NCBI GenBank assembly: GCA_038212275.1
Contig: JBBQUR010000009.1
Coordinates: 32,001 to 96,000 of the forward strand
Reading direction: 5' to 3'
DNA from: Planctomycetota bacterium
GTDB taxonomy: Bacteria > Planctomycetota > B15-G4
Length of the DNA stretch: 64,000 nucleotides
The notes below the pieces were generated by a model. That model did not search any database and was not told where the DNA came from. It saw only the letters and a list, made by a program, of their open reading frames with translations. Below are positions 1 through 64,000 of the stretch, piece by piece (within the stretch, counting starts at the first letter, position 1; each line of letters opens with the position of its first letter). Both the position numbers and the translations under genes were made by a program.

Positions 1-288
1 AGCCTGAGCGGCATCGGACGCAGCGGCACCGGCACGCTGTCGGTGGACGGCAAGGTCGTCGCCACGCAGACGATGGAGCGCACGATTCCGCTGATCCTGC
101 AGTGGGACGAGAACCTCGATGTCGGCTCGGACACGCTGACCCCCGTGGACGACAGCGACTATCAGTCGCCGTTCACCTTCACCGGCACCATCCGCAGGAT
201 CACGCTTTCGATCGACCGGCCGAAGCTCTCGGCCGAGGACGAGAAGCGCCTGGCCGCCGCGGAGCGGAACAACAAGGCGAGCGAGTAG
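1..288 (+). CDS. 3' end of a probable arylsulfatase (start lies before the window)
   Basis: Open frame from the window edge. The segment DGKVVATQTMERTIP...DENLDVGSDTLTPV..DYQSPFTFTGTI resembles the C-terminal domain of large bacterial arylsulfatases. Stop TAG at 286-288. Confidence 0.7.
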   Translation, partial: SLSGIGRSGTGTLSVDGKVVATQTMERTIPLILQWDENLDVGSDTLTPVDDSDYQSPFTFTGTIRRITLSIDRPKLSAEDEKRLAAAERNNKASE

Positions 289-335
289 GGGAGGTCCGGG
301 CTGGCGACCGGGGCGGCTTGTGCGATGCTCGCGGC

Positions 336-1022
336 GTGATTCCGTCCGAGCTCATCGACACGACGGCCGTGCCCGGCACGGACAAGCTGATGACCCTTTA
401 CCGTCGCGGCGACATCTGGTCGATCCGCGTCGGCGGGGTCGAGTTGATGAACAACCGGATCTATGGCAAGGACTGTGCGCTGGCCGAGTTCGGCTGCGAG
501 GCGCTGGCGGACCGCGAACGGGCCCGCGTGCTCGTCGGCGGGCTGGGCATGGGCTTCACGCTGGCGCGCACGCTGGCGCTGCTCGGGCCCGAGAGCCGCG
601 TCGTCGTGGCCGAACTCGTGCCCGCCGTCGTCCACTGGAACGAGACCCGCTTCGGCGAGCTTGCCGATCACCCGCTGCGGGACCCGCGCGTCACCGTCGT
701 GCAGGGTGACGTCGGCAAGCTGATGCGCGCCGAACGCGGCGGCTTCGACGCCGTCCTGCTGGACGTGGACAACGGCCCCGAGGGCCTCTCGCGCGAGGGC
801 AACGACAAGCTCTACAGCGCCGCCGGCCTGGCCGTGGCGGGCGCGGCCCTGCGCCCCGGCGGCGTGCTGGGCTTCTGGTCGCTCTCCGGCGATCAGGCCT
901 TCAGCGAGCGCCTGCGTCGTGCCGGATTCGCGGTGAAGGAGCACCACGTCCGCAAGCGCGGCGGCCGAAGCCGCCAGACGATCTTCGTGGCCCGGCCCCA
1001 GGAGAAACGCAGCCGGCGCTAA
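336..1022 (+). CDS. Spermidine synthase-like SAM-dependent methyltransferase
   Basis: VLVGGLGMGFTL glycine loop, VVAELVPAVV and FDAVLLDVDNGP motifs. GTG start at 336 chosen; the upstream part of the long ORF looks non-coding. Confidence 0.8.
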   Translation: MIPSELIDTTAVPGTDKLMTLYRRGDIWSIRVGGVELMNNRIYGKDCALAEFGCEALADRERARVLVGGLGMGFTLARTLALLGPESRVVVAELVPAVVHWNETRFGELADHPLRDPRVTVVQGDVGKLMRAERGGFDAVLLDVDNGPEGLSREGNDKLYSAAGLAVAGAALRPGGVLGFWSLSGDQAFSERLRRAGFAVKEHHVRKRGGRSRQTIFVARPQEKRSRR

Positions 1023-1036
1023 CGCTGCCGTCTCGC

Positions 1037-1672
1037 TCAGTCCCGCGTGCGCCGGTAGATCGGCGGGACGTGTTCCGGCGAGGTGAGGCTCGAGCCGAGG
1101 TCCTTGAGGATGCCGTTCTCGAGGCCGTAGACCCAGGCGTGCACCTCGATCCCGTGGCCGGCGCTCCAGCTCTGCTGCACCACCGTGGTGCGCGCGACAT
1201 TCTGAGCCTGGGCCTCGACGTTGAGCTCGCAGAGCCGCTTCAGGCGAGCGTCCTCGCTCGGCAGCGACTCGAGTTCTTCTCGATGCAGGAGGTAGACATC
1301 CTTGATGCCGCGCAGCCAGTTGTCCGAGAGGCCCAGCGGCTCGCCGCGGTAGGCGGCCTGCACGCCGCCGCAACCGTAGTGGCCGCACACGATCACGTGC
1401 TTCACGCCCAGCACCTCGATCGCGAACTGCAGGACCGACAGCATGTTGAGGTCGGTCTGGTAGACGATGTTGGCGACGTTGCGGTGCACGAACAGCTGGC
1501 CCGGTGCAAGATCGACGATCTCGTTGGCGGGCACGCGGGAGTCGCTGCAGCCGATCCACAGGAACTCGGGCGCCTGCAGGCGCGAGAGCCTGCGGAAGAA
1601 ATCCGGGTCGCGGGCGGTGACGCTCGCGGCCCAGCGACGATTGTTGTCGAGAAGCGTGTGCAGGCTCGCCAT
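1037..1672 (-). CDS. can: Beta-class carbonic anhydrase
   Basis: Zinc-ligand motifs WIGCSDSRVP, FVHRNVAN and CGHYGCGG. Confidence 0.95.
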   Translation of the reverse strand: MASLHTLLDNNRRWAASVTARDPDFFRRLSRLQAPEFLWIGCSDSRVPANEIVDLAPGQLFVHRNVANIVYQTDLNMLSVLQFAIEVLGVKHVIVCGHYGCGGVQAAYRGEPLGLSDNWLRGIKDVYLLHREELESLPSEDARLKRLCELNVEAQAQNVARTTVVQQSWSAGHGIEVHAWVYGLENGILKDLGSSLTSPEHVPPIYRRTRD

Positions 1673-1982
1673 GGTGGTCGTCACCATCCGCCACGTTGCG
1701 AAGCTTTGCAAGCAGAGTGCGGGACACGCGACGCCCTCGTCGCATGTCCGCCCGGCACGCCTGCCGGCCCACGGTGGTCTTGGCGCCTGAGGGATTCACC
1801 CGCACCAGGGTGCCGAGCGTCGAATCGATCGCGTAAAGCTCCGAGCCGAACGCTCCGCCCTGACCGTACTCCACTCCGCCGAGGCCGCAGCCTCGCGATT
1901 CCTTGGACGTGAACACGCATCGCCCGGTGCGATCGAACTTCTTCTCGACGACGGTTCGGCCCGCTCGCGGCGTCCGGCCCGG

Positions 1983-2243
1983 TCAGTCCTCGAGGCTGTC
2001 CACGACCAGCTTGGCGTCGCGGAGTCCGACGCCGGTGGCCTCGCGATACGCCTTGATGGCAGCGATCTTGCCTTCGACCGGCAGGATGCGGCGTGCCAGT
2101 TCCAATGCGTTGCGGTCTACCGGAGGAGGGGGGACGTCCGGCGCGGCATCGGCCGAAGCTCGAAGCGAAGCTCGAAGCCGCCCGAGCAAGTAGCCGCCCA
2201 CGACCACCGCCGCCGCCACCATCACACCGCTCATGTCTTCCAT
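1983..2243 (-). CDS. Small membrane-anchored protein with a ribosomal L7/L12 C-terminal-like motif
   Basis: Hydrophobic N-terminus, then KIAAIKAYREATGVGLRDAKLVVD, which matches the L7/L12 CTD-like pattern. GGAAGGG SD-like sequence upstream. Confidence 0.7.
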   Translation of the reverse strand: MEDMSGVMVAAAVVVGGYLLGRLRASLRASADAAPDVPPPPVDRNALELARRILPVEGKIAAIKAYREATGVGLRDAKLVVDSLED

Positions 2244-2389
2244 GGTCTGGCCCCTTCCGGTCGTCGCCCGCGCGCCCAGCTCGGCCGAACGGACGGTGAC
2301 TGTCGCACGAAGGGCGCCGAGCCGCCCTCACGATCGTGTGCAAAAATCCCGTTGACGACGCGCCCGCCCGCTTCAAGCTGTGCCGAACC

Positions 2390-4831
2390 ATGGGAAGCAG
2401 AAGCGCCACGCAAGTCTCCGGCGGCCCGCGTTGGCTCATGCCGGTGCTGCTGTTGCTGTTCGTGGCAAGTGGTGCAAGCGGGCTGATCTGCCAGCAGCTC
2501 TGGTTGCGGCTTCTCTCGCTGGTGTTCGGCGTGACGGTGTACGCGGCCGCCACGACGCTGGCCAGCTTTCTGGGCGGGCTCGCACTGGGAGGCCTGCTCG
2601 CGGGGCGACTTGCGGACCGCGTGCGCTCGCCGTTGCGGCTGCTCGGCTTCGTGGAACTGGGCGTCGGCGTCTTCGCGCTCGCGACGCCCTGGGCGCTGGC
2701 CGGCGTGCAGGCGGCCTGGGTCTCATGGCACGCGACGCTGCCCGACGGCGGCCCGGCCATCGCCGTGGCGCGCTTCCTCTGCGCCGGCGCGGTGCTGCTC
2801 GTGCCGACCACGCTCATGGGCGCGTCGCTGCCGATCATCGTGCGCTCGTCGCTGCTGCGCGGCGGTGCGGCAGGTCCTCGAGTCAGTGCGCTCTACGCGG
2901 CCAACACGGCCGGCGCGCTGGCGGGCACGCTGCTCTGTGGCCTCGTCCTGATCGAGGCCGTCGGCATCCAGGCCTCGTTCCGCGTCGCCGCCTCGCTCAA
3001 TCTGGTGGCGGGCCTCCTGGCGCTGGTGCTCGCGCGGCACCAGGCCACGCGCACGCTCCCTGCCTCGGCGTCGGCCGGACACGCTGCGGCCACGGCGACG
3101 CACGCTGCGGCCACGGCGACGCACGCTGCGACCACGGCGACGCACGCTGCGGCCACGGCGACGCACGCTGCGGCCACAGCAACGCACGAGGCGGCTGCGG
3201 ACGCGCTGGACACCGCGTGGACGGACGTGGCCGTGGCCGCGCGACGGGACGGCGGCGGGAGGCTGTTGCTCGCGACGTGCGCGCTTTCGGGCTTCGTCGC
3301 GCTGGCGCTCGAGGTGCTGTGGTTTCGAGCGTTGCTGGGCGTGATCAACGCCACGACCTCCTCGTTCACCTTCATGCTCGCGGCGGTGCTGGCCGGCATC
3401 GCGGGCGGAAGCGCGCTGGCGTCGCTGCTGAGCGCGCGTCGGCCGGGCCCGGTCGGGAAGGCGTGGTTGCAGCTCGCGCTGCTGCAACTCCTGCTCGCCG
3501 TGATGCTGCCCGTCTCGTTCGGCTGGCTCGGCTCCGCGACCAGCGTGCACGCCTGGTTGTTCGGTCCCTTCGATCCGCACGTCGGCAACGGCTTCACGCT
3601 GCCCGCCATTGCCGCGGCGCTCGCCATCCTGCCGGCCGCGCTGCTCATGGGGCTGAGCTTTCCGCTGGGGCTGCGCCTCTTCGTGGAGGGCGCGCCCGAT
3701 GTCGCGCGGCGCACCGGCGTGTTCTGCGCGTTCAACCTGTGCGGAGGCCTCGCCGGCGCGCTCGTCGCCGGCTTCGGGCTGCTGCCGCATGCGGCCCTCG
3801 ACTCCAGCGTGCTGTGGATGTCGGCCGTCAGTTTCGTTGCCGGGTTGGCGCTGCTCGTTCCCGTGTCGCGCGCCGCGCCGCGACAGGCCGGCATCGTCGC
3901 TGCGGCGGCTTGCGCGCTCTTCGCGCTCGCGGCGTTCTCGATGGGCAACCCGCTGGCGGAGGCGTGGCATCACCGCCACCCGGCCGAGTTGCAGCTCGAG
4001 CATGTCGACGGCGCGCAGACCTCCGTGGACATTTCGCGCCGTGAGGACGGCGTGACGGTCATGTACCTCGACGGGCTGCACCAGGCGAACGACTCGGCGG
4101 AAATGCTGCGCTACCACTCGCTCATCGGGCACTGGGGCCTGCTGCTGCACCCGAAGCCCCGGCGCGTGCTGTGCATCGGGCTCGGCGGCGGCGTGACGGC
4201 CGGCGCCGCCGCCGCGCATCCCGACGTGGAGGTGGACATCGTCGAGCTGTCGGACACCGTGGTGAGCGCGGCCTGGGAGTATTTCGAGGCGGCGAACGGC
4301 TACGTGCTCGACCGTCCGAACGTGCACCTGCGTGTGGACGATGGCCGCAACTGGCTGGCCGTCTCGGGTCGCCGCTACGACGTGATCACGGCCGACCTCA
4401 TCCAGCCGCGCCACGCCGGCGCGGGCAATCTCTACTCCGTCGAGTACTTCCGGCTGGCGCGCGCGGCCCTGAACGAAGGCGGCCTCATGGTGCAGTGGGT
4501 GTCCGAGCCCGGGAGCGAGTCGTGGCGGCTCATCGTGCGCACCTTCCTCGAAGCCTTTCCGGACGCGACGCTCTGGTGCGACGGCACGCTGCTCGTGGGC
4601 AGCACGCGACCCTTCGAGCTGCGGCCCGAGGTCATGGCGCGCAAGCTGGCCAGCCCGGAGGTGCTGCGCATCGCACGGGAGATGGGCTTCTTCAACTCGA
4701 TCGCGCTGATGAAGGCCTACACCAGCGGCCCCGACGAACTGCGCGCGCAGGTCGGCGACGGCCCGCTGCTCACGGACGATCATCCGCTGCTCGAATACGA
4801 CCTGACGTGGCAGGCAGGGCGCGCGCACTGA
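2390..4831 (+). CDS. Fused MFS-like membrane / spermidine synthase-like protein
   Basis: Multi-TM N-terminus (SGASGLICQQLWLR, LYAANTAGALAG) plus a C-terminal domain with VLCIGLGGGVT, DDGRNWL, YDVITAD and LLTDDHPLLEY. Start is uncertain (2390 or 2438). Confidence 0.88.
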   Translation: MGSRSATQVSGGPRWLMPVLLLLFVASGASGLICQQLWLRLLSLVFGVTVYAAATTLASFLGGLALGGLLAGRLADRVRSPLRLLGFVELGVGVFALATPWALAGVQAAWVSWHATLPDGGPAIAVARFLCAGAVLLVPTTLMGASLPIIVRSSLLRGGAAGPRVSALYAANTAGALAGTLLCGLVLIEAVGIQASFRVAASLNLVAGLLALVLARHQATRTLPASASAGHAAATATHAAATATHAATTATHAAATATHAAATATHEAAADALDTAWTDVAVAARRDGGGRLLLATCALSGFVALALEVLWFRALLGVINATTSSFTFMLAAVLAGIAGGSALASLLSARRPGPVGKAWLQLALLQLLLAVMLPVSFGWLGSATSVHAWLFGPFDPHVGNGFTLPAIAAALAILPAALLMGLSFPLGLRLFVEGAPDVARRTGVFCAFNLCGGLAGALVAGFGLLPHAALDSSVLWMSAVSFVAGLALLVPVSRAAPRQAGIVAAAACALFALAAFSMGNPLAEAWHHRHPAELQLEHVDGAQTSVDISRREDGVTVMYLDGLHQANDSAEMLRYHSLIGHWGLLLHPKPRRVLCIGLGGGVTAGAAAAHPDVEVDIVELSDTVVSAAWEYFEAANGYVLDRPNVHLRVDDGRNWLAVSGRRYDVITADLIQPRHAGAGNLYSVEYFRLARAALNEGGLMVQWVSEPGSESWRLIVRTFLEAFPDATLWCDGTLLVGSTRPFELRPEVMARKLASPEVLRIAREMGFFNSIALMKAYTSGPDELRAQVGDGPLLTDDHPLLEYDLTWQAGRAH
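3080..3195 (+). repeat. 21-bp coding tandem repeat (about 5.5 copies, HAAATAT)
   Basis: Unit cacgctgcggccacggcgacg starts at 3080, 3101, 3122, 3143 and 3164, with a partial copy at 3185. Confidence 0.95.
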
Positions 4832-4909
4832 GGCGTCCGCGCGCCGCGCGCTGGGCGCAGCGTGCTGGGCGCCGCGTGTCACGCGATGAGCGCCGCGGCC
4901 GCGGCAGGT

Positions 4910-5680
4910 TCAGCGCGGCTTGCGCGCCACCACGGAGTAACCGAGGCACGCGGACTCGTCGTGCGTGAAGCCCGCCGTGAACGCGAACCAGCACTGCACC
5001 AGCGCGATGAGCGGCAGCGCGAGCGGAGCGCGCCAGCGCGAGAGCGAGACCGCGCCGTCCGGATGGATGGTCCTTGCACCCAGCGTGCGCAGCAGGTGCT
5101 GCGCCAGCGCGGCGCCCGCGGCGTCGGCGCCGTTGCCGCGCGGCGTCACCGACTCCACCGTCAGTCCGTGGCGCTCGATGAGCGCGCGGATGCCGGCGGC
5201 CGTGTAGCGATAGAAGTCGTAGGGGAGCGCGTGCAGCGGCGTGCAGAAGGGCACCGTGACCAGCAGCGCGCCGCCCGGCGCCAGCGCGCGGGCAAGTTCC
5301 GCGACGCAGCGGTCCGGATCAGGCAGGTGCTCCAGCACCTCGAGCGACAGCACGGTGTCGAAACGATTGCTCGCGAAGGGCAGGCATTGCCCGTCGCCCC
5401 ACACGTCCACGACGCCCTGCGCGCGGAGCATGCGGTCACTGATGCCTGGATTGAGGTTGTCGCACGAGGGCGGGTACTCCAGCCCGACGTACTGCGTGAC
5501 GTGCGGCGCGAACAGCGCGGCATACGGCCGGTCGCCGACGCCGACGTCGAGCATCCGTCCGCGCGCCTTCGGGGCGAGGTCCGCGACGGCGCGGCGCAGG
5601 CGGCGCGTTTCCATCCAGTAGGGGTTGAAGGGCGTGCCCTTGTGCCACGCGAAGATCCGTGCTTTGAGGCTGCGCGCCAT
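4910..5680 (-). CDS. Class I SAM-dependent methyltransferase
   Basis: MLDVGVGDRPY, GDGQCLPFASNRFDTVL..EVLEH, VTVPF and PYDFYRYT motifs, typical of glycan-locus methyltransferases. Confidence 0.88.
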   Translation of the reverse strand: MARSLKARIFAWHKGTPFNPYWMETRRLRRAVADLAPKARGRMLDVGVGDRPYAALFAPHVTQYVGLEYPPSCDNLNPGISDRMLRAQGVVDVWGDGQCLPFASNRFDTVLSLEVLEHLPDPDRCVAELARALAPGGALLVTVPFCTPLHALPYDFYRYTAAGIRALIERHGLTVESVTPRGNGADAAGAALAQHLLRTLGARTIHPDGAVSLSRWRAPLALPLIALVQCWFAFTAGFTHDESACLGYSVVARKPR

Positions 5681-5759
5681 CCGGCCGACGATAGCAAACG
5701 TCGGCGCGCCGTTCGTGCGCGGGCGGCCTCGGCGCCGACGCGTGTCTCGCGGCGCGGCC

Positions 5760-5800
5760 GGCGAGCGGCGAGCGGCGAGCGGCGAACGGCGAGCGGCGAG
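5760..5800. repeat. 7-bp intergenic tandem repeat (ggcgagc x about 6)
   Basis: Read directly from the sequence. Confidence 0.9.
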
Positions 5801-5803
5801 ACG

Positions 5804-7852
5804 CTACGGCGCGTCCATCAGCACCGCATCGATCACCGTGCCGTCGGCGAGCGCCGTCGTGTCCAGAATGAGCCGCGTGGCGGCCCACGTTCCGGCCGGG
5901 TCGATGAGATCCAGGCGCAGCAGACCGCGCGGCAACGTGATCGATCGCTCGGACGGCTCGAGCTGCACCAGCCGCGTGTCGAGCGCCGTGCCGCCGGCGA
6001 CGGCCGACGAGATCTTCACCGACAGCGGCGCACTCAACGGCTCCGGCGCGCGCGGGTCGAAGGCGTTCAGCTCCACCCGCACCGACGGCAGGCCGCCGTC
6101 CCGCGGTGGGGGCTGCGCGAGCACGAGCAGCAGCTCCTGCGACGTGCCGGGAAGGAGCTGCACGATGCGGCTCGCCACGCCGTCCGCCGGCTCGTGGCCG
6201 TGCGCCGTGACGAGCACGCTTCCCTGGAGATTCAGCGCGTCGAAGTCGACGCGGCCCTTGGAATCGAGGATCCGGATCGACTCACCGGTCACCTGTCCGA
6301 GCGGGAGCACGGAGACCATGCCGCCGTCCGCCGGTCGCCCGTCGGCGCGCTGCACCTGCACGGTGAGCTGCGACGCGGCGAGCAGCGTGAAGCGCTGCGG
6401 CGCCATGCCCGCCGTGATGTCGATGGGGAAGGTGCTCGTGCCGAAGCCCTCCACCGCGCAGCCGAGCAGCTGGCTGCGGCCCGGACTGGCCTGCTCCAGC
6501 GTGAACCGGCCTGCGTCGTCCGTGATCGCGCCGGTCCACTGGCCGCCCGCGTTCCGCTCGAGCCAGACCGTGGCACCCGGGACGCCACGGCCCTCGATGT
6601 CCACCAGCTGGCCCGGGACCTGCACGCCGCGATGCAGCGACACCACCACGCGCATCGGGCGCGCTTCCGTGCGCTCCGGCGCGGCGATGACGGAGGGAAC
6701 GAAATCCTGGCAGGTCACCGTGATCGGCGAGCGCGCTGCGAGCTCCACGCCGATGAACCGGGCGCAACCATCGGGGCCGGCATACCAAGCCATTGCCGAA
6801 CCGCCGCGCCGACTCCGCAGCGTGACGCGCGCCTCGGGCAGCGGCGCCTGCGTGACCGCATCGACGACCTGCACGATGATGTCGGTCAGCTCGTCGCAGC
6901 GGATGTCCCAGAGCACATCCACGCCGGGCGAGAGCAGCGACGGGACAGGGCCGAGCGCCTGCGCCCATGCATCGCCGACTTCGAGCGTCACGTCGGCGTG
7001 GCCGAGGAGGTTGCGATCGAATCGGTAGTGCTGCTCGTCGACGCTCGACGTCGCGCTGCCCGACCAGCGGCCGCCGCGCTCGTCCGTCCAGCTCCAGCGC
7101 GCCGAGAGCCGGACGTCGTCTCCGGTCAGCGCCATCGAGCCCGGATCGAAGCGGCCGTGCAGCGACGCGGCGGCCGGGAGGCGCACGTCCAGCACCTCGT
7201 CCGCGCGGCCGTCGGTGACAAGGCTCACGTCGCGCCAGGGTCCCAGCGAGAACTCGAGCGTCACGCGCAGCGCGGCGTGGCCGAGGGCGTCGTCGATGGG
7301 CCAGCGCCACAGTCCGTCCGGGTCGGGACTTGCCCGGTGCAGGGCGATCGGTTGTGGCGACGGACGGACGCCCGCGTCGAGGATCTCCTCGATGGCGAGG
7401 CCTTCCGTCGCGCGGGCCGCTGCAGTCACCGCGCCGGACTTTTCGGCCTTCTCGTCCGGCTCGTCCAGCACGAGCACGCTGGCGGAGATCTGAAGGTCGA
7501 CGGGCGTGTTCCCGGCGGCGTCGCGGAGGCGGGCGATGAAGACGCGTCCGTAGATCTCGTCGTCGAAGCGGGCGTCGCCCGAAGAATCCTCGCCGACCGG
7601 CACGCGGGCCCAGCCCGGTTCGAGCGCGGGTTCGAGCGGTTGCGGCCCGTCGCGCCGGACCGATGCCGGCAACGCTACGGGCTGCAGATCCACGGCGTGC
7701 CCGGCGCCCGGCGCGTCGCGGGCCCGCAGAATGGAAGGCGAGTCTGCCTCCGGCGCGCCGCCGCCGTCGCGCAGCAGCAACACGGACACGGCCGCGACGA
7801 GTGCGGCGCCCAGCAGCGCGAGTCGTGCCGTCCGCGGAAGAAAGCGTGCCAT
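5804..7852 (-). CDS. Secreted or membrane-anchored protein with carboxypeptidase regulatory-like domains
   Basis: N-terminal hydrophobic anchor. Repeated patterns VVDAVTQAPLPEARV, GQLVDIEGRGVPGATV, TDDAGRFTL and VQRADGRP. Confidence 0.7.
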   Translation of the reverse strand: MARFLPRTARLALLGAALVAAVSVLLLRDGGGAPEADSPSILRARDAPGAGHAVDLQPVALPASVRRDGPQPLEPALEPGWARVPVGEDSSGDARFDDEIYGRVFIARLRDAAGNTPVDLQISASVLVLDEPDEKAEKSGAVTAAARATEGLAIEEILDAGVRPSPQPIALHRASPDPDGLWRWPIDDALGHAALRVTLEFSLGPWRDVSLVTDGRADEVLDVRLPAAASLHGRFDPGSMALTGDDVRLSARWSWTDERGGRWSGSATSSVDEQHYRFDRNLLGHADVTLEVGDAWAQALGPVPSLLSPGVDVLWDIRCDELTDIIVQVVDAVTQAPLPEARVTLRSRRGGSAMAWYAGPDGCARFIGVELAARSPITVTCQDFVPSVIAAPERTEARPMRVVVSLHRGVQVPGQLVDIEGRGVPGATVWLERNAGGQWTGAITDDAGRFTLEQASPGRSQLLGCAVEGFGTSTFPIDITAGMAPQRFTLLAASQLTVQVQRADGRPADGGMVSVLPLGQVTGESIRILDSKGRVDFDALNLQGSVLVTAHGHEPADGVASRIVQLLPGTSQELLLVLAQPPPRDGGLPSVRVELNAFDPRAPEPLSAPLSVKISSAVAGGTALDTRLVQLEPSERSITLPRGLLRLDLIDPAGTWAATRLILDTTALADGTVIDAVLMDAP

Positions 7853-7960
7853 CGATGCCTGCGCCCGGGAGGAGAGCAGAGCGTAGCGCAGCGGCCCCCT
7901 GCGCGTGACGGCTCGCCCCGGCATTCCGCGCCGCATCGCCGGAAGCTACAACGCCCCGAC

Positions 7961-8695
7961 ATGAAGCCGACGACTTCACCCGCCGGAGATGCTTCCGCAC
8001 CGGACACGAGGTGGAACGCCGCAAGCGCCTACACGGCGGACGAGGCACTGGCCATGGACGCCTGGCTCGTGGCCGAGCGCGGTTGCTCGATCACGGAACT
8101 CATGGCCGTGGCGGGCGCTCGCGTGGCCGACGCCGCGCGCGCACTGCTCCGCGAGCGAAGCCTCGCGCGCATCGTCTTCCTGGTCGGTCCGGGCAACAAC
8201 GGCGGCGATGGCCTCGTCGCGGAGCGCGTGTTGCGCGGCGAGGTGGAGACGCAGCTCTGGCTCCCGCTGCCACGCACGCGCGCCGCCGAGGCCGTGGCGG
8301 GTGTCGGCGCGTTTCCAGCACGGCCGGACGCCGCGCCGCCGTTGCTCGATGCGCGCACGCTGCTCGTCGACGGCCTCTTCGGAGTCGGGTTGCGCCGGCC
8401 TCTCGAGGGCGCGGAGCGCGCGGCCGTCGAGCGCGTCAATGCCTCCGACGCGACGGTCCTCGCGATCGACATCCCGAGCGGCCTGCACGCGACGACGGGC
8501 GAGGTGCCGGGCGCGCGCCGCGGCGCCGCGATCCGCGCCGATGTCACGCTGACCTTCGTCGGCCCCAAGCGCGGCTTCTTCCTGGGTTCCGGCCCTGCGC
8601 ACGTCGGGGCGTGGCGCGCGGTGGACATCGGCTTTCCGCCGCAGCTCGCGCACGACTGGCTCGCGCGCCGTCGCGGCGCGGAGTCGACGTCGTGA
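7961..8695 (+). CDS. nnrE: NAD(P)H-hydrate epimerase (stand-alone YjeF N-terminal domain)
   Basis: LMAVAG, GPGNNGGDG, DGLFGVG, AIDIPSG, ADVTLTF and VDIGFP motifs. Confidence 0.9.
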   Translation: MKPTTSPAGDASAPDTRWNAASAYTADEALAMDAWLVAERGCSITELMAVAGARVADAARALLRERSLARIVFLVGPGNNGGDGLVAERVLRGEVETQLWLPLPRTRAAEAVAGVGAFPARPDAAPPLLDARTLLVDGLFGVGLRRPLEGAERAAVERVNASDATVLAIDIPSGLHATTGEVPGARRGAAIRADVTLTFVGPKRGFFLGSGPAHVGAWRAVDIGFPPQLAHDWLARRRGAESTS

Positions 8696-9411
8696 AGGGC
8701 GCGGCCGGCGCCGTCGGCGAGCCCGGGGCCGGGGACTCGATCGGGACGATCGCGCGACTGGTCGAGGCGTATCGCGCGCGGCATCCCGAAGAAGTTGCCA
8801 CGCTCGCGCCGCTCGTGGCGCAGCTGCTTCGTCCCGAGCGGCCCGATGATCGCGCCACGCTGCCGGGGCACCTCACCGCGGCGGCGCTGCTGCTGCATCC
8901 GTCGCGGCGCGAGCTGCTGCTCGTCCATCACCGTGTGTTGCAGCGCTGGTTGCAGCCCGGCGGACATCTCGAGCACGGCGAGCTTCCTGCGGACGCCGCG
9001 GGGCGCGAACTGCGCGAGGAGACCGGAGTCGACGGCGCGGTGCTGCACGCATGGCACGCGATGCACGGGCTGTCGTGCGGCGCCACGCTCCCGATCGACA
9101 TCGACATCCACGGCATCCCCGCCAACGAACGCAAGCGCGAACCGGCGCATCTGCACCTGGACTTCCGCTACGTGTTCGTGCTCCCGACGAAAGCACGCGG
9201 GTCGCACTCTCCGGCCGAGGCGCGTCGCGACGCGCACCGCGACGCGGACGACCCCGAGCTGCGTCCCGACCTCGGCGAGGTGACGCACCTGCGCTGGATG
9301 AGCCTCGACGCGCTGGCCTCGCGCGACGGCTCCGCGCCGCCGGTGGACGGCCTGCAGCGCGCCGCGCGCAAACTGCTGGCGGCGCTCGCGTCCGGCGCCG
9401 TGCCCGCGTAA
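8692..9411 (+). CDS. NUDIX hydrolase
   Basis: PGHLTA, Nudix box WLQPGGHLE...AAGRELREETG, and HLHLDFRY. GTG start overlaps the nnrE stop. Confidence 0.9.
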   Translation: MKGAAGAVGEPGAGDSIGTIARLVEAYRARHPEEVATLAPLVAQLLRPERPDDRATLPGHLTAAALLLHPSRRELLLVHHRVLQRWLQPGGHLEHGELPADAAGRELREETGVDGAVLHAWHAMHGLSCGATLPIDIDIHGIPANERKREPAHLHLDFRYVFVLPTKARGSHSPAEARRDAHRDADDPELRPDLGEVTHLRWMSLDALASRDGSAPPVDGLQRAARKLLAALASGAVPA

Positions 9412-9452
9412 GCTCGCGACGGTTGCGCCACGGCGGCGCAGCGGGGGCTGCC

Positions 9453-10481
9453 ATGAAGATCGTGCTGCCGGGCGGATCCGGTCAGGTGGGGACGGTTCTC
9501 GCGAGGGCCTTCGTCGCCGCGGGTCACGAGGTCGTCGTGCTGAGCCGCGGCGGGGCACGCGCCGGCGTGGGCTCACGCGCCGGCGAACCGGCCGGAGAGT
9601 CCGTGTCGCATGCAGCTCCGGCTTCCGCGTGCTGGCGCAGCGTGGCCTGGGATGCGCGCACGCTCGGGTCCTGGGCCGCCGAGCTGGATGGCGCGGACGT
9701 CGTCATCAACCTCGCGGGCCGCAGCGTGAATTGCCGCTACACAGTTGCCCACCGCGCGGAGATGCTCGACTCGCGCGTGGAGTCGACGCGCGTCGTCGGC
9801 CAGGCGATCGCGCGCGCCCGCCGCCCGCCGCACACCTGGTTGCAGGCGAGCACCGCGACCATCTACGCGCACCGCTTCGACGCGCCCAACGACGAAATCA
9901 CCGGCCTCCTCGGCGGCGGCGAGGCGGGCGCGCCCGACACCTGGCGCTTCAGCATCGAGGTCGCGACGGCCTGGGAACGCGCACTCGCCGAGGCCGTCGT
10001 GCCGCGCACGCGCAAGCTCGCGCTGCGCTCCGCGATGACCATGAGCCCGGACCGCGGCGGCATCTTCGACACGCTGCTGGGCCTCGTGCGGCGCGGCCTC
10101 GGCGGCACCTCGGGCAGCGGGCGCCAGTACATCAGCTGGATACACGAAGACGACTTCGTGGACGCGGTGCGCTGGCTCATCGCGCACGAAGAGCTTGACG
10201 GCGCCGTGAATCTCGCCGCGCCGGTCCCGCTGCCGAACGCGGAGTTCATGGCCGCGCTGCGCCGTGCCTGGGGCGCACGCGTCGGCCTGCCGGCGACGGA
10301 GTGGATGCTCGCGATCGGCGCGCGGCTGATGCACACCGAGACCGAACTGGTCCTCAAGAGCCGGCGCGTCGTTCCCGCGCGGCTGCTACGCTCGGGTTTC
10401 CGCTTTCGCTACCCGGAGTGGCCGGCGGCGGCGGTTGAACTTTGTGCGCGCGTGCGTGCAGCTCAAGCGCGACCCGGTTGA
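9453..10481 (+). CDS. TIGR01777 family NAD-dependent epimerase/oxidoreductase
   Basis: MKIVLPGGSGQVG, INLAGRSV, SRVEST, SWIHEDD and LVLKSRRVVPARL...FRYP motifs. Confidence 0.92.
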   Translation: MKIVLPGGSGQVGTVLARAFVAAGHEVVVLSRGGARAGVGSRAGEPAGESVSHAAPASACWRSVAWDARTLGSWAAELDGADVVINLAGRSVNCRYTVAHRAEMLDSRVESTRVVGQAIARARRPPHTWLQASTATIYAHRFDAPNDEITGLLGGGEAGAPDTWRFSIEVATAWERALAEAVVPRTRKLALRSAMTMSPDRGGIFDTLLGLVRRGLGGTSGSGRQYISWIHEDDFVDAVRWLIAHEELDGAVNLAAPVPLPNAEFMAALRRAWGARVGLPATEWMLAIGARLMHTETELVLKSRRVVPARLLRSGFRFRYPEWPAAAVELCARVRAAQARPG

Positions 10482-10611
10482 CGCCTCTCCGTCCGCCGAG
10501 TTAGCTTGCCCGTGAGGTTCGGGAATCATCTGCCGGGCGCCGTCGGTGTCCTGGCGAGTCATGCAACCCTGCCGGTTCCGAAGCACTCCTGCGTGCATCA
10601 CGGAGACTCCG

Positions 10612-10941
10612 ATGCGCCTGGCCACACGTTATTCGCTCATTCTCGTCGTCCTGGCGGGGGTCGGCTGCACCGGCACGCCGCTGAAAATCCAGACGGCTCC
10701 GCTTCAGCCCAATGAGGAGATCATCGGCCCGGTGCACGGCAACTGCACGGGCATCATGCTCTTCGGTTTCATTCCCATCGATCAGAACGATCGCTTCGAG
10801 GGCGCTTACAAGGAGGCGCTCTCGAGCGTGAATGGCGCGACGCGCATCGTCGACGTGACGATCCAGGAAGACTGGTGGTGGGCGTACATCATGAATGGCT
10901 ACAACTTCCACTACACGGGAACGGCCGTCCGCGCGAAGTGA
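10612..10941 (+). CDS. Small lipoprotein (TRL-like / Bor-like)
   Basis: Lipobox LAGVGC, GGAG SD upstream, and the pattern GNCTGIMLFGFIP...IVDV...TGTAV. Confidence 0.7.
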   Translation: MRLATRYSLILVVLAGVGCTGTPLKIQTAPLQPNEEIIGPVHGNCTGIMLFGFIPIDQNDRFEGAYKEALSSVNGATRIVDVTIQEDWWWAYIMNGYNFHYTGTAVRAK

Positions 10942-10965
10942 TCCGGTGCTCCGGCCCGGACGGGC

Positions 10966-12933
10966 TCAGCGCGCGGCGGGGGCCTGCACCGGACCCGTCG
11001 CGCGCAGCGCCGCATTCAGCGCGGCCGCATCGGCGGGCAGCTTCACCACCTCGCGGTCGTAGGTCATCACGCCGTTGACCTCGATCTCGACGTCGGTGGT
11101 CTGCGTGTAGATCGCGGCGGAGAGGCCTTGCTCGATGAGCGGCGCGAGCTGCGCGACGAGGTCGCGGTAAGCGACGCCGAGCGCGTCGAGCGACTGAAAG
11201 CTGCGGTAACCCCAGTTGTTCTGCGGCAGCCAGGTGTGGCCGGGCAGCGGCAGGCCGAGGCCGCCGAACTCGCCGAGCACGAGCGCGCGGTCGGCCTCGG
11301 GCGCGGGGAGTTTCGGGCCCGGGTAGTCGTGGATATCCGCGACGTCGCCGACATGCATGTCGGTCCAGCCGCTCGCGTTGTCGACGAGGCGCGTCGGGTC
11401 GTGATCCTTCAACCACGCGACCGTGGCCTCGGTCTCGTACTGGCCCCAGCCCTCGTTGAAGGGCACCCACATGACGATGCACGGATGATTGGCCAGCGCG
11501 TCGGTGATGCGGCGCAGCTCGTCGGCGAACTGCGCGCGCGCGACCGGCGTGTCGTTGTGGCCGCTGGGCATGTCCTGCCACACGAGCAGGCCGAGGCGGT
11601 CGCACCACGCATACCAGCGCTCGGGCTCGACCTTGACGTGCTTGCGCGCGAAGTTGAAGCCGAGGCGCAATGTGGTGTCGATGTCGGAGCGCAGCGCGTC
11701 ATCGGTGGGCGCGGTGTACAGGCCATCGGGCCACCAGCCCTGGTCGAGCAGCCCGAACTGGAACAGCGGCTCGTTGTTGAGGAAGAGCCGCGTGATGCCG
11801 GCCTCGTCGCGGCCGAGCGCCATCTTGCGCAGGCCCGCGTAGCTGCGGACGACATCGAGTGGGGCGGTCTCGGGCGCATGCGCGTTGGCCCCGGCTCCGT
11901 CTGCGGCTCCGCCTGCGGGTTCGGTTCCGGCGTCGGCACCGGCGGCGCTTCCCTCGGCGTGCAGGCTCACCTCGAGGTCGTAGAGGAAGGGATCGGCCGG
12001 AGACCACGCGTGTGCGTCGGGCACGTGCAGGACGATGGGCTGGTCCGGCGCGCCATCGGCCGATGCGATCTCGCGCCCTCCGTCGAGCACGACGACATGC
12101 ACGCGTGTTGCGGGATGTGCGGACGTCGCGCGGTCGGGCGCGGCGCTCGAGACGGCGGCAGCGTGTACCGTCGCGTGAACGGTCAGCGTCGCGGCGTCGA
12201 GGTCGGGCACGATGCGCAGCGAGGCGATGCGCGTCGCCGGCACGGGCTCGAGCCACACCGTCTGCCAGATGCCGGTGACGGCCGTGTACCAGATGCCTTC
12301 GGGCGCCAGCACCTGCTTGCCGCGCGGCTGCGGCCCGCGGTCCGTCGGATCGCGCACGGCGACAAGCAGCTCCTGCACGGAGGGCGCCCCCGTGTCGTCG
12401 GGCAGCAGCGCGTCGGTGATGTCGAAGCTGAACGGGTCGTAGCCGCCGCTGTGCGTGCCGACGATGCGGCCGTTCAGGGTGACCTCGGCCGCGTGGTCCA
12501 CGGCGCCGAAGTGCAGCAGCAGCCGGCCATCCTCGGGCAGGGGCGGCGCGACGAAGATGCGCCGATACCACAGCCGCTGCGTGTCGCTCACCGTGCGGCG
12601 CACGCCCGAGAGCTGCGACTCCACCGCGAAGGGCACGAGGATCGTGCCGTCGAAGCTGCCGGCGGCGGGCGCGGGCTCGGCGCCGTCACGGATCGCATAC
12701 TCCCACGGGCCGTTGAGGTTCAGCCACGCCTCGCGCACGAGTTGCGGTCGCGGATACTCGGGCAGCACGTGTCCGGGCGTGACGTCGGCGGCCCAGCGCG
12801 TGCGAAGCGACGGCGCCGCGGGCGAGGCCGGCGCCGGCTCGACGACCTGAACCGGCACTTGCTCCTGCGCATCGGCCGGCGAGACCGGCAGCAAGGTGCA
12901 GAGCGCGCCGAGGGCGATGGTGATGCGGAGCAT
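10966..12933 (-). CDS. Secreted glycoside hydrolase family 2
   Basis: Signal peptide; EYPRPQL, LNLNGPW, LHFGAVD, LDQGWWPDGLYTAP, RKHVKVEP, WVPFNEGWGQ and GEFGG motifs. Confidence 0.93.
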   Translation of the reverse strand: MLRITIALGALCTLLPVSPADAQEQVPVQVVEPAPASPAAPSLRTRWAADVTPGHVLPEYPRPQLVREAWLNLNGPWEYAIRDGAEPAPAAGSFDGTILVPFAVESQLSGVRRTVSDTQRLWYRRIFVAPPLPEDGRLLLHFGAVDHAAEVTLNGRIVGTHSGGYDPFSFDITDALLPDDTGAPSVQELLVAVRDPTDRGPQPRGKQVLAPEGIWYTAVTGIWQTVWLEPVPATRIASLRIVPDLDAATLTVHATVHAAAVSSAAPDRATSAHPATRVHVVVLDGGREIASADGAPDQPIVLHVPDAHAWSPADPFLYDLEVSLHAEGSAAGADAGTEPAGGAADGAGANAHAPETAPLDVVRSYAGLRKMALGRDEAGITRLFLNNEPLFQFGLLDQGWWPDGLYTAPTDDALRSDIDTTLRLGFNFARKHVKVEPERWYAWCDRLGLLVWQDMPSGHNDTPVARAQFADELRRITDALANHPCIVMWVPFNEGWGQYETEATVAWLKDHDPTRLVDNASGWTDMHVGDVADIHDYPGPKLPAPEADRALVLGEFGGLGLPLPGHTWLPQNNWGYRSFQSLDALGVAYRDLVAQLAPLIEQGLSAAIYTQTTDVEIEVNGVMTYDREVVKLPADAAALNAALRATGPVQAPAAR

Positions 12934-12956
12934 GTGCGCGTCGACGCCCGGACGAC

Positions 12957-13961
12957 TCAGTGGCGACCGTCCGCCGCCGGTTCAGGCGCTGGCGCAAGGC
13001 TCGCCAGCAGCTCCGTGATGTCGTCGGCCGACAGGTGTACCGCGGCTGCGCGCAGCATCGCGCCGAAATGCGCGAGTTCTTCGGGCGCGGCGGGGAAGCC
13101 GATGTTGCCCGTGTCCTTGGCGTTGCTGTCGGCCAGCACGTTTCCGTCCGCGGCGATGAACTGGAACCACGGGATGCCGCCGGCCTCGCTTCCGCGATGC
13201 GCGGCCAGCAGCTCCTTGCCACCGAGCGTGCGGTCCACGTCGAGCTTGCAGTCGATGAAGTCGCGGCCGAGCAGCTCGGCGACGCGCGGCTGCGCCATCC
13301 AGTTCTCGAGCTTGTGACACCAGCCGCACCACGGCGCCCCGAAGTGCAGGAAGACGCGCTTGCCCTCCCTGTCCGCCGCGGCGAGCGCCTTGCGGTAGAG
13401 GTCGTCGGCCGGGAGATACGGCGCCTGATGCTGCACGAGGAAGGCCATGACCAGCGCCGGGTCGTGGCCTGGCGTGACGACGCTCGCGGGCACGGCGCCC
13501 GTTGCCTCGGCGACCGGCGTTTCGTTCGCCTTCGTTTCGAGCACGCCGGTCTCCTGGTTGGCGAGCACGCCGCCGCTCGCGTCGAGCACGGTGAGGTACG
13601 GCACGCCCGTGCCCTTCAGATCCGCGCCGTACTTCGCCGCGAGGTCCATGTGCTTGTCGAAGCGGCCGATGTCCACGAGCACGACCTCGTACTCGTAGAG
13701 CAGTTCCTTCTTGATCTCCTTGTTGCCCGCGCACAGCTCGTGCAGCAGGTGGCACCAGCCGCACCAGTTCGCACCCCACTGGATGAGGACCCTCGTGTTG
13801 GCGCTTTCGGCGCGTGCCAGCGCCGCCGCGATCTGCTCCCCGGCGTCCGCGCTCTCGTCGTAGATGGGCGGCTTGCCGGCGGGCGTGGCAGTCTGCGCGA
13901 TCGCCGGCGAAACCGGCAGCACCAGGCAGAGAGCGACGAGGGTCACCGTGATGCGGAACAT
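12957..13961 (-). CDS. Exported protein with two thioredoxin-like domains
   Basis: Signal peptide; two motifs GANWCGWC and GAPWCGWC, each followed by a cis-Pro-like loop (GVP, GIP). Confidence 0.9.
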   Translation of the reverse strand: MFRITVTLVALCLVLPVSPAIAQTATPAGKPPIYDESADAGEQIAAALARAESANTRVLIQWGANWCGWCHLLHELCAGNKEIKKELLYEYEVVLVDIGRFDKHMDLAAKYGADLKGTGVPYLTVLDASGGVLANQETGVLETKANETPVAEATGAVPASVVTPGHDPALVMAFLVQHQAPYLPADDLYRKALAAADREGKRVFLHFGAPWCGWCHKLENWMAQPRVAELLGRDFIDCKLDVDRTLGGKELLAAHRGSEAGGIPWFQFIAADGNVLADSNAKDTGNIGFPAAPEELAHFGAMLRAAAVHLSADDITELLASLAPAPEPAADGRH

Positions 13962-14020
13962 GCGCGTCTCCTGCTGCGGACTGCCGGCTTCGTGCCGAGG
14001 ATGGACATCATGAACTCGTG

Positions 14021-14542
14021 TCAGTGCAGCGTGAGCGCGAGCGCAGACGAGAGCCCTGTCTCGGGCTTGATCGGGAACGAGACCGTGGTGATGAAGGTCG
14101 GCGCGGTCTGCGCGTAGAAGGTCAGGCCGAGCAGCGCCGCGTCATTCGGAACGCTCAGCGTCACGCTGCCGCCGGGCAGCGGCCCGAACACGAACAGCGG
14201 ATTCACGTAGAGGCGGCTGTCGGGCAGGAACTTGGCGGACACGGGGATGCCGACGGGGAAGGATTCGAGGCCGAGAATCAGCAGCTGCTGCGTGAAGTAG
14301 GTGTTGCCGCAGTGAAACTCGTCCGCCGCGTACGAGAAGGTGACGTCGCACGTGGCCGTGTCGAGCGCTGCCAGAAGCGTGCTGGACGAGCACACGCCGG
14401 TGCCCGTGCCGAAGCTCGCCGTGTCGATGCCGGTGAAGTCGCACTGGCCAGCAGCGCGCCCGGAAAGCGGAGCGGCGACGAAGGCTGCGGCAAGCAGCGC
14501 GACGGGCAGAGAACGGATGAGAGCGGTGATGACGGGCTTCAT
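14021..14542 (-). CDS. Secreted hypothetical protein
   Basis: GGAGG SD before ATG 14542, signal peptide ending AAG-Q, coding-like codon pattern. Confidence 0.75.
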   Translation of the reverse strand: MKPVITALIRSLPVALLAAAFVAAPLSGRAAGQCDFTGIDTASFGTGTGVCSSSTLLAALDTATCDVTFSYAADEFHCGNTYFTQQLLILGLESFPVGIPVSAKFLPDSRLYVNPLFVFGPLPGGSVTLSVPNDAALLGLTFYAQTAPTFITTVSFPIKPETGLSSALALTLH

Positions 14543-14685
14543 GAGGCACCTCCGGTACGGCGACAGGATGGAAGAAGTCGCAGCCCCGGCATCCTGACGC
14601 CTCGGAGCCACGCCGCGCGAGTATGCCACGAAGGCCTTCCCACCGGCCGTCGGCGAATGCGCGACCCGGGCGGATGCGCGCGCCG

Positions 14686-14745
14686 GAAGTGCTGAGCGCG
14701 CGCCAGAAGCGCTGAGCGCGCAGCGGAAGCGCTGAGCGCGCAGCG
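14686..14745. repeat. 20-bp intergenic tandem repeat x3
   Basis: gaagtgctgagcgcgcgcca followed by two copies of gaagcgctgagcgcgcagcg, in the divergent promoter region upstream of ettA. Confidence 0.85.
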
Positions 14746-14864
14746 GGGTCCCCCGCGCGCCGGCCCGGCCTCAACCGCTACAATCGCCCGTTCGACGCGG
14801 CGCGACGGATGGTGATCCGGCGGCCGCCTCGCGCAAGACCTCTCGCCGGAAAGACCTGCAGCTC

Positions 14865-16607
<1,743 letters not shown>

Positions 16608-16830
16608 GGCGGGGCATCCGGCCGAGCACGCGGGTGACCGTTGTGGCGTCAGCCTGCTTTCGGCTCGTGAGCGTCGCGCTGCGTCACCAGCGACCCGTGT
16701 GATGGTGAGGCACTGCCTCAACATCACATGGGTCGTCGGCGCCGCGGCGCGGGGTCGGGTTACCATCCGCCGAGGGCTCAGGGCTGCCGAGCCGCTCGGC
16801 TCCACGGCGCGGCGTCCCGCGCGACGGTCA

Positions 16831-18966
16831 TCAGCCCAGTCCCGCGGGGCCGGCCGTGCGCCGGGTCAGCAGGGTCTGCGCGGCGTCGATGGCCTCGTGC
16901 GTGCCGGTCAGGGCGAGGACGTCGTCGGCGTGCAGGATTTCGTGACCGTCCGGCGCGATGAGCTGGTGGCCGCCGCGCACGATGGCCAGCACGGTGGCGC
17001 CCGTGCGGCCGCGCAGGTCCAGTTCGCTCAGGCTGCGGCCCACGGCTCGCGCTTCGGGGGCAAGCCGCAGCCGTCGCAGCGAGCCGATGCCGGGGAGCGC
17101 GCGTTCCACGTCATCCATCGAGGGTGGCGTGCTTGCGCCCGGCACGTCGAACACGCCGTCGCCGTGCGCGGGAGGCGCCGCTCCAGGGGGCGCGTGCATC
17201 CCGCCCGGCGCCATCGTGAGCGCCTCGACGACCATCTGCGCGCCGGCCACGATGTGCTCCTGCAGGTTGGCCGTCTGTCGCCAGAAGCTGAAGGCCGAGA
17301 CGAGCAGCAACGCCACGAGCACCGGCGCGCCGGAAAGCGCCGGCACGAAGGGCTGCGTCACGGCGAGCAGCGGCACGAGCACGGCGAGCATCACGAGCAG
17401 TTGCACCATGACCAGCAGCGCGCGGCGCGGCGCGTCGGCGAAGTCCGCAAGACCGGGCCGAGCGAGCGGCAGCGCTTCCGTCGCGAGCATGAATCCCAGG
17501 CCGTGGACGCAGCGCACGATGCCGAAGGCGAAGGGCAGGCACGCCAGCGCGGCGGTGACGGGCACGAGCCAGCCCAGCAGCCCGGGGCCGACGGGCACGC
17601 GGCCTGCGAGCCAGGCTTCGACGGGATCGTGCACGACCGACGCGCCGACGACGATGCCCGCGAGCAGCGCCGCGTCGAGGATCATCAGTTGCACGAGGCG
17701 CCGGCCCTGACGCCACACGGCGCTGCGGTGCGCCGGCTCGCGCAGCGTTTCGAGCCACGAGCCGTAGAGCGTCACGAAGGTCTGCACGCGGCGCGGCAGG
17801 CGGCGGTCCACCGCCAGTGCGAAGGGCTCCGCGGCGCGCACCATGAGCGGCGTGAGGAAGATGGTCAGCGCGGCGACGGCCACGGTGATGGGCAGCAGCT
17901 CGCGGCCTACCGAGCCGGTGGAAATGCCCAGTGCCGCGATGAGGAAGGAGAACTCGCCGATCGTCACGAGGCTCATGCCGGTCTGCAGCGCGCCGCGCAC
18001 GCCGGCGCCCGCGAGGAAACTGCCGACGCCCGCGCTCAGAATCTGCCCGCTGACGACGACGCCGGTGAGCAGCAGCACCGCGCCCCAGTGCTCGCCGATG
18101 ACCGTCGGCTCCACGCTCATGCCGACCGACACGAAGAAGACGGCCGCAAAGACGTCGCGCAGCGGCGTGACGAGGCGCAGCACGCGCGCCGGCTCGCCGG
18201 ATTCCGCCACGAGCGAACCAGCGAGGAAGGCGCCGAGCGCGACGGAGTAGCCGGCCCAGTGTGCGAGCAGCGCGAACGCGAAACACAATCCGACGCTCGC
18301 GATGAGCAGCACCTCGGGTTTGTGCTGCGCCACGAGCGCGCGGACGAGCCGCGGCACGATGAGGAAACCGCCGACGACGAGCACCGCGAGGAAGGCCACG
18401 AGCCGCCCGAGCGTGGGCAGCAGCAGGTCCGCGTCCACGCCGCGCCCCTTGCCCAGCGCGGTGAGGCCTGCGAGGAGCAGCACCGCGACGAGGTCCTGCA
18501 CGATGAGCACGCCGTAGACGCGTTCGGCGCGGGCGCCGCCGATTTTCTGGTCGTCGAAGACCTTGATGATGACCATCGTGCTGGGCACGGCCACGATCGC
18601 GCCGACGAACACCGAGCCCAGCACCGGGTAGCCGAGGAGCTGCCCCGCGAGGTAGCCCAACCACAGCATCGTCGAGACCTCGATGAGGCACACGATGCCG
18701 GCGCTGGGCACGAGCTTCGCGAGGCGCCGCACCGAGAATTCCAGCCCGATGCAGAACATCACCAGGATGATGCCCAGCTCCGAGAGCGCGGCCACGCGGC
18801 CCTCGTCGGCGAAAAGCAGGAACTGCGTGTGAGGTCCGACGAGCAGCCCGGCCAGCAGGTAGCCGAGCAGCAGCGGCTGCCGCAGCCAGCGCGTGAGCAG
18901 GCTGGTCGCCGCCGCCACGCAGAGCACGATGGCCAGGTCCTGGATGAGCGGGCTGGAGATCTCCAC
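16831..18966 (-). CDS. CPA2 cation:proton antiporter with C-terminal TrkA-C (RCK_C) domain
   Basis: LSELGIILVMFCIGLEFS, LIVQDL, LGAFLAG, FFVSVGM and IGEFSF motifs; C-terminal LDLRGRTGATVLAIVRG. Confidence 0.92.
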   Translation of the reverse strand: MEISSPLIQDLAIVLCVAAATSLLTRWLRQPLLLGYLLAGLLVGPHTQFLLFADEGRVAALSELGIILVMFCIGLEFSVRRLAKLVPSAGIVCLIEVSTMLWLGYLAGQLLGYPVLGSVFVGAIVAVPSTMVIIKVFDDQKIGGARAERVYGVLIVQDLVAVLLLAGLTALGKGRGVDADLLLPTLGRLVAFLAVLVVGGFLIVPRLVRALVAQHKPEVLLIASVGLCFAFALLAHWAGYSVALGAFLAGSLVAESGEPARVLRLVTPLRDVFAAVFFVSVGMSVEPTVIGEHWGAVLLLTGVVVSGQILSAGVGSFLAGAGVRGALQTGMSLVTIGEFSFLIAALGISTGSVGRELLPITVAVAALTIFLTPLMVRAAEPFALAVDRRLPRRVQTFVTLYGSWLETLREPAHRSAVWRQGRRLVQLMILDAALLAGIVVGASVVHDPVEAWLAGRVPVGPGLLGWLVPVTAALACLPFAFGIVRCVHGLGFMLATEALPLARPGLADFADAPRRALLVMVQLLVMLAVLVPLLAVTQPFVPALSGAPVLVALLLVSAFSFWRQTANLQEHIVAGAQMVVEALTMAPGGMHAPPGAAPPAHGDGVFDVPGASTPPSMDDVERALPGIGSLRRLRLAPEARAVGRSLSELDLRGRTGATVLAIVRGGHQLIAPDGHEILHADDVLALTGTHEAIDAAQTLLTRRTAGPAGLG

Positions 18967-19029
18967 GCATCTCGTTTACCAAACCGGAGCGGGGCGCTTA
19001 TCCTTGTCCACCAACCGGGGGTGAAACTC

Positions 19030-20418
19030 ATGCAGGGCAAGTCGAAACTGCTGGCGCTCGCATTCGGCACCGCAGTCGGGCTCGGCGTCGGCACCGGCGC
19101 GCTGGCGATCGCTGCGCGCGGGCCGTTCGCGCCGCCGCCGCCCGCCGACGAACCGCCGCTCAGCGCGGCACAGCGGGAGGCGCGCTGGAAGCGCGAACGG
19201 GCGGAAGCCTTCGACGCGCTCTGTGTGCGAGTGGACGCCCTGCCGGCGCAACGCCCCTTCGACCGTTCGGCCATGCGACCCGAGCCGCCGATCGCGGCGA
19301 CGGAGGAACTGGCCCTGTTGCTGCGCGAACTGCAGGCGGCCGAGGCTCTCTTCCGGCGCGACATGTCGTGGCAGTGCTGGAATCACAGCCGTGAGCTCGC
19401 GGAGCGCCTCGCGCTTTTCCCTTGGCGCTTCGGGAAGGATCCGCGGGAGGTCGACGGCTGGGCGCCCATCGCCGCGGCCGCGAATCGGCTGCTCGCCGAT
19501 GCGGAGGCCACGCCACCCGCGCTGGCGTTCCACCTGGAAGACAGTTACGCCGCGCTGTTCCGCGCGCAGCTGCTGGATCTGGCCGGGCGCCGCGCCGAGG
19601 CCGACAAGGCGCTCGCCGACGTGCGCGTGCAGGCGTGGTGCGGCAACTGCGCCGCCGAGCGGACGGGCGTCGTGAAGAGTCGGCGCGCGGAAGCCGCCGA
19701 GGCTCACGGCGATCCGGTTCAAGCGCTGAGCCTGCTGGATGACTGCGTCAGCTCATTCTTCGACTCCCACCGGCTGAACATCGGCAACGACATCATGCTC
19801 GCGCGCTACGGGCTGCTCATGCTGCAAGGCGGGCGCGAGGCGGAGGGGCGCTGCGTGCTGCAGCTCGTCGCGGAGCTGCGGCCGGGCACGCCCGGCGCGG
19901 AGGTCGCGCGCGCCGCGCTGCTCCAGATGGGCGCCCTCCGCGAGCCGACGCTGGAGCGCCTGTCCCTTATCTGGATCGACGGCGCCGAGGAACGCGATCC
20001 CTACCGCACGGCCGCCGTGTGCGCGATCGCGTCGCTGCAGATTCCCGACGCCTTCGAGCGCCTCGCGGCACGGCGCAAGGCGGGCGACAAGGCGGCGCTC
20101 GCCGGCCTCATCGCGCTGCACGACGAGCGCACGCGGCCGATCCTCGAGAGCGAGCTGTACGAGGGAGACCTTGGCGCGGCGCAGGCGGCCTTCTCCGGCC
20201 TGCACGCGCTGGATGGCACCGCCGAGTCATACCTGCGGCCGTTTCTCGAGCGCCTCGCCGCGCCGCGTGGTGCGCCCGGCCTGCTCGACATCGGCGCGCT
20301 GGACGAGTCGCTCCGCGCCTTCTGCGGCGACGGCCCGGTCCTGGGCCGGGACGAGCAGTTCAAGGACGCGCCCTTCGCGCAAGCATGGCTCGCCTGGCTG
20401 GCGGAGCAGGGACGGTAG
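19030..20418 (+). CDS. Hypothetical exported or anchored helical-repeat protein with a WCGNC motif
   Basis: N-terminal hydrophobic segment, Ala/Leu-rich helical composition, coding-like codon usage. Start could be GTG 19021. Confidence 0.65.
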   Translation: MQGKSKLLALAFGTAVGLGVGTGALAIAARGPFAPPPPADEPPLSAAQREARWKRERAEAFDALCVRVDALPAQRPFDRSAMRPEPPIAATEELALLLRELQAAEALFRRDMSWQCWNHSRELAERLALFPWRFGKDPREVDGWAPIAAAANRLLADAEATPPALAFHLEDSYAALFRAQLLDLAGRRAEADKALADVRVQAWCGNCAAERTGVVKSRRAEAAEAHGDPVQALSLLDDCVSSFFDSHRLNIGNDIMLARYGLLMLQGGREAEGRCVLQLVAELRPGTPGAEVARAALLQMGALREPTLERLSLIWIDGAEERDPYRTAAVCAIASLQIPDAFERLAARRKAGDKAALAGLIALHDERTRPILESELYEGDLGAAQAAFSGLHALDGTAESYLRPFLERLAAPRGAPGLLDIGALDESLRAFCGDGPVLGRDEQFKDAPFAQAWLAWLAEQGR

Positions 20419-20645
20419 GCGCAGGCACGCTGGCCCTGACGCTGCTCGGCACGCCGCGTCACGAGGGATGCGCAGGAGCGGGATGGTCCGGGGCACGTGC
20501 CGCGCCGCGAGTGTGCGCGCATCCGTCGATCGTGCATGGCAGAATGTCGCGCCGCACCGCAGGGCACTGCAGGGCGACTCGCCACCGTGCAGCCTTGCCG
20601 CTTCGTATCGTGACAGCTTCGCCTCCACCGGATGACCGCCGGCGC

Positions 20646-21611
20646 ATGACGTCTCCACTCCGCATCGCCAGCTTGCTGCCGTCCGCGACGGAGATGGTCT
20701 GCGCGCTCGGCGCGGAGAGCGAGCTGGTCGGTGTCAGCCACGAGTGCGACTGGCCGCGCAGTGTCATCGGCCGCGCGGTCATCACCACGAGCAAGGTGAA
20801 GGTGCTGGGGAAGAGCGGCGAGATCGACCGCGACGTGCGCGCGCTGCTCAAGGACGCGCTCGCCGTGTACGACATCGACGACAGCGCGCTGGCGGACGCG
20901 GCGCCGGACGTCATCGTCACGCAGGACCTGTGCGACGTGTGCGCCGTCTCCTTCGACGACGTCGTGGCGGCGGCGCGGCGCGTGGCCAGGCCCGACGTGC
21001 GCATCGTCAACCTGCATCCGACGCGGCTCGCGGACATCTGGGCGGACATCCGCAAGGTGGCCGTCGCGCTGGGCCGCGAGGTGGAGGCCGACGCGGTGCT
21101 CGCCGACATGGATCGACGCGTCGAGCACGTGCGCCAGCGCGCCGCGACGTATCTCGCGCGCCGCGGCGCCGCCGCGCCGCCCAACGTGCTGACGCTGGAA
21201 TGGATCGACCCGGCGATGGTGGGCGGCACGTGGATGCCTGAACTCGTCGCGCTGGCGGGCGGCCGCGCGCTCGTCACCGTGCCCGGGCAGCACGCGCCGA
21301 CGCTCACGCGCGCGCAGCTCGCCGCGCTCGATCCCGCGCCGGACGTGGTCGTCATCAAGCCCTGCGGTTTCGAACTGCCGCGCACGCTCAAGGAATCCGA
21401 CGCGCTGGGCGACCTGCTCGGCGGCCTGCCGTGGCCCGCCGTGCGCGAGGGCCGCGTGTGGGTCGCGGACGGCAACGCCTACTTCAACCGCCCGGGTCCG
21501 CGCATCGTGGATTCGCTGGAGATCATGGCCGCCTGCGTGCACCCCGACGTCTTTGCCGACTTCGCCGCGCACTACGCCGGCGCCTTTCGCCGCTTCGGAG
21601 TGCGAGCTTGA
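20646..21611 (+). CDS. BtuF/cobalamin-binding-like solute-binding family protein (no signal peptide)
   Basis: RIASLLPSATE, LVGVSHECDWP, TQDLCDVCAV, LEWIDP and YFNRPGPRIVDSLE motifs. Confidence 0.88.
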   Translation: MTSPLRIASLLPSATEMVCALGAESELVGVSHECDWPRSVIGRAVITTSKVKVLGKSGEIDRDVRALLKDALAVYDIDDSALADAAPDVIVTQDLCDVCAVSFDDVVAAARRVARPDVRIVNLHPTRLADIWADIRKVAVALGREVEADAVLADMDRRVEHVRQRAATYLARRGAAAPPNVLTLEWIDPAMVGGTWMPELVALAGGRALVTVPGQHAPTLTRAQLAALDPAPDVVVIKPCGFELPRTLKESDALGDLLGGLPWPAVREGRVWVADGNAYFNRPGPRIVDSLEIMAACVHPDVFADFAAHYAGAFRRFGVRA

Positions 21612-23278
21612 GCGCCCTGCTGACGACGAGCGGCGACAACGGCCCGGCGCGCCTGACACGTGTGATTCCGGCCCTGCTTCTGCTGTCGACGTTGAGCTGT
21701 CACGCAAGCGCGGCGGCGCAGAGTGCAGCCGTCGTGTACGCGACCGGCCCCGACGTGACCGCCGCCGAGATTGCGCGGCACGTGCATGCGCTGGCCGATG
21801 ACGCGATGGCCGGCCGCGCGACCGGTTCCGCGGAGAGTCTCGCCGCGGCTGCATATCTCGAGGGCGTGCTGCGCGATGCGGGCCTGCGCGGCGCCGGAGA
21901 TGGCGGCAGCTTCCTGCAGACCACCGACACGCGCCGCTTCACCAGCGACGGTGTGCCGACCCTCGAATTCTTCACGGTGCAGCGGCCGGCGATGGATGCC
22001 GACCTGATGACTGCTGCCGACGCCGGGGTCGCGCCTTCAGGCATGGCAGCCGTCACGGCGGCACCCGGAGCGGACTTCGCGTATCGATCGGGCGGGCCGG
22101 TCGATGCGACGCTCGCGCTCGTCATCGCAGCCACCGCCGCCGATGTGCCGAAGACGCCGCGCGCCGACGCCGCGCTGTACCTGCCGACCGGCGGCCGCAC
22201 CGCGCGTTCCTGGTTGTCGGCGGCGGGTGCTCCGGACGGCCGGGGCTGGGGGCTGCTGCTTCTCGCCGGCGACGACACGGCCGGCACGCCGGACGAGCAG
22301 CCCGTGACCGGCTTGCTCACGGCGCCCGCCGATCAGCCGCTTCCGCCGACGTCCTTCACCGTGCGCGGGCCCTTGCGCGACCGGCTCGCGGCGGGGGAGT
22401 TTGCCGGTCTGCGCGCCGCGTTGCGCGCTGCCGCGCTGGTCCCTGCCGTAAATGTCGTCGGCGTGCTGGACGGCGCGGGCACGCCGGACCATCCCGAACT
22501 TGCGCGGCAGGCCGTCGTCTTCACCGCGCACTACGACCACCTCGGCGTGGCGCGCAATGCGGACGATGTGGCGCGGCTCGCAGCAGGCGCCGTGCCCGAC
22601 CTCATCTACAACGGCGCGGATGACGACGCGTCGGGCTGCGCGGCGGTGCTCGAACTCGCGCAGGCCTTCGGCGCGGAGGCGCGCGCGGGCCGGCCGCCGG
22701 CGCGCACGCTGGTCTTCCTGCTCGTCACGGGCGAGGAGGTCGGGCTCATCGGCACGCGCTACTACCTGGACCATCCGGTCGTGCCGCTCGCCGAGACGGT
22801 GTGCAACCTCAACTTCGAGATGATCGGAAGGCCCGATGCACTCGTCGGCGGCGCGGGCAAGCTGTGGCTCACGGGCTTCGAACGCAGCAACCTCGGGCCG
22901 GCGTGGGCTGGCGCGGGCCTCGACATCGCGCCGGACGCGCGGCCGGAGGAGCACTTCTTCGAGCGCTCCGACAACATCGCCTTCGTCATGCGCGGCATCG
23001 TCGGCCAGACGCTCTCCAGCTACAACCTGCACGAGGACTACCACCACGTGACCGACGCGCCGGACACGCTGGACTTCCTGCACATGGAGACGGCCGTGCG
23101 CGCCGGACTCGCCGCCGCGCGCACGCTGGCCGACGGCACGCTGACTCCCGCATGGATCGGCCCGCCGCCCGCCCCGCCTGCTCGGCCCGGCGCGCCCGCT
23201 GCACCCGGAGAACCCGCTTCGCCCAGCGCACCCGCTGCAGAGGGCGCGGCAAGCGGCGCGCCGGGAGGGCCGCGATGA
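21608..23278 (+). CDS. Secreted M28 family metallopeptidase
   Basis: GRATGS, AHYDHLG, NGADDDASG, GEEVGL.G, RSDN and DYHHVTD motifs. Start is TTG 21608 or GTG 21662. Confidence 0.9.
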   Translation: MSALLTTSGDNGPARLTRVIPALLLLSTLSCHASAAAQSAAVVYATGPDVTAAEIARHVHALADDAMAGRATGSAESLAAAAYLEGVLRDAGLRGAGDGGSFLQTTDTRRFTSDGVPTLEFFTVQRPAMDADLMTAADAGVAPSGMAAVTAAPGADFAYRSGGPVDATLALVIAATAADVPKTPRADAALYLPTGGRTARSWLSAAGAPDGRGWGLLLLAGDDTAGTPDEQPVTGLLTAPADQPLPPTSFTVRGPLRDRLAAGEFAGLRAALRAAALVPAVNVVGVLDGAGTPDHPELARQAVVFTAHYDHLGVARNADDVARLAAGAVPDLIYNGADDDASGCAAVLELAQAFGAEARAGRPPARTLVFLLVTGEEVGLIGTRYYLDHPVVPLAETVCNLNFEMIGRPDALVGGAGKLWLTGFERSNLGPAWAGAGLDIAPDARPEEHFFERSDNIAFVMRGIVGQTLSSYNLHEDYHHVTDAPDTLDFLHMETAVRAGLAAARTLADGTLTPAWIGPPPAPPARPGAPAAPGEPASPSAPAAEGAASGAPGGPR

Positions 23279-23820
23279 AGGCCCACATCCACATGATCGA
23301 CGAGGGCGATGCCGACGATGAGCTGAAGCGGCTGTATCGCGAGGCGGCCGGCGCGCCCGGTGCGGCGGTCGACAACATCCTCAAGATCCATTCGCTGGAC
23401 CCCGCGGGCCTGCGCGCGCACCTCGCGCTGTATCGCTCCGCGATGACCGGCACGCCGGGGCTGCCCAAGCTGGAGCGCGAGATGATCGCGCTGGTCGTCA
23501 GCTCCGTGAACGGGTGCCGATACTGAATGGTGCATCACCGGCGCGGTCTGCGCCGACTCGCCCGCAACGATGCGCTGGTGGCGCGCCTCGAGGCCGATCA
23601 CGCCACGGCGGGCCTCGACCCGCGGCAGCGGGCGATCCTCGACTACGCGGTCAAGTTGACGAAGACGCCCGGCGCCGTGCTGGCCGCCGACGTGCAGCGG
23701 CTGCGCGACGCGGGCCTTTCGGACGCCGATATCCTCGGCGTCGCCGAAGTCACCGGATACTACGCGTACGTGAACCGGATCGCGTCGGGGCTCGGCGTGC
23801 CGCTGGAAGGCGAGAGCTGA
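23275..23820 (+). CDS. AhpD/CMD-family peroxidase-related enzyme, probable selenoprotein (TGA 23524-23526 read as Sec84)
   Basis: Two in-frame ORF halves join into one 181-aa protein: EREMIALVVSSVNGCRY[TGA]MVHH...LDPRQRAILDYAVKLT..P...LRDAGLSDADI...YVNRIASGLG. The TGA falls at the second Cys position of the CxxC motif. Confidence 0.9.
23524..23555 (+). promoter_or_regulatory. Bacterial SECIS element
   Basis: Stem cggcgc (23539-44) pairs with gcgccg (23550-55) around loop GGUCU, which begins after an 18-nt gap from the UGA. Loop sequence and spacing match the E. coli fdhF SECIS as I recall it. Confidence 0.8.
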
Positions 23821-23883
23821 GCAACCTGTCGCGCGAGCGGCGCGCGGCTGAACGGCCGGCCCTCGATCGCTACCGTGGCGGCA

Positions 23884-26800
23884 ATGTCCGAGAGCCAGCC
23901 ACCGCTGCCGCCTGAGCGCGCGCCGACCGAAGCCGCCTCGCCGGAGCTGCGGCCGCCGAGGCGTGGCTCGCTGCTGCGGCGCACGCTGGGTCTGCTGCTG
24001 CTCGTGCTCGTGCTGGCCGTGGCGGCGGTCCTCACCTTCGCCGACCGGCTGCTGCTGCCGTGGTTGCTGCCCGTGGCCCAGGCCGAGGCGCGCGCGCACG
24101 GCCTGCAACTCGAGGTCGCGCGCCTCGCGGGGAGCTTGACGTCCACGATCGTGCTGCAGGACGTGCGCGTGACGACGCGCGATCCCTCGCTGCCCGCCGC
24201 AGAGCTGCTGGTGCCGGAGCTGGAGTTGCACTGGTCGCCGTGGCGCGCGCTGATCGGCGCGGCCGAACCGCTGCATGGCCTGCACCTGCACGGCGGCACG
24301 CTGCACCTGGACCTGACGCGCGACGGCGACGCCGATGCGCCGGGCGCGGCGTGGGAAGCCGGCACGCTGGCGCGGCTCGGGCAGCAGCTCGACCTGCTGC
24401 CGGCGCTTTCCGTCGACGACCTGCGCGTGGACTTGCGCGCGCCGTCGGGCGGGCTGCTGGACGCGCCCGAGCTGGTCGCACGCGCCACGCTCTTCGTGGA
24501 CGGCCGGCGCGTCGAACTGCGCGACGGCCGCGTCGACGGAGACGGTCCCGAGGGTCGCCTGCCCGAGGGCCTGCAGCTGCTCGCGCCGCTGCGCCTCGAC
24601 CTCTCGCGACTGGACCGGGACGAACTGCCTTTCGAGCTGGAAGTCGCCGCGGGAGGCGGCGTGCTGTCCGCGCAGGGCAGCGTGAAGGGCGACACGCTTG
24701 CCAGTGACGTCACCGCGCAAGGCGTCGCCCTGGAGGCGGTGTGGCGCGCGGTGCAGGGCGCAGGCGGCGAGCCGTCACCGCTGTCAGGGCCGCTGCTCCT
24801 CGAGGGCGAGCTGCGCGTGCCGCTCGGCGCCGGCGTCGCACTTCCCGGCGCCGTCAGCGCCGACGCCGAGCCGGTGCCGCAGGCGACCGCGACGGCGCAC
24901 GTCACGCTGGGAGCGTTCCGCGCGTGGGGCTTGTCGCTGGACGGCGCCACGGGCGCGCTGTCCTGGCGCGACGGCGCGCTGCACGCGGAGGACGTGCAGC
25001 TCACGCAGCACGGCAATCGCGTGCTCGTGGAACAGGCCGACCTGCCCGCCGGCGCGGACTGGCAGGCGCTGGCGCTGCAACTGAACGTGGCCATCGACGA
25101 CGTGCCCGCCCTGCTCGCCTCGTTGCGCGCCGCGGAGCTGCTGCCGGACCTGCCGGAGTCGCACGCCTGGGAGCTTGCCCGGCAGTTCGGGGCGCAGGTC
25201 GTCGCGCGTGCGCACAGCCTCACGCTGCACGCCGCGCTGCGGGACGGCACGGCGAGCGTGACCGACGCCGTGTTCCGCACCGCGGGCGGCTCGCTGTCCG
25301 TGCCGAGGGCCTCGCTGGATCTGTCCGCGCCGGATCTCGCTGCGGCAGCCATGGGCGTGCGCCTCGATGCGGAGTTCACGGACCTCGCGCCGCTGGGCGC
25401 GCTGCTCGGCGAGCGGCTGTTTCCGGGGGCGCGCTCGGCGCAGTGGGCCGGCGCGCTCACCGCGCACCTGGATCTCGCCGGCAGCATTGCGCAGCCCGTC
25501 GCGCAGCTGCAGGTCGACGGGCGCGAGCTGCTCGTCGCTGGCTGGCCGCTCGGTGTCGTGACGCTGAAGGCCAGCGCCGATGCGCGCGAGCTGACGGTCG
25601 CCGCCTTCGATGTGGAGGCCGGCGCCTCGCACGTGTCGGCGCAGGGTGCGCTGGACCTGGCGTCGCTGGGTCTGCGTGGCGTGCGCGTGCAGGTGAACGT
25701 TCCGGATCTCGCAGCGGCGCTTCCGGACTCGGGCGTGCGCGGGGCGCTCGATGCCCGCGGAGAACTGGACGGCCCGCTCGTGCTGCCGCTCGGCAGTCTC
25801 GAGCTGCACGTCAGCAAGCTTTTCGCGCACGGTGTGGCGGTGGATGACCTGCAGCTTGCGGCGACGCGCACGCCCGGGGTGCTCGGCGTGCAGCGCGCTC
25901 TGCTGCAGGCGCCGTGGGGCACGCTGGAGGCGGCCGGCTCGCTGAACTTCGACGAGGCGGACGACGGCTCCTTCGATGCGTGGCCTGACCGGTTGACGTC
26001 GCTCTCGCTCGATCGGCTGGTGCTCTCGCGCGGCACGCTGGACCTCTCGCTCGCCGAACCGGCGACGCTGCGGCGCGTCACGGGCGCGGCGAGGGCCGAC
26101 GAGGCGGGGCCCGGTCTCGGCGTGTGGAGCGGCGGGCCGCTCCAGTTCGCGGGCAGCGCGGGCGTGCTGCATGCGACGCTGCTCGCGGCGCCATCGGCCA
26201 CGGGCGTCGGCACGCTGCAGCGCGTGCAACTCGTCGCGGAGCGCCTGCAGCCGCTGCTGCCGCTGCCCGCGGACAGCAGCGTGGAGACCTTCGACGGAGA
26301 TCTGGACGTCGTCTTCGGCGCCGAGGAACTCGCCGTCTCGGGCACGCTGCGCGGGCTGGGTCTTGCGCTGGCTCTCGGGCCCGGTGCCGTCGGCGCGGAG
26401 CAGGGCGGCGCCGACGAGGTCGCGCCGGGCGCTGCGGCTGCCGGCGCAGGCAGAGCGGACTCCCGCGTCGGCGTCCGCGGCGACGTCACCGCGTGGTTGC
26501 GCGTCACGGGCACGCTGTCCGCGCCGCGCGGCGAGGTGGAGATCTCCGGGCGTCGCGTCGTGGTCACCGCGCCGGGCCGGCTGGCGGCTGAGGGTTTCGG
26601 GCCGTGCACGCTGGATGCGCACGTCACGCTGGACGAACAGCTCGTCATCGACTGGCTGCACGTGGACTCGCCGCACCAGGTGCACCTCGACGCGCACGGC
26701 ACGATGGAAAGACCATCAGGCGATCTCGCGCAGCTTGCGCAAACGCCCGTGCACATGACGGTCAGCGTGTCGGCCGGGGAACTCGACCGGCTCTCGCAGC

Positions 26801-27990
26801 TGCTGCTCGACGTGCGCCGCATGAGCGGCGAGCTGGCTGCCGAGCTGAGCCTCGACGGCCCGCTCGGCGCGCCGCATGCCAGCGGTTCCATCGACGTGCG
26901 TGACGGCGAATTGCGCCTGCAGGGCGCGCTGCCCGCTCTCGATGCGCTGGAGGCGCGGCTCGAATGGGCCGACGGCCGCATCGTGATCCGCACCTTCACC
27001 GGCGAACTGGGCAGCTCGCCGTTCACGCTCACGGGCGAGGGTTGGCTGAGTGCCGACGGCCCGCAGCTCGACCTCGCGCTGAGCGGCGAGGACCTGCTGT
27101 TCTATCGCGCCGACGGCGTGACCGTGCGCGCCGACAGCAAGCTCACGGTGCGCGGCGTGCCCTCCGCGCTGGCCGTCAAGGGCTCGCTCGCGCTGCGCAA
27201 CAGCGGCGTCGTGTCCAGTGTCAACCTGCTGCACTTCGCGCAGGGAGGCAATGCCGGGCCAGGCCGCGGCCTGCGCCTGTTCAGCTTCCGCGAGCCGCCG
27301 CTCTCGGGTCTCGTCTTCGACGTGCGCATCATCACCGCCGAGCCCTTCCTCGTGCGCAACAACGTCGTGCGCGGAACGCTGCGCCCCGACCTGCGGCTCA
27401 CCGGCACCGGCGTCGCGCCGATTCTCGACGGCACGCTGGCGGTCGAGGGCGCGCGTGTCATCCTGCCCGCCGGCGGCGTGAACCTGGACTCGGGGCGCGT
27501 GCTGTTCAGCGCGGCGGATCCGCTCGTGCCGCAGCTCGATCTCACCGCGTCCGCGCGGCGTCGCGGCTACGACATCTCGGTGCGCATCAGCGGTCCGTAC
27601 GACCAGCCGGTGGTGTCGCTCAGCTCCGTGCCACCGTTGGCGTCCGACAAGATCCTGCTGCTGCTGCTCACGGGGCAGGCGCCGGGGCGCGACGAAGCGG
27701 GGCCGGCGGGAAGCGACACGACGACGCACGTCGTCTCCGTGTACCTCGGGCAGGACCTGCTCGCGCGCTGGCTGGGCGACTCGCCGCTCGGCGAAGACGG
27801 CCTGCTCGACCGGCTCGACGTGGATGTCGTGAAGGACCTCTCGCGCAACAACGCCGAGCTGCTGCAGGTGAGCTACCGGCTCTCCAAGGTTCCGAAACAC
27901 GGCGGCACCGTGACCTTCCTGCGCGCCGAGAAAGACCTCTACGGCCGCATCAACTTCGGCGTGCAATTCCTCTTCCGGATCGAAGGGTGA
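23884..27990 (+). CDS. tamB: Translocation/assembly module TamB (AsmA-like) protein
   Basis: N-terminal TM anchor, long beta-rich body, and a C-terminal DUF490-like region (P.LDLTA...YDISVRISGP..QP..SLSSVPPL..D.IL.LLLTG). Confidence 0.85.
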   Translation: MSESQPPLPPERAPTEAASPELRPPRRGSLLRRTLGLLLLVLVLAVAAVLTFADRLLLPWLLPVAQAEARAHGLQLEVARLAGSLTSTIVLQDVRVTTRDPSLPAAELLVPELELHWSPWRALIGAAEPLHGLHLHGGTLHLDLTRDGDADAPGAAWEAGTLARLGQQLDLLPALSVDDLRVDLRAPSGGLLDAPELVARATLFVDGRRVELRDGRVDGDGPEGRLPEGLQLLAPLRLDLSRLDRDELPFELEVAAGGGVLSAQGSVKGDTLASDVTAQGVALEAVWRAVQGAGGEPSPLSGPLLLEGELRVPLGAGVALPGAVSADAEPVPQATATAHVTLGAFRAWGLSLDGATGALSWRDGALHAEDVQLTQHGNRVLVEQADLPAGADWQALALQLNVAIDDVPALLASLRAAELLPDLPESHAWELARQFGAQVVARAHSLTLHAALRDGTASVTDAVFRTAGGSLSVPRASLDLSAPDLAAAAMGVRLDAEFTDLAPLGALLGERLFPGARSAQWAGALTAHLDLAGSIAQPVAQLQVDGRELLVAGWPLGVVTLKASADARELTVAAFDVEAGASHVSAQGALDLASLGLRGVRVQVNVPDLAAALPDSGVRGALDARGELDGPLVLPLGSLELHVSKLFAHGVAVDDLQLAATRTPGVLGVQRALLQAPWGTLEAAGSLNFDEADDGSFDAWPDRLTSLSLDRLVLSRGTLDLSLAEPATLRRVTGAARADEAGPGLGVWSGGPLQFAGSAGVLHATLLAAPSATGVGTLQRVQLVAERLQPLLPLPADSSVETFDGDLDVVFGAEELAVSGTLRGLGLALALGPGAVGAEQGGADEVAPGAAAAGAGRADSRVGVRGDVTAWLRVTGTLSAPRGEVEISGRRVVVTAPGRLAAEGFGPCTLDAHVTLDEQLVIDWLHVDSPHQVHLDAHGTMERPSGDLAQLAQTPVHMTVSVSAGELDRLSQLLLDVRRMSGELAAELSLDGPLGAPHASGSIDVRDGELRLQGALPALDALEARLEWADGRIVIRTFTGELGSSPFTLTGEGWLSADGPQLDLALSGEDLLFYRADGVTVRADSKLTVRGVPSALAVKGSLALRNSGVVSSVNLLHFAQGGNAGPGRGLRLFSFREPPLSGLVFDVRIITAEPFLVRNNVVRGTLRPDLRLTGTGVAPILDGTLAVEGARVILPAGGVNLDSGRVLFSAADPLVPQLDLTASARRRGYDISVRISGPYDQPVVSLSSVPPLASDKILLLLLTGQAPGRDEAGPAGSDTTTHVVSVYLGQDLLARWLGDSPLGEDGLLDRLDVDVVKDLSRNNAELLQVSYRLSKVPKHGGTVTFLRAEKDLYGRINFGVQFLFRIEG

Positions 27991-30218
27991 GGTCGCGACT
28001 GCACGCCCCGCCGCCGGACAAGTCGCGCCTGTTCGCGTCGCGCGTGCTGCTGGCGTTGCTGCTGGCGCTGGTCGTGGTTGCCCCGCTGGCAGCGCAGACG
28101 GCCGAGACGCTGCTGCCCGTGTCGTCCGACGAGGTCCGCGCGGCCGAGCAGGCCGATGATGCGGTGGCCGATGCGGCGGCGGATGCGGCCGTCGATGCGA
28201 CGGCGGCGGCGGCCGCGGCAGGCGCCGCGCAGCCGGCGTCGTCCGCCTCCGCACCGCAGGCGCACGTCGTGTTCGTCGGTGGGGCCGGCGTGCCCGAGTC
28301 GCTGCGGCTGCGCGCGATGGCGGACAGCATGGAGGATCTGGCCGGCGGCAAGCGGCGTCGTGCCGCGGCGGATGACGCGGCCTACGCGCTGGAGCAGCTC
28401 TACCACACGCAGGGCTTCCCGTTCGTCACGGTGGAGGTGTCCTTCGGTGATGCGGAGTCGCCGGATCCTGCGGGGCCCGTCACCTTCACGCTGGTCGAGG
28501 GCCCGCGCACCGCGCTCGTCTCGGTGACGATCGAAGGCAACACAGCCTTCTCCGACGACGAGCTGCAGGAGCTCTTCCGCGACCGGGATCGCGGCCTGCT
28601 CGCCCCGGGCCTCGCGTGGTACAGCGCCGACGCGATGAGCGATGCGATCTCGACGATCTCCGCCGTGTACTGGAGCGACGGCTACCTGCAGTCCGAGGTG
28701 GACGAGCCGGTCGTGGAGTTCAGCGAGGACGGCACGCGTGCGACGGTCACGGTGACGCTGCGCGAGGGGCCTGCGTACCGGTTGCGTCGCGTGGAGTTCA
28801 CCGGCGTGCGCATCTATCCTGAGGACGCGCTTCGCGAGCAGGTGGCCGGCTTCATCGACCGCGCCTACTTTCCGCAGGTGGCCTTCGCGGCGCGTGCGCG
28901 GCTGCTGGAGTTCTACGGCGCGCGCGGCCACACCGAAGCGAGCGTGGAGTTCGAGGAGGTCCGCGACGACGAGAGCGGCGACGTCGGCCTGCTGTTTCAT
29001 GTCGAAGCCGGGCCGCGGCTGTCGGTGGCCGGCATCCGCATCGAGGGCATCGAGCGTACGAAGCCGGACTTCCTGCTGAGACGGCTCGCCTTCGAGACCG
29101 GCGACACGTGGACCACGACCGCGCAGCGTGACAGCTACGAAGCGCTGCACCGCAGCGGCCTGTTCGAGAGCATCGTCATCGAGCTGGATCCGGGCAGTGA
29201 GGACGAGCGCGAGGTGACGGTCAAGGTGGCGGAGCGCACGCCGCTCGAGGTCTACGTCGAGCCGGGCTACGGCAGCTACGAGGGGCCGCGACTGACGCTC
29301 GGCTACCGCGACCGCAACGTCGGCGGTTACGGGCGCATCTTCCACGCGGAAGGCTCGGTGTCGCCGAAGTCGCAGTCGGCGCTGGTCGGCCTGACGGATC
29401 CGTGGTTCGCCAAGGACCTCACGGCCGACGTCTCGGTCTTCGCGATCCACCGCGAAGAGCCGTCGTTCACCAGCGGTGATCTCGGCGTGGCGGCCACGCT
29501 GGACCTGCGCATCACGCCACGCTGGCAGACGCAGTTCGGCTACATCTACAGGAAGTCCACGGTCTCGAACGTGGATGCGGTCACCGCCGAGGTGAAGGAC
29601 GCCGTCGAGAACGTGGACATCTCCTCGATCAGCGTCTCGCCCATCTACGACAGCCGCGACGACGTCTTCGCGCCCACGGACGGCATGCTGTGGCGGACGA
29701 CGCTCGAGTACGGCGGCTCGGTGCTGGGCAGCGAGCTCAACTTCGTGCGCGGCGGCTACACGCACAGCGTCTTCACGCCGCTCTCCGCAGACGACGTGCT
29801 GGCGGCCTCCTTCCGCACCGGGATCATCGTGCCCGTCGGCAGCACGGACGTCATCCCGCTGCAGGAGCGCTACTTCAACGGCGGCGAGAACACGGTGCGC
29901 TCGTTCAAGGAAGACGAGCTCGGCCCGAAGGACAGCGATGGCAACCCGATCGGCGGCGAGGCCTACAGCGTCCTGTCCGCGGAACTGCGCCACAAGCTGA
30001 CGGAGTCGTTCGGCCTGGCCTTCTTCGTGGATCTCGGCAACGTGCAGGAAAACGCGAACGACTATCTCCACTTCTCCAACAGAGGCGCGGCGGTCGGCAC
30101 GGGTCTTCGCTACCTGCTGCCCATCGGCCCGGTGCGCCTGGACTTCGGCGTGAATCCCGACCCCAGGCAGGATGAGGACAGCTGGGTCGTGCAGTTCGCC
30201 GTGGGCGCCCCGTTCTGA
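27987..30218 (+). CDS. Omp85 family outer-membrane protein (TamA/BamA-like)
   Basis: POTRA-like segments (IEGNTAFSDDEL, Y...GYL), barrel motifs GGENTVRSF and GLRYLLPIGPVRLDFG, terminal Phe. GTG start overlaps the tamB stop. Confidence 0.9.
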   Translation: MRSRLHAPPPDKSRLFASRVLLALLLALVVVAPLAAQTAETLLPVSSDEVRAAEQADDAVADAAADAAVDATAAAAAAGAAQPASSASAPQAHVVFVGGAGVPESLRLRAMADSMEDLAGGKRRRAAADDAAYALEQLYHTQGFPFVTVEVSFGDAESPDPAGPVTFTLVEGPRTALVSVTIEGNTAFSDDELQELFRDRDRGLLAPGLAWYSADAMSDAISTISAVYWSDGYLQSEVDEPVVEFSEDGTRATVTVTLREGPAYRLRRVEFTGVRIYPEDALREQVAGFIDRAYFPQVAFAARARLLEFYGARGHTEASVEFEEVRDDESGDVGLLFHVEAGPRLSVAGIRIEGIERTKPDFLLRRLAFETGDTWTTTAQRDSYEALHRSGLFESIVIELDPGSEDEREVTVKVAERTPLEVYVEPGYGSYEGPRLTLGYRDRNVGGYGRIFHAEGSVSPKSQSALVGLTDPWFAKDLTADVSVFAIHREEPSFTSGDLGVAATLDLRITPRWQTQFGYIYRKSTVSNVDAVTAEVKDAVENVDISSISVSPIYDSRDDVFAPTDGMLWRTTLEYGGSVLGSELNFVRGGYTHSVFTPLSADDVLAASFRTGIIVPVGSTDVIPLQERYFNGGENTVRSFKEDELGPKDSDGNPIGGEAYSVLSAELRHKLTESFGLAFFVDLGNVQENANDYLHFSNRGAAVGTGLRYLLPIGPVRLDFGVNPDPRQDEDSWVVQFAVGAPF

Positions 30219-30462
30219 TCCCGCCGCCGCGGCACGCCGGGCCGCGCCGCCCGGAGCCGCAGCACGGCACGCCGCGCGGCGCCAACCCCGATGCCGCCGC
30301 CCACGACGTGCCCATGTCAGCTTGCTGCCTGCCGTGTCCGGCGCGCTGTGTGATGTTGAGGCAGTGCCTCTACATCACACATCCTGCGGGGAGCGCCGCG
30401 CGGAGCAGAATGCCGGCAGGGCAAGCGCTCCGAGCGGTCAAGCTCGCCGGTCGGCGCGGGAA

Positions 30463-32340
<1,878 letters not shown>

Positions 32341-32371
32341 GGCGCGGGCTGCGGCGTTTTCGCGCGGCGGT

Positions 32372-34270
32372 CTACGGCACGTCGGCGCGCAGGGCGTTGC
32401 TCAGCGCGATGCCTTGCGGTGCGCCGGCGTCGGCGATGCCCCACTGGAAGAAGAGGCTCATGCCCGACGCGCCCGCCGGCCAGCTCGGCAGCGGGATCAC
32501 GATCTGGCCCGCGGGGTCCGTCGCGAAGGACAGCGAGAACATCGGCGGCACCGTGAGCAGCGTGCCGCCCTTGAACGGCGTCGGCGTGCTGGACAACGAG
32601 AGGTACAGCACGCTCAACGCCGACGGCGCCGCGTTGAAGAGCGCCACGGTGGCCGGCTGGCCCACCAGCAGGCTGCCCGTGCCGACGAGTTGCGGCGCGC
32701 CGGAGTTGCCGGGCAGCGCGAAGCCGAGGTCCGTCCATGGTCCGCCGCCCGCGCCACCGACGACGATCGGCGCGTACTGCGCCGCGTTGCCGACCGAGTC
32801 CGTGCCCGTGCAGGTGATCGACACCTCCGTCGTGCCGGCGGGTGTCGGAATGGCGATGCGGAACAGGCCCGCGCCCATCGGCGTCGCGTCGCCGCTGCCG
32901 CTGCCGCTCGGCAGCAGCGTGTAGCTGAAGGCGAGCGTGCAGCGGATGTGTCCGTCGTCGCTCACCGCATCGGCGAGCTGCAGCTTCACGAGGGTCTGCG
33001 GGTCGCCGGGCATTGCGGGGACGTAGGCCTTCACGAGGAGCGGCGCGCGCGTGTCGGCGGGGCCCGCGTTGTCGTAGACCTTGTTGGTGAAGTTGCCGGA
33101 TTCGCCCTGGCCCGTCACGACGTCATAGTCGCCGTCGCCGTCGAGGTCCGCGACGCCGAAGTCGAGCGTCGAATCCGAGATGGCCTGGAACTCGCCGGTG
33201 AAGTACGTGAAGGTGCCGCCGTCGTTGCGGTAGGCCTTCTCCGTGCCGGCGAGCGAGCCGACGAGCACGTCGAGGTCGCCGTCGTCGTCGAGATCCATGC
33301 AGGCCATCTCGTTGTCGTCGTCGCCGTTCGGCGTGGGGAAAGTGGTCTTCGTCATCGCGGCGAGGCCGTCGTTGCGCGCCCAGCCCTCGCTGAAGCTCGA
33401 GATCGACTGCACCGCCGCATCGAAGTCGTCGTCGCCGTCGAGGTCGGTCCAGTCCATCTCGTAGGTGTTGGTGGTGCCGACGGCCTCCATCGTCCCGGTG
33501 GAGACGGTGAAGGTCCCGCTGCCGTCGTTGAGGTAGAGGATGCCGCGCTTGCCTGCGCCGCCCTTGCCGGCCAGCGCCATGTCGATGTCGCCATCGAGGT
33601 CGAAGTCGAGCAGCGTGATGTCCTGGCAGTTGAAGAGGTCCACGGGCATCTGCGTGGTCGTGACGTCGGTGAACACGGCGTGGCCGTCGTTGAGCAGGAG
33701 GCGCGCCTGCGCGGCGATGCCGCCGAAGGTGCCTCCGTCGTTCACGGCAAGGTCGAGATCGCCGTCGCCGTCCACGTCGCCCGTCGCGATGCAGAAGGAG
33801 CGCAGCGCGAGGGTCGGCATGTTGGTCGCGGTGACGTCGGTGAAGGTGCCGAAGCCGTCGTTGAGCAGCAGGCGCGGCGGGCTGCCGGTGGAGCCCGAGG
33901 CGTAGGCGAGGTCGGGATCGCCGTCACCGTCGAGGTCGTCGGCCACGACCATCTTGGCGTTGAAGGCGGCGACGTTGAGCTGCGCGTGCGCCGCGGTGAA
34001 GACGCCCTGGCCGTCGTTGAGGAAGAGGTGCTGCGCCAGCGCGCCCGACGCGGCCATGCCGCCGTAGACGCTGCCGTTCGCGAACAGGATGTCGACGTCG
34101 CCGTCGCCATCGACGTCCACGAGCTCCACGCCGTCGGTCCAGAGGCTCTGCGCCGGCAGCGCTGCGGCGTCGTAGGTGAACTGCTGGGCGGCGGCGGACG
34201 GTGCGAAGAAGGCGGAGAAGGCGGAGAGGGAGAGCGTGGCGCAGAGTCCGAGTGGCAGGCGAAGTCTCAT
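32372..34270 (-). CDS. Secreted FG-GAP/VCBS repeat (beta-propeller) protein
   Basis: Signal peptide; seven DxDGDGDxD-type repeats with LxLNDGxGxF; extra C-terminal domains. Confidence 0.92.
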   Translation of the reverse strand: MRLRLPLGLCATLSLSAFSAFFAPSAAAQQFTYDAAALPAQSLWTDGVELVDVDGDGDVDILFANGSVYGGMAASGALAQHLFLNDGQGVFTAAHAQLNVAAFNAKMVVADDLDGDGDPDLAYASGSTGSPPRLLLNDGFGTFTDVTATNMPTLALRSFCIATGDVDGDGDLDLAVNDGGTFGGIAAQARLLLNDGHAVFTDVTTTQMPVDLFNCQDITLLDFDLDGDIDMALAGKGGAGKRGILYLNDGSGTFTVSTGTMEAVGTTNTYEMDWTDLDGDDDFDAAVQSISSFSEGWARNDGLAAMTKTTFPTPNGDDDNEMACMDLDDDGDLDVLVGSLAGTEKAYRNDGGTFTYFTGEFQAISDSTLDFGVADLDGDGDYDVVTGQGESGNFTNKVYDNAGPADTRAPLLVKAYVPAMPGDPQTLVKLQLADAVSDDGHIRCTLAFSYTLLPSGSGSGDATPMGAGLFRIAIPTPAGTTEVSITCTGTDSVGNAAQYAPIVVGGAGGGPWTDLGFALPGNSGAPQLVGTGSLLVGQPATVALFNAAPSALSVLYLSLSSTPTPFKGGTLLTVPPMFSLSFATDPAGQIVIPLPSWPAGASGMSLFFQWGIADAGAPQGIALSNALRADVP

Positions 34271-34412
34271 GATGTGGCAGGTCCCTGATGCGTGGCCGAT
34301 GCGCCTGCCTCGCGACCCGATGCGGCGAGGGGCGGGGCGCAGTATGCCACGGTCTTTCCTGCAGGTGGAGCCGGCGCGTAGCCATTCGCTGGCCCGGCAC
34401 TATCATGTCGCC

Positions 34413-35954
34413 ATGCGCGTGCTCCTCGTCAGGTCTCCGTCGGTGCTGGGGCGCATGGCGCGCCAGAACCTGCAGCATCCGACCAATCTGCTGGGGCTCG
34501 CGAGCGAGCTGAATGCGCGCGGCCATCACGCCAGGCTGCTCGACCTCGAGGTCGTGCCCGGCGGGGCCGAGCGGCTTGCCGCGGTGCTCGCGACCGAACG
34601 GCCGGACCTCGTGGGATTCTCGGTGGTGACGCCGCATGTTCCGGGCACCGCGCTGCTGGCACGCGCCGCGCGACGCACGCTGCCCGGCGTCTTCCTCATC
34701 GCCGGCGGCCCGCACGCCACGGCGCTGCCCGCCGATCTGCTCGACGAGATCCCGGAGCTGGACGCGATCTGCGTCGGCGAGGGCGACGAATCCTTCCCCG
34801 CGGTCTGCGCAGCGCTCGATGCCGCCGTCGGCGGGCCCGCGCGCCGCGCCGCGCTGTGCGCCATCGCCGGGCTGCAACTGCGGGATGGCGCCGGCTGCCG
34901 TCCGCCGTCCGCCTCGCACTTCACCGGTCCGCGCGACGTGCTCGCCGATCTCGACGTGCTCGCGCCGATGGATCGCTCGCTGCTCGACTGGCCCGCGTAC
35001 GAGCGGCTCGCGGGGCACAAGGGCGTCGCGTCGCCGGGCGTCATCCGCAAGGGCATCCGCGCGACGCAGATCCACCTCTCGCGCGGCTGCTATGCGCACT
35101 GCGTCTTCTGCAGCACCAACCTCGTGTGGGGCGAGCGCGCCCGGCCCGGCATCCGCCGCCGTTCGCTGGCCGCCGTGCTCGAGGAGATCGACCGCGTCGT
35201 GGCCGACTTCGGCGTGAACCACCTCAACTTCGAGGACGACATCTTCCCGCCTACGCTGCATTACCTCGAAGAGCTGTGCACCGCGCTCCTGTCGCGCCGC
35301 GTGACGTGGAGCTGCAACGCCCGCGTGGACGGCCTGCGGCGCGAGCACTTCGAGCTCATGGCCGCGGCCGGCTGCGTCAAGATCGACTTCGGCGTGGAGA
35401 GCGGCAGCGAGCGCATCCTGGCGCTGAATCGCAAGCTGGTCACCGTGGAGAAGGTGCTGCACGTCTTTGCGGAGAGCCAGCGCGTCGGCATCCTGCGCAC
35501 CGCCTACCTCATGCTGGGCAGCCACGTGGACGAGACGCCTGCGGAAGTGGAGCAGACGGCGGCGCTCGCGCGGCGCATCCGGCCCGACTACATCACCTTC
35601 ACGGTCGGCTGCCCGTACCCCGGGACCGAACTGTGGCAGCAGTGCCGCGAGCGCGGCTTCCTCGCGCTGCTGCCGACGGGCCGGCCGGACTGGAAGCGCT
35701 TCGGCTACTACCCGGGCCTGCCGCCGTGGCGCTTCACGCACTTCACGCCGGAGCAGATGCTCGCGACGCAGCAGCGCGTCCTGCGGGCTTTCTACATGAA
35801 CCCCGCGTTCATGCTGCGCATGCTGACGCGCGTGCGCAGCGTGGCGCAGATGAAGGCGCTGGTCACCGCCGGCCTCGACGTGCGCCACTTCCTGGCAAGT
35901 GATGTCGGGGCGCGGCACGCGCGACGTCTCGCGGGGGCTCGCCGCGCCGGGTAG
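34413..35954 (+). CDS. B12-binding radical SAM protein
   Basis: N-terminal PDLVGFS...GGPHAT..GEG cobalamin-binding domain; SRGCYAHCVFC (CxxxCxxC); FGVESGS; PYPGT. Confidence 0.93.
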   Translation: MRVLLVRSPSVLGRMARQNLQHPTNLLGLASELNARGHHARLLDLEVVPGGAERLAAVLATERPDLVGFSVVTPHVPGTALLARAARRTLPGVFLIAGGPHATALPADLLDEIPELDAICVGEGDESFPAVCAALDAAVGGPARRAALCAIAGLQLRDGAGCRPPSASHFTGPRDVLADLDVLAPMDRSLLDWPAYERLAGHKGVASPGVIRKGIRATQIHLSRGCYAHCVFCSTNLVWGERARPGIRRRSLAAVLEEIDRVVADFGVNHLNFEDDIFPPTLHYLEELCTALLSRRVTWSCNARVDGLRREHFELMAAAGCVKIDFGVESGSERILALNRKLVTVEKVLHVFAESQRVGILRTAYLMLGSHVDETPAEVEQTAALARRIRPDYITFTVGCPYPGTELWQQCRERGFLALLPTGRPDWKRFGYYPGLPPWRFTHFTPEQMLATQQRVLRAFYMNPAFMLRMLTRVRSVAQMKALVTAGLDVRHFLASDVGARHARRLAGARRAG

Positions 35955-35965
35955 ACTCCCGCGCC

Positions 35966-36733
35966 ATGCGCATCGCCACCTGGAACGTGAACTCCATCCG
36001 CGCGCGGCTCCCTCACGTGCTGCCCTGGCTGCAGCGGGAAATGCCCGACGTGCTGTGCCTGCAGGAGATCAAGTGCCAGGACGAACAGTTCCCGCGCGAG
36101 GCGATCGAGGCGCTCGGTTACGCGATCGAGAGCCACGGGCAGAAGACCTACAACGGCGTTGCGCTGCTCTCGCTGCGGCCGATGGCCGACGTGACACGGG
36201 GCATGCCGGGCGAGCCTCCGGAGACGGGTGCGCGCGTCATCAGCGGCACGCTGGATGGCGTGCGCATCGTGAACGCCTACGTGGTCAACGGCAAGGAAGT
36301 GGGCAGCGACAAGTACGAGCTCAAGCTGCGCTGGCTGGCCGTGCTTGCGGACTTTCTGCGCGCCGAAGTCGCCTCGCACGGCAAGCTGCTGCTCACGGGC
36401 GACTTCAACGTGACCTTCGATGATCGCGACGTGTACGACCCGGTGAAGTGGCGCGACAAGATCCTCTGCAGCACGCCCGAGCGCGAGGCGCTGGCGGCCG
36501 TCATGGCCTGCGGCCTGCATGACGCCTTCCGGCACTTCACCGACGAGGCCGGCCACTACACCTGGTGGGACTTCTACACGCGCGGCTTCCAGCGCGGCGA
36601 GGGCCTGCGCATCGACCACTTCCTCGTCACGCAGCCCGCGCTGGACGCGTGCACCGGCGTGAGCATCGACGTGGAGGCCCGTCGCGGCGAGAAGCCATCG
36701 GACCACGCGCCGGTCATCGCGACGCTGGACTGA
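35966..36733 (+). CDS. xth: Exodeoxyribonuclease III
   Basis: ATWNVNSIRAR, LQEIK, YNGVA, GDFN, YTWWD, GLRIDH and SDHAPV motifs. Confidence 0.96.
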   Translation: MRIATWNVNSIRARLPHVLPWLQREMPDVLCLQEIKCQDEQFPREAIEALGYAIESHGQKTYNGVALLSLRPMADVTRGMPGEPPETGARVISGTLDGVRIVNAYVVNGKEVGSDKYELKLRWLAVLADFLRAEVASHGKLLLTGDFNVTFDDRDVYDPVKWRDKILCSTPEREALAAVMACGLHDAFRHFTDEAGHYTWWDFYTRGFQRGEGLRIDHFLVTQPALDACTGVSIDVEARRGEKPSDHAPVIATLD

Positions 36734-36846
36734 ACGCCGGATGGCGGCTTCGCGGGGGCCTGTGGCCGACGCGGCGAGGGAATCGGGAGCGGCGCGGGAA
36801 TCCAGACCTTGGCGGGCCGCGCGACGCGCGCTTAGAATCGCGCCCC

Positions 36847-37446
36847 ATGTCCAGGACACCCGTGCCGACGCTGACCGACGTGGTGGCGCAGAGCCTGCGC
36901 GACAGCTGCCGGCAGTCGCTGGACTTCGCCGGGCGTATCCGCTGCGGACACGCGGCCATCTCGGCGGCCGTCGTCGAGGGCTATGACCTGGACGAGATGT
37001 GGCGCGAGTCCGATCCGGACAAGCGCCTGGCGGGCAAGTACCGCCGCCATCAGGTGGTGACCGACGAGAGCTTCGGCTTCACCGTCGTCGTGCTGCTGTG
37101 GGAACCGGGCGCGTGCACGCCGATCCACGACCACGACACGTGGTGCGTCTTCGGCCTGCTGCAGGGCAAGCTCGAGGTCACCAACTACGGCATCGTCGAG
37201 GACGACGGCAAGGGGCCCTTTCAGATCCGCGAGGTGTCGCGCGAGACGCTGCGCGCCGGCCTGCTCGGCGACAACCGCGAGGCCGACACCGAGGTGCACC
37301 GCGTGCGCAACACCGACGGTGAGCGCTCCATCTCGCTGCACGTGTACGGCAGCGACCTGACGAAGCGCACGCTGTTCAACGGCCGCGGCATCCGCCTCGA
37401 CGGGAAGGACGGCTGCCGCGCCTTCAGCAACGCCCCGGCGTACTGA
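36847..37446 (+). CDS. Cysteine/thiol dioxygenase family cupin
   Basis: LLWEPG..TPIHDH, VHRVRN and SISLHVYG motifs (3-His facial triad plus Ser-His-Tyr). Confidence 0.85.
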   Translation: MSRTPVPTLTDVVAQSLRDSCRQSLDFAGRIRCGHAAISAAVVEGYDLDEMWRESDPDKRLAGKYRRHQVVTDESFGFTVVVLLWEPGACTPIHDHDTWCVFGLLQGKLEVTNYGIVEDDGKGPFQIREVSRETLRAGLLGDNREADTEVHRVRNTDGERSISLHVYGSDLTKRTLFNGRGIRLDGKDGCRAFSNAPAY

Positions 37447-37461
37447 CCGCGTGCAGCAGCC

Positions 37462-38595
37462 ATGAGCGGCGGCGCCGCGCTTGCGCTGTCGGTGCTGAGC
37501 GATGCAGGTCTTGCGTGGTTGCTCGTCTTCCGCCGGCGCGGGATGCCGCTCACGGCGCCGCACCTGCTGCTCGCTGCCTTCGCGGGCTTCGCCTTCGCCC
37601 TGCTGAAGGCCGCTGCGGTGGCGTTTGCCGGGAGACACCAGTTCCTCGCGATTCACGTCGTGCACAGCTTCGTGTTTCTTGCGGCGCCGGGCGTCGGCCT
37701 CCTCGTCGCGCTGGGCTGGCCGCGCCGCGCCCGGCCCGCGGCGCGCGGCACCGCGGCCTTCGCCGCGCTGCTGCTCGCGGCCATCGGCATCGACAGCAGC
37801 TTCATCGAGCCCTACGCGCTGGTCACCGAGACCGCAACCGTCGCGGTGACGCCTGAGCGCGCCGGCCGCGCGGAGCTGCTCATCGGCGTGCTGTCGGACA
37901 TCCAGTGCACGGAGGTCAGCGACTACGAGCGCGAGGCCGTGGCCCGCGTCATGGCAGCCACACCGGACCTGATCCTGCTGCCCGGCGATCTCGCGCAGCG
38001 CTTCTCGTCCGCCGAGTGGCAGGAGCTCGCGCCGTCCATGCACGAGCTGCTGGGGACGCTGCACGCGCCGCTCGGCGTCTATGCGGTGAGCGGCAACTGC
38101 GATCCGCCGGAGGTCGGCAGGGAACTCGTGCGCGGCACGGAGGTGCAGCTCCTCTGCGACGAGGTCGTGCAACGCAGCTGGCGCGACCGGCGCGTCACCA
38201 TCGCCGGGATGGATCTTGGCGTCGGGTCGGCGCGGTCTCGCAGCGTGCTCGAGCAGATGTCCGCACCCGGCGGCGACGACCTGCGCATCGTGGTCGCGCA
38301 CCTGCCGGACGTCGCGCTGCTGCTGCCGCGGGGCGGCCGGGTGGACCTCGTGGTGGCCGGCCACACGCACGGCGGGCAGGTGCAGCTCCCCTGGATCGGG
38401 CCGCTCATCACGCTGACCAGCGTGCCGCGCGAGGTCGCCGCCGGCGGCCTGCACGAGCTGAGCGGCGCGCCGATCTACGTGAGCCGTGGCATCGGCCACG
38501 AGCAGGGCGATGCGCCGCGCGTGCGCTTCAACTGCCCGCCCGAGGTCTCGCTGATCACGCTGCGGACGTCGGAGCCGGCCGTGCCCCTCCGCTGA
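37462..38595 (+). CDS. Membrane-anchored metallophosphoesterase
   Basis: N-terminal TM helices; LSDIQ, PGDL, SGNCD, AHLPD, AGHTHGGQV, YVSRGIG and RFNCPPE motifs. Two usual His positions are substituted (Q and C). Confidence 0.88.
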   Translation: MSGGAALALSVLSDAGLAWLLVFRRRGMPLTAPHLLLAAFAGFAFALLKAAAVAFAGRHQFLAIHVVHSFVFLAAPGVGLLVALGWPRRARPAARGTAAFAALLLAAIGIDSSFIEPYALVTETATVAVTPERAGRAELLIGVLSDIQCTEVSDYEREAVARVMAATPDLILLPGDLAQRFSSAEWQELAPSMHELLGTLHAPLGVYAVSGNCDPPEVGRELVRGTEVQLLCDEVVQRSWRDRRVTIAGMDLGVGSARSRSVLEQMSAPGGDDLRIVVAHLPDVALLLPRGGRVDLVVAGHTHGGQVQLPWIGPLITLTSVPREVAAGGLHELSGAPIYVSRGIGHEQGDAPRVRFNCPPEVSLITLRTSEPAVPLR

Positions 38596-38618
38596 GCGGG
38601 GCCGCGGTGCGCGACGCG

Positions 38619-38963
38619 TCAGGCCGGCAGCGCGGAGAGGTCGAAGCGGCCGTCGGCGCCGCGGCGCAGCGTCACGCGCTGCGCGATGTCGCTCTCCGCG
38701 AGGTCGCGATAAAGGTGCGGAAAGAGGGCGCCGCCACGCGAGGGTTCGGCGACGAGCTTCGATCCGAGACGCTCGGCGTGCAGCCGCAGCAGGACCAGCT
38801 CGGCGGCGTCGGCGAAGTGCACGTCGATCGTGCCGGCGAGTTGCGCGGTCCACGAGCAGTGCACGAAGCCCTCGGGGCCGACGCGCGCCGGGACGCCGTC
38901 GCGGGTGAGGTGCCAGAGCGACGGAACGGCGGGGGCCGCTCCACCGGCGTCGCCCGTGCTCAT
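38619..38963 (-). CDS. DUF952 family protein
   Basis: EGFVHCS...Q...HF and EPSRGGALFPHLY motifs. Alternative start at 38993. Confidence 0.85.
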   Translation of the reverse strand: MSTGDAGGAAPAVPSLWHLTRDGVPARVGPEGFVHCSWTAQLAGTIDVHFADAAELVLLRLHAERLGSKLVAEPSRGGALFPHLYRDLAESDIAQRVTLRRGADGRFDLSALPA

Positions 38964-38979
38964 GGGCGCGCGGAAGTCG

Positions 38980-39669
38980 TCACGAGAGGACATCGGCCAG
39001 CCGGGCCACGATGAGCGCCGACCAGGTCTCGAAGCGGCCGGGCTCGGCGCGTGCCAGCTCGGCCAGCGCGGCCGCGCTCACGAAGGAGCCTTCGAGGACC
39101 TCCGTCTCGCGGATGGCCACGTCCTTCGTCTCGCAGCGCGCCACGTTCACGAGCCCGAAGTGCACCGAACCCACGTCGCTGGAGTCGTCGTTGATGATGC
39201 CGACGGCGGAGAGCGTGTACGGGCAGCGGATGTCGATCTCCTCCTCGAGCTCGCGGCGGCAGCCGGCATCGAGCACGTCGGCCTCGCCGGCCGGCGCCCG
39301 GTGGGCGCCCGAGCTGCCCGGGCCCGGCGACACGACGCCCGCGGCATGCCCCGGGCCGTCGAGGTCCACCGGGTTGATGTGGCCGCCGACGCCGATGGAC
39401 AGCTTGCCGTGGAGGCGCGCCTCGCCGCCCTTGCCGAGGCGCTTGAGCAGCAGCACCTCGTCGCCATGCACGACCAGCGTGTACGGGATGACCTGCTTGA
39501 AGGAGGCGTCCAGCTCCGCGAAGCGGCGTTCGAGGAAGAATCCCCGGCTGCGGATGGTGGTCGTCCAGCGCGCGACGCGGTCGGCGGCATCGGGGGCGCG
39601 GGCCACGAATCCGTGAGGTGTGGCAAGGTCGAAGAGGTCGGAACGCTTGACGACGTAGACGAATTCCAT
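38980..39669 (-). CDS. Predicted NUDIX-family phosphoesterase (YmaB/COG4112-like)
   Basis: AELDASFKQVIPY, EARLHGKLSIGVGGHIN, RELEEE, INDDS..VG.VHFG and ETWS motifs. Confidence 0.85.
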   Translation of the reverse strand: MEFVYVVKRSDLFDLATPHGFVARAPDAADRVARWTTTIRSRGFFLERRFAELDASFKQVIPYTLVVHGDEVLLLKRLGKGGEARLHGKLSIGVGGHINPVDLDGPGHAAGVVSPGPGSSGAHRAPAGEADVLDAGCRRELEEEIDIRCPYTLSAVGIINDDSSDVGSVHFGLVNVARCETKDVAIRETEVLEGSFVSAAALAELARAEPGRFETWSALIVARLADVLS

Positions 39670-39710
39670 TGTGGCTATGATGCCCGGTCCGAGACGTACT
39701 TTGAAAACCT

Positions 39711-40114
<404 letters not shown>

Positions 40115-40383
40115 TTTTTTCCTGATCTTCATCGCCTGGTGCTCAAGCGCTTCGCCCGCAGGGGTTTTCCTGTCGTCATGGATTGGCAGCGGGACTTTGA
40201 GGCCTTGACGTCTCACGGAGGCGGAGATAGGTTCCGCTTCGGTCTTTCGGGTCGGGCAGAACCGGTGTGCGGATACGGGACGCTTGCCGGCGATTCGGAA
40301 GACGCTTGCTCCACTGATTCAAGCACCCAGGTCTCCCGCTCGCGACCGCAACAAGGTTTCTCACCGTGAAGTGCCGGACCGAG

Positions 40384-40677
40384 ATGCGCAATTTGTACGC
40401 CACTCTGGCCGTACTCGTGGCCCTCTCCGTGCCCGTGGCCGCCGCCGTGTTCTCGTCGGGAGCACCTGCTCCGCAGGTTGATCTCGCGCACGAACCGAGC
40501 AGAGCTTCCACGGAGCTGTGGATCTCCGGCGCCCCGCCGCCGCTCCTGATCATGCTGCTCGGCACGCTGATCGTCGCCGTGACGGTCATGCGGCACGTCC
40601 GCACGCGCCGTTCGCCGCTGACGCGGACCCTGAGCGCCAGTTTCGAGCGTCGCGCCTCGCTGCCGTCCGCGCACTGA
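40384..40677 (+). CDS. Small hypothetical membrane protein
   Basis: Signal-like N-terminus, a second hydrophobic segment, and an Arg-rich tail. Confidence 0.5.
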   Translation: MRNLYATLAVLVALSVPVAAAVFSSGAPAPQVDLAHEPSRASTELWISGAPPPLLIMLLGTLIVAVTVMRHVRTRRSPLTRTLSASFERRASLPSAH

Positions 40678-40705
40678 TCGCGCGCTGATCGCGCGCTGAT
40701 CGCGC
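40674..40705. repeat. 11-bp tandem repeat x3 (ctgatcgcgcg)
   Basis: Read directly; begins at the stop codon of the small ORF. Confidence 0.85.
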
Positions 40706-40774
40706 AGGTCGCGCCGACGGCGCGGGTTGCGTTGCCTTGCGCGTCGCTCGGCCGGGCGGGCAGCCCGCAACCCG

Positions 40775-41197
40775 TCAGGTCGCTTCGCGCTCCAGCACGC
40801 CGCGCAGGATGACCGCCGCGGCGACGGAGTCCCGCAGGCGCTTCCGATCGCTGGGCCGCAGCCCCGCACCGCTGAGGAACGCCTCCGCCTCGTCGGTGCT
40901 GAGGCGTTCGTCCTCGAACTCGATGACCAGGCCCAGGCCTTCGCCCAGCACGGCGGCGAACCTGCGGACCTCGAGCGCCATCGGACCCTCGCTGCCGTCC
41001 ATGTTGTAGGGCAGGCCGATGACGACGCGTTCGATGCCGCGCTCGCGGATCAGCTCGGACAGCAGAGCGAGGTCCGCCGCAGGTGACTTCCGCTGCAGGG
41101 CTGGCAGCGGATGGCTGGCCATGCCGAGTGCGTCGCTGACTGCCAGGCCGTGGCGCACGCGGCCATAGTCGATCGCGAGCAGGCGACGGTGTGCCAT
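40775..41197 (-). CDS. ruvX: Holliday junction resolvase-like / pre-16S rRNA nuclease (YqgF)
   Basis: LAIDYG...GLAVSD, VIGLPYNMDGSEG, DERLST and D..AAAVIL motifs. Confidence 0.94.
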   Translation of the reverse strand: MAHRRLLAIDYGRVRHGLAVSDALGMASHPLPALQRKSPAADLALLSELIRERGIERVVIGLPYNMDGSEGPMALEVRRFAAVLGEGLGLVIEFEDERLSTDEAEAFLSGAGLRPSDRKRLRDSVAAAVILRGVLEREAT

Positions 41198-41446
41198 GGT
41201 CAGCGACGGCCCCGGGGCGCCAGACAACTCGCGGCGCGGCGTTTGCGCAGCCCGCCGAAAGGCGACCGTGTCGGCGAACTCCTGTTCCGCAATCCCGCCA
41301 TCGGGAGTATGGTCGCGCAGCGTGCGACCGGAGTTCCGGCCCGCCCCCTGATGATCGACACCTGGACTGCGGCCCGAAGCCCGGAAGCAGGACGCCACGA
41401 CGCGTCACCTGCCTTGCTGTCTGCATGTTCCGGAGGGTGGCTCTTC

Positions 41447-43336
41447 ATGACGCGACGTGATTCTAGCCCTCGGCCCGGTCCCTTGGCGCCGGGGCTCGCG
41501 CGCGGTTTGCTGCTGCTCGCGATGCTCGGTGCTTCAGCTGCCGCGCCGCTTCACGCGCAGGCCGGGCCTGCCAAGGCGCCCGACACCACGCCTGTCACCG
41601 CGCCCGCCGCTCCCGTGATGCCGGTGCCGCTCGCGAAGCCCGACAGCCTCGAGGCTTCGGTGACGCTCATGGATTCGATCTTCGACGTCGAGGTCGGCAT
41701 GAAGCTCCTGCGCGAAATCGACCCCTTCTACCGGGTCCGCGGCAATCAGGGCTACCAGCGAAGCCTCGAGCGCATCGTGTCCACGCTGGAAGAGGCCGGC
41801 TTCGGCGACCCGGGCGCCGACGGCCTGCGCGACACGGTGGAGCTGAAGGACTTCGGCGAAATCCTTCCGGCCTGGACGCCGGTGCACGCGCGTCTCGAGG
41901 TCTTCTCGCCCGAGCCGCAGCAGGTGCTCCAGAACTTCGACGACGAAGCGGGCGCGGAGCGCACCTTTCTCTGCACGAACAGCTTTCCGACGCCCCCGGA
42001 CGGAGTGGTCGCGCCTCTCATCCGCTACGACCGAAGTCGCCCCGCGGAGGGATACGCCGGTGCGGTGGTCTACGGCAACGAGCCGGCGGACACGATCTTC
42101 ACCCGCGCCGTGCAGGAGGGCGGCGCGCTCGGGGTCATCTCGAGCTTCCTGCCCGAATACAACCGCGGCAGCGTGAATCGCGACGCGCTGCACTTCAGCC
42201 AGATTCCTTACGACGCCGACCGCCACGGCTTCGGGCTCAGCGTCTCGCCCCTGAACGCCGAGCGCCTCGAGCGACTCATGCAGCAGGGGCTCGTCTACGT
42301 GCGTGTCAACGTGCACGCGTCGTTTGCCGACGCGCGCAGCCGCACGGCGGTCGCGCGCATCGCCGGCACGCTGCCGGGCGCTGGCACGATCGCGCTCGTC
42401 GGCCACCTGGACGAGCCCGGTGCGAACGACAACGGCTCGGGCATCGGCGCCCTTGCGGCGATGGCCAGCGGCTACCTGCGCGCCATCCGCGACGGCCGCA
42501 TCCCGCGGCCGCGCCGCAGCATCACCTTCCTTTTCGGCACGGAGTTCGAGTGCTCGCGCGAGTGGTTGCGCAGCCGTGCGGAACCCGTGGACCTGGCGCT
42601 CGTGCTGGACATGGTGGGCGAGAATCAGGCGCTCACGGGCGCGCCGGCGCTGGTCGAACGCATGCCCGACCCCGGCGCGATCTGGGACCGTCCGCCGCTG
42701 GACCAGCACAGCCAGTGGGGTCGCAGCGACGACGTGCGCGAGAGCGACCTCAAGGGCAGCTTCCTGAACGACTACGTGATGGCGGCCATGTCGGCCCGCG
42801 CGAAGGTCGCCGGCTGGAACTGGCGCACCAACCCATTCGAGGGCGGCAGCGACCACGAGAGTTTCCTGGCGCGCGGCATTCCCGCGGTGCTGCTCTGGCA
42901 CTTCACGGACCAGTACTACCACACGAGTCTCGACCGCCTGGAGGCCGTGGATCCGGCCGAGATGCGCAACGTGTCGGTGGCGGCGCTGGGCCTCGTGCAT
43001 CACTTCGCGAACGCCGGCATCCCGCGGGCCGAGGAGGTGCTCGCGCTCGTGCTGGCGGGAGCGAACGTGCGCCTCGAAGCCGAGGCGGCCAATGCGCGCA
43101 GATACCTCACGGCGCCGGCCGTCGCCAAGGATGCGGCGCAGATCAGCAACGTGACCCGGCGGGAGCGCGCGATCATCGTGGCGTGGAGCCGCTGGTATCG
43201 CGAAGCGCTGCTCTCCATCGAGGGCTTCGACCCGGACACGGGCGCCGGCTCGGAGCGCATCGCGCTCGTCACCGCACTGGACGCGGCGCTCACCGAGATC
43301 CGCGACCTCGAGCAGCGCATCCTCGACACGCTCTGA
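41447..43336 (+). CDS. Secreted M28 family metallopeptidase
   Basis: Signal peptide; GHLDEPGANDNGSG, GTE, LDMVG, GGSDH and YYHTSLD motifs. Confidence 0.88.
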   Translation: MTRRDSSPRPGPLAPGLARGLLLLAMLGASAAAPLHAQAGPAKAPDTTPVTAPAAPVMPVPLAKPDSLEASVTLMDSIFDVEVGMKLLREIDPFYRVRGNQGYQRSLERIVSTLEEAGFGDPGADGLRDTVELKDFGEILPAWTPVHARLEVFSPEPQQVLQNFDDEAGAERTFLCTNSFPTPPDGVVAPLIRYDRSRPAEGYAGAVVYGNEPADTIFTRAVQEGGALGVISSFLPEYNRGSVNRDALHFSQIPYDADRHGFGLSVSPLNAERLERLMQQGLVYVRVNVHASFADARSRTAVARIAGTLPGAGTIALVGHLDEPGANDNGSGIGALAAMASGYLRAIRDGRIPRPRRSITFLFGTEFECSREWLRSRAEPVDLALVLDMVGENQALTGAPALVERMPDPGAIWDRPPLDQHSQWGRSDDVRESDLKGSFLNDYVMAAMSARAKVAGWNWRTNPFEGGSDHESFLARGIPAVLLWHFTDQYYHTSLDRLEAVDPAEMRNVSVAALGLVHHFANAGIPRAEEVLALVLAGANVRLEAEAANARRYLTAPAVAKDAAQISNVTRRERAIIVAWSRWYREALLSIEGFDPDTGAGSERIALVTALDAALTEIRDLEQRILDTL

Positions 43337-43402
43337 GCGACCGAGCGCCTGAGCGCCTGAGCGCCTGAGCGATCGAGCGACCGAGCGACTCAGCGACTCA
43401 GC
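43334..43402. repeat. Degenerate 8-bp tandem repeat (tgagcgcc / cgagcgac) between convergent genes
   Basis: Read directly; about 8 units. Confidence 0.85.
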
Positions 43403-43424
43403 CGTCGAGCCGTCGGACGGGCGG

Positions 43425-44129
43425 TCAGCGGGTGCGCGCGGCGCTCCGGGGCCTGGCACTGCGCGTCCTGACTGTGGCGCGCGTGCTGCGCTTGGCGCCC
43501 GACGCGCGAGCCGTCGCGGTGCGGCGCCGCTTGCGGGTGCGTCGCGCAGCCGCAGCGCGCCGCTCCCGGCGCTGTTTCGCCTTGTAGCGCGCGACCCAGG
43601 TGTCGCGGTACGCCTCGAGCTCGCCGATGGTGCGGAAGAGCTGGTCGCTCGTGGACTCGCCCAGCGCCTCGTCCTTGTCGCAGACGTCGTTGTCGTACTC
43701 GCGGCAGATGGCGGGGCGCGTCTCGTAGATGGTGCAGCGGTTGTCGCTGCCCAGCGCCTGGCACTTGCTGAAGATCTGGATGTACCAGCGGCGGCCTTCG
43801 ACGAAGACGTTCACGCGCTCGTGCAGCAGGTACCAGCGCAGGTTCTCGAAGTCCGCCGGCACGGTGGGGCGGTCGACCTCGAGCGCGAAGTAGCGGCAGC
43901 ACAGAGCGATGCACGAGCCGCACTTGCTCTTCTCGAAGGCCACGCCCTTGCGGCGCGAGCCACGCTGCGCGCCCGGGGGCAGCATCGGCAGGAACACGCC
44001 CGGCTCGGTCGGGAAGACCAGCGGTGCGGTGGGCGGCGCGCCGGTGCGGGATGCCTTGCGGGGCGTCCTGCGGGCCGACGTGCGAGGAGACGGTGCGATG
44101 GTGATTGTCATGGTGCGTTCATGTGCCAT
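43425..44129 (-). CDS. YkgJ family cysteine-cluster protein
   Basis: CGSCIALCC, CQAL...NRCTIYETRPAICREY motifs; basic tail. Start is uncertain. Confidence 0.9.
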   Translation of the reverse strand: MAHERTMTITIAPSPRTSARRTPRKASRTGAPPTAPLVFPTEPGVFLPMLPPGAQRGSRRKGVAFEKSKCGSCIALCCRYFALEVDRPTVPADFENLRWYLLHERVNVFVEGRRWYIQIFSKCQALGSDNRCTIYETRPAICREYDNDVCDKDEALGESTSDQLFRTIGELEAYRDTWVARYKAKQRRERRAAAARRTRKRRRTATARASGAKRSTRATVRTRSARPRSAARTR

Positions 44130-44194
44130 GCACGCGCGCCTCGGTCAATCGCAATCCCCGGGAGAGGCGGCCCGCTCTCGTGGCGCGCGCGGTG

Positions 44195-46435
44195 TCACGG
44201 GCCTTGCCGGGCCGCGCGGACGCGCTCCAGATTCTCGAGCACCGTCGCGTTGCCCGGCTCCAGGGCGAGCGCCCGTTCGAAGCTGGCCTGCGCCTCGTCG
44301 ACGCGGCCCATGCCCAGCAGCAGATTGCCGAGGTTGTTGTGCAGCTCGATGCTGTCCTCGCCGAGTTCCAGCGCGCGCCGGCAGGCCTGTTCGGCCTCTT
44401 CGAAGCGACCGAGCCGCTTGAGCACCAGCCCGCGCAGCAGGTGCGTGCGGCCTTCGTCGGGTTGCAGTGAAATCGCCTCGTCGAGCAGCGCGAGGGCCGC
44501 GGGCTGCGCCTCGGCGTCCTTGAGGCCCTGCGCGACGCGGGCGTCCGCGCGCGCGAGCGCCGCCGCGACATAGAGCTGCCGCTCGGGAATTCCCGGCAGC
44601 GTGCGCAGCTGATCCGCCGCCGTGATGACCGCCGGCAGCGGGCGATCGATGATTCCGGCCACATTGGTCCCGGTGCGCTCGGCCTGCATCACGAGCAGGA
44701 GCCGCCAGGCCTCTTCCCACGCCTCGGTGCCGCGGGGCTGCAGCACCGGGCTGTTCGCGTCCAGCGCAGAGATGAGCTGGTCCCTGCCCTCGGGATAGCC
44801 GGGCGCCAGCAGGATGGACTGCCGCGCGGCCGCCACCGCCGCATCGCGGTGCGCGCGCGCGTCCGCCGCGTCGACGGCGCGGCGCGCGCGCGCCAGTTCG
44901 ATCGAGGCCACGTTGCTCCAGCTCACCTGCAGCCCGCGGCTGTCGGGCCGGATCTCGATCTGCCCGAGCAGGACGACGCCGACGGCGAGCGCGGCGCCCG
45001 CAAGCTTGCGCGGCAGCGGCGCGGTGCCGATGAGCAGCCTGGTGCCGCCGACGATGACTCCCGCAGCGAGGATCCACAGCCCCGGCGCGGCGGAGAGCCG
45101 GTAGCGGCCCATCACGTAGAAAAGCGCGAGCGAGGCCATCACGACGAGGACGCTGCCGCGCACCACGAGCAACCCGCGAGGCCGCCACGGCAGCGCGAGG
45201 AAACCGAGCAGCGCCAGCGGGCCGAGCCAGCTCAGGTCGGAGAGCGGCGTGCCGAGCCACGGCACCGCGCTCCGGGTGAAGTTCCAGTCCTTCACGTCGG
45301 GCACTTCGTCGCCGTGAAAGGTGTGCGCGAGCTTGCGGGCGATGCGCTCCAGCGTCACGGCGGGCCGGCTGGCCGCGCGGCGTGCGACCTCGCGCCACCA
45401 CCACGCGGAGATTTCGCGGCCGGTCATGCGTCGACCGGTGGCGGCCTCGGCCACGGACACGGCATCGGACTCCTCGAAGGCGGCGTCGCCGTGACCGGCC
45501 AGCAACGGCTCATAAGCGACGCCGCGCCAGCCCTCGTCGCCGTCGGGCTGGCCGATGGCCGCGTTGCTGCCGGCCTGATAGGTGCTCAGCACGAAGTCGC
45601 CGCGGCGCAGGTTGTGCACCGTGGCGGGCAGCAGCGCGAGCAGGGCGCAGAACAGCACGAGCGCCGCCGGCAGCAGTCGGCGTCGGCCGCCGATGGACAT
45701 CAGCAGCGAGAGCAGCACGGCACCGAGCAGCAGGTAGGTGTTGCCGCGCAGCAGCACGCCGAGTCCGAGCGCCAGACCCAGCACCACCGAGCGGCCGAGC
45801 GCGGGCCGCGCCCGCTGCGTGCGCTCGGCGCCGACCGCACCGCCGTCCCCGGCACCGGAGACGGGCCGGTCGGTGAGCACGTCCAGCCACAGGTGCAGGC
45901 TGAGCACCCAGAGCAGCAGCGCGGCGCCCTCCTTGAGCAGCATGGATTCCGCGAAGATGGTCGGCCCCGACAGCGCGGCGAAGAGGCCGGCAAGCAGTCC
46001 GGCCGGCGCGCCGAGGCAGCGGCAACCCAGCAGCGCGACGGCGACGGCGAGCAGCACGCCCAGCAGGTGCTGCCCCGCGATCACGCCTTCGTGCACCGGC
46101 TCCTTGGGGACGACCGCCGTGCCGGGCGCCACCGGCGAAGGCGGAAACAGCCGGTAGATCTGCCCCAGGCTCCACGCGTAGAGCGGCTCCTGATAGAAGG
46201 CGCGCTCGCGGTCCAGCGTGCCGGCCGCGACCTTCCGGGCGAAGCCGTCGTAGGCGCGCTCGTCGCCCAGAAGGTTGGCGGCCATCGTGCCGACGGCGCC
46301 CGTGTCGTGGTGCAGCGCGGTCTCGTAACTCACGCGCGCCAGCAGTGCGACGATGGCGACGACCAGCGCGATGAGCCGGCGCGAACGTCGCGAGGCGTGC
46401 GCGACGGCCCCGGGAGGCGCGCGCTGGTCACTCAT
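44195..46435 (-). CDS. Multi-TM GT-C-like glycosyltransferase with C-terminal TPRs
   Basis: First-loop DE motif (LLGDERAYD...FYQEPLY), LLRGN and GRYRL motifs, then TPR repeats (LHNNLGNLL...A..SFERALALEP). Confidence 0.75.
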   Translation of the reverse strand: MSDQRAPPGAVAHASRRSRRLIALVVAIVALLARVSYETALHHDTGAVGTMAANLLGDERAYDGFARKVAAGTLDRERAFYQEPLYAWSLGQIYRLFPPSPVAPGTAVVPKEPVHEGVIAGQHLLGVLLAVAVALLGCRCLGAPAGLLAGLFAALSGPTIFAESMLLKEGAALLLWVLSLHLWLDVLTDRPVSGAGDGGAVGAERTQRARPALGRSVVLGLALGLGVLLRGNTYLLLGAVLLSLLMSIGGRRRLLPAALVLFCALLALLPATVHNLRRGDFVLSTYQAGSNAAIGQPDGDEGWRGVAYEPLLAGHGDAAFEESDAVSVAEAATGRRMTGREISAWWWREVARRAASRPAVTLERIARKLAHTFHGDEVPDVKDWNFTRSAVPWLGTPLSDLSWLGPLALLGFLALPWRPRGLLVVRGSVLVVMASLALFYVMGRYRLSAAPGLWILAAGVIVGGTRLLIGTAPLPRKLAGAALAVGVVLLGQIEIRPDSRGLQVSWSNVASIELARARRAVDAADARAHRDAAVAAARQSILLAPGYPEGRDQLISALDANSPVLQPRGTEAWEEAWRLLLVMQAERTGTNVAGIIDRPLPAVITAADQLRTLPGIPERQLYVAAALARADARVAQGLKDAEAQPAALALLDEAISLQPDEGRTHLLRGLVLKRLGRFEEAEQACRRALELGEDSIELHNNLGNLLLGMGRVDEAQASFERALALEPGNATVLENLERVRAARQGP

Positions 46436-48030
46436 GGCCGCACGAAGATCGCCAGGTCCTGATGCAGCGGGCTGTCGATGACGGCCGGATGGGAGACGTG
46501 AAACGTGGCGACGCGCTTCGTGAGCCCCAGCGGTCCGGCATAGTCCTGCGCCTGCTGCGCGAGCGCGGCCTGCACCTCGGGCGGGGCACCGGCCATGACG
46601 GCTGCGAACTCGGGGCTGTGGGCCGAAGCCCAGGCCGCCGGGAACACCGCCAGCGCGTCGGGCTTCTGCTGCATGAGATAGGTGCCGATGGCCTGCTCGG
46701 CGCGCTCCACGGCCTTGGCGCCGAGAGCCCGGTCACGGCCGGTGATGAGGGCGTTGAGCTGGTGGTCATTGTTGCCGTAGATGTCCAGCACGGGACGGCG
46801 TCCGAAGTAGCGGATCGCGCCGGCATCGTGCGCCGCCACCAGCGCGCCCTCCGGCAGGTTCTCGCGGATCCACAGGCCGGCCGCGACGTTGAGCGCTTCC
46901 ACGTCGGCGCACTCGGCCACGAAGCGTTGCGTCACGTCCACGGCATGGGCGGGCACGTCACGCGCCAGAAACCCGACCAGCACGATCGGCGCGATGAGCA
47001 GGGAGGCCGCCAGCGGCCGGCAGTACATGCCCGCCCAGGCGGTGCGCACCAGCGAGGCAAGGCCTGCACCGAGGAGCACCAGCAGCGGCGGCCACGCGAG
47101 CAGGGCGTAGCGCTCCCAGTAGAAGGGCACGCGCGGCGGGAAAAAGCTCACCGGCATCGCCCGCGTGAACAGCACGCCGACCAGCAGCGACAAGCCGAGC
47201 GAGCCGAGCACCAGCGTGAGGCGTCGTGCGACGCCCTCCAGCGCGAAGGCGCCGACGCCCAGCAGCACCGGCAGCGCCCAGCCCCAGCCCGTGTCGCCTG
47301 CCAGCGCCGCGACGGTGCGCCCCATGGCCGGCAGGTCCAGCACGAATTCCGCCTTGCTCTGCCAGGTGTTGGGCCACGGCTGGCCGGTCACCCAGAGGTT
47401 CCATGCGGCGAACGGCGCCGCCAGGAGGACGATGGGCAGCAGGAAGGCCAGCGCGCGACGACGATGGCGCCAGAGCAGGGCCGCCGACACCGGCACCAGG
47501 ATGAGCGCCTCGGGTCGCGTGAGGATGGCCAGCCCGAGCACGAGCCCCGCCTTGCTGACGTTCTCGTCGAAGAGCGCTTCCGCGAGCAGCAGCGTGAGCA
47601 GGGCGAAGAGCGGCAGCTCCATGCCCGAATAGGTGCCCGAGAGCAGCAGCGGATCGATGGCGAGAAGAATGGCCGCGAAGCAGGCGGGCCAGCTTCCGGC
47701 GCGCCCGCCGAGGCGGTAGGCGACCCGCGCCGCGAGCAATGCGCACAGGCAACCGAGCAGGCGCATGCCCCAGTCCGGACGCCCGCCGCGGCCGACCCAC
47801 TCGGCGATGCCCACCGGGATGGCGGCAAGGATCGTCCACAGCGGCGACGTGACGCCGGCCTCCGAGCTCCCGTGGTTGTAGGAGAAGCCTTCGCCGACGG
47901 CGAGCGCGCGGGCATAGACCATGTGGCCCCACGCATCGTCCAGCGGGAAGCCCGGTCCGACCCCACGGAGGAAGAGCCCGCCAGCCAGGAGGGTGATGAC
48001 GACGAGGGGAGCGGTGATGCGCCACGACAT
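46432..48030 (-). CDS. Multi-TM GT-C-like (ArnT/AftB-like) membrane protein
   Basis: PLDDAWGH..YAR, G.TSPLW, SGMELPL, LTRPE, PNT..SK, ERY and DAGAIRYF motifs. Its stop overlaps the next start. Confidence 0.75.
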   Translation of the reverse strand: MSWRITAPLVVITLLAGGLFLRGVGPGFPLDDAWGHMVYARALAVGEGFSYNHGSSEAGVTSPLWTILAAIPVGIAEWVGRGGRPDWGMRLLGCLCALLAARVAYRLGGRAGSWPACFAAILLAIDPLLLSGTYSGMELPLFALLTLLLAEALFDENVSKAGLVLGLAILTRPEALILVPVSAALLWRHRRRALAFLLPIVLLAAPFAAWNLWVTGQPWPNTWQSKAEFVLDLPAMGRTVAALAGDTGWGWALPVLLGVGAFALEGVARRLTLVLGSLGLSLLVGVLFTRAMPVSFFPPRVPFYWERYALLAWPPLLVLLGAGLASLVRTAWAGMYCRPLAASLLIAPIVLVGFLARDVPAHAVDVTQRFVAECADVEALNVAAGLWIRENLPEGALVAAHDAGAIRYFGRRPVLDIYGNNDHQLNALITGRDRALGAKAVERAEQAIGTYLMQQKPDALAVFPAAWASAHSPEFAAVMAGAPPEVQAALAQQAQDYAGPLGLTKRVATFHVSHPAVIDSPLHQDLAIFVRP

Positions 48031-48176
48031 CGTCGGAAGGCTAGCAAACGCTACGCTGGGAGTGTTGCACTCCGGGCGCCGCCAGAGCCGATGGGGGGCC
48101 GACCACCACCATTGCCCGCCTCGCGCACTGGCGCGGGCACCACACCGCGCACCTCCCTGGGTTCATCTCGGTCATC

Positions 48177-49382
48177 ATGCGACGCCTTCTGATCGCCGTG
48201 CTCGCGCTGCTCGTCGTGGCGGCCGTGGTGCACTGGCTCATGTCGCGTCCCGTCGTGCGCTTCTCGCTGGGCAAGGCGGAGGTGCTGGTCGGCGCGCCGG
48301 GCGTGTCCAGTTTTGCGGTGCGCGAGCCGGGCGGCTCGTGGAGGCTGTACCCGGCCAGTGCACGCAAGGTCGAAGACGGCATGCTCCTGCCCGGACCCGC
48401 GCTCGGCATGCCGGCGCTGCAGGCCGATGGCTCGGTCTTCGTGCTCACCGACGAGGGCCTGCGCTGGGTGCATGGCAGCCAGCCGCTGGTTCCAGGCGGC
48501 GAAGTGCTCATGGTGCTCCGGCGCGACGAGTTGCCGGCGGACTGCCGGCTCGAAGGCGTCATCGGCGGCAAGCAGGCGCTGCTCTCGTCGCCGGTGTCCC
48601 CTGCGACCGGGCCGTCGGGGCCGCGCAAGCTGTTGCTCTGCGAAGGCGCGCCGACATCCGCGAAGCTGCGCCCAGTCTTCGATGCGGACAGCGAGGCGCA
48701 CATGCCGCCGGGCGAGGTGCCCGTGCTCTCGCACGGCGCGCCCGCCTTCGCATTCCGCGGCGACGACGGCTGGGAGGCCTGGTCGCTGCAGGCGCCCAAC
48801 CTGGCCCATCGTGCGGTGGCGGACGGTTGCAAACGTCCTGGCGCGGTCTTCGCGCCCGGCGGGCAGACGCTCATCGTGCCGGGCCGCACCGACGGCATCT
48901 GGATGCTGAGCGTCAAGGACGGGCGGCTCACCCTGATGGCCGGGGGCAACCTGGGCGTCTCGCGCCGCGTGCCGCACAAGGTCGGCTTCCGCACGCAGCC
49001 GGCGCTGCTGGTGGCGCCTGGCCTGGACCTCGAAGGCTGGTTGCAGATTTACCAGACGCACCTTTCGGGCGGCGGGCGCGCGAGCTTCGGCGCGGGCTTC
49101 ATGCACCACTATGGTGTCGTCATGTCCACCGACGGCAATCTCATGACCTACGCGCAGGCCAGCTTCGACGAGAATTCCGACACGCCGTTCGCCGAAGATC
49201 TGTACCTCTTCGACTTCGCGCAACCCGCGCCGACCGCGCTTTTCCTGGACACGCGGCAGGGCGGCGGCACGGAGCAAGGACCGTTTTTCCTCGGCACCGG
49301 CGGCTCGCTGGTGTATCTGGCGCGCGGCGAGGTGCTGCGTGTCGAACCGATGCCACTCTCCGCCCGTGAGGGAACGCCATGA
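48177..49382 (+). CDS. Hypothetical anchored protein, probable TolB-like beta-propeller
   Basis: N-terminal TM segment; repeats such as FAPGGQTL and MSTDGNLMTY. Confidence 0.6.
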   Translation: MRRLLIAVLALLVVAAVVHWLMSRPVVRFSLGKAEVLVGAPGVSSFAVREPGGSWRLYPASARKVEDGMLLPGPALGMPALQADGSVFVLTDEGLRWVHGSQPLVPGGEVLMVLRRDELPADCRLEGVIGGKQALLSSPVSPATGPSGPRKLLLCEGAPTSAKLRPVFDADSEAHMPPGEVPVLSHGAPAFAFRGDDGWEAWSLQAPNLAHRAVADGCKRPGAVFAPGGQTLIVPGRTDGIWMLSVKDGRLTLMAGGNLGVSRRVPHKVGFRTQPALLVAPGLDLEGWLQIYQTHLSGGGRASFGAGFMHHYGVVMSTDGNLMTYAQASFDENSDTPFAEDLYLFDFAQPAPTALFLDTRQGGGTEQGPFFLGTGGSLVYLARGEVLRVEPMPLSAREGTP

Positions 49383-51040
49383 TGCCTGGGATCGATCGTT
49401 GTGGTGCGCACGCTGCGCGGGCGCCGGGCCTGAGCGGCCGGCTTTCGCGGCGCCGAGTCCTGCCGGGTCTGCTCATGCTGGCGCTGGCAGCGGGCGCGTG
49501 CAGCGCGGCGCGCGCGCAGGGAACGGCCGTGCAGGAGCAGGGCACACTGCTGGCGCGGCACGAGATCGCCACCACCGTCCCCGTCGCCCGGCGCATCGAC
49601 GCGCACCTGGAGTTTCTCGCCAGCGACGACCTCGGCGGCCGCGAGACCGGCACCGTGCACTCGCTGGTCACCGCGCAGTACGTCGCGTCGGTGTTCCGCT
49701 CCATCGGGCTGAAGCCCGCGGGCGAGGATGGCACCTTCTTCCAGCAGTATCCGATGTCCGCGAACCGGCTCCTGGAGGAGAGCACCACGCTGACGCTCTC
49801 GGGCGCGCAGAGCGACTCGGTGGCCTTCTCGCACTTCGACGACTTCATCGTGAGCGGCTACGAGAACACGGGCTTCGACGTCTCCGGCGAGGTCGTGTTC
49901 GCGGACTACGGCATCGTGAACGAGACGGCCGGCGTGGACGACTACGCAGGCCTCGACGTGACCGGCCGCTTCGTGCTCGCCTTCAGCGGCCGGCCCTCGG
50001 GGCGCAACGACCTGCGCGGTTCGTCGCAGACGCGCGCCAAGAAGGCCGCGGCCATCGCGCGCGGCGCCATCGGCCTGCTGCTCATGACCGACCCGGCCGA
50101 CGAGTCGTCACGCAATCTGTACGAGCAACTCGTCTACCAGGCGCGCCACCCGACCATGTCGCTGGCCAATCGCGAGCAACTGCCGGCGTACCCCGTGGTC
50201 ATGCTGCAAGCGGGGCCGGCGGCGGCCATCCTCGGTGCCGCCGGACTTGGGCTCGATGCGGAGCGCGCCGCGCGTGCGGCTGCGCTGGTGCCGGGCCGCG
50301 CACTGACCGGCGTGAGCCTGTCGCTGAAGGCCGCCGTGGAGACGCAGCTGACCCATGCGGACAACATCGTCGGCGTACTGCCCGGCACGGACCCGGCGCT
50401 TGCGGGCGAGTACGTGATCCTCTCCGCACACAACGACCACATCGGCATCGCGCGCGACGGGCGCATCAACAACGGCGCCGACGACAATGCCTCGGGCACG
50501 ACCACGCTGCTGGCTGCGGCCGAAGTGCTGGCCGCCGGCCCGCCGCTGCGGCGCTCCTTGCTCTTCCTCTCCGTGTCGGGCGAGGAGAAAGGGCTGTGGG
50601 GGAGCGCCTGGTGGTGCGGCCATCCGACGGTGCCGCTGGACCAGTGCGTCGGCGACATCAACATCGACATGGTCGGGCGCAACGACCCCGACGCCGTCGG
50701 CGCGACGCCGTCTCCGAAGCACCCCGACTTCAACACGATGGTGCAGCGCGCCGTGGCGCTGGGGCCCGAGGCCGGCATGCACGTCACGTGGACCGCGCCC
50801 TCCGCCGGCGATGACCTCGTGGACAACTACTACCAGCGCAGCGACCACTACAACTTCGCGCTCAGCGGCATCCCGGTGGTCTTCTTCTTCAGCGGCCTGC
50901 ACGAGGACTACCACCGCACGACCGACACGGTCGAGAAGATCAACCGCGACAAGCTCTACCGCATGGTCGCGCTGGTGAACCTGCTCGTCGCCGACACCGC
51001 GAACGCCTCCGCACGGCCGGTCAAGACCACCGCGGGCTGA
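49379..51040 (+). CDS. Secreted M28 family metallopeptidase with PA-like insert
   Basis: LASDDLGGRETG, SAHNDHIG, NGADDNASG, GEEKGLWGS, NIDMVGR, RSDHYNF and DYHRTTD motifs. SRRRVL N-region is Tat-like. Confidence 0.92.
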   Translation: MMPGIDRCGAHAARAPGLSGRLSRRRVLPGLLMLALAAGACSAARAQGTAVQEQGTLLARHEIATTVPVARRIDAHLEFLASDDLGGRETGTVHSLVTAQYVASVFRSIGLKPAGEDGTFFQQYPMSANRLLEESTTLTLSGAQSDSVAFSHFDDFIVSGYENTGFDVSGEVVFADYGIVNETAGVDDYAGLDVTGRFVLAFSGRPSGRNDLRGSSQTRAKKAAAIARGAIGLLLMTDPADESSRNLYEQLVYQARHPTMSLANREQLPAYPVVMLQAGPAAAILGAAGLGLDAERAARAAALVPGRALTGVSLSLKAAVETQLTHADNIVGVLPGTDPALAGEYVILSAHNDHIGIARDGRINNGADDNASGTTTLLAAAEVLAAGPPLRRSLLFLSVSGEEKGLWGSAWWCGHPTVPLDQCVGDINIDMVGRNDPDAVGATPSPKHPDFNTMVQRAVALGPEAGMHVTWTAPSAGDDLVDNYYQRSDHYNFALSGIPVVFFFSGLHEDYHRTTDTVEKINRDKLYRMVALVNLLVADTANASARPVKTTAG

Positions 51041-51243
51041 CCGCCCGGAGGTGATGATTCCCGAGCCGAGCGGTGTGACTCCGGGGCGCTCCGGACCAAC
51101 AATGACAGGCTGGAGACCGTCAACGCCGCGCCCGCAGCGGGATCCGTCTCCGATCCGCCGATAGGGTCGAGAGCATCCCGGTCCGTCCTGCCGGTGTTCC
51201 AGAGACCTCAGGCCCGACGACCCCGGTGGTATCCTCCCGCATC

Positions 51244-52773
51244 ATGCAACGCCGCCTCCTGATCGCTGCCTTCGCGATGGCCGGCCTTCTGGCCGGGTGG
51301 CCGGGCCCGCAGGGCGCCGTCCTTGCGCAGAGCCGCGGCGCGGCGGGTCGACCCGTCCTGCAGCATTCCTTTCCGCTGGCCGGCAGGCCGCTGGTCATCG
51401 CGGTGGAGGGGCTGATCCCGCACACCGGCGTGGCGCTGCAGCTCCTCGATCCGGCGAATGCGCCGCCCTCCGTCGTGGCCGCGCTGATGCTCGGCGCCGG
51501 CAACGAGCAGTTCCTGAACGGCCTGCTCCAGGGGCCCGACAAGTTCACGACGATCTGGGAGGCGGACGACTTCGGCCGCGTGGTGCTCTCGATTCCGCTG
51601 GAAGACGCGGACGACGCCAACCGCGCGATCACGCTGCTTGCCGCGCCGGTCGCCGGGACGGCCCCCAGCGAGCCGCTGCACCTGCAGGTGCTCCCGCCGA
51701 CGCTGGTGCTGCCCACGCGCGACGGCCTCGTGCGCATCAACCTGCTCGACGGCACGCTGCAGCTCCCGTCCATCCCCTCGGCGGGGGGGCTGCGCGGTGC
51801 GGCGCTGTCCACGGACGGCGTGCTCGGCTACGTGCTGCGCGAGGGCGGGCTGCTCGAGGTCCGCGCCACCCACCAGTGGGATGCCGAACCGCTGTCGCGC
51901 CGCGTGCTCGACCCCGACACGGACATCCTTGCAGGCGGACCGTCGACCGGCGCGGCCTTCGCGCTGGCGCGTCCGTCGGGCCTGCCCTACACGCCGGGGG
52001 CGCGGCTGCAATTCCTCGACGAGGCCTCGGCCGGTCGGGGGCCGCTCTTCCTCGAGCCGATGGGCCAGCTCGTGGCGGGTCGACGCGTCGTCATCACGCC
52101 CGACGGCCTGACGGCCTTCATCGCCGAGGACGATCTCATCGTGCGCGAGATCGATCTGCTGTCGGGCGTCGCGCGCGGCCTGCTCGCCGTGGGGCTCGCC
52201 GGCGATGGCGCCATCAGCGACCTGCTCATCGATGGCCATCAACTGCTGGTCACCACGCGCGGCCCGCTCGGCCGGCGCGGCTCGCTGACCAGCTTCGATC
52301 TCGACGCGGGCCGCCTGTCCGTCCGCGAGCTGGAAGTCGATCCGCTGCGACTGGTCCCGCTGAATGACAGGGTGGCTGGCCGGGCCGCGCCGAATGCCAG
52401 CCGCGTGCTCGTCGTGCCGGCCTCCGGCAGGACCTTCCAGGTGCTTGCCGACGGCGTGCCCGCAGGACGCCAGCTGTCCGACGACGGGCGCTGGCTGGAT
52501 GCGGTGGCCGTGGAGGGCGGCGCGCTGCTGCTGCGCGAGACCGCCAGCGGCGCGCGCGTGCTGGAGCGGTTCGCTCCCGACTCGGGTTTGCGCGAGATCA
52601 CCGCCACAGGGCTGCCGCCCGTGGCGCGCCTCGTCGGCGGCGGCGCGGGCGCGATCGTGCTGCTCGGCGACCCGTCCGGCGCGGTCTACGTGCTCCGGAC
52701 GCCGCGCGGCCAGCCGGAACTGCTGCCGGGCGTGACGGCGCTCCCGGGTGAGACCTTCGCGGTCCTGCCCTGA
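51244..52773 (+). CDS. Secreted hypothetical protein (Ig-like domain plus beta-propeller-like repeats)
   Basis: Signal peptide; blade-like motifs LSTDGVLGYV and ITPDGLTAFI. Confidence 0.65.
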   Translation: MQRRLLIAAFAMAGLLAGWPGPQGAVLAQSRGAAGRPVLQHSFPLAGRPLVIAVEGLIPHTGVALQLLDPANAPPSVVAALMLGAGNEQFLNGLLQGPDKFTTIWEADDFGRVVLSIPLEDADDANRAITLLAAPVAGTAPSEPLHLQVLPPTLVLPTRDGLVRINLLDGTLQLPSIPSAGGLRGAALSTDGVLGYVLREGGLLEVRATHQWDAEPLSRRVLDPDTDILAGGPSTGAAFALARPSGLPYTPGARLQFLDEASAGRGPLFLEPMGQLVAGRRVVITPDGLTAFIAEDDLIVREIDLLSGVARGLLAVGLAGDGAISDLLIDGHQLLVTTRGPLGRRGSLTSFDLDAGRLSVRELEVDPLRLVPLNDRVAGRAAPNASRVLVVPASGRTFQVLADGVPAGRQLSDDGRWLDAVAVEGGALLLRETASGARVLERFAPDSGLREITATGLPPVARLVGGGAGAIVLLGDPSGAVYVLRTPRGQPELLPGVTALPGETFAVLP

Positions 52774-52775
52774 GC

Positions 52776-54182
52776 GTGGCGGTCACGGAGCAGAAGATCA
52801 CGCTGCAGGTCATCCTGCAGTCGCCCGACACGCTGCGCGTGACGCCCTTCAAGGAGGGCTCGGTGCTCGAGAGCACCGTGAAGCCGTCGCGCGTGTGTCC
52901 CTTCCACTCGGGACTCGTGGCGGACCGTGCGCGCGAGATCCTCGCGCTGCTGGCGCGCGCAAACGCGGGCGCCCGCGGCCTGCTGCCGCAGCTCGAGCGC
53001 GCCGGGCAGGCCATCTACATGGATCTGCTGCCGTCCTTCCTCAAGGAGAAGCTGCAGGAGGCCTCGGGCAAGAGCCTCGTGCTGCACCTCGACCGGCCGC
53101 TGCTCGGCATCCCGTGGGAGTTGCTGCACGACGGCGAGGGCTTTCTGGGGCGGCGCTTCCGCATCGGCCGGCTGGTGAGCACGGACCAGGAAGGTAGCGT
53201 CAAGCTGCAGCGCAGCATGCGCGCGCCGCTCACGGCGCTCATCATCGCGGATCCCGCGGGCAACCTGCCCGCTGCGCGACGGGAAGCGGAGGAGCTGGCG
53301 GCCATCCTCGAGGACAGCCCGCTCTACGGGCACGTGACCATGCTCGCCGGCGACGTGTCGGTGCGCACCTTCCTCGACGAGCTGGGCCGGCACGACGTGC
53401 TGCACTATGCGGGCCATGCCGAAGCGGGCGCGCCCAGCGACGGCGGCGGCCGGTTGATCCTGCGCGACGGCACCCTGAGCGCCGGCATGCTCGGTCAGTA
53501 CCGCGGCCGCGTCGACTTTCCGGGCCTGGTTTTCCTCAACGGCTGCAGCAGCTCCGACGACACCGTGCGACTTTCCGCCGGAGGCGATCCGCTGGCCGAT
53601 GTCTCGGGCCTGGCAAGCGCACTGCTGCTCTGCGGCGTGCGGCACGTGGTCGGCACGCTCTGGGAAGTGCGCGACGAGGTCGCGCGCGTGTGCGCCACGA
53701 GCTTCCACCGCGAGCTGGCGCGCGGCGGGACCATCGGCGCGTCGCTCGCGGCCTCGCGCGACGCCACCATCGCGACCTGGGGTGAGGACAGCCTGCTCTG
53801 GGCCGACCACCTGCTCTACGGCGACCCGACCTGGCGCGCCGCGCAGCCCGCCAATGCCGCGCTCGAAGACTTCGACGTGCTCGACGGCCTCGAGCAGAAG
53901 TACCACCGCGAGCTGCTGTCCGAGGACGCCTCGACGCGTCTGCTCGCCGCCGCGATGCTGCTGCGTCTCGGCGACCGCTCCGTGGTGCCGGCGCTGGGCC
54001 GTGACCTCTCGACGCTCGAGTCCTGGCTCGCACCCGATGCGTCGCAGCGCGACCGCCGCCGCGCGGGGCTCGTCGTGCAGGCGCTGGCCGCGGCGGCGGG
54101 CCTTGCGCCCTCGGGCCCGCCGGACCAGCTGCCCGATGCGGCCGCCGTGCGCACGCTGGTCGTGCGGCTGCTGCGCGGCTGA
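52776..54182 (+). CDS. CHAT-domain (caspase-like) protein
   Basis: IPWELLHDG, ADPAGNLPAARREAE, LHYAGH (catalytic His), VFLNGC (catalytic Cys), VVGTLWEV.D and LYGDP motifs. Confidence 0.9.
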   Translation: MAVTEQKITLQVILQSPDTLRVTPFKEGSVLESTVKPSRVCPFHSGLVADRAREILALLARANAGARGLLPQLERAGQAIYMDLLPSFLKEKLQEASGKSLVLHLDRPLLGIPWELLHDGEGFLGRRFRIGRLVSTDQEGSVKLQRSMRAPLTALIIADPAGNLPAARREAEELAAILEDSPLYGHVTMLAGDVSVRTFLDELGRHDVLHYAGHAEAGAPSDGGGRLILRDGTLSAGMLGQYRGRVDFPGLVFLNGCSSSDDTVRLSAGGDPLADVSGLASALLLCGVRHVVGTLWEVRDEVARVCATSFHRELARGGTIGASLAASRDATIATWGEDSLLWADHLLYGDPTWRAAQPANAALEDFDVLDGLEQKYHRELLSEDASTRLLAAAMLLRLGDRSVVPALGRDLSTLESWLAPDASQRDRRRAGLVVQALAAAAGLAPSGPPDQLPDAAAVRTLVVRLLRG

Positions 54183-54326
54183 AACCCGCCGCCCCGGCGG
54201 CTCGGCGCCGCCCGCGCGGCCCCCGGCGAGCGACGCGGCCCGGCGGGTCGACGTGTTGGCCCGGGCGCGGCTCCTCGGCTACTCTGCCCGGCCGCCCGCG
54301 CGCGCCGACCGTCCCCGGATGACCTC

Positions 54327-55088
54327 ATGACCCTGCTCGAACACGACAAGGACGCCTTCGAGTCGGAGCACTACGACCGCAAATACTTCGAGGGCCACGT
54401 CGTGCGCTACGAGCGCGGCGTCTACCGCCAGCGCGTCCAGAGCGTCATGCGCTTCATGGGGGACGTGGCCGGCAAGCGCGTGCTGGACCTCGGTTGCGGA
54501 GTGGGCTTCTTCGGCGGCGAGGCGGCGCGGCGCGGCGGGCGCGTCACGGGCCTGGACTTCTCCGCGATGGCGCTGGAGATCTGCCACCAGCGGCTGCCCG
54601 AGATCCGCCTCGTGCGCGCCGACGCGACGAAGCTGCCCTTCGGCAACGCGCGTTTCGACGTCGTGCTGGTCAACGACATCATCGAGCACCTCGCCGAGGA
54701 GCCGGGCCGGCAGATGATGGCCGACGTGCACCGCGTGCTCGCGCCCGGCGGCCGCCTCGTGCTGGACACCGACAACGACGCCTTCCTGTTCCACAAGAAG
54801 GGCTTCCGGCGCCTGAACGACTGGCTCGAGAAGGACACGCCGCAGCGCGTCGAGCTGCGCGAGATCAAGAAGACCTTCAACGCGCCGACGCTGCACATCA
54901 AGATCTACTCGGTGGAGGAAATGCGCGCGCTGCTGGAGTCGGTCGGCTTCACGATCGAGTCCTTCGACACCTACACCTACATCGACGCGCCGGGCCGCGA
55001 CCGCCTTCTCAACCTGCCCGTCATCGCGAGCCTTTTCCGCAGCGTGAAGGGCGACGTGCAGATCTTCGCCGCGCGCAAGAAGGCGTGA
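54327..55088 (+). CDS. Class I SAM-dependent methyltransferase
   Basis: VLDLGCGVG, GLDFS, ADATKLPF...FDVV..IIEH and RVLAPGG motifs. Confidence 0.9.
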   Translation: MTLLEHDKDAFESEHYDRKYFEGHVVRYERGVYRQRVQSVMRFMGDVAGKRVLDLGCGVGFFGGEAARRGGRVTGLDFSAMALEICHQRLPEIRLVRADATKLPFGNARFDVVLVNDIIEHLAEEPGRQMMADVHRVLAPGGRLVLDTDNDAFLFHKKGFRRLNDWLEKDTPQRVELREIKKTFNAPTLHIKIYSVEEMRALLESVGFTIESFDTYTYIDAPGRDRLLNLPVIASLFRSVKGDVQIFAARKKA

Positions 55089-55164
55089 GCGCGACCCGCT
55101 CGCAGTCCGCGGGGCGACCGCAGCCTGCTGGGCGCCGCAACGCGCCGCGCACGGAGACAGCCGC

Positions 55165-55635
55165 ATGAGCGTCCCGCACATCCCCGCCGGCTATCACGCC
55201 GTGACGCCGTACCTCGTCGTGAACGGCGCGGCCAGCGCGATCGACTTCTACAAGCGCGCGTTCGGCGCCGTCGAGTTGATGCGCGTGGACGGGCCCGCCG
55301 GACGCATCGGCCACGCGGAACTGCTCCTCGGCGACAGTCACGTGATGCTCGCCGACGAATTTCCGGAAATGGGTTTTCGCGGCCCGGCTTCCTACGGCGG
55401 CACGCCCGTGCTCCTGATGCTCTACGTGCGCGACGTCGACACGCAATGCCGGCTCGCCATCGAAGCCGGCGCCAAGGTGCTGCGCCCACTGGCCAATCAG
55501 TTCTACGGCGACCGCACGGTGACCTTCCTCGACCCCTTCGGCCATATCTGGACCGTCGCGACCCACATCGAAGACGTCCCCCCGGACGAGCTGGCGCGCC
55601 GCGCGGCGGCGCAGGCGCAGCCCTCCGCGGACTGA
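55165..55635 (+). CDS. VOC / glyoxalase (PhnB-like) protein
   Basis: VTPYLVV..A..AIDFY..AFGA, HAEL..GDS and QFYGDR...DPFGHIW motifs; GGAG SD. Confidence 0.92.
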   Translation: MSVPHIPAGYHAVTPYLVVNGAASAIDFYKRAFGAVELMRVDGPAGRIGHAELLLGDSHVMLADEFPEMGFRGPASYGGTPVLLMLYVRDVDTQCRLAIEAGAKVLRPLANQFYGDRTVTFLDPFGHIWTVATHIEDVPPDELARRAAAQAQPSAD

Positions 55636-55887
55636 GGGCGCTGCGAAGGTGGGGTGCGAAGGTGCGCTGCGGACTGGGCGCGCCGCGGCGTCGTCGGCGC
55701 GACCGAGCGGGGTTCGGCGCACGCGGGTGCGGCCCTGACTGCCGGAGCCGGCGCCCTGACTTCTTGAAGGGTGAAGTTTGCATCAGCGGTGCATAGGATC
55801 ACCGCGCGCCGGGAGGCGGCGCCTCGTCATCACGCGACCTTCCGCGTCCACGCGACGCGCACGGCGCAGCCAGTGAGGAAGCACGTC

Positions 55888-56592
55888 ATGTCACTCATGA
55901 AGCGGTCGGCAGCGGAACTCTTCGGAACCTTCTGGCTCGTGCTCGGCGGCTGCGGTGCCGCGGTGCTGGCCGCCGGCGTCCCCGGAGTGGGTATCGGCTG
56001 GCTCGGCGTGGCCTTCGCCTTCGGCCTCACCGTGCTCACGATGGCCTTCGCCATCGGTCACGTCTCCGGTTGCCACCTCAACCCCGCCGTGTCCGTGGGG
56101 CTTGTCGCGGGCGGCCGCTTCAAGGCCGCCGACCTGCCGGCCTACGTGGTCGCGCAGCTGATCGGCGCCGTGCTCGCCGCCTGGGTGCTCACGATGATCG
56201 CCGGCGGCAAGTCCGGTTTCGACGTGGTGAGCTCGGGTCTCGCCGCCAACGGCTACGGCGAGCACTCGCCCGGCGGCTACAGCCAGGCGGCTGGCTTCCT
56301 GTGCGAGGTCGTCATGACCGGCATGTTTCTCTTCATCATCATGGGCGCCACCGACAAGCGCGCGCCGGCGGGCCTCGCGCCGATCGCCATCGGCCTCGGC
56401 CTCACGCTGATCCACCTCATCAGCATTCCGGTGACCAACACCTCGGTGAACCCCGCGCGCAGCACGGGACCCGCGCTCTTCGTGGGCGGCTGGGCGCTGC
56501 AGCAGCTCTGGCTCTTCTGGGTCGCGCCGATTCTCGGTGCGCTCATCGGTGCCGTGGCCTACCGTGGTATCTGCAGCGAAGAACGGAGCTGA
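55888..56592 (+). CDS. aqpZ: Aquaporin Z
   Basis: [36 protein letters not shown] and [13 protein letters not shown] motifs. Confidence 0.96.
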
Positions 56593-56656
56593 GGGAGAGA
56601 CGCGCCTGGGGAGCCTGGAGCGCTGTTCCGCTTGGCAGGGAGCTACCCTTCGGGTC

Positions 56657-56854
56657 GAGGGGTGGAGAGTCGTGTGGGGCGGTGAGTGCGCCGGGTCGGG
56701 AGGATTGTCAGGCGCTGCGCCCGTGGGGCAACGGGACGCGTGGGAATTCCGGGAGCGGCGCCCTTCGCGCCGGACAAACCTCCCGACCCGGCGCACGCCG
56801 ACGCACGCGGTTCCGTGCCATCCGAAGCGGGGCTGCTCCCGGCCTGCGCTTCAC
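56657..56854 (+). repeat. Palindromic repeat element, copy 1 (MITE/REP-like)
   Basis: Perfect 18-bp stem 56686-56703 / 56779-56796; similar to the reverse complement of 57100-57298. Confidence 0.85.
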
Positions 56855-57099
56855 TGCGCTTCACGCGCGTCGTTTTGCGTGGAACGCATGCTTCGCAGCG
56901 AAGTGGTCGTGAACTCGGTATGCGGTTGAGCAGCGCATGATCCGCAACCATGCATCGCCAGCTTGTGGAGCTCACCAGCTCCACGACCTCCACGACTGAC
57001 AGCTCTGCGGTCATTCGTCCTGCCAACCTCGGCGCCCGCGGAGCACCCCGGGGCAGCTCGCAGTCCCAACCTTCCTCTCAGCGGGCGCGGGGCGGCGTC

Positions 57100-57335
57100 G
57101 TGGAGCGTAAGCACCAGGAGTGCTGACCGCCTCGCCCGGCACGGAAAAACGTGCGTCGGCGTGCGCGGGACGGGAGGTTTGTCCGGCGCGAAGGGCGCCG
57201 CTCCGGGAACCATCACGCGTCCAGTTGCCCCAGGGGCGCAGCGCCGGACAACCCTCCCGGCCCGCGCACTCACCGCTCCCCACGACTCCCGCCCCCTGCG
57301 CTTCCGTGCGGTCAGCACTCCCGGCGCGCACGCCG
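57100..57335 (-). repeat. Palindromic repeat element, copy 2 (inverted relative to copy 1)
   Basis: Stem 57161-57189 / 57241-57269, inside an outer perfect 14-bp inverted repeat ggagtgctgaccgc (57117-30) / gcggtcagcactcc (57308-21). Confidence 0.85.
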
Positions 57336-57360
57336 AACAAAGCCGTCCCGACCCAGCGCC

Positions 57361-59370
57361 CTACTCTCGGTGCTGCACCGAAATCATCTGCGCATACAAC
57401 CCGCGCTGCGCGATGAGTTCGTCGTGGGTGCCGCGCTCGCGGATGCGGCCGCGCTCGAGTACGAGGATCAGGTCCGCGTCGCGGATGGTGGAGAGGCGGT
57501 GCGCGATGACCACGGTGGTGCGCCCGGCCTTGAGGTGGTTGATGGCGTCCTGCACGAGGGCCTCGCTCGCGGTGTCGAGGGCGGAGGTGGCCTCGTCGAG
57601 GATCAGGATGGGGGCGTCCTTCAGGAGCGCGCGCGCGATCGCGACGCGCTGGCGTTCGCCGCCGGAGAGTTTCAGGCCGCGCTCGCCGATCTCGGTCTCG
57701 TAGCCCTCGGGCATGCGCATGATGAAGTCGTGCGCGTTGGCGGCCTTGGCGGCGCGCACGATGTCTTCCATGGGCGTCTGCGGGCGGCCGTAGGCGATGT
57801 TGTGCGCGATCGTGTCGCGGAAGAGCACCGTGTCCTGCGTCACGACCGCGATCTGCTGGCGCAGCGAGGCCAGCGTGATCGTGCGCACGTCGCGACCGTC
57901 GATGAGCGCGGCGCCGGCGTCCACGTCGAAGAAGCGCGGGATGAGGTCGCCCAGCGTGCTCTTGCCCGAGCCGGTCGGTCCGACGAGCGCCAGCGTGTGG
58001 CCCTTGGGCAGCTCGAAGTCGATGTCGCGCAGCACCGGGTGGTCGGGGTCGTGGTCGTAGCTGACGCCGCGGAAGGCCAGGCTTGTGTGCAGGCCGTCGA
58101 TGGCGACCGCGTCCGGCGCGTCGACGATCTCGGGCTCGCTGTAGAGCATCGTCGCGACGCGATCCGCCGAAGAGAGGCCGGCGTTGAGTTTGCTGTTCGT
58201 GTCGCCGAGCCGGCGCATCGCGGCGACGGCCTGCACCAGCAGCAGGATGATCGCGAAGAAGCTGCCTTTCTCCCAGCGGCCGTCGATGACCTGCAGGCCG
58301 CCGAAGTAGACCAGCATCGCGACGCCGAGCATGCCGAGGATCTCGACCACCGGCTCGACACGCGCGCGCAGCTTGGCCGCCTGCTTGCGTCCGTCGGTGT
58401 AGGCGAGGTCCACCTTGCGGAAGCGCTCGCGCTCGAACTGCTCGGCATTGAAGGCCTTGACGATCTTCTGCGAGCCGAGCGTCTCCGACAGGCTCATGAA
58501 GAGCGTGCCCATGCGTGACTGGTTGCTGCCTTCCTTGCGCCGGATGCGGCGGCTGATCCGCTGCACGGGCACGAAGCTCATCACCGCGATGGCCAGGCCG
58601 GCCAGCACCACCGAGCCGCCCTGCACCCACAGGTAGCAGAGCGCGCCGATGAGCGTGAAGAAGTCCGTGGTGAAGTCCACGGTGACGTCCACGAGCATCG
58701 TGCCGAGGTTGTTCAGGTCGTTGGTCAGCCGCGACATGAGCTTGCCGCTGTGATTCGACTGGAAGAAGCGCATCGAGAAGGTCATGAGCCGGTCGAAGAG
58801 CGCGATGCGGATCGTGCTCACGATGTCCAGCGACACGCTGCGCATGAGCAGCTTCTGGCTGTATTTGTTGGCCTGCTCCACCAGCGACAGCAGCACCATG
58901 CCACCGGCGGCGAGCAGCAGTTGCCGCTGCGCCGGCACACCCTGCCAGCTCGCATCGGCCATGCCGCGCGCGATGGCAAGGTGCGTGGCGATGCGCCGGC
59001 CCGTCGAGGCCGGATCGCCCCAGGCGCTGGCATGCGCCACGCCGGCAGCCAGGTGGGACATGACCGGAGCGATCCGGCCCGCACCCTGGTCCATGATCGG
59101 CTCGAGTACGCGCTGAAGAATGAAGACGTAGCCGAGCTTCGCCGCGGCGGCCAGCGCCGACATGCTGAGCGCCGCGATGAGGCCCGACCGGAAGGGCTTC
59201 ACGAAGGAGAAGAGCCGGCGGTAGATGGCGGGCTGGCTCTCGTCGTCCGGGTCGCGGCCGGTGAGCAGGTCGCGCAGGCCGTACTTGCGGCCGCGGGTCT
59301 TGAGCCGGCGCGCCTCCAGCGCGTCGATGTCCTCCACGATCACGTTCGGTCGGGGAGGCGGCTTCACCAT
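57361..59370 (-). CDS. ABC exporter, fused permease/ATPase (MsbA-like)
   Basis: TM domain with SGKLMSRLTND; ATPase motifs GPTGSGKS, LSGGERQRVAIAR, LDEATSALD and IAHRLST. Confidence 0.92.
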   Translation of the reverse strand: MVKPPPRPNVIVEDIDALEARRLKTRGRKYGLRDLLTGRDPDDESQPAIYRRLFSFVKPFRSGLIAALSMSALAAAAKLGYVFILQRVLEPIMDQGAGRIAPVMSHLAAGVAHASAWGDPASTGRRIATHLAIARGMADASWQGVPAQRQLLLAAGGMVLLSLVEQANKYSQKLLMRSVSLDIVSTIRIALFDRLMTFSMRFFQSNHSGKLMSRLTNDLNNLGTMLVDVTVDFTTDFFTLIGALCYLWVQGGSVVLAGLAIAVMSFVPVQRISRRIRRKEGSNQSRMGTLFMSLSETLGSQKIVKAFNAEQFERERFRKVDLAYTDGRKQAAKLRARVEPVVEILGMLGVAMLVYFGGLQVIDGRWEKGSFFAIILLLVQAVAAMRRLGDTNSKLNAGLSSADRVATMLYSEPEIVDAPDAVAIDGLHTSLAFRGVSYDHDPDHPVLRDIDFELPKGHTLALVGPTGSGKSTLGDLIPRFFDVDAGAALIDGRDVRTITLASLRQQIAVVTQDTVLFRDTIAHNIAYGRPQTPMEDIVRAAKAANAHDFIMRMPEGYETEIGERGLKLSGGERQRVAIARALLKDAPILILDEATSALDTASEALVQDAINHLKAGRTTVVIAHRLSTIRDADLILVLERGRIRERGTHDELIAQRGLYAQMISVQHRE

Positions 59371-59460
59371 GTCGTGTCGTCGATCCCGGACGGGGGCATC
59401 TCGCGAGCGGTCGCCTGTCGAGCGACGAAGGGTCGAGACACGGTACGCTAGCAAGCTCCC

Positions 59461-60228
59461 ATGGGAAGCGTCATCACCGAGGCTCTGGCCCTGCGTCGCA
59501 CGCCGTTTGGCGAGTCGAGCCAGGTTGCGGAGTTCATGACCCCCGACCACGGCCGCGTGTCGCTGATCCTCAAGGGCGTCCATCGCGACAAGAGCCGGCT
59601 GGGGGGCAGCGTGGACCTGCTCGACCACTGCCGGCTGACCTATCACCAGCGGCGCGGCAGCCGGTCGCTGCAGCCGCTGCGTGAGCGGCAGCTGCTGAGC
59701 CACCACGCCGGGATGCGTTCGCGCGACGATCTCGCCGCCGCGGGTTTCTGGCTGCTGGAACTGCTGCGCGCGCTGGCCCCCGAGGGGCAGCCGATGCCGC
59801 AGCTCTTCCACCACGCGCTGCACGTCATCCAGGCGCTGGACACCCGTCCGCCTCGCGCCGTGGTGCCCGCGCTGCAGTTTGCTCTCGAAGGGGGCTTCCT
59901 TAGAATGACCGGGTTCGAGCCTGTGCTGGACCGGTGCGTGTCGTGCGACCGACGTCCTTCCGGGCATCGGGCGCTGCGCTTCGACCCGGGGCGCAGCGGG
60001 ATCGTGTGTTCGGCATGTCGCCAGTCCGACGGCGATTCGGTTCCTCTGTCCGCAGCCGCGGCCAGGCTGGCCGGCCAACTGGCCGGAAGCGATCCGCGGC
60101 AGCTCCTCGACGTGATCGTGCCCCCGGAGATCGAGATCGACGTGCGCCGCCTCTACCATCGCCACTGGCTGCACGTGCTCGAGCGCCGTCCGCGCTGCCA
60201 GCCGCTCGCGCTCGGCGGAGGGAGCTGA
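59461..60228 (+). CDS. recO: DNA repair protein RecO
   Basis: EALALRR.PFGESS.V...T.DHGRV...KG N-terminus; zinc finger GFEPVLDRCVSC...GIVCSAC. Confidence 0.9.
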   Translation: MGSVITEALALRRTPFGESSQVAEFMTPDHGRVSLILKGVHRDKSRLGGSVDLLDHCRLTYHQRRGSRSLQPLRERQLLSHHAGMRSRDDLAAAGFWLLELLRALAPEGQPMPQLFHHALHVIQALDTRPPRAVVPALQFALEGGFLRMTGFEPVLDRCVSCDRRPSGHRALRFDPGRSGIVCSACRQSDGDSVPLSAAAARLAGQLAGSDPRQLLDVIVPPEIEIDVRRLYHRHWLHVLERRPRCQPLALGGGS

Positions 60229-60232
60229 GGTC

Positions 60233-61255
60233 ATGTTGCGTCCGTCGGCTGGTTGCGGAGTTCTCATCGCGCTGCTGCTCGCGGCCGCCGGTTGCGTGAG
60301 CGAGCCGCTCGGCGACGTGAAGACGGCGATGGCCCGCGTGGAGGCTCTGAAAGCCGAGGGCGACACCGACGGCGTCGCGGAGCTGGGAGGGCGCCTCTCC
60401 GAAGCCAAGGACGCACCGCCGGCGGACCGCGCCGAGGCGGCCTTTCTCTCGGGCGAGGCCTACTACGAGCTCGGCGAGCTGGGCAAGGCCTTCCAGCACT
60501 ACCGCTACGTGCTGGAGAACGCGCCCTGGTCGACGCACGCCGCGGAGATCGAGACGCGGCTCTTCGCCATCGGCCAGGCCTACTTCGACGACCCGGAGTA
60601 CGGCGGCTGGTTCTCGGACCGCGCGCGCGGCGTCGAGGTCATGGAGACGCTGCAGGCGCACTTCCGCACGTCGGAGCGCGCCGACGACGCGCTCAAGCTC
60701 GTCGGCGACTACTTTGCCCGCGACGACGTGGCGGAGTACGGCGAGGCCTCGCTGGTCTACGAGCGCGTGGCCGAGGAATACCCCGCCAGCGAATGGGCCG
60801 AGCGCTGCCTCTGGCTGGCCGGGCACTGCAACCTGCTGCTGGCCGGCGGCCCGGAGTACGACCGCAACGACCTGCTGCGCGCCCGCAACCTGCTCGACCG
60901 TTCGCTCAAGCGCTACCCCCGCGGCGTCGCCGCCCAGTCGTCGAAGGACGACCTGGCCATCGTCATCGACGAGCTGGCCCAGGCCGAGCTCTACGTGGCC
61001 GATTTCTACGCACGGCGCGGCTCCACCACGGGAGAGGTCATCCGACTGGCCAACGCCGCCCTGCTCTACCCGGAGACGGCCTCCGGCCAGCAGGCGATCG
61101 CCCGGCTGCTGGCCATGGACATCAACCCGGAGAGCCTGCGGAACGACCCGCGCCGGCAGTCGTTGGACACCGTCCGGGTGAGCCGGCCCGCATGGGCCCA
61201 GGCCAAGGAAAAGATCAAGGACAAGGACAAGGGGAAGGACACGCTCTTCCCGTGA
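60233..61255 (+). CDS. bamD: Outer-membrane assembly lipoprotein BamD-like (TPR)
   Basis: Lipobox LAAAGC; TPR helices; EEYPASEW, GPEYD and LAQAELYVADFY motifs. Confidence 0.75.
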   Translation: MLRPSAGCGVLIALLLAAAGCVSEPLGDVKTAMARVEALKAEGDTDGVAELGGRLSEAKDAPPADRAEAAFLSGEAYYELGELGKAFQHYRYVLENAPWSTHAAEIETRLFAIGQAYFDDPEYGGWFSDRARGVEVMETLQAHFRTSERADDALKLVGDYFARDDVAEYGEASLVYERVAEEYPASEWAERCLWLAGHCNLLLAGGPEYDRNDLLRARNLLDRSLKRYPRGVAAQSSKDDLAIVIDELAQAELYVADFYARRGSTTGEVIRLANAALLYPETASGQQAIARLLAMDINPESLRNDPRRQSLDTVRVSRPAWAQAKEKIKDKDKGKDTLFP

Positions 61256-61853
61256 GCCGAGCCGCAGACGCCATCTCGAGGTCCTTCGCAGGCAGGGCAG
61301 CTGCAGGCCGGCCCGGGGGCCCAGCCCGGCGGCGGGGTGCGGCAGCCGCGCTCGCGCTCTACCTCGCGCCCCTTCTCGCGCCCCTTCTCGCGCCCCTTCT
61401 CGCGCTGGCCTCCGGCTGCGTCAGCATGCACAAGGGCGACCTCTACCCGGACGACCGCGACCGGGTCTTCGTGGCCTTCTTCACCAACGAGACCTTCTAT
61501 CGCGACGTCGAGTTCGAGCTCACCAACCAGGTCGTGGCCGAGGTCCTCTCAAGCCCGGGCCTGCACTTGTCGAGCATGGAAGAGGCCGATGTCGTGCTGA
61601 CCGGTCGCGTGCTCCGCGTCCGCCAGCACGTGCTATCGGAGAATCAGCAGCAGACCCCGACCTCATCCAGCACCTCCATCACCGTCGAAGTCATCGTCAC
61701 GGACGCCCGCACCGGCGAGGTGATCAGGAAAAAGAAGATGTCCCAGCAAGGCCAGTTCGTTCCCGCCCTGGGTCAGGACATCGAGACGGCACGGCGCGAG
61801 GCGTACTACTTTCTGGCACGTGACATCGTGCGGGTGCTCGAGGAGGACTTCTG

Positions 61854-61854
<1 letters not shown>
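61252..61854 (+). CDS. lptE: LptE-family lipoprotein
   Basis: Lipobox LASGC; V.V.FF.NETFYRDVEFELT, ADVVLTG.V and LARDIV.VLEEDF motifs; adjacent to bamD. Confidence 0.75.
61363..61404 (+). repeat. 12-bp coding repeat x3.5 (LAPL) in the LptE signal peptide
   Basis: ctcgcgcccctt starts at 61363, 61375 and 61387. Confidence 0.9.

Positions 61855-64000
<2,146 letters not shown>

Follow-up and report, generated by a model that had tools for sequence, protein, structure and literature searches.

An AhpD-like gene with a conserved in-frame TGA, predicted to encode a CxxU selenoprotein

Positions 23275 to 23820 of the window, that is, of the whole stretch of 64,000 nucleotides that was analysed, very probably hold a single gene for an all-helical, AhpD-like oxidoreductase of the TIGR01926 type, with 181 residues, the motif C81-R-Y-U84 and a UGA codon that is read as selenocysteine (Sec). 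Judged from the sequence, the internal TGA at 23524-23526 itself almost certainly encodes Sec. The observations behind this reading concern the frame, the motif, the protein family and fold, a conserved UGA followed by a hairpin, and the Sec machinery of the genome. Together, the TIGR01926 match, the pairing of the codon with Cys in homologs, the conserved TGA and hairpin, and the sel genes support the original prediction, which had proposed one 181-residue selenoenzyme with a C81-x-x-U84 motif.

Reading frame and genomic neighbourhood

The frame that begins at ATG 23275 had been predicted to stay open to 23820, and its translation bears these coordinates out: on the forward strand it runs for 181 codons up to the TGA at 23818-23820 and is unbroken save for one in-frame TGA (Table 1). 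Around the latter, the sequence reads GGG TGC CGA TAC TGA ATG GTG CAT CAC, so that the read-through product of 181 residues contains C81-R-Y-U84-M-V-H87-H88. The initiation codon shares bases with the TGA that ends the M28 peptidase ORF upstream (ATGA). The proposed hairpin, with the arms cggcgc and gcgccg and a GGUCU loop after an 18-nt gap, is also read directly from the sequence. It begins 12 nt past the internal TGA and thus within the CDS, where it codes for R89-R90-G91-L92-R93-R94, and the GGTCT of its loop starts exactly 18 nt past the TGA.

Table 1. Positions of the gene, its notable codons and RNA elements, and the neighbouring ORFs in the window
Feature	Position	Strand	Remarks
M28-family peptidase ORF	21431..23278	+	Upstream, not part of the selenoprotein; Pfam PF04389, 110.7 bits; start codon unsettled
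Shine-Dalgarno-like GGGAGGG	23262..23268	+	6 nt 5′ of the ATG; presumptive role
AhpD-like selenoprotein CDS (predicted)	23275..23820	+	181 codons plus terminal TGA
Glu69 codon	23479..23481	+	Aligned with M. tuberculosis AhpD Glu118 (1gu9); invariant in 61/61 sequences
Cys81 codon TGC	23515..23517	+	First residue of CxxU; aligned with AhpD Cys130; invariant in 61/61 sequences
In-frame TGA, predicted U84	23524..23526	+	Aligned with AhpD Cys133
His88 codon	23536..23538	+	Aligned with AhpD His137; invariant in 61/61 sequences
SECIS-type hairpin	23539..23555	+	Arm CGGCGC 23539-23544, loop GGUCU 23545-23549, arm GCGCCG 23550-23555
Terminal TGA	23818..23820	+	Ordinary stop here; frame read directly
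TamB/YhdP-like ORF	23875..27990	+	Downstream, not part of the selenoprotein
Omp85/POTRA ORF	26964-30218		After the TamB/YhdP-like ORF, not part of the selenoprotein

Among 99 related loci searched with tblastn, only 1 has a homolog of the M28 peptidase next to the gene, and 0 have a match to the TamB-like ORF, for which residues 1-400 served as the query. A conserved operon partner was also sought by all-vs-all clustering of 1898 open frames from flanks of only 1.5-2.5 kb, and within that range no neighbour family exceeded 11 of 100 loci; the sole clusters above this number came from the gene, namely its two halves and the antisense frames that overlie it. Neither a peroxiredoxin nor another conserved partner stands beside the gene among its neighbours in the window or in the flanks of related loci. 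There is likewise no linkage to ahpC, and the Prx genes sit elsewhere in the genome.

Protein family, fold and active site

The read-through product matches TIGR01926 ("peroxidase-related enzyme") with 145.8 bits, where the cut-off is 81.8, and its residues 5-177 cover positions 3-175 of the 178 in the profile. It had been proposed that both halves resemble one AhpD/CMD protein and, in effect, each half matches Pfam PF02627 (CMD) separately, the N-terminal one with an E value of 1.5e-05 and the C-terminal one with 1.6e-04, while the read-through product reaches 57.4 bits. By contrast, the score against the model for true AhpD, TIGR00777, is only 29.4 bits and lies below the cut-off of 191.95.

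An AlphaFold2 model of the product is a single helical domain with a pLDDT of 95.9. The PDB chains 2prr, 3c1l, 2pfx and 6k40 fit this model at TM 0.85-0.90 over 169-178 alignment columns. For two of them, 3c1l and 2pfx (E 1e-31), the alignment continues uninterrupted over the TGA, and their CxxC faces the CxxU of the product. Alignment with 1gu9 places E69, C81, Y83, U84 and H88 opposite Glu118, Cys130, His132, Cys133 and His137, which are the residues of the AhpD proton relay according to PMC3141380. The catalytic Glu, Cys-x-x-Cys and His positions of true AhpD are therefore matched by E69, C81, U84 and H88, with Tyr83 at the site of His132. An alignment of homologs had been suggested as a check for Cys opposite the TGA; among 60 aligned homologs, 53 have the second Cys of CxxC in column 84, and the other 7 have W. 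By homology, the product would function as a small thiol/selenol oxidoreductase of the antioxidant kind.

Conservation of the TGA

The source genome is a 40-contig assembly from a sediment metagenome, 91% complete and with 70% G+C. The prediction was to be refuted if relatives conserved neither the TGA nor the hairpin, and both are conserved. When 41 genomes from the family and order of the source were searched, each of the best 41 rows had one TGA. At the CxxU site, the TGA is present in 20/20 loci fetched from these taxa, and in 80/80 loci of other phyla, which include Acidobacteriota, Planctomycetota, Chloroflexota, Calditrichia, Marinimicrobia, Gemmatimonadota and others; the hairpin stem has at least 5 bp in 87/92 orthologs (see below).

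The codon is also found in material assembled separately. A contig of 269 nt from a second sample (X2) is identical across the TGA; this sample belongs to the same study as the likely source, and the comparison was between contigs and not raw reads. Contigs from samples X3 and X5 were short or partial pieces, none of them crossing the TGA. In addition, a 157-nt contig from an RNA library spans the TGA; with 8 differences over this length, it stems from a relative, and it is no proof of transcription.

The hairpin downstream of the TGA

By itself, the hairpin is unremarkable within a gene of 70% G+C. Its 23-nt core folds with -12.2 kcal/mol (z -2.44), a value equalled by 8 of 200 shuffles, while windows of 36-56 nt have z values between -0.48 and +0.84. 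The minimum free energy (MFE) fold of a 52-nt stretch has a different pairing, with z -0.92, and 25-nt windows elsewhere in the same gene fold down to -14.8. A scan of 23000-24100 with Rfam at E up to 10 gave no match to a SECIS model, its sole match being M23 RNA at a chance-level E of 1.8. As fold statistics of a single sequence are not significant in a gene so rich in G+C, comparative tests were used, and what exceeds chance is the conserved TGA together with a hairpin at the same place in relatives.

Among 92 distinct orthologs, the mean MFE of 25-nt windows falls to between -8.4 and -8.5 at +9 to +12 nt past the TGA. The next-lowest mean among 140 offsets is -5.96, so that the profile has a single deep minimum. 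The stems of at least 5 bp in the 87 orthologs are centred on nt 22-24.5 and comprise 42 distinct stems, and G22, G23 and U26 are invariant. The register of the hairpin varies, with a pair sum of 44 in 37 orthologs, 46 in 22, 48 in 25 and other values in 8, and this variation rules out a single consensus structure for all 92. For this reason, the position-wise MFE profile was complemented with a count on a subset of 25 sequences that share the register of the hairpin at 23539-23555. In this subset, both partners of the three inner pairs are substituted in 11, 7 and 4 sequences, respectively, and none is unpaired, although the percentage paired is inflated because the sequences were chosen by register. 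Their covariation score is 0.470, compared with 0.126 after shuffling (0 of 500 shuffles reach 0.470) and no more than 0.163 after sliding the partners. The element also has the properties of a bacterial SECIS, as it is a hairpin located directly 3′ of the UGA and has a G in its apical loop.

Selenocysteine machinery of the genome

The prediction had held that the organism uses Sec and had pointed to selA, selB, selC and selD as the genes to look for; all four are present in the genome. The matches to selA (433.4 bits) and selD (354 bits) exceed their cut-offs, and selB reaches 292.6 bits, or 325.9 when a C-terminal piece is included, against a cut-off of 242. The tRNA-Sec (70.4 bits) has the anticodon TCA and lies about 3.5 kb from selD. 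Among 50 tRNAs, it is the only one with this anticodon, and tRNA-Trp has CCA. A Sec system that serves several redox selenoproteins clearly operates in this genome. Judging by their sequences, these would include SelD, whose gene has one in-frame TGA of its own, the AhpD-like protein encoded at 23275 and a candidate AhpD-like paralog; two genes of the peroxiredoxin family are probably selenoprotein genes as well.

Alternative readings of the TGA

If the TGA were a true stop, the region would encode two small proteins, one of 83 aa from 23275 and another of 97 aa from the ATG at 23527, which follows the TGA immediately. Stand-alone C-terminal halves do occur in public protein sets, where 16 among the 120 matches listed are 100-123 aa long and start at or one residue after the TGA. 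Nevertheless, ATG, GTG or TTG directly follows the TGA in only 35/92 orthologs, there is no Shine-Dalgarno-like run ahead of 23527, and the break would split the CxxC motif just where a helix begins in a single-domain fold, a place at which the Cys-containing homologs run continuously. Two separate proteins are thus very improbable. Even less credence is due to a pseudogene with a nonsense mutation, or to an assembly or sequencing error for TGC or TGT. The TGA is one base away from either of these codons and the assembly is in 40 contigs and 91% complete, but the same TGA appears in the 20/20 and 80/80 related loci, which come from independent assemblies, as well as in the second-sample contig, and both halves are conserved in frame.

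The UGA might also be translated without Sec, be it through genome-wide recoding (to Trp or Gly), near-cognate read-through or the loading of Cys on tRNA-Sec. The W at column 84 in seven database homologs would fit such a reading; we take it to be best explained by callers that use code 4 on short contigs. Against recoding, TGA terminates both the gene at 23275 and the upstream ORF, 10/10 matches to translation GTPases in the genome have no internal stop, and the sole tRNA with a UCA anticodon is tRNA-Sec, that for Trp having CCA. Insertion of another residue is accordingly improbable. The conserved hairpin at a SelB-type distance and the full set of sel genes argue for Sec.

Proposed decoding and chemistry

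Sec insertion itself, as well as the substrate and the reductant, can be proposed from the above and from homology. The UGA at 23524-23526 would be decoded as Sec when the hairpin, with GGUCU in its loop, is bound by SelB carrying Sec-tRNA(Sec). This tRNA would be charged via SelA, with selenophosphate provided by SelD. Where Sec-tRNA is not delivered, the ribosome would stop and release a fragment of 83 residues.

In the full-length protein, U84 is predicted to lie at the N-terminus of the helix 82-96 and, by homology, may act as the attacking selenolate, activated by a relay of Glu69, Tyr83 and His88. It would then reduce a peroxide or, alternatively, an oxidised partner, for instance a protein of the peroxiredoxin type. 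C81 would resolve the intermediate, forming a Se-S bond that could be re-reduced by a cellular reductant.

Annotation and evolutionary meaning

Automated callers either split the gene (83 aa + 97 aa) or read its TGA as Trp, and consequently databases miss both the active-site residue and the fact that the organism uses selenium. The splitting had been anticipated, and it can be recognized in the C-terminal halves mentioned above, among the 120 matches listed. The main value of the present reading is correct annotation, and it opens no new question.

The variants RRGLRR, RAGLAR, AEGLRR and GEGLLK are found around the Gly-Leu that the hairpin encodes. The SECIS stem may evolve via paired codon swaps, which would give rise to paired amino-acid changes flanking the invariant Gly-Leu. 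Among the 53 Cys-form homologs, 8 retain G-L at the position of the hairpin (e.g., ...CSYCVEHHFAGLRRL). It is conceivable, with a chance somewhat short of even, that the RNA has a stronger influence than the protein on residues 89-94 (R-R-G-L-R-R), and that these eight G-L Cys forms are recent Sec-to-Cys converts that carry a fossil SECIS. If this were true, the family could serve to date and count losses of Sec.

Comparison with known systems

The original prediction mentioned AhpD-like selenoproteins from other bacteria, and the literature has contained them since 2005. An AhpD-like protein with CXXU was described that year from the Sargasso Sea (27 sequences, COG2128; PMC1088965), the GOS survey of 2008 lists "AhpD-like 1" (COG2128, CxxU) with 299 selenoproteins versus 902 Cys homologs (PMC2398784), and a table in a 2026 review includes an AhpD-like protein with TIGR01926 and CxxU (PMC13188914). 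The present gene shares with this family TIGR01926, a CxxU with Sec for the second Cys, and a SECIS with a G in the apical loop. Nothing in it is different in kind; what belongs to its lineage is the stem CGGCGC/GCGCCG (RRGLRR). The gene is a further member of the established AhpD-like CxxU family, and its motif and type of SECIS are already published.

With AhpD of M. tuberculosis (1gu9 / 1knc; TIGR00777), the protein shares the helical CMD/AhpD core and the alignment of the five relay positions. Nonetheless, the fold match is weak (TM 0.53-0.56), Tyr replaces His132 and the predicted Sec replaces Cys133, and there is no adjoining ahpC. DR1765 of Deinococcus radiodurans (6k40), 3c1l, 2pfx, 2prr and 2oyo have the same subfamily fold (E 1e-31 to 1e-19), but all of them are Cys forms (CxxC) and none has a SECIS. 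For DR1765, PMC8945050 reports that a deletion mutant is sensitive to H2O2 and that CxxC is needed for full complementation.

The bulged U in the upper stem of the E. coli fdhF SECIS is a determinant for SelB. In contrast, the stem described here is a perfect one of 6 bp, closed by C-G and devoid of a bulged U. The spacing and the GGUCU loop of fdhF, which the prediction had cited, are confirmed by the E. coli K-12 sequence (NC_000913.3), in which the TGA is followed by 18 nt and then GGTCT. Both elements thus have the same UGA-18 nt-GGUCU apical loop, in host proteins that are unrelated.

Reading frame and protein family

The locus is very probably a real gene decoded with selenocysteine (Sec). 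Its read-through frame has 181 codons and, on translation, carries C81, U84 (the predicted Sec), H87 and H88; re-reading of the sequence reproduced every coordinate and count previously given for the ORF, the in-frame TGA, the hairpin and the spacing between them. In a profile search, residues 5-177 of the read-through hit the NCBIfam model TIGR01926, "peroxidase-related enzyme", with 145.8 bits (cut-off 81.8). Pfam CMD (PF02627) is matched by the full read-through and also by either half on its own, in agreement with the proposal that both halves resemble one CMD/AhpD protein. The original prediction of one 181-aa selenoenzyme with a C81-x-x-U84 motif is supported by the TIGR01926 match, by the conservation of TGA and hairpin, and by the sel genes.

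Alignments with the solved structures 3c1l and 2pfx (E 1e-31) run unbroken over the TGA, and the CxxC of these proteins faces C81/U84. An AlphaFold2 model made with 61 sequences (the query and 60 homologs) consists of one all-helical domain (pLDDT 95.9, pTM 0.91) with the CxxU motif at the beginning of helix 82-96; its Foldseek neighbours are 2prr, 3c1l, 2pfx, 6k40 and 2oyo (TM 0.85-0.90). Throughout the 61-sequence alignment, E69, C81, Y83 and H88 are unchanged. In AhpD, the nucleophile is the second Cys; in the protein studied here, U84 would be the attacking selenolate of the CxxU redox centre and C81 the resolving residue. According to a review (PMC8945050), protection from H2O2 is a role of the homolog DR1765 (6k40), whose CxxC is required for full complementation; for the selenoprotein itself, substrate and reductant are inferred.

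At 23275-23278, in an ATGA, the ATG of the selenoprotein shares bases with the TGA that terminates the M28 peptidase ORF upstream, an overlap that suggests translational coupling.

Features of the gene, its surroundings and the source genome (G000; C1, C2, C21 and C24 are its contigs)
Feature	Position	Strand	Remarks
GGGAGGG before ATG	23262-23268	+	read from sequence
ATG start	23275	+	read from sequence
In-frame TGA	23524-23526	+	within ...VSSVNGCRY-TGA-MVHH...
Hairpin	arm CGGCGC 23539-23544, loop GGTCT 23545-23549, arm GCGCCG 23550-23555	+	
Terminal TGA	23818-23820	+	frame open from 23275 up to here
Upstream neighbour			M28 peptidase ORF
Downstream neighbours			TamB/YhdP-like ORF, Omp85/POTRA ORF
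Second AhpD-like paralog	G000:C1:290795-291373	-	outside window; 45% identical; C-F-Y-TGA-V-A-A-H
AhpC-TSA PF00578 with one in-frame TGA	G000:C2:43820-44185	+	2/11 matches in genome, with next row
AhpC-TSA PF00578 with one in-frame TGA	G000:C21:3006-3359	-	
selB	C1:45684		292.6 bits, 325.9 with C-terminal piece
selA	G000:C24:63811-65133	-	433.4 bits
selD	G000:C24:62717-63643	-	354 bits; one in-frame TGA; adjoins selA
tRNA-Sec	G000:C24:59120-59216	-	70.4 bits, anticodon TCA; ~3.5 kb from selD
Cys forms keeping Gly-Leu			P0015, P0016, P0021, P0042, P0043, P0047, P0059, P0061 (protein alignment)

Conservation of the TGA

The TGA is kept in relatives. When 41 genomes belonging to the same family and order were searched, one TGA was present in each of the 41 top-scoring rows (E at or below 1.4e-21), and the CxxU site holds it in 20/20 loci fetched from these groups, 14 being C-x-Y-U-x-x-H-H, as in the gene under study, and 6 C-F-Y-U. 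A wider scan, in which each species was represented by a single genome, gave 80 loci in Acidobacteriota, Planctomycetota, Chloroflexota, Calditrichia, Marinimicrobia, Gemmatimonadota, Acidimicrobiia and other groups, all 80 with TGA at the CxxU codon (six further regex matches in this output fall outside the gene). In one relative, the ortholog (L034, G005:C29:40685-40969 and 41030-41290) is split into two matches separated by a 60-nt gap, the first covering residues 2-96 and including the TGA, the second covering residues 96-179, which suggests that this copy carries a frameshift or insertion.

A 269-nt contig of X2, a second-sample sequencing run that shares one study with the likely source, is identical to 23488-23756, TGA included. 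A 157-nt contig of the RNA library X9, from a relative, spans 23448-23604 with 8 differences, none listed at the TGA. As backing for the TGA these contigs are weak, and that of X9 does not imply transcription.

Conservation of the hairpin

In the window sequence on its own, the hairpin is barely beyond chance. Its 23-nt core (-12.2 kcal/mol, z -2.44) is equalled by 8 of 200 shuffles, windows of 36-56 nt around it give z of -0.48 to +0.84, and the MFE structure of the 52-nt stretch pairs differently from the proposed hairpin. Elsewhere in the gene, 25-nt windows go down to -14.8 kcal/mol; the G+C content of the genome is 70.1%. An Rfam scan of the hairpin region returned no family, its single match being at chance level (E 1.8). 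Therefore, the case rests on comparison with relatives.

For this comparison, 94 stretches of 51 nt starting at the TGA were reduced to 92 distinct orthologs by dropping one exact duplicate and one with N. G22, G23 and U26 are invariant among them. When MFE was averaged over the 92 orthologs (140 windows of 25 nt, step 3 nt, between -210 and +207), a single deep minimum appeared at +9 (-8.42) and +12 (-8.54), and no window elsewhere went below -5.96; the window at +12 ranks first in stability in 18/92 genes and among the top six in 52/92. A contiguous stem of at least 5 bp centred at nt 22-24.5 is present in 87/92, built from 42 different stem sequences in varying register (pair sums 44, n=37; 46, n=22; 48, n=25; other, n=8). 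Among the 25 sequences in the register of the window, both partners of the three inner pairs have been replaced in 11, 7 and 4 cases, respectively, and these pairs are broken in none, the percentage paired being inflated because this subset was picked by register. Its covariation score is 0.470; shuffled sequences give 0.126 (0/500 reach 0.470), and sliding the partners gives no more than 0.163. These stem swaps are mirrored in the protein as paired residue changes (RRGLRR, RAGLAR, AEGLRR, GEGLLK).

Decoding and alternative readings

As expected from the prediction that the organism uses Sec, selA, selB, selC (tRNA-Sec) and selD were all found in the genome, with selB on a different contig from the other three. 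SelB with Sec-tRNA(Sec) would recognise the hairpin and bring Sec to UGA 84.

The TGA could instead be read throughout the genome as a sense codon. Nevertheless, TGA ends both the gene and the upstream ORF, the anticodon TCA occurs only in tRNA-Sec among the 50 tRNAs found by ARAGORN (tRNA-Trp has CCA), and internal stops interrupt 0/10 GTPase matches; genome-wide recoding is therefore excluded. Two separate genes would be the other reading, and database entries do take that form: 16 of the 120 matches listed are 100-123 aa long (63-70% identity) and start 1-2 residues past the TGA, the splitting by gene callers that had been foreseen. ATG, GTG or TTG lies immediately 3′ of the TGA in only 35/92 orthologs, and the two-gene reading is very unlikely. 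Opposite the TGA, homologs have Cys (53/60) or Trp (7/60) in column 84, and the Trp entries, among them five of the six closest to the query among the matches listed, most likely come from gene callers translating TGA as Trp.

Among the 53 homologs with Cys, eight retain Gly-Leu where the SECIS loop is encoded in the Sec forms, e.g. CSYCVEHHFAGLRRL; these eight may have switched from Sec to Cys recently and still bear a fossil SECIS.

Genomic surroundings and other candidates

The gene is a stand-alone unit whose contexts differ between genomes: of 99 related loci, one has the M28 peptidase next to it and none has the TamB-like ORF, and every family in the flanks is limited to 11 or fewer of 100 loci. 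For the second paralog, NF041238 ('CFYUT') is a possible family; in the 6 relatives of C-F-Y-U type, another hairpin, GACCUCC-GGUC-GGAGGUC or similar, directly follows the TGA. By their in-frame TGA, the two AhpC-TSA genes are probably peroxiredoxin-type selenoproteins, and selD is probably a selenoprotein itself.

Comparison with known systems

The gene adds one member to an already known selenoprotein family, and the worth of the finding is in annotation. The "AhpD-like protein" was introduced by the Sargasso Sea study (COG2128, CXXU, 27 sequences, predicted SECIS; PMC1088965), the GOS study counted 299 selenoproteins versus 902 Cys homologs for AhpD-like 1 (COG2128, CxxU; PMC2398784), a 2026 review tabulates "AhpD-like protein, TIGR01926, CxxU" (PMC13188914), and BSepDB illustrates browsing with this family (PMC13326102).

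Alignment with M. tuberculosis AhpD (1gu9) places E69/C81/Y83/U84/H88 at Glu118/Cys130/His132/Cys133/His137, the proton relay of AhpD according to a structural paper (PMC3141380). All five relay positions align, with Y83 opposite His132 and U84 opposite Cys133, but the read-through scores 29.4 bits with the true AhpD model TIGR00777, below its cut-off of 191.95. The SECIS of fdhF in E. coli K-12 (NC_000913.3) has the arrangement originally stated, TGA, 18 nt and GGTCT, and the window has the same loop at the same distance; in contrast, the window stem is a perfect 6 bp without the bulged U, which is a determinant for E. coli SelB.
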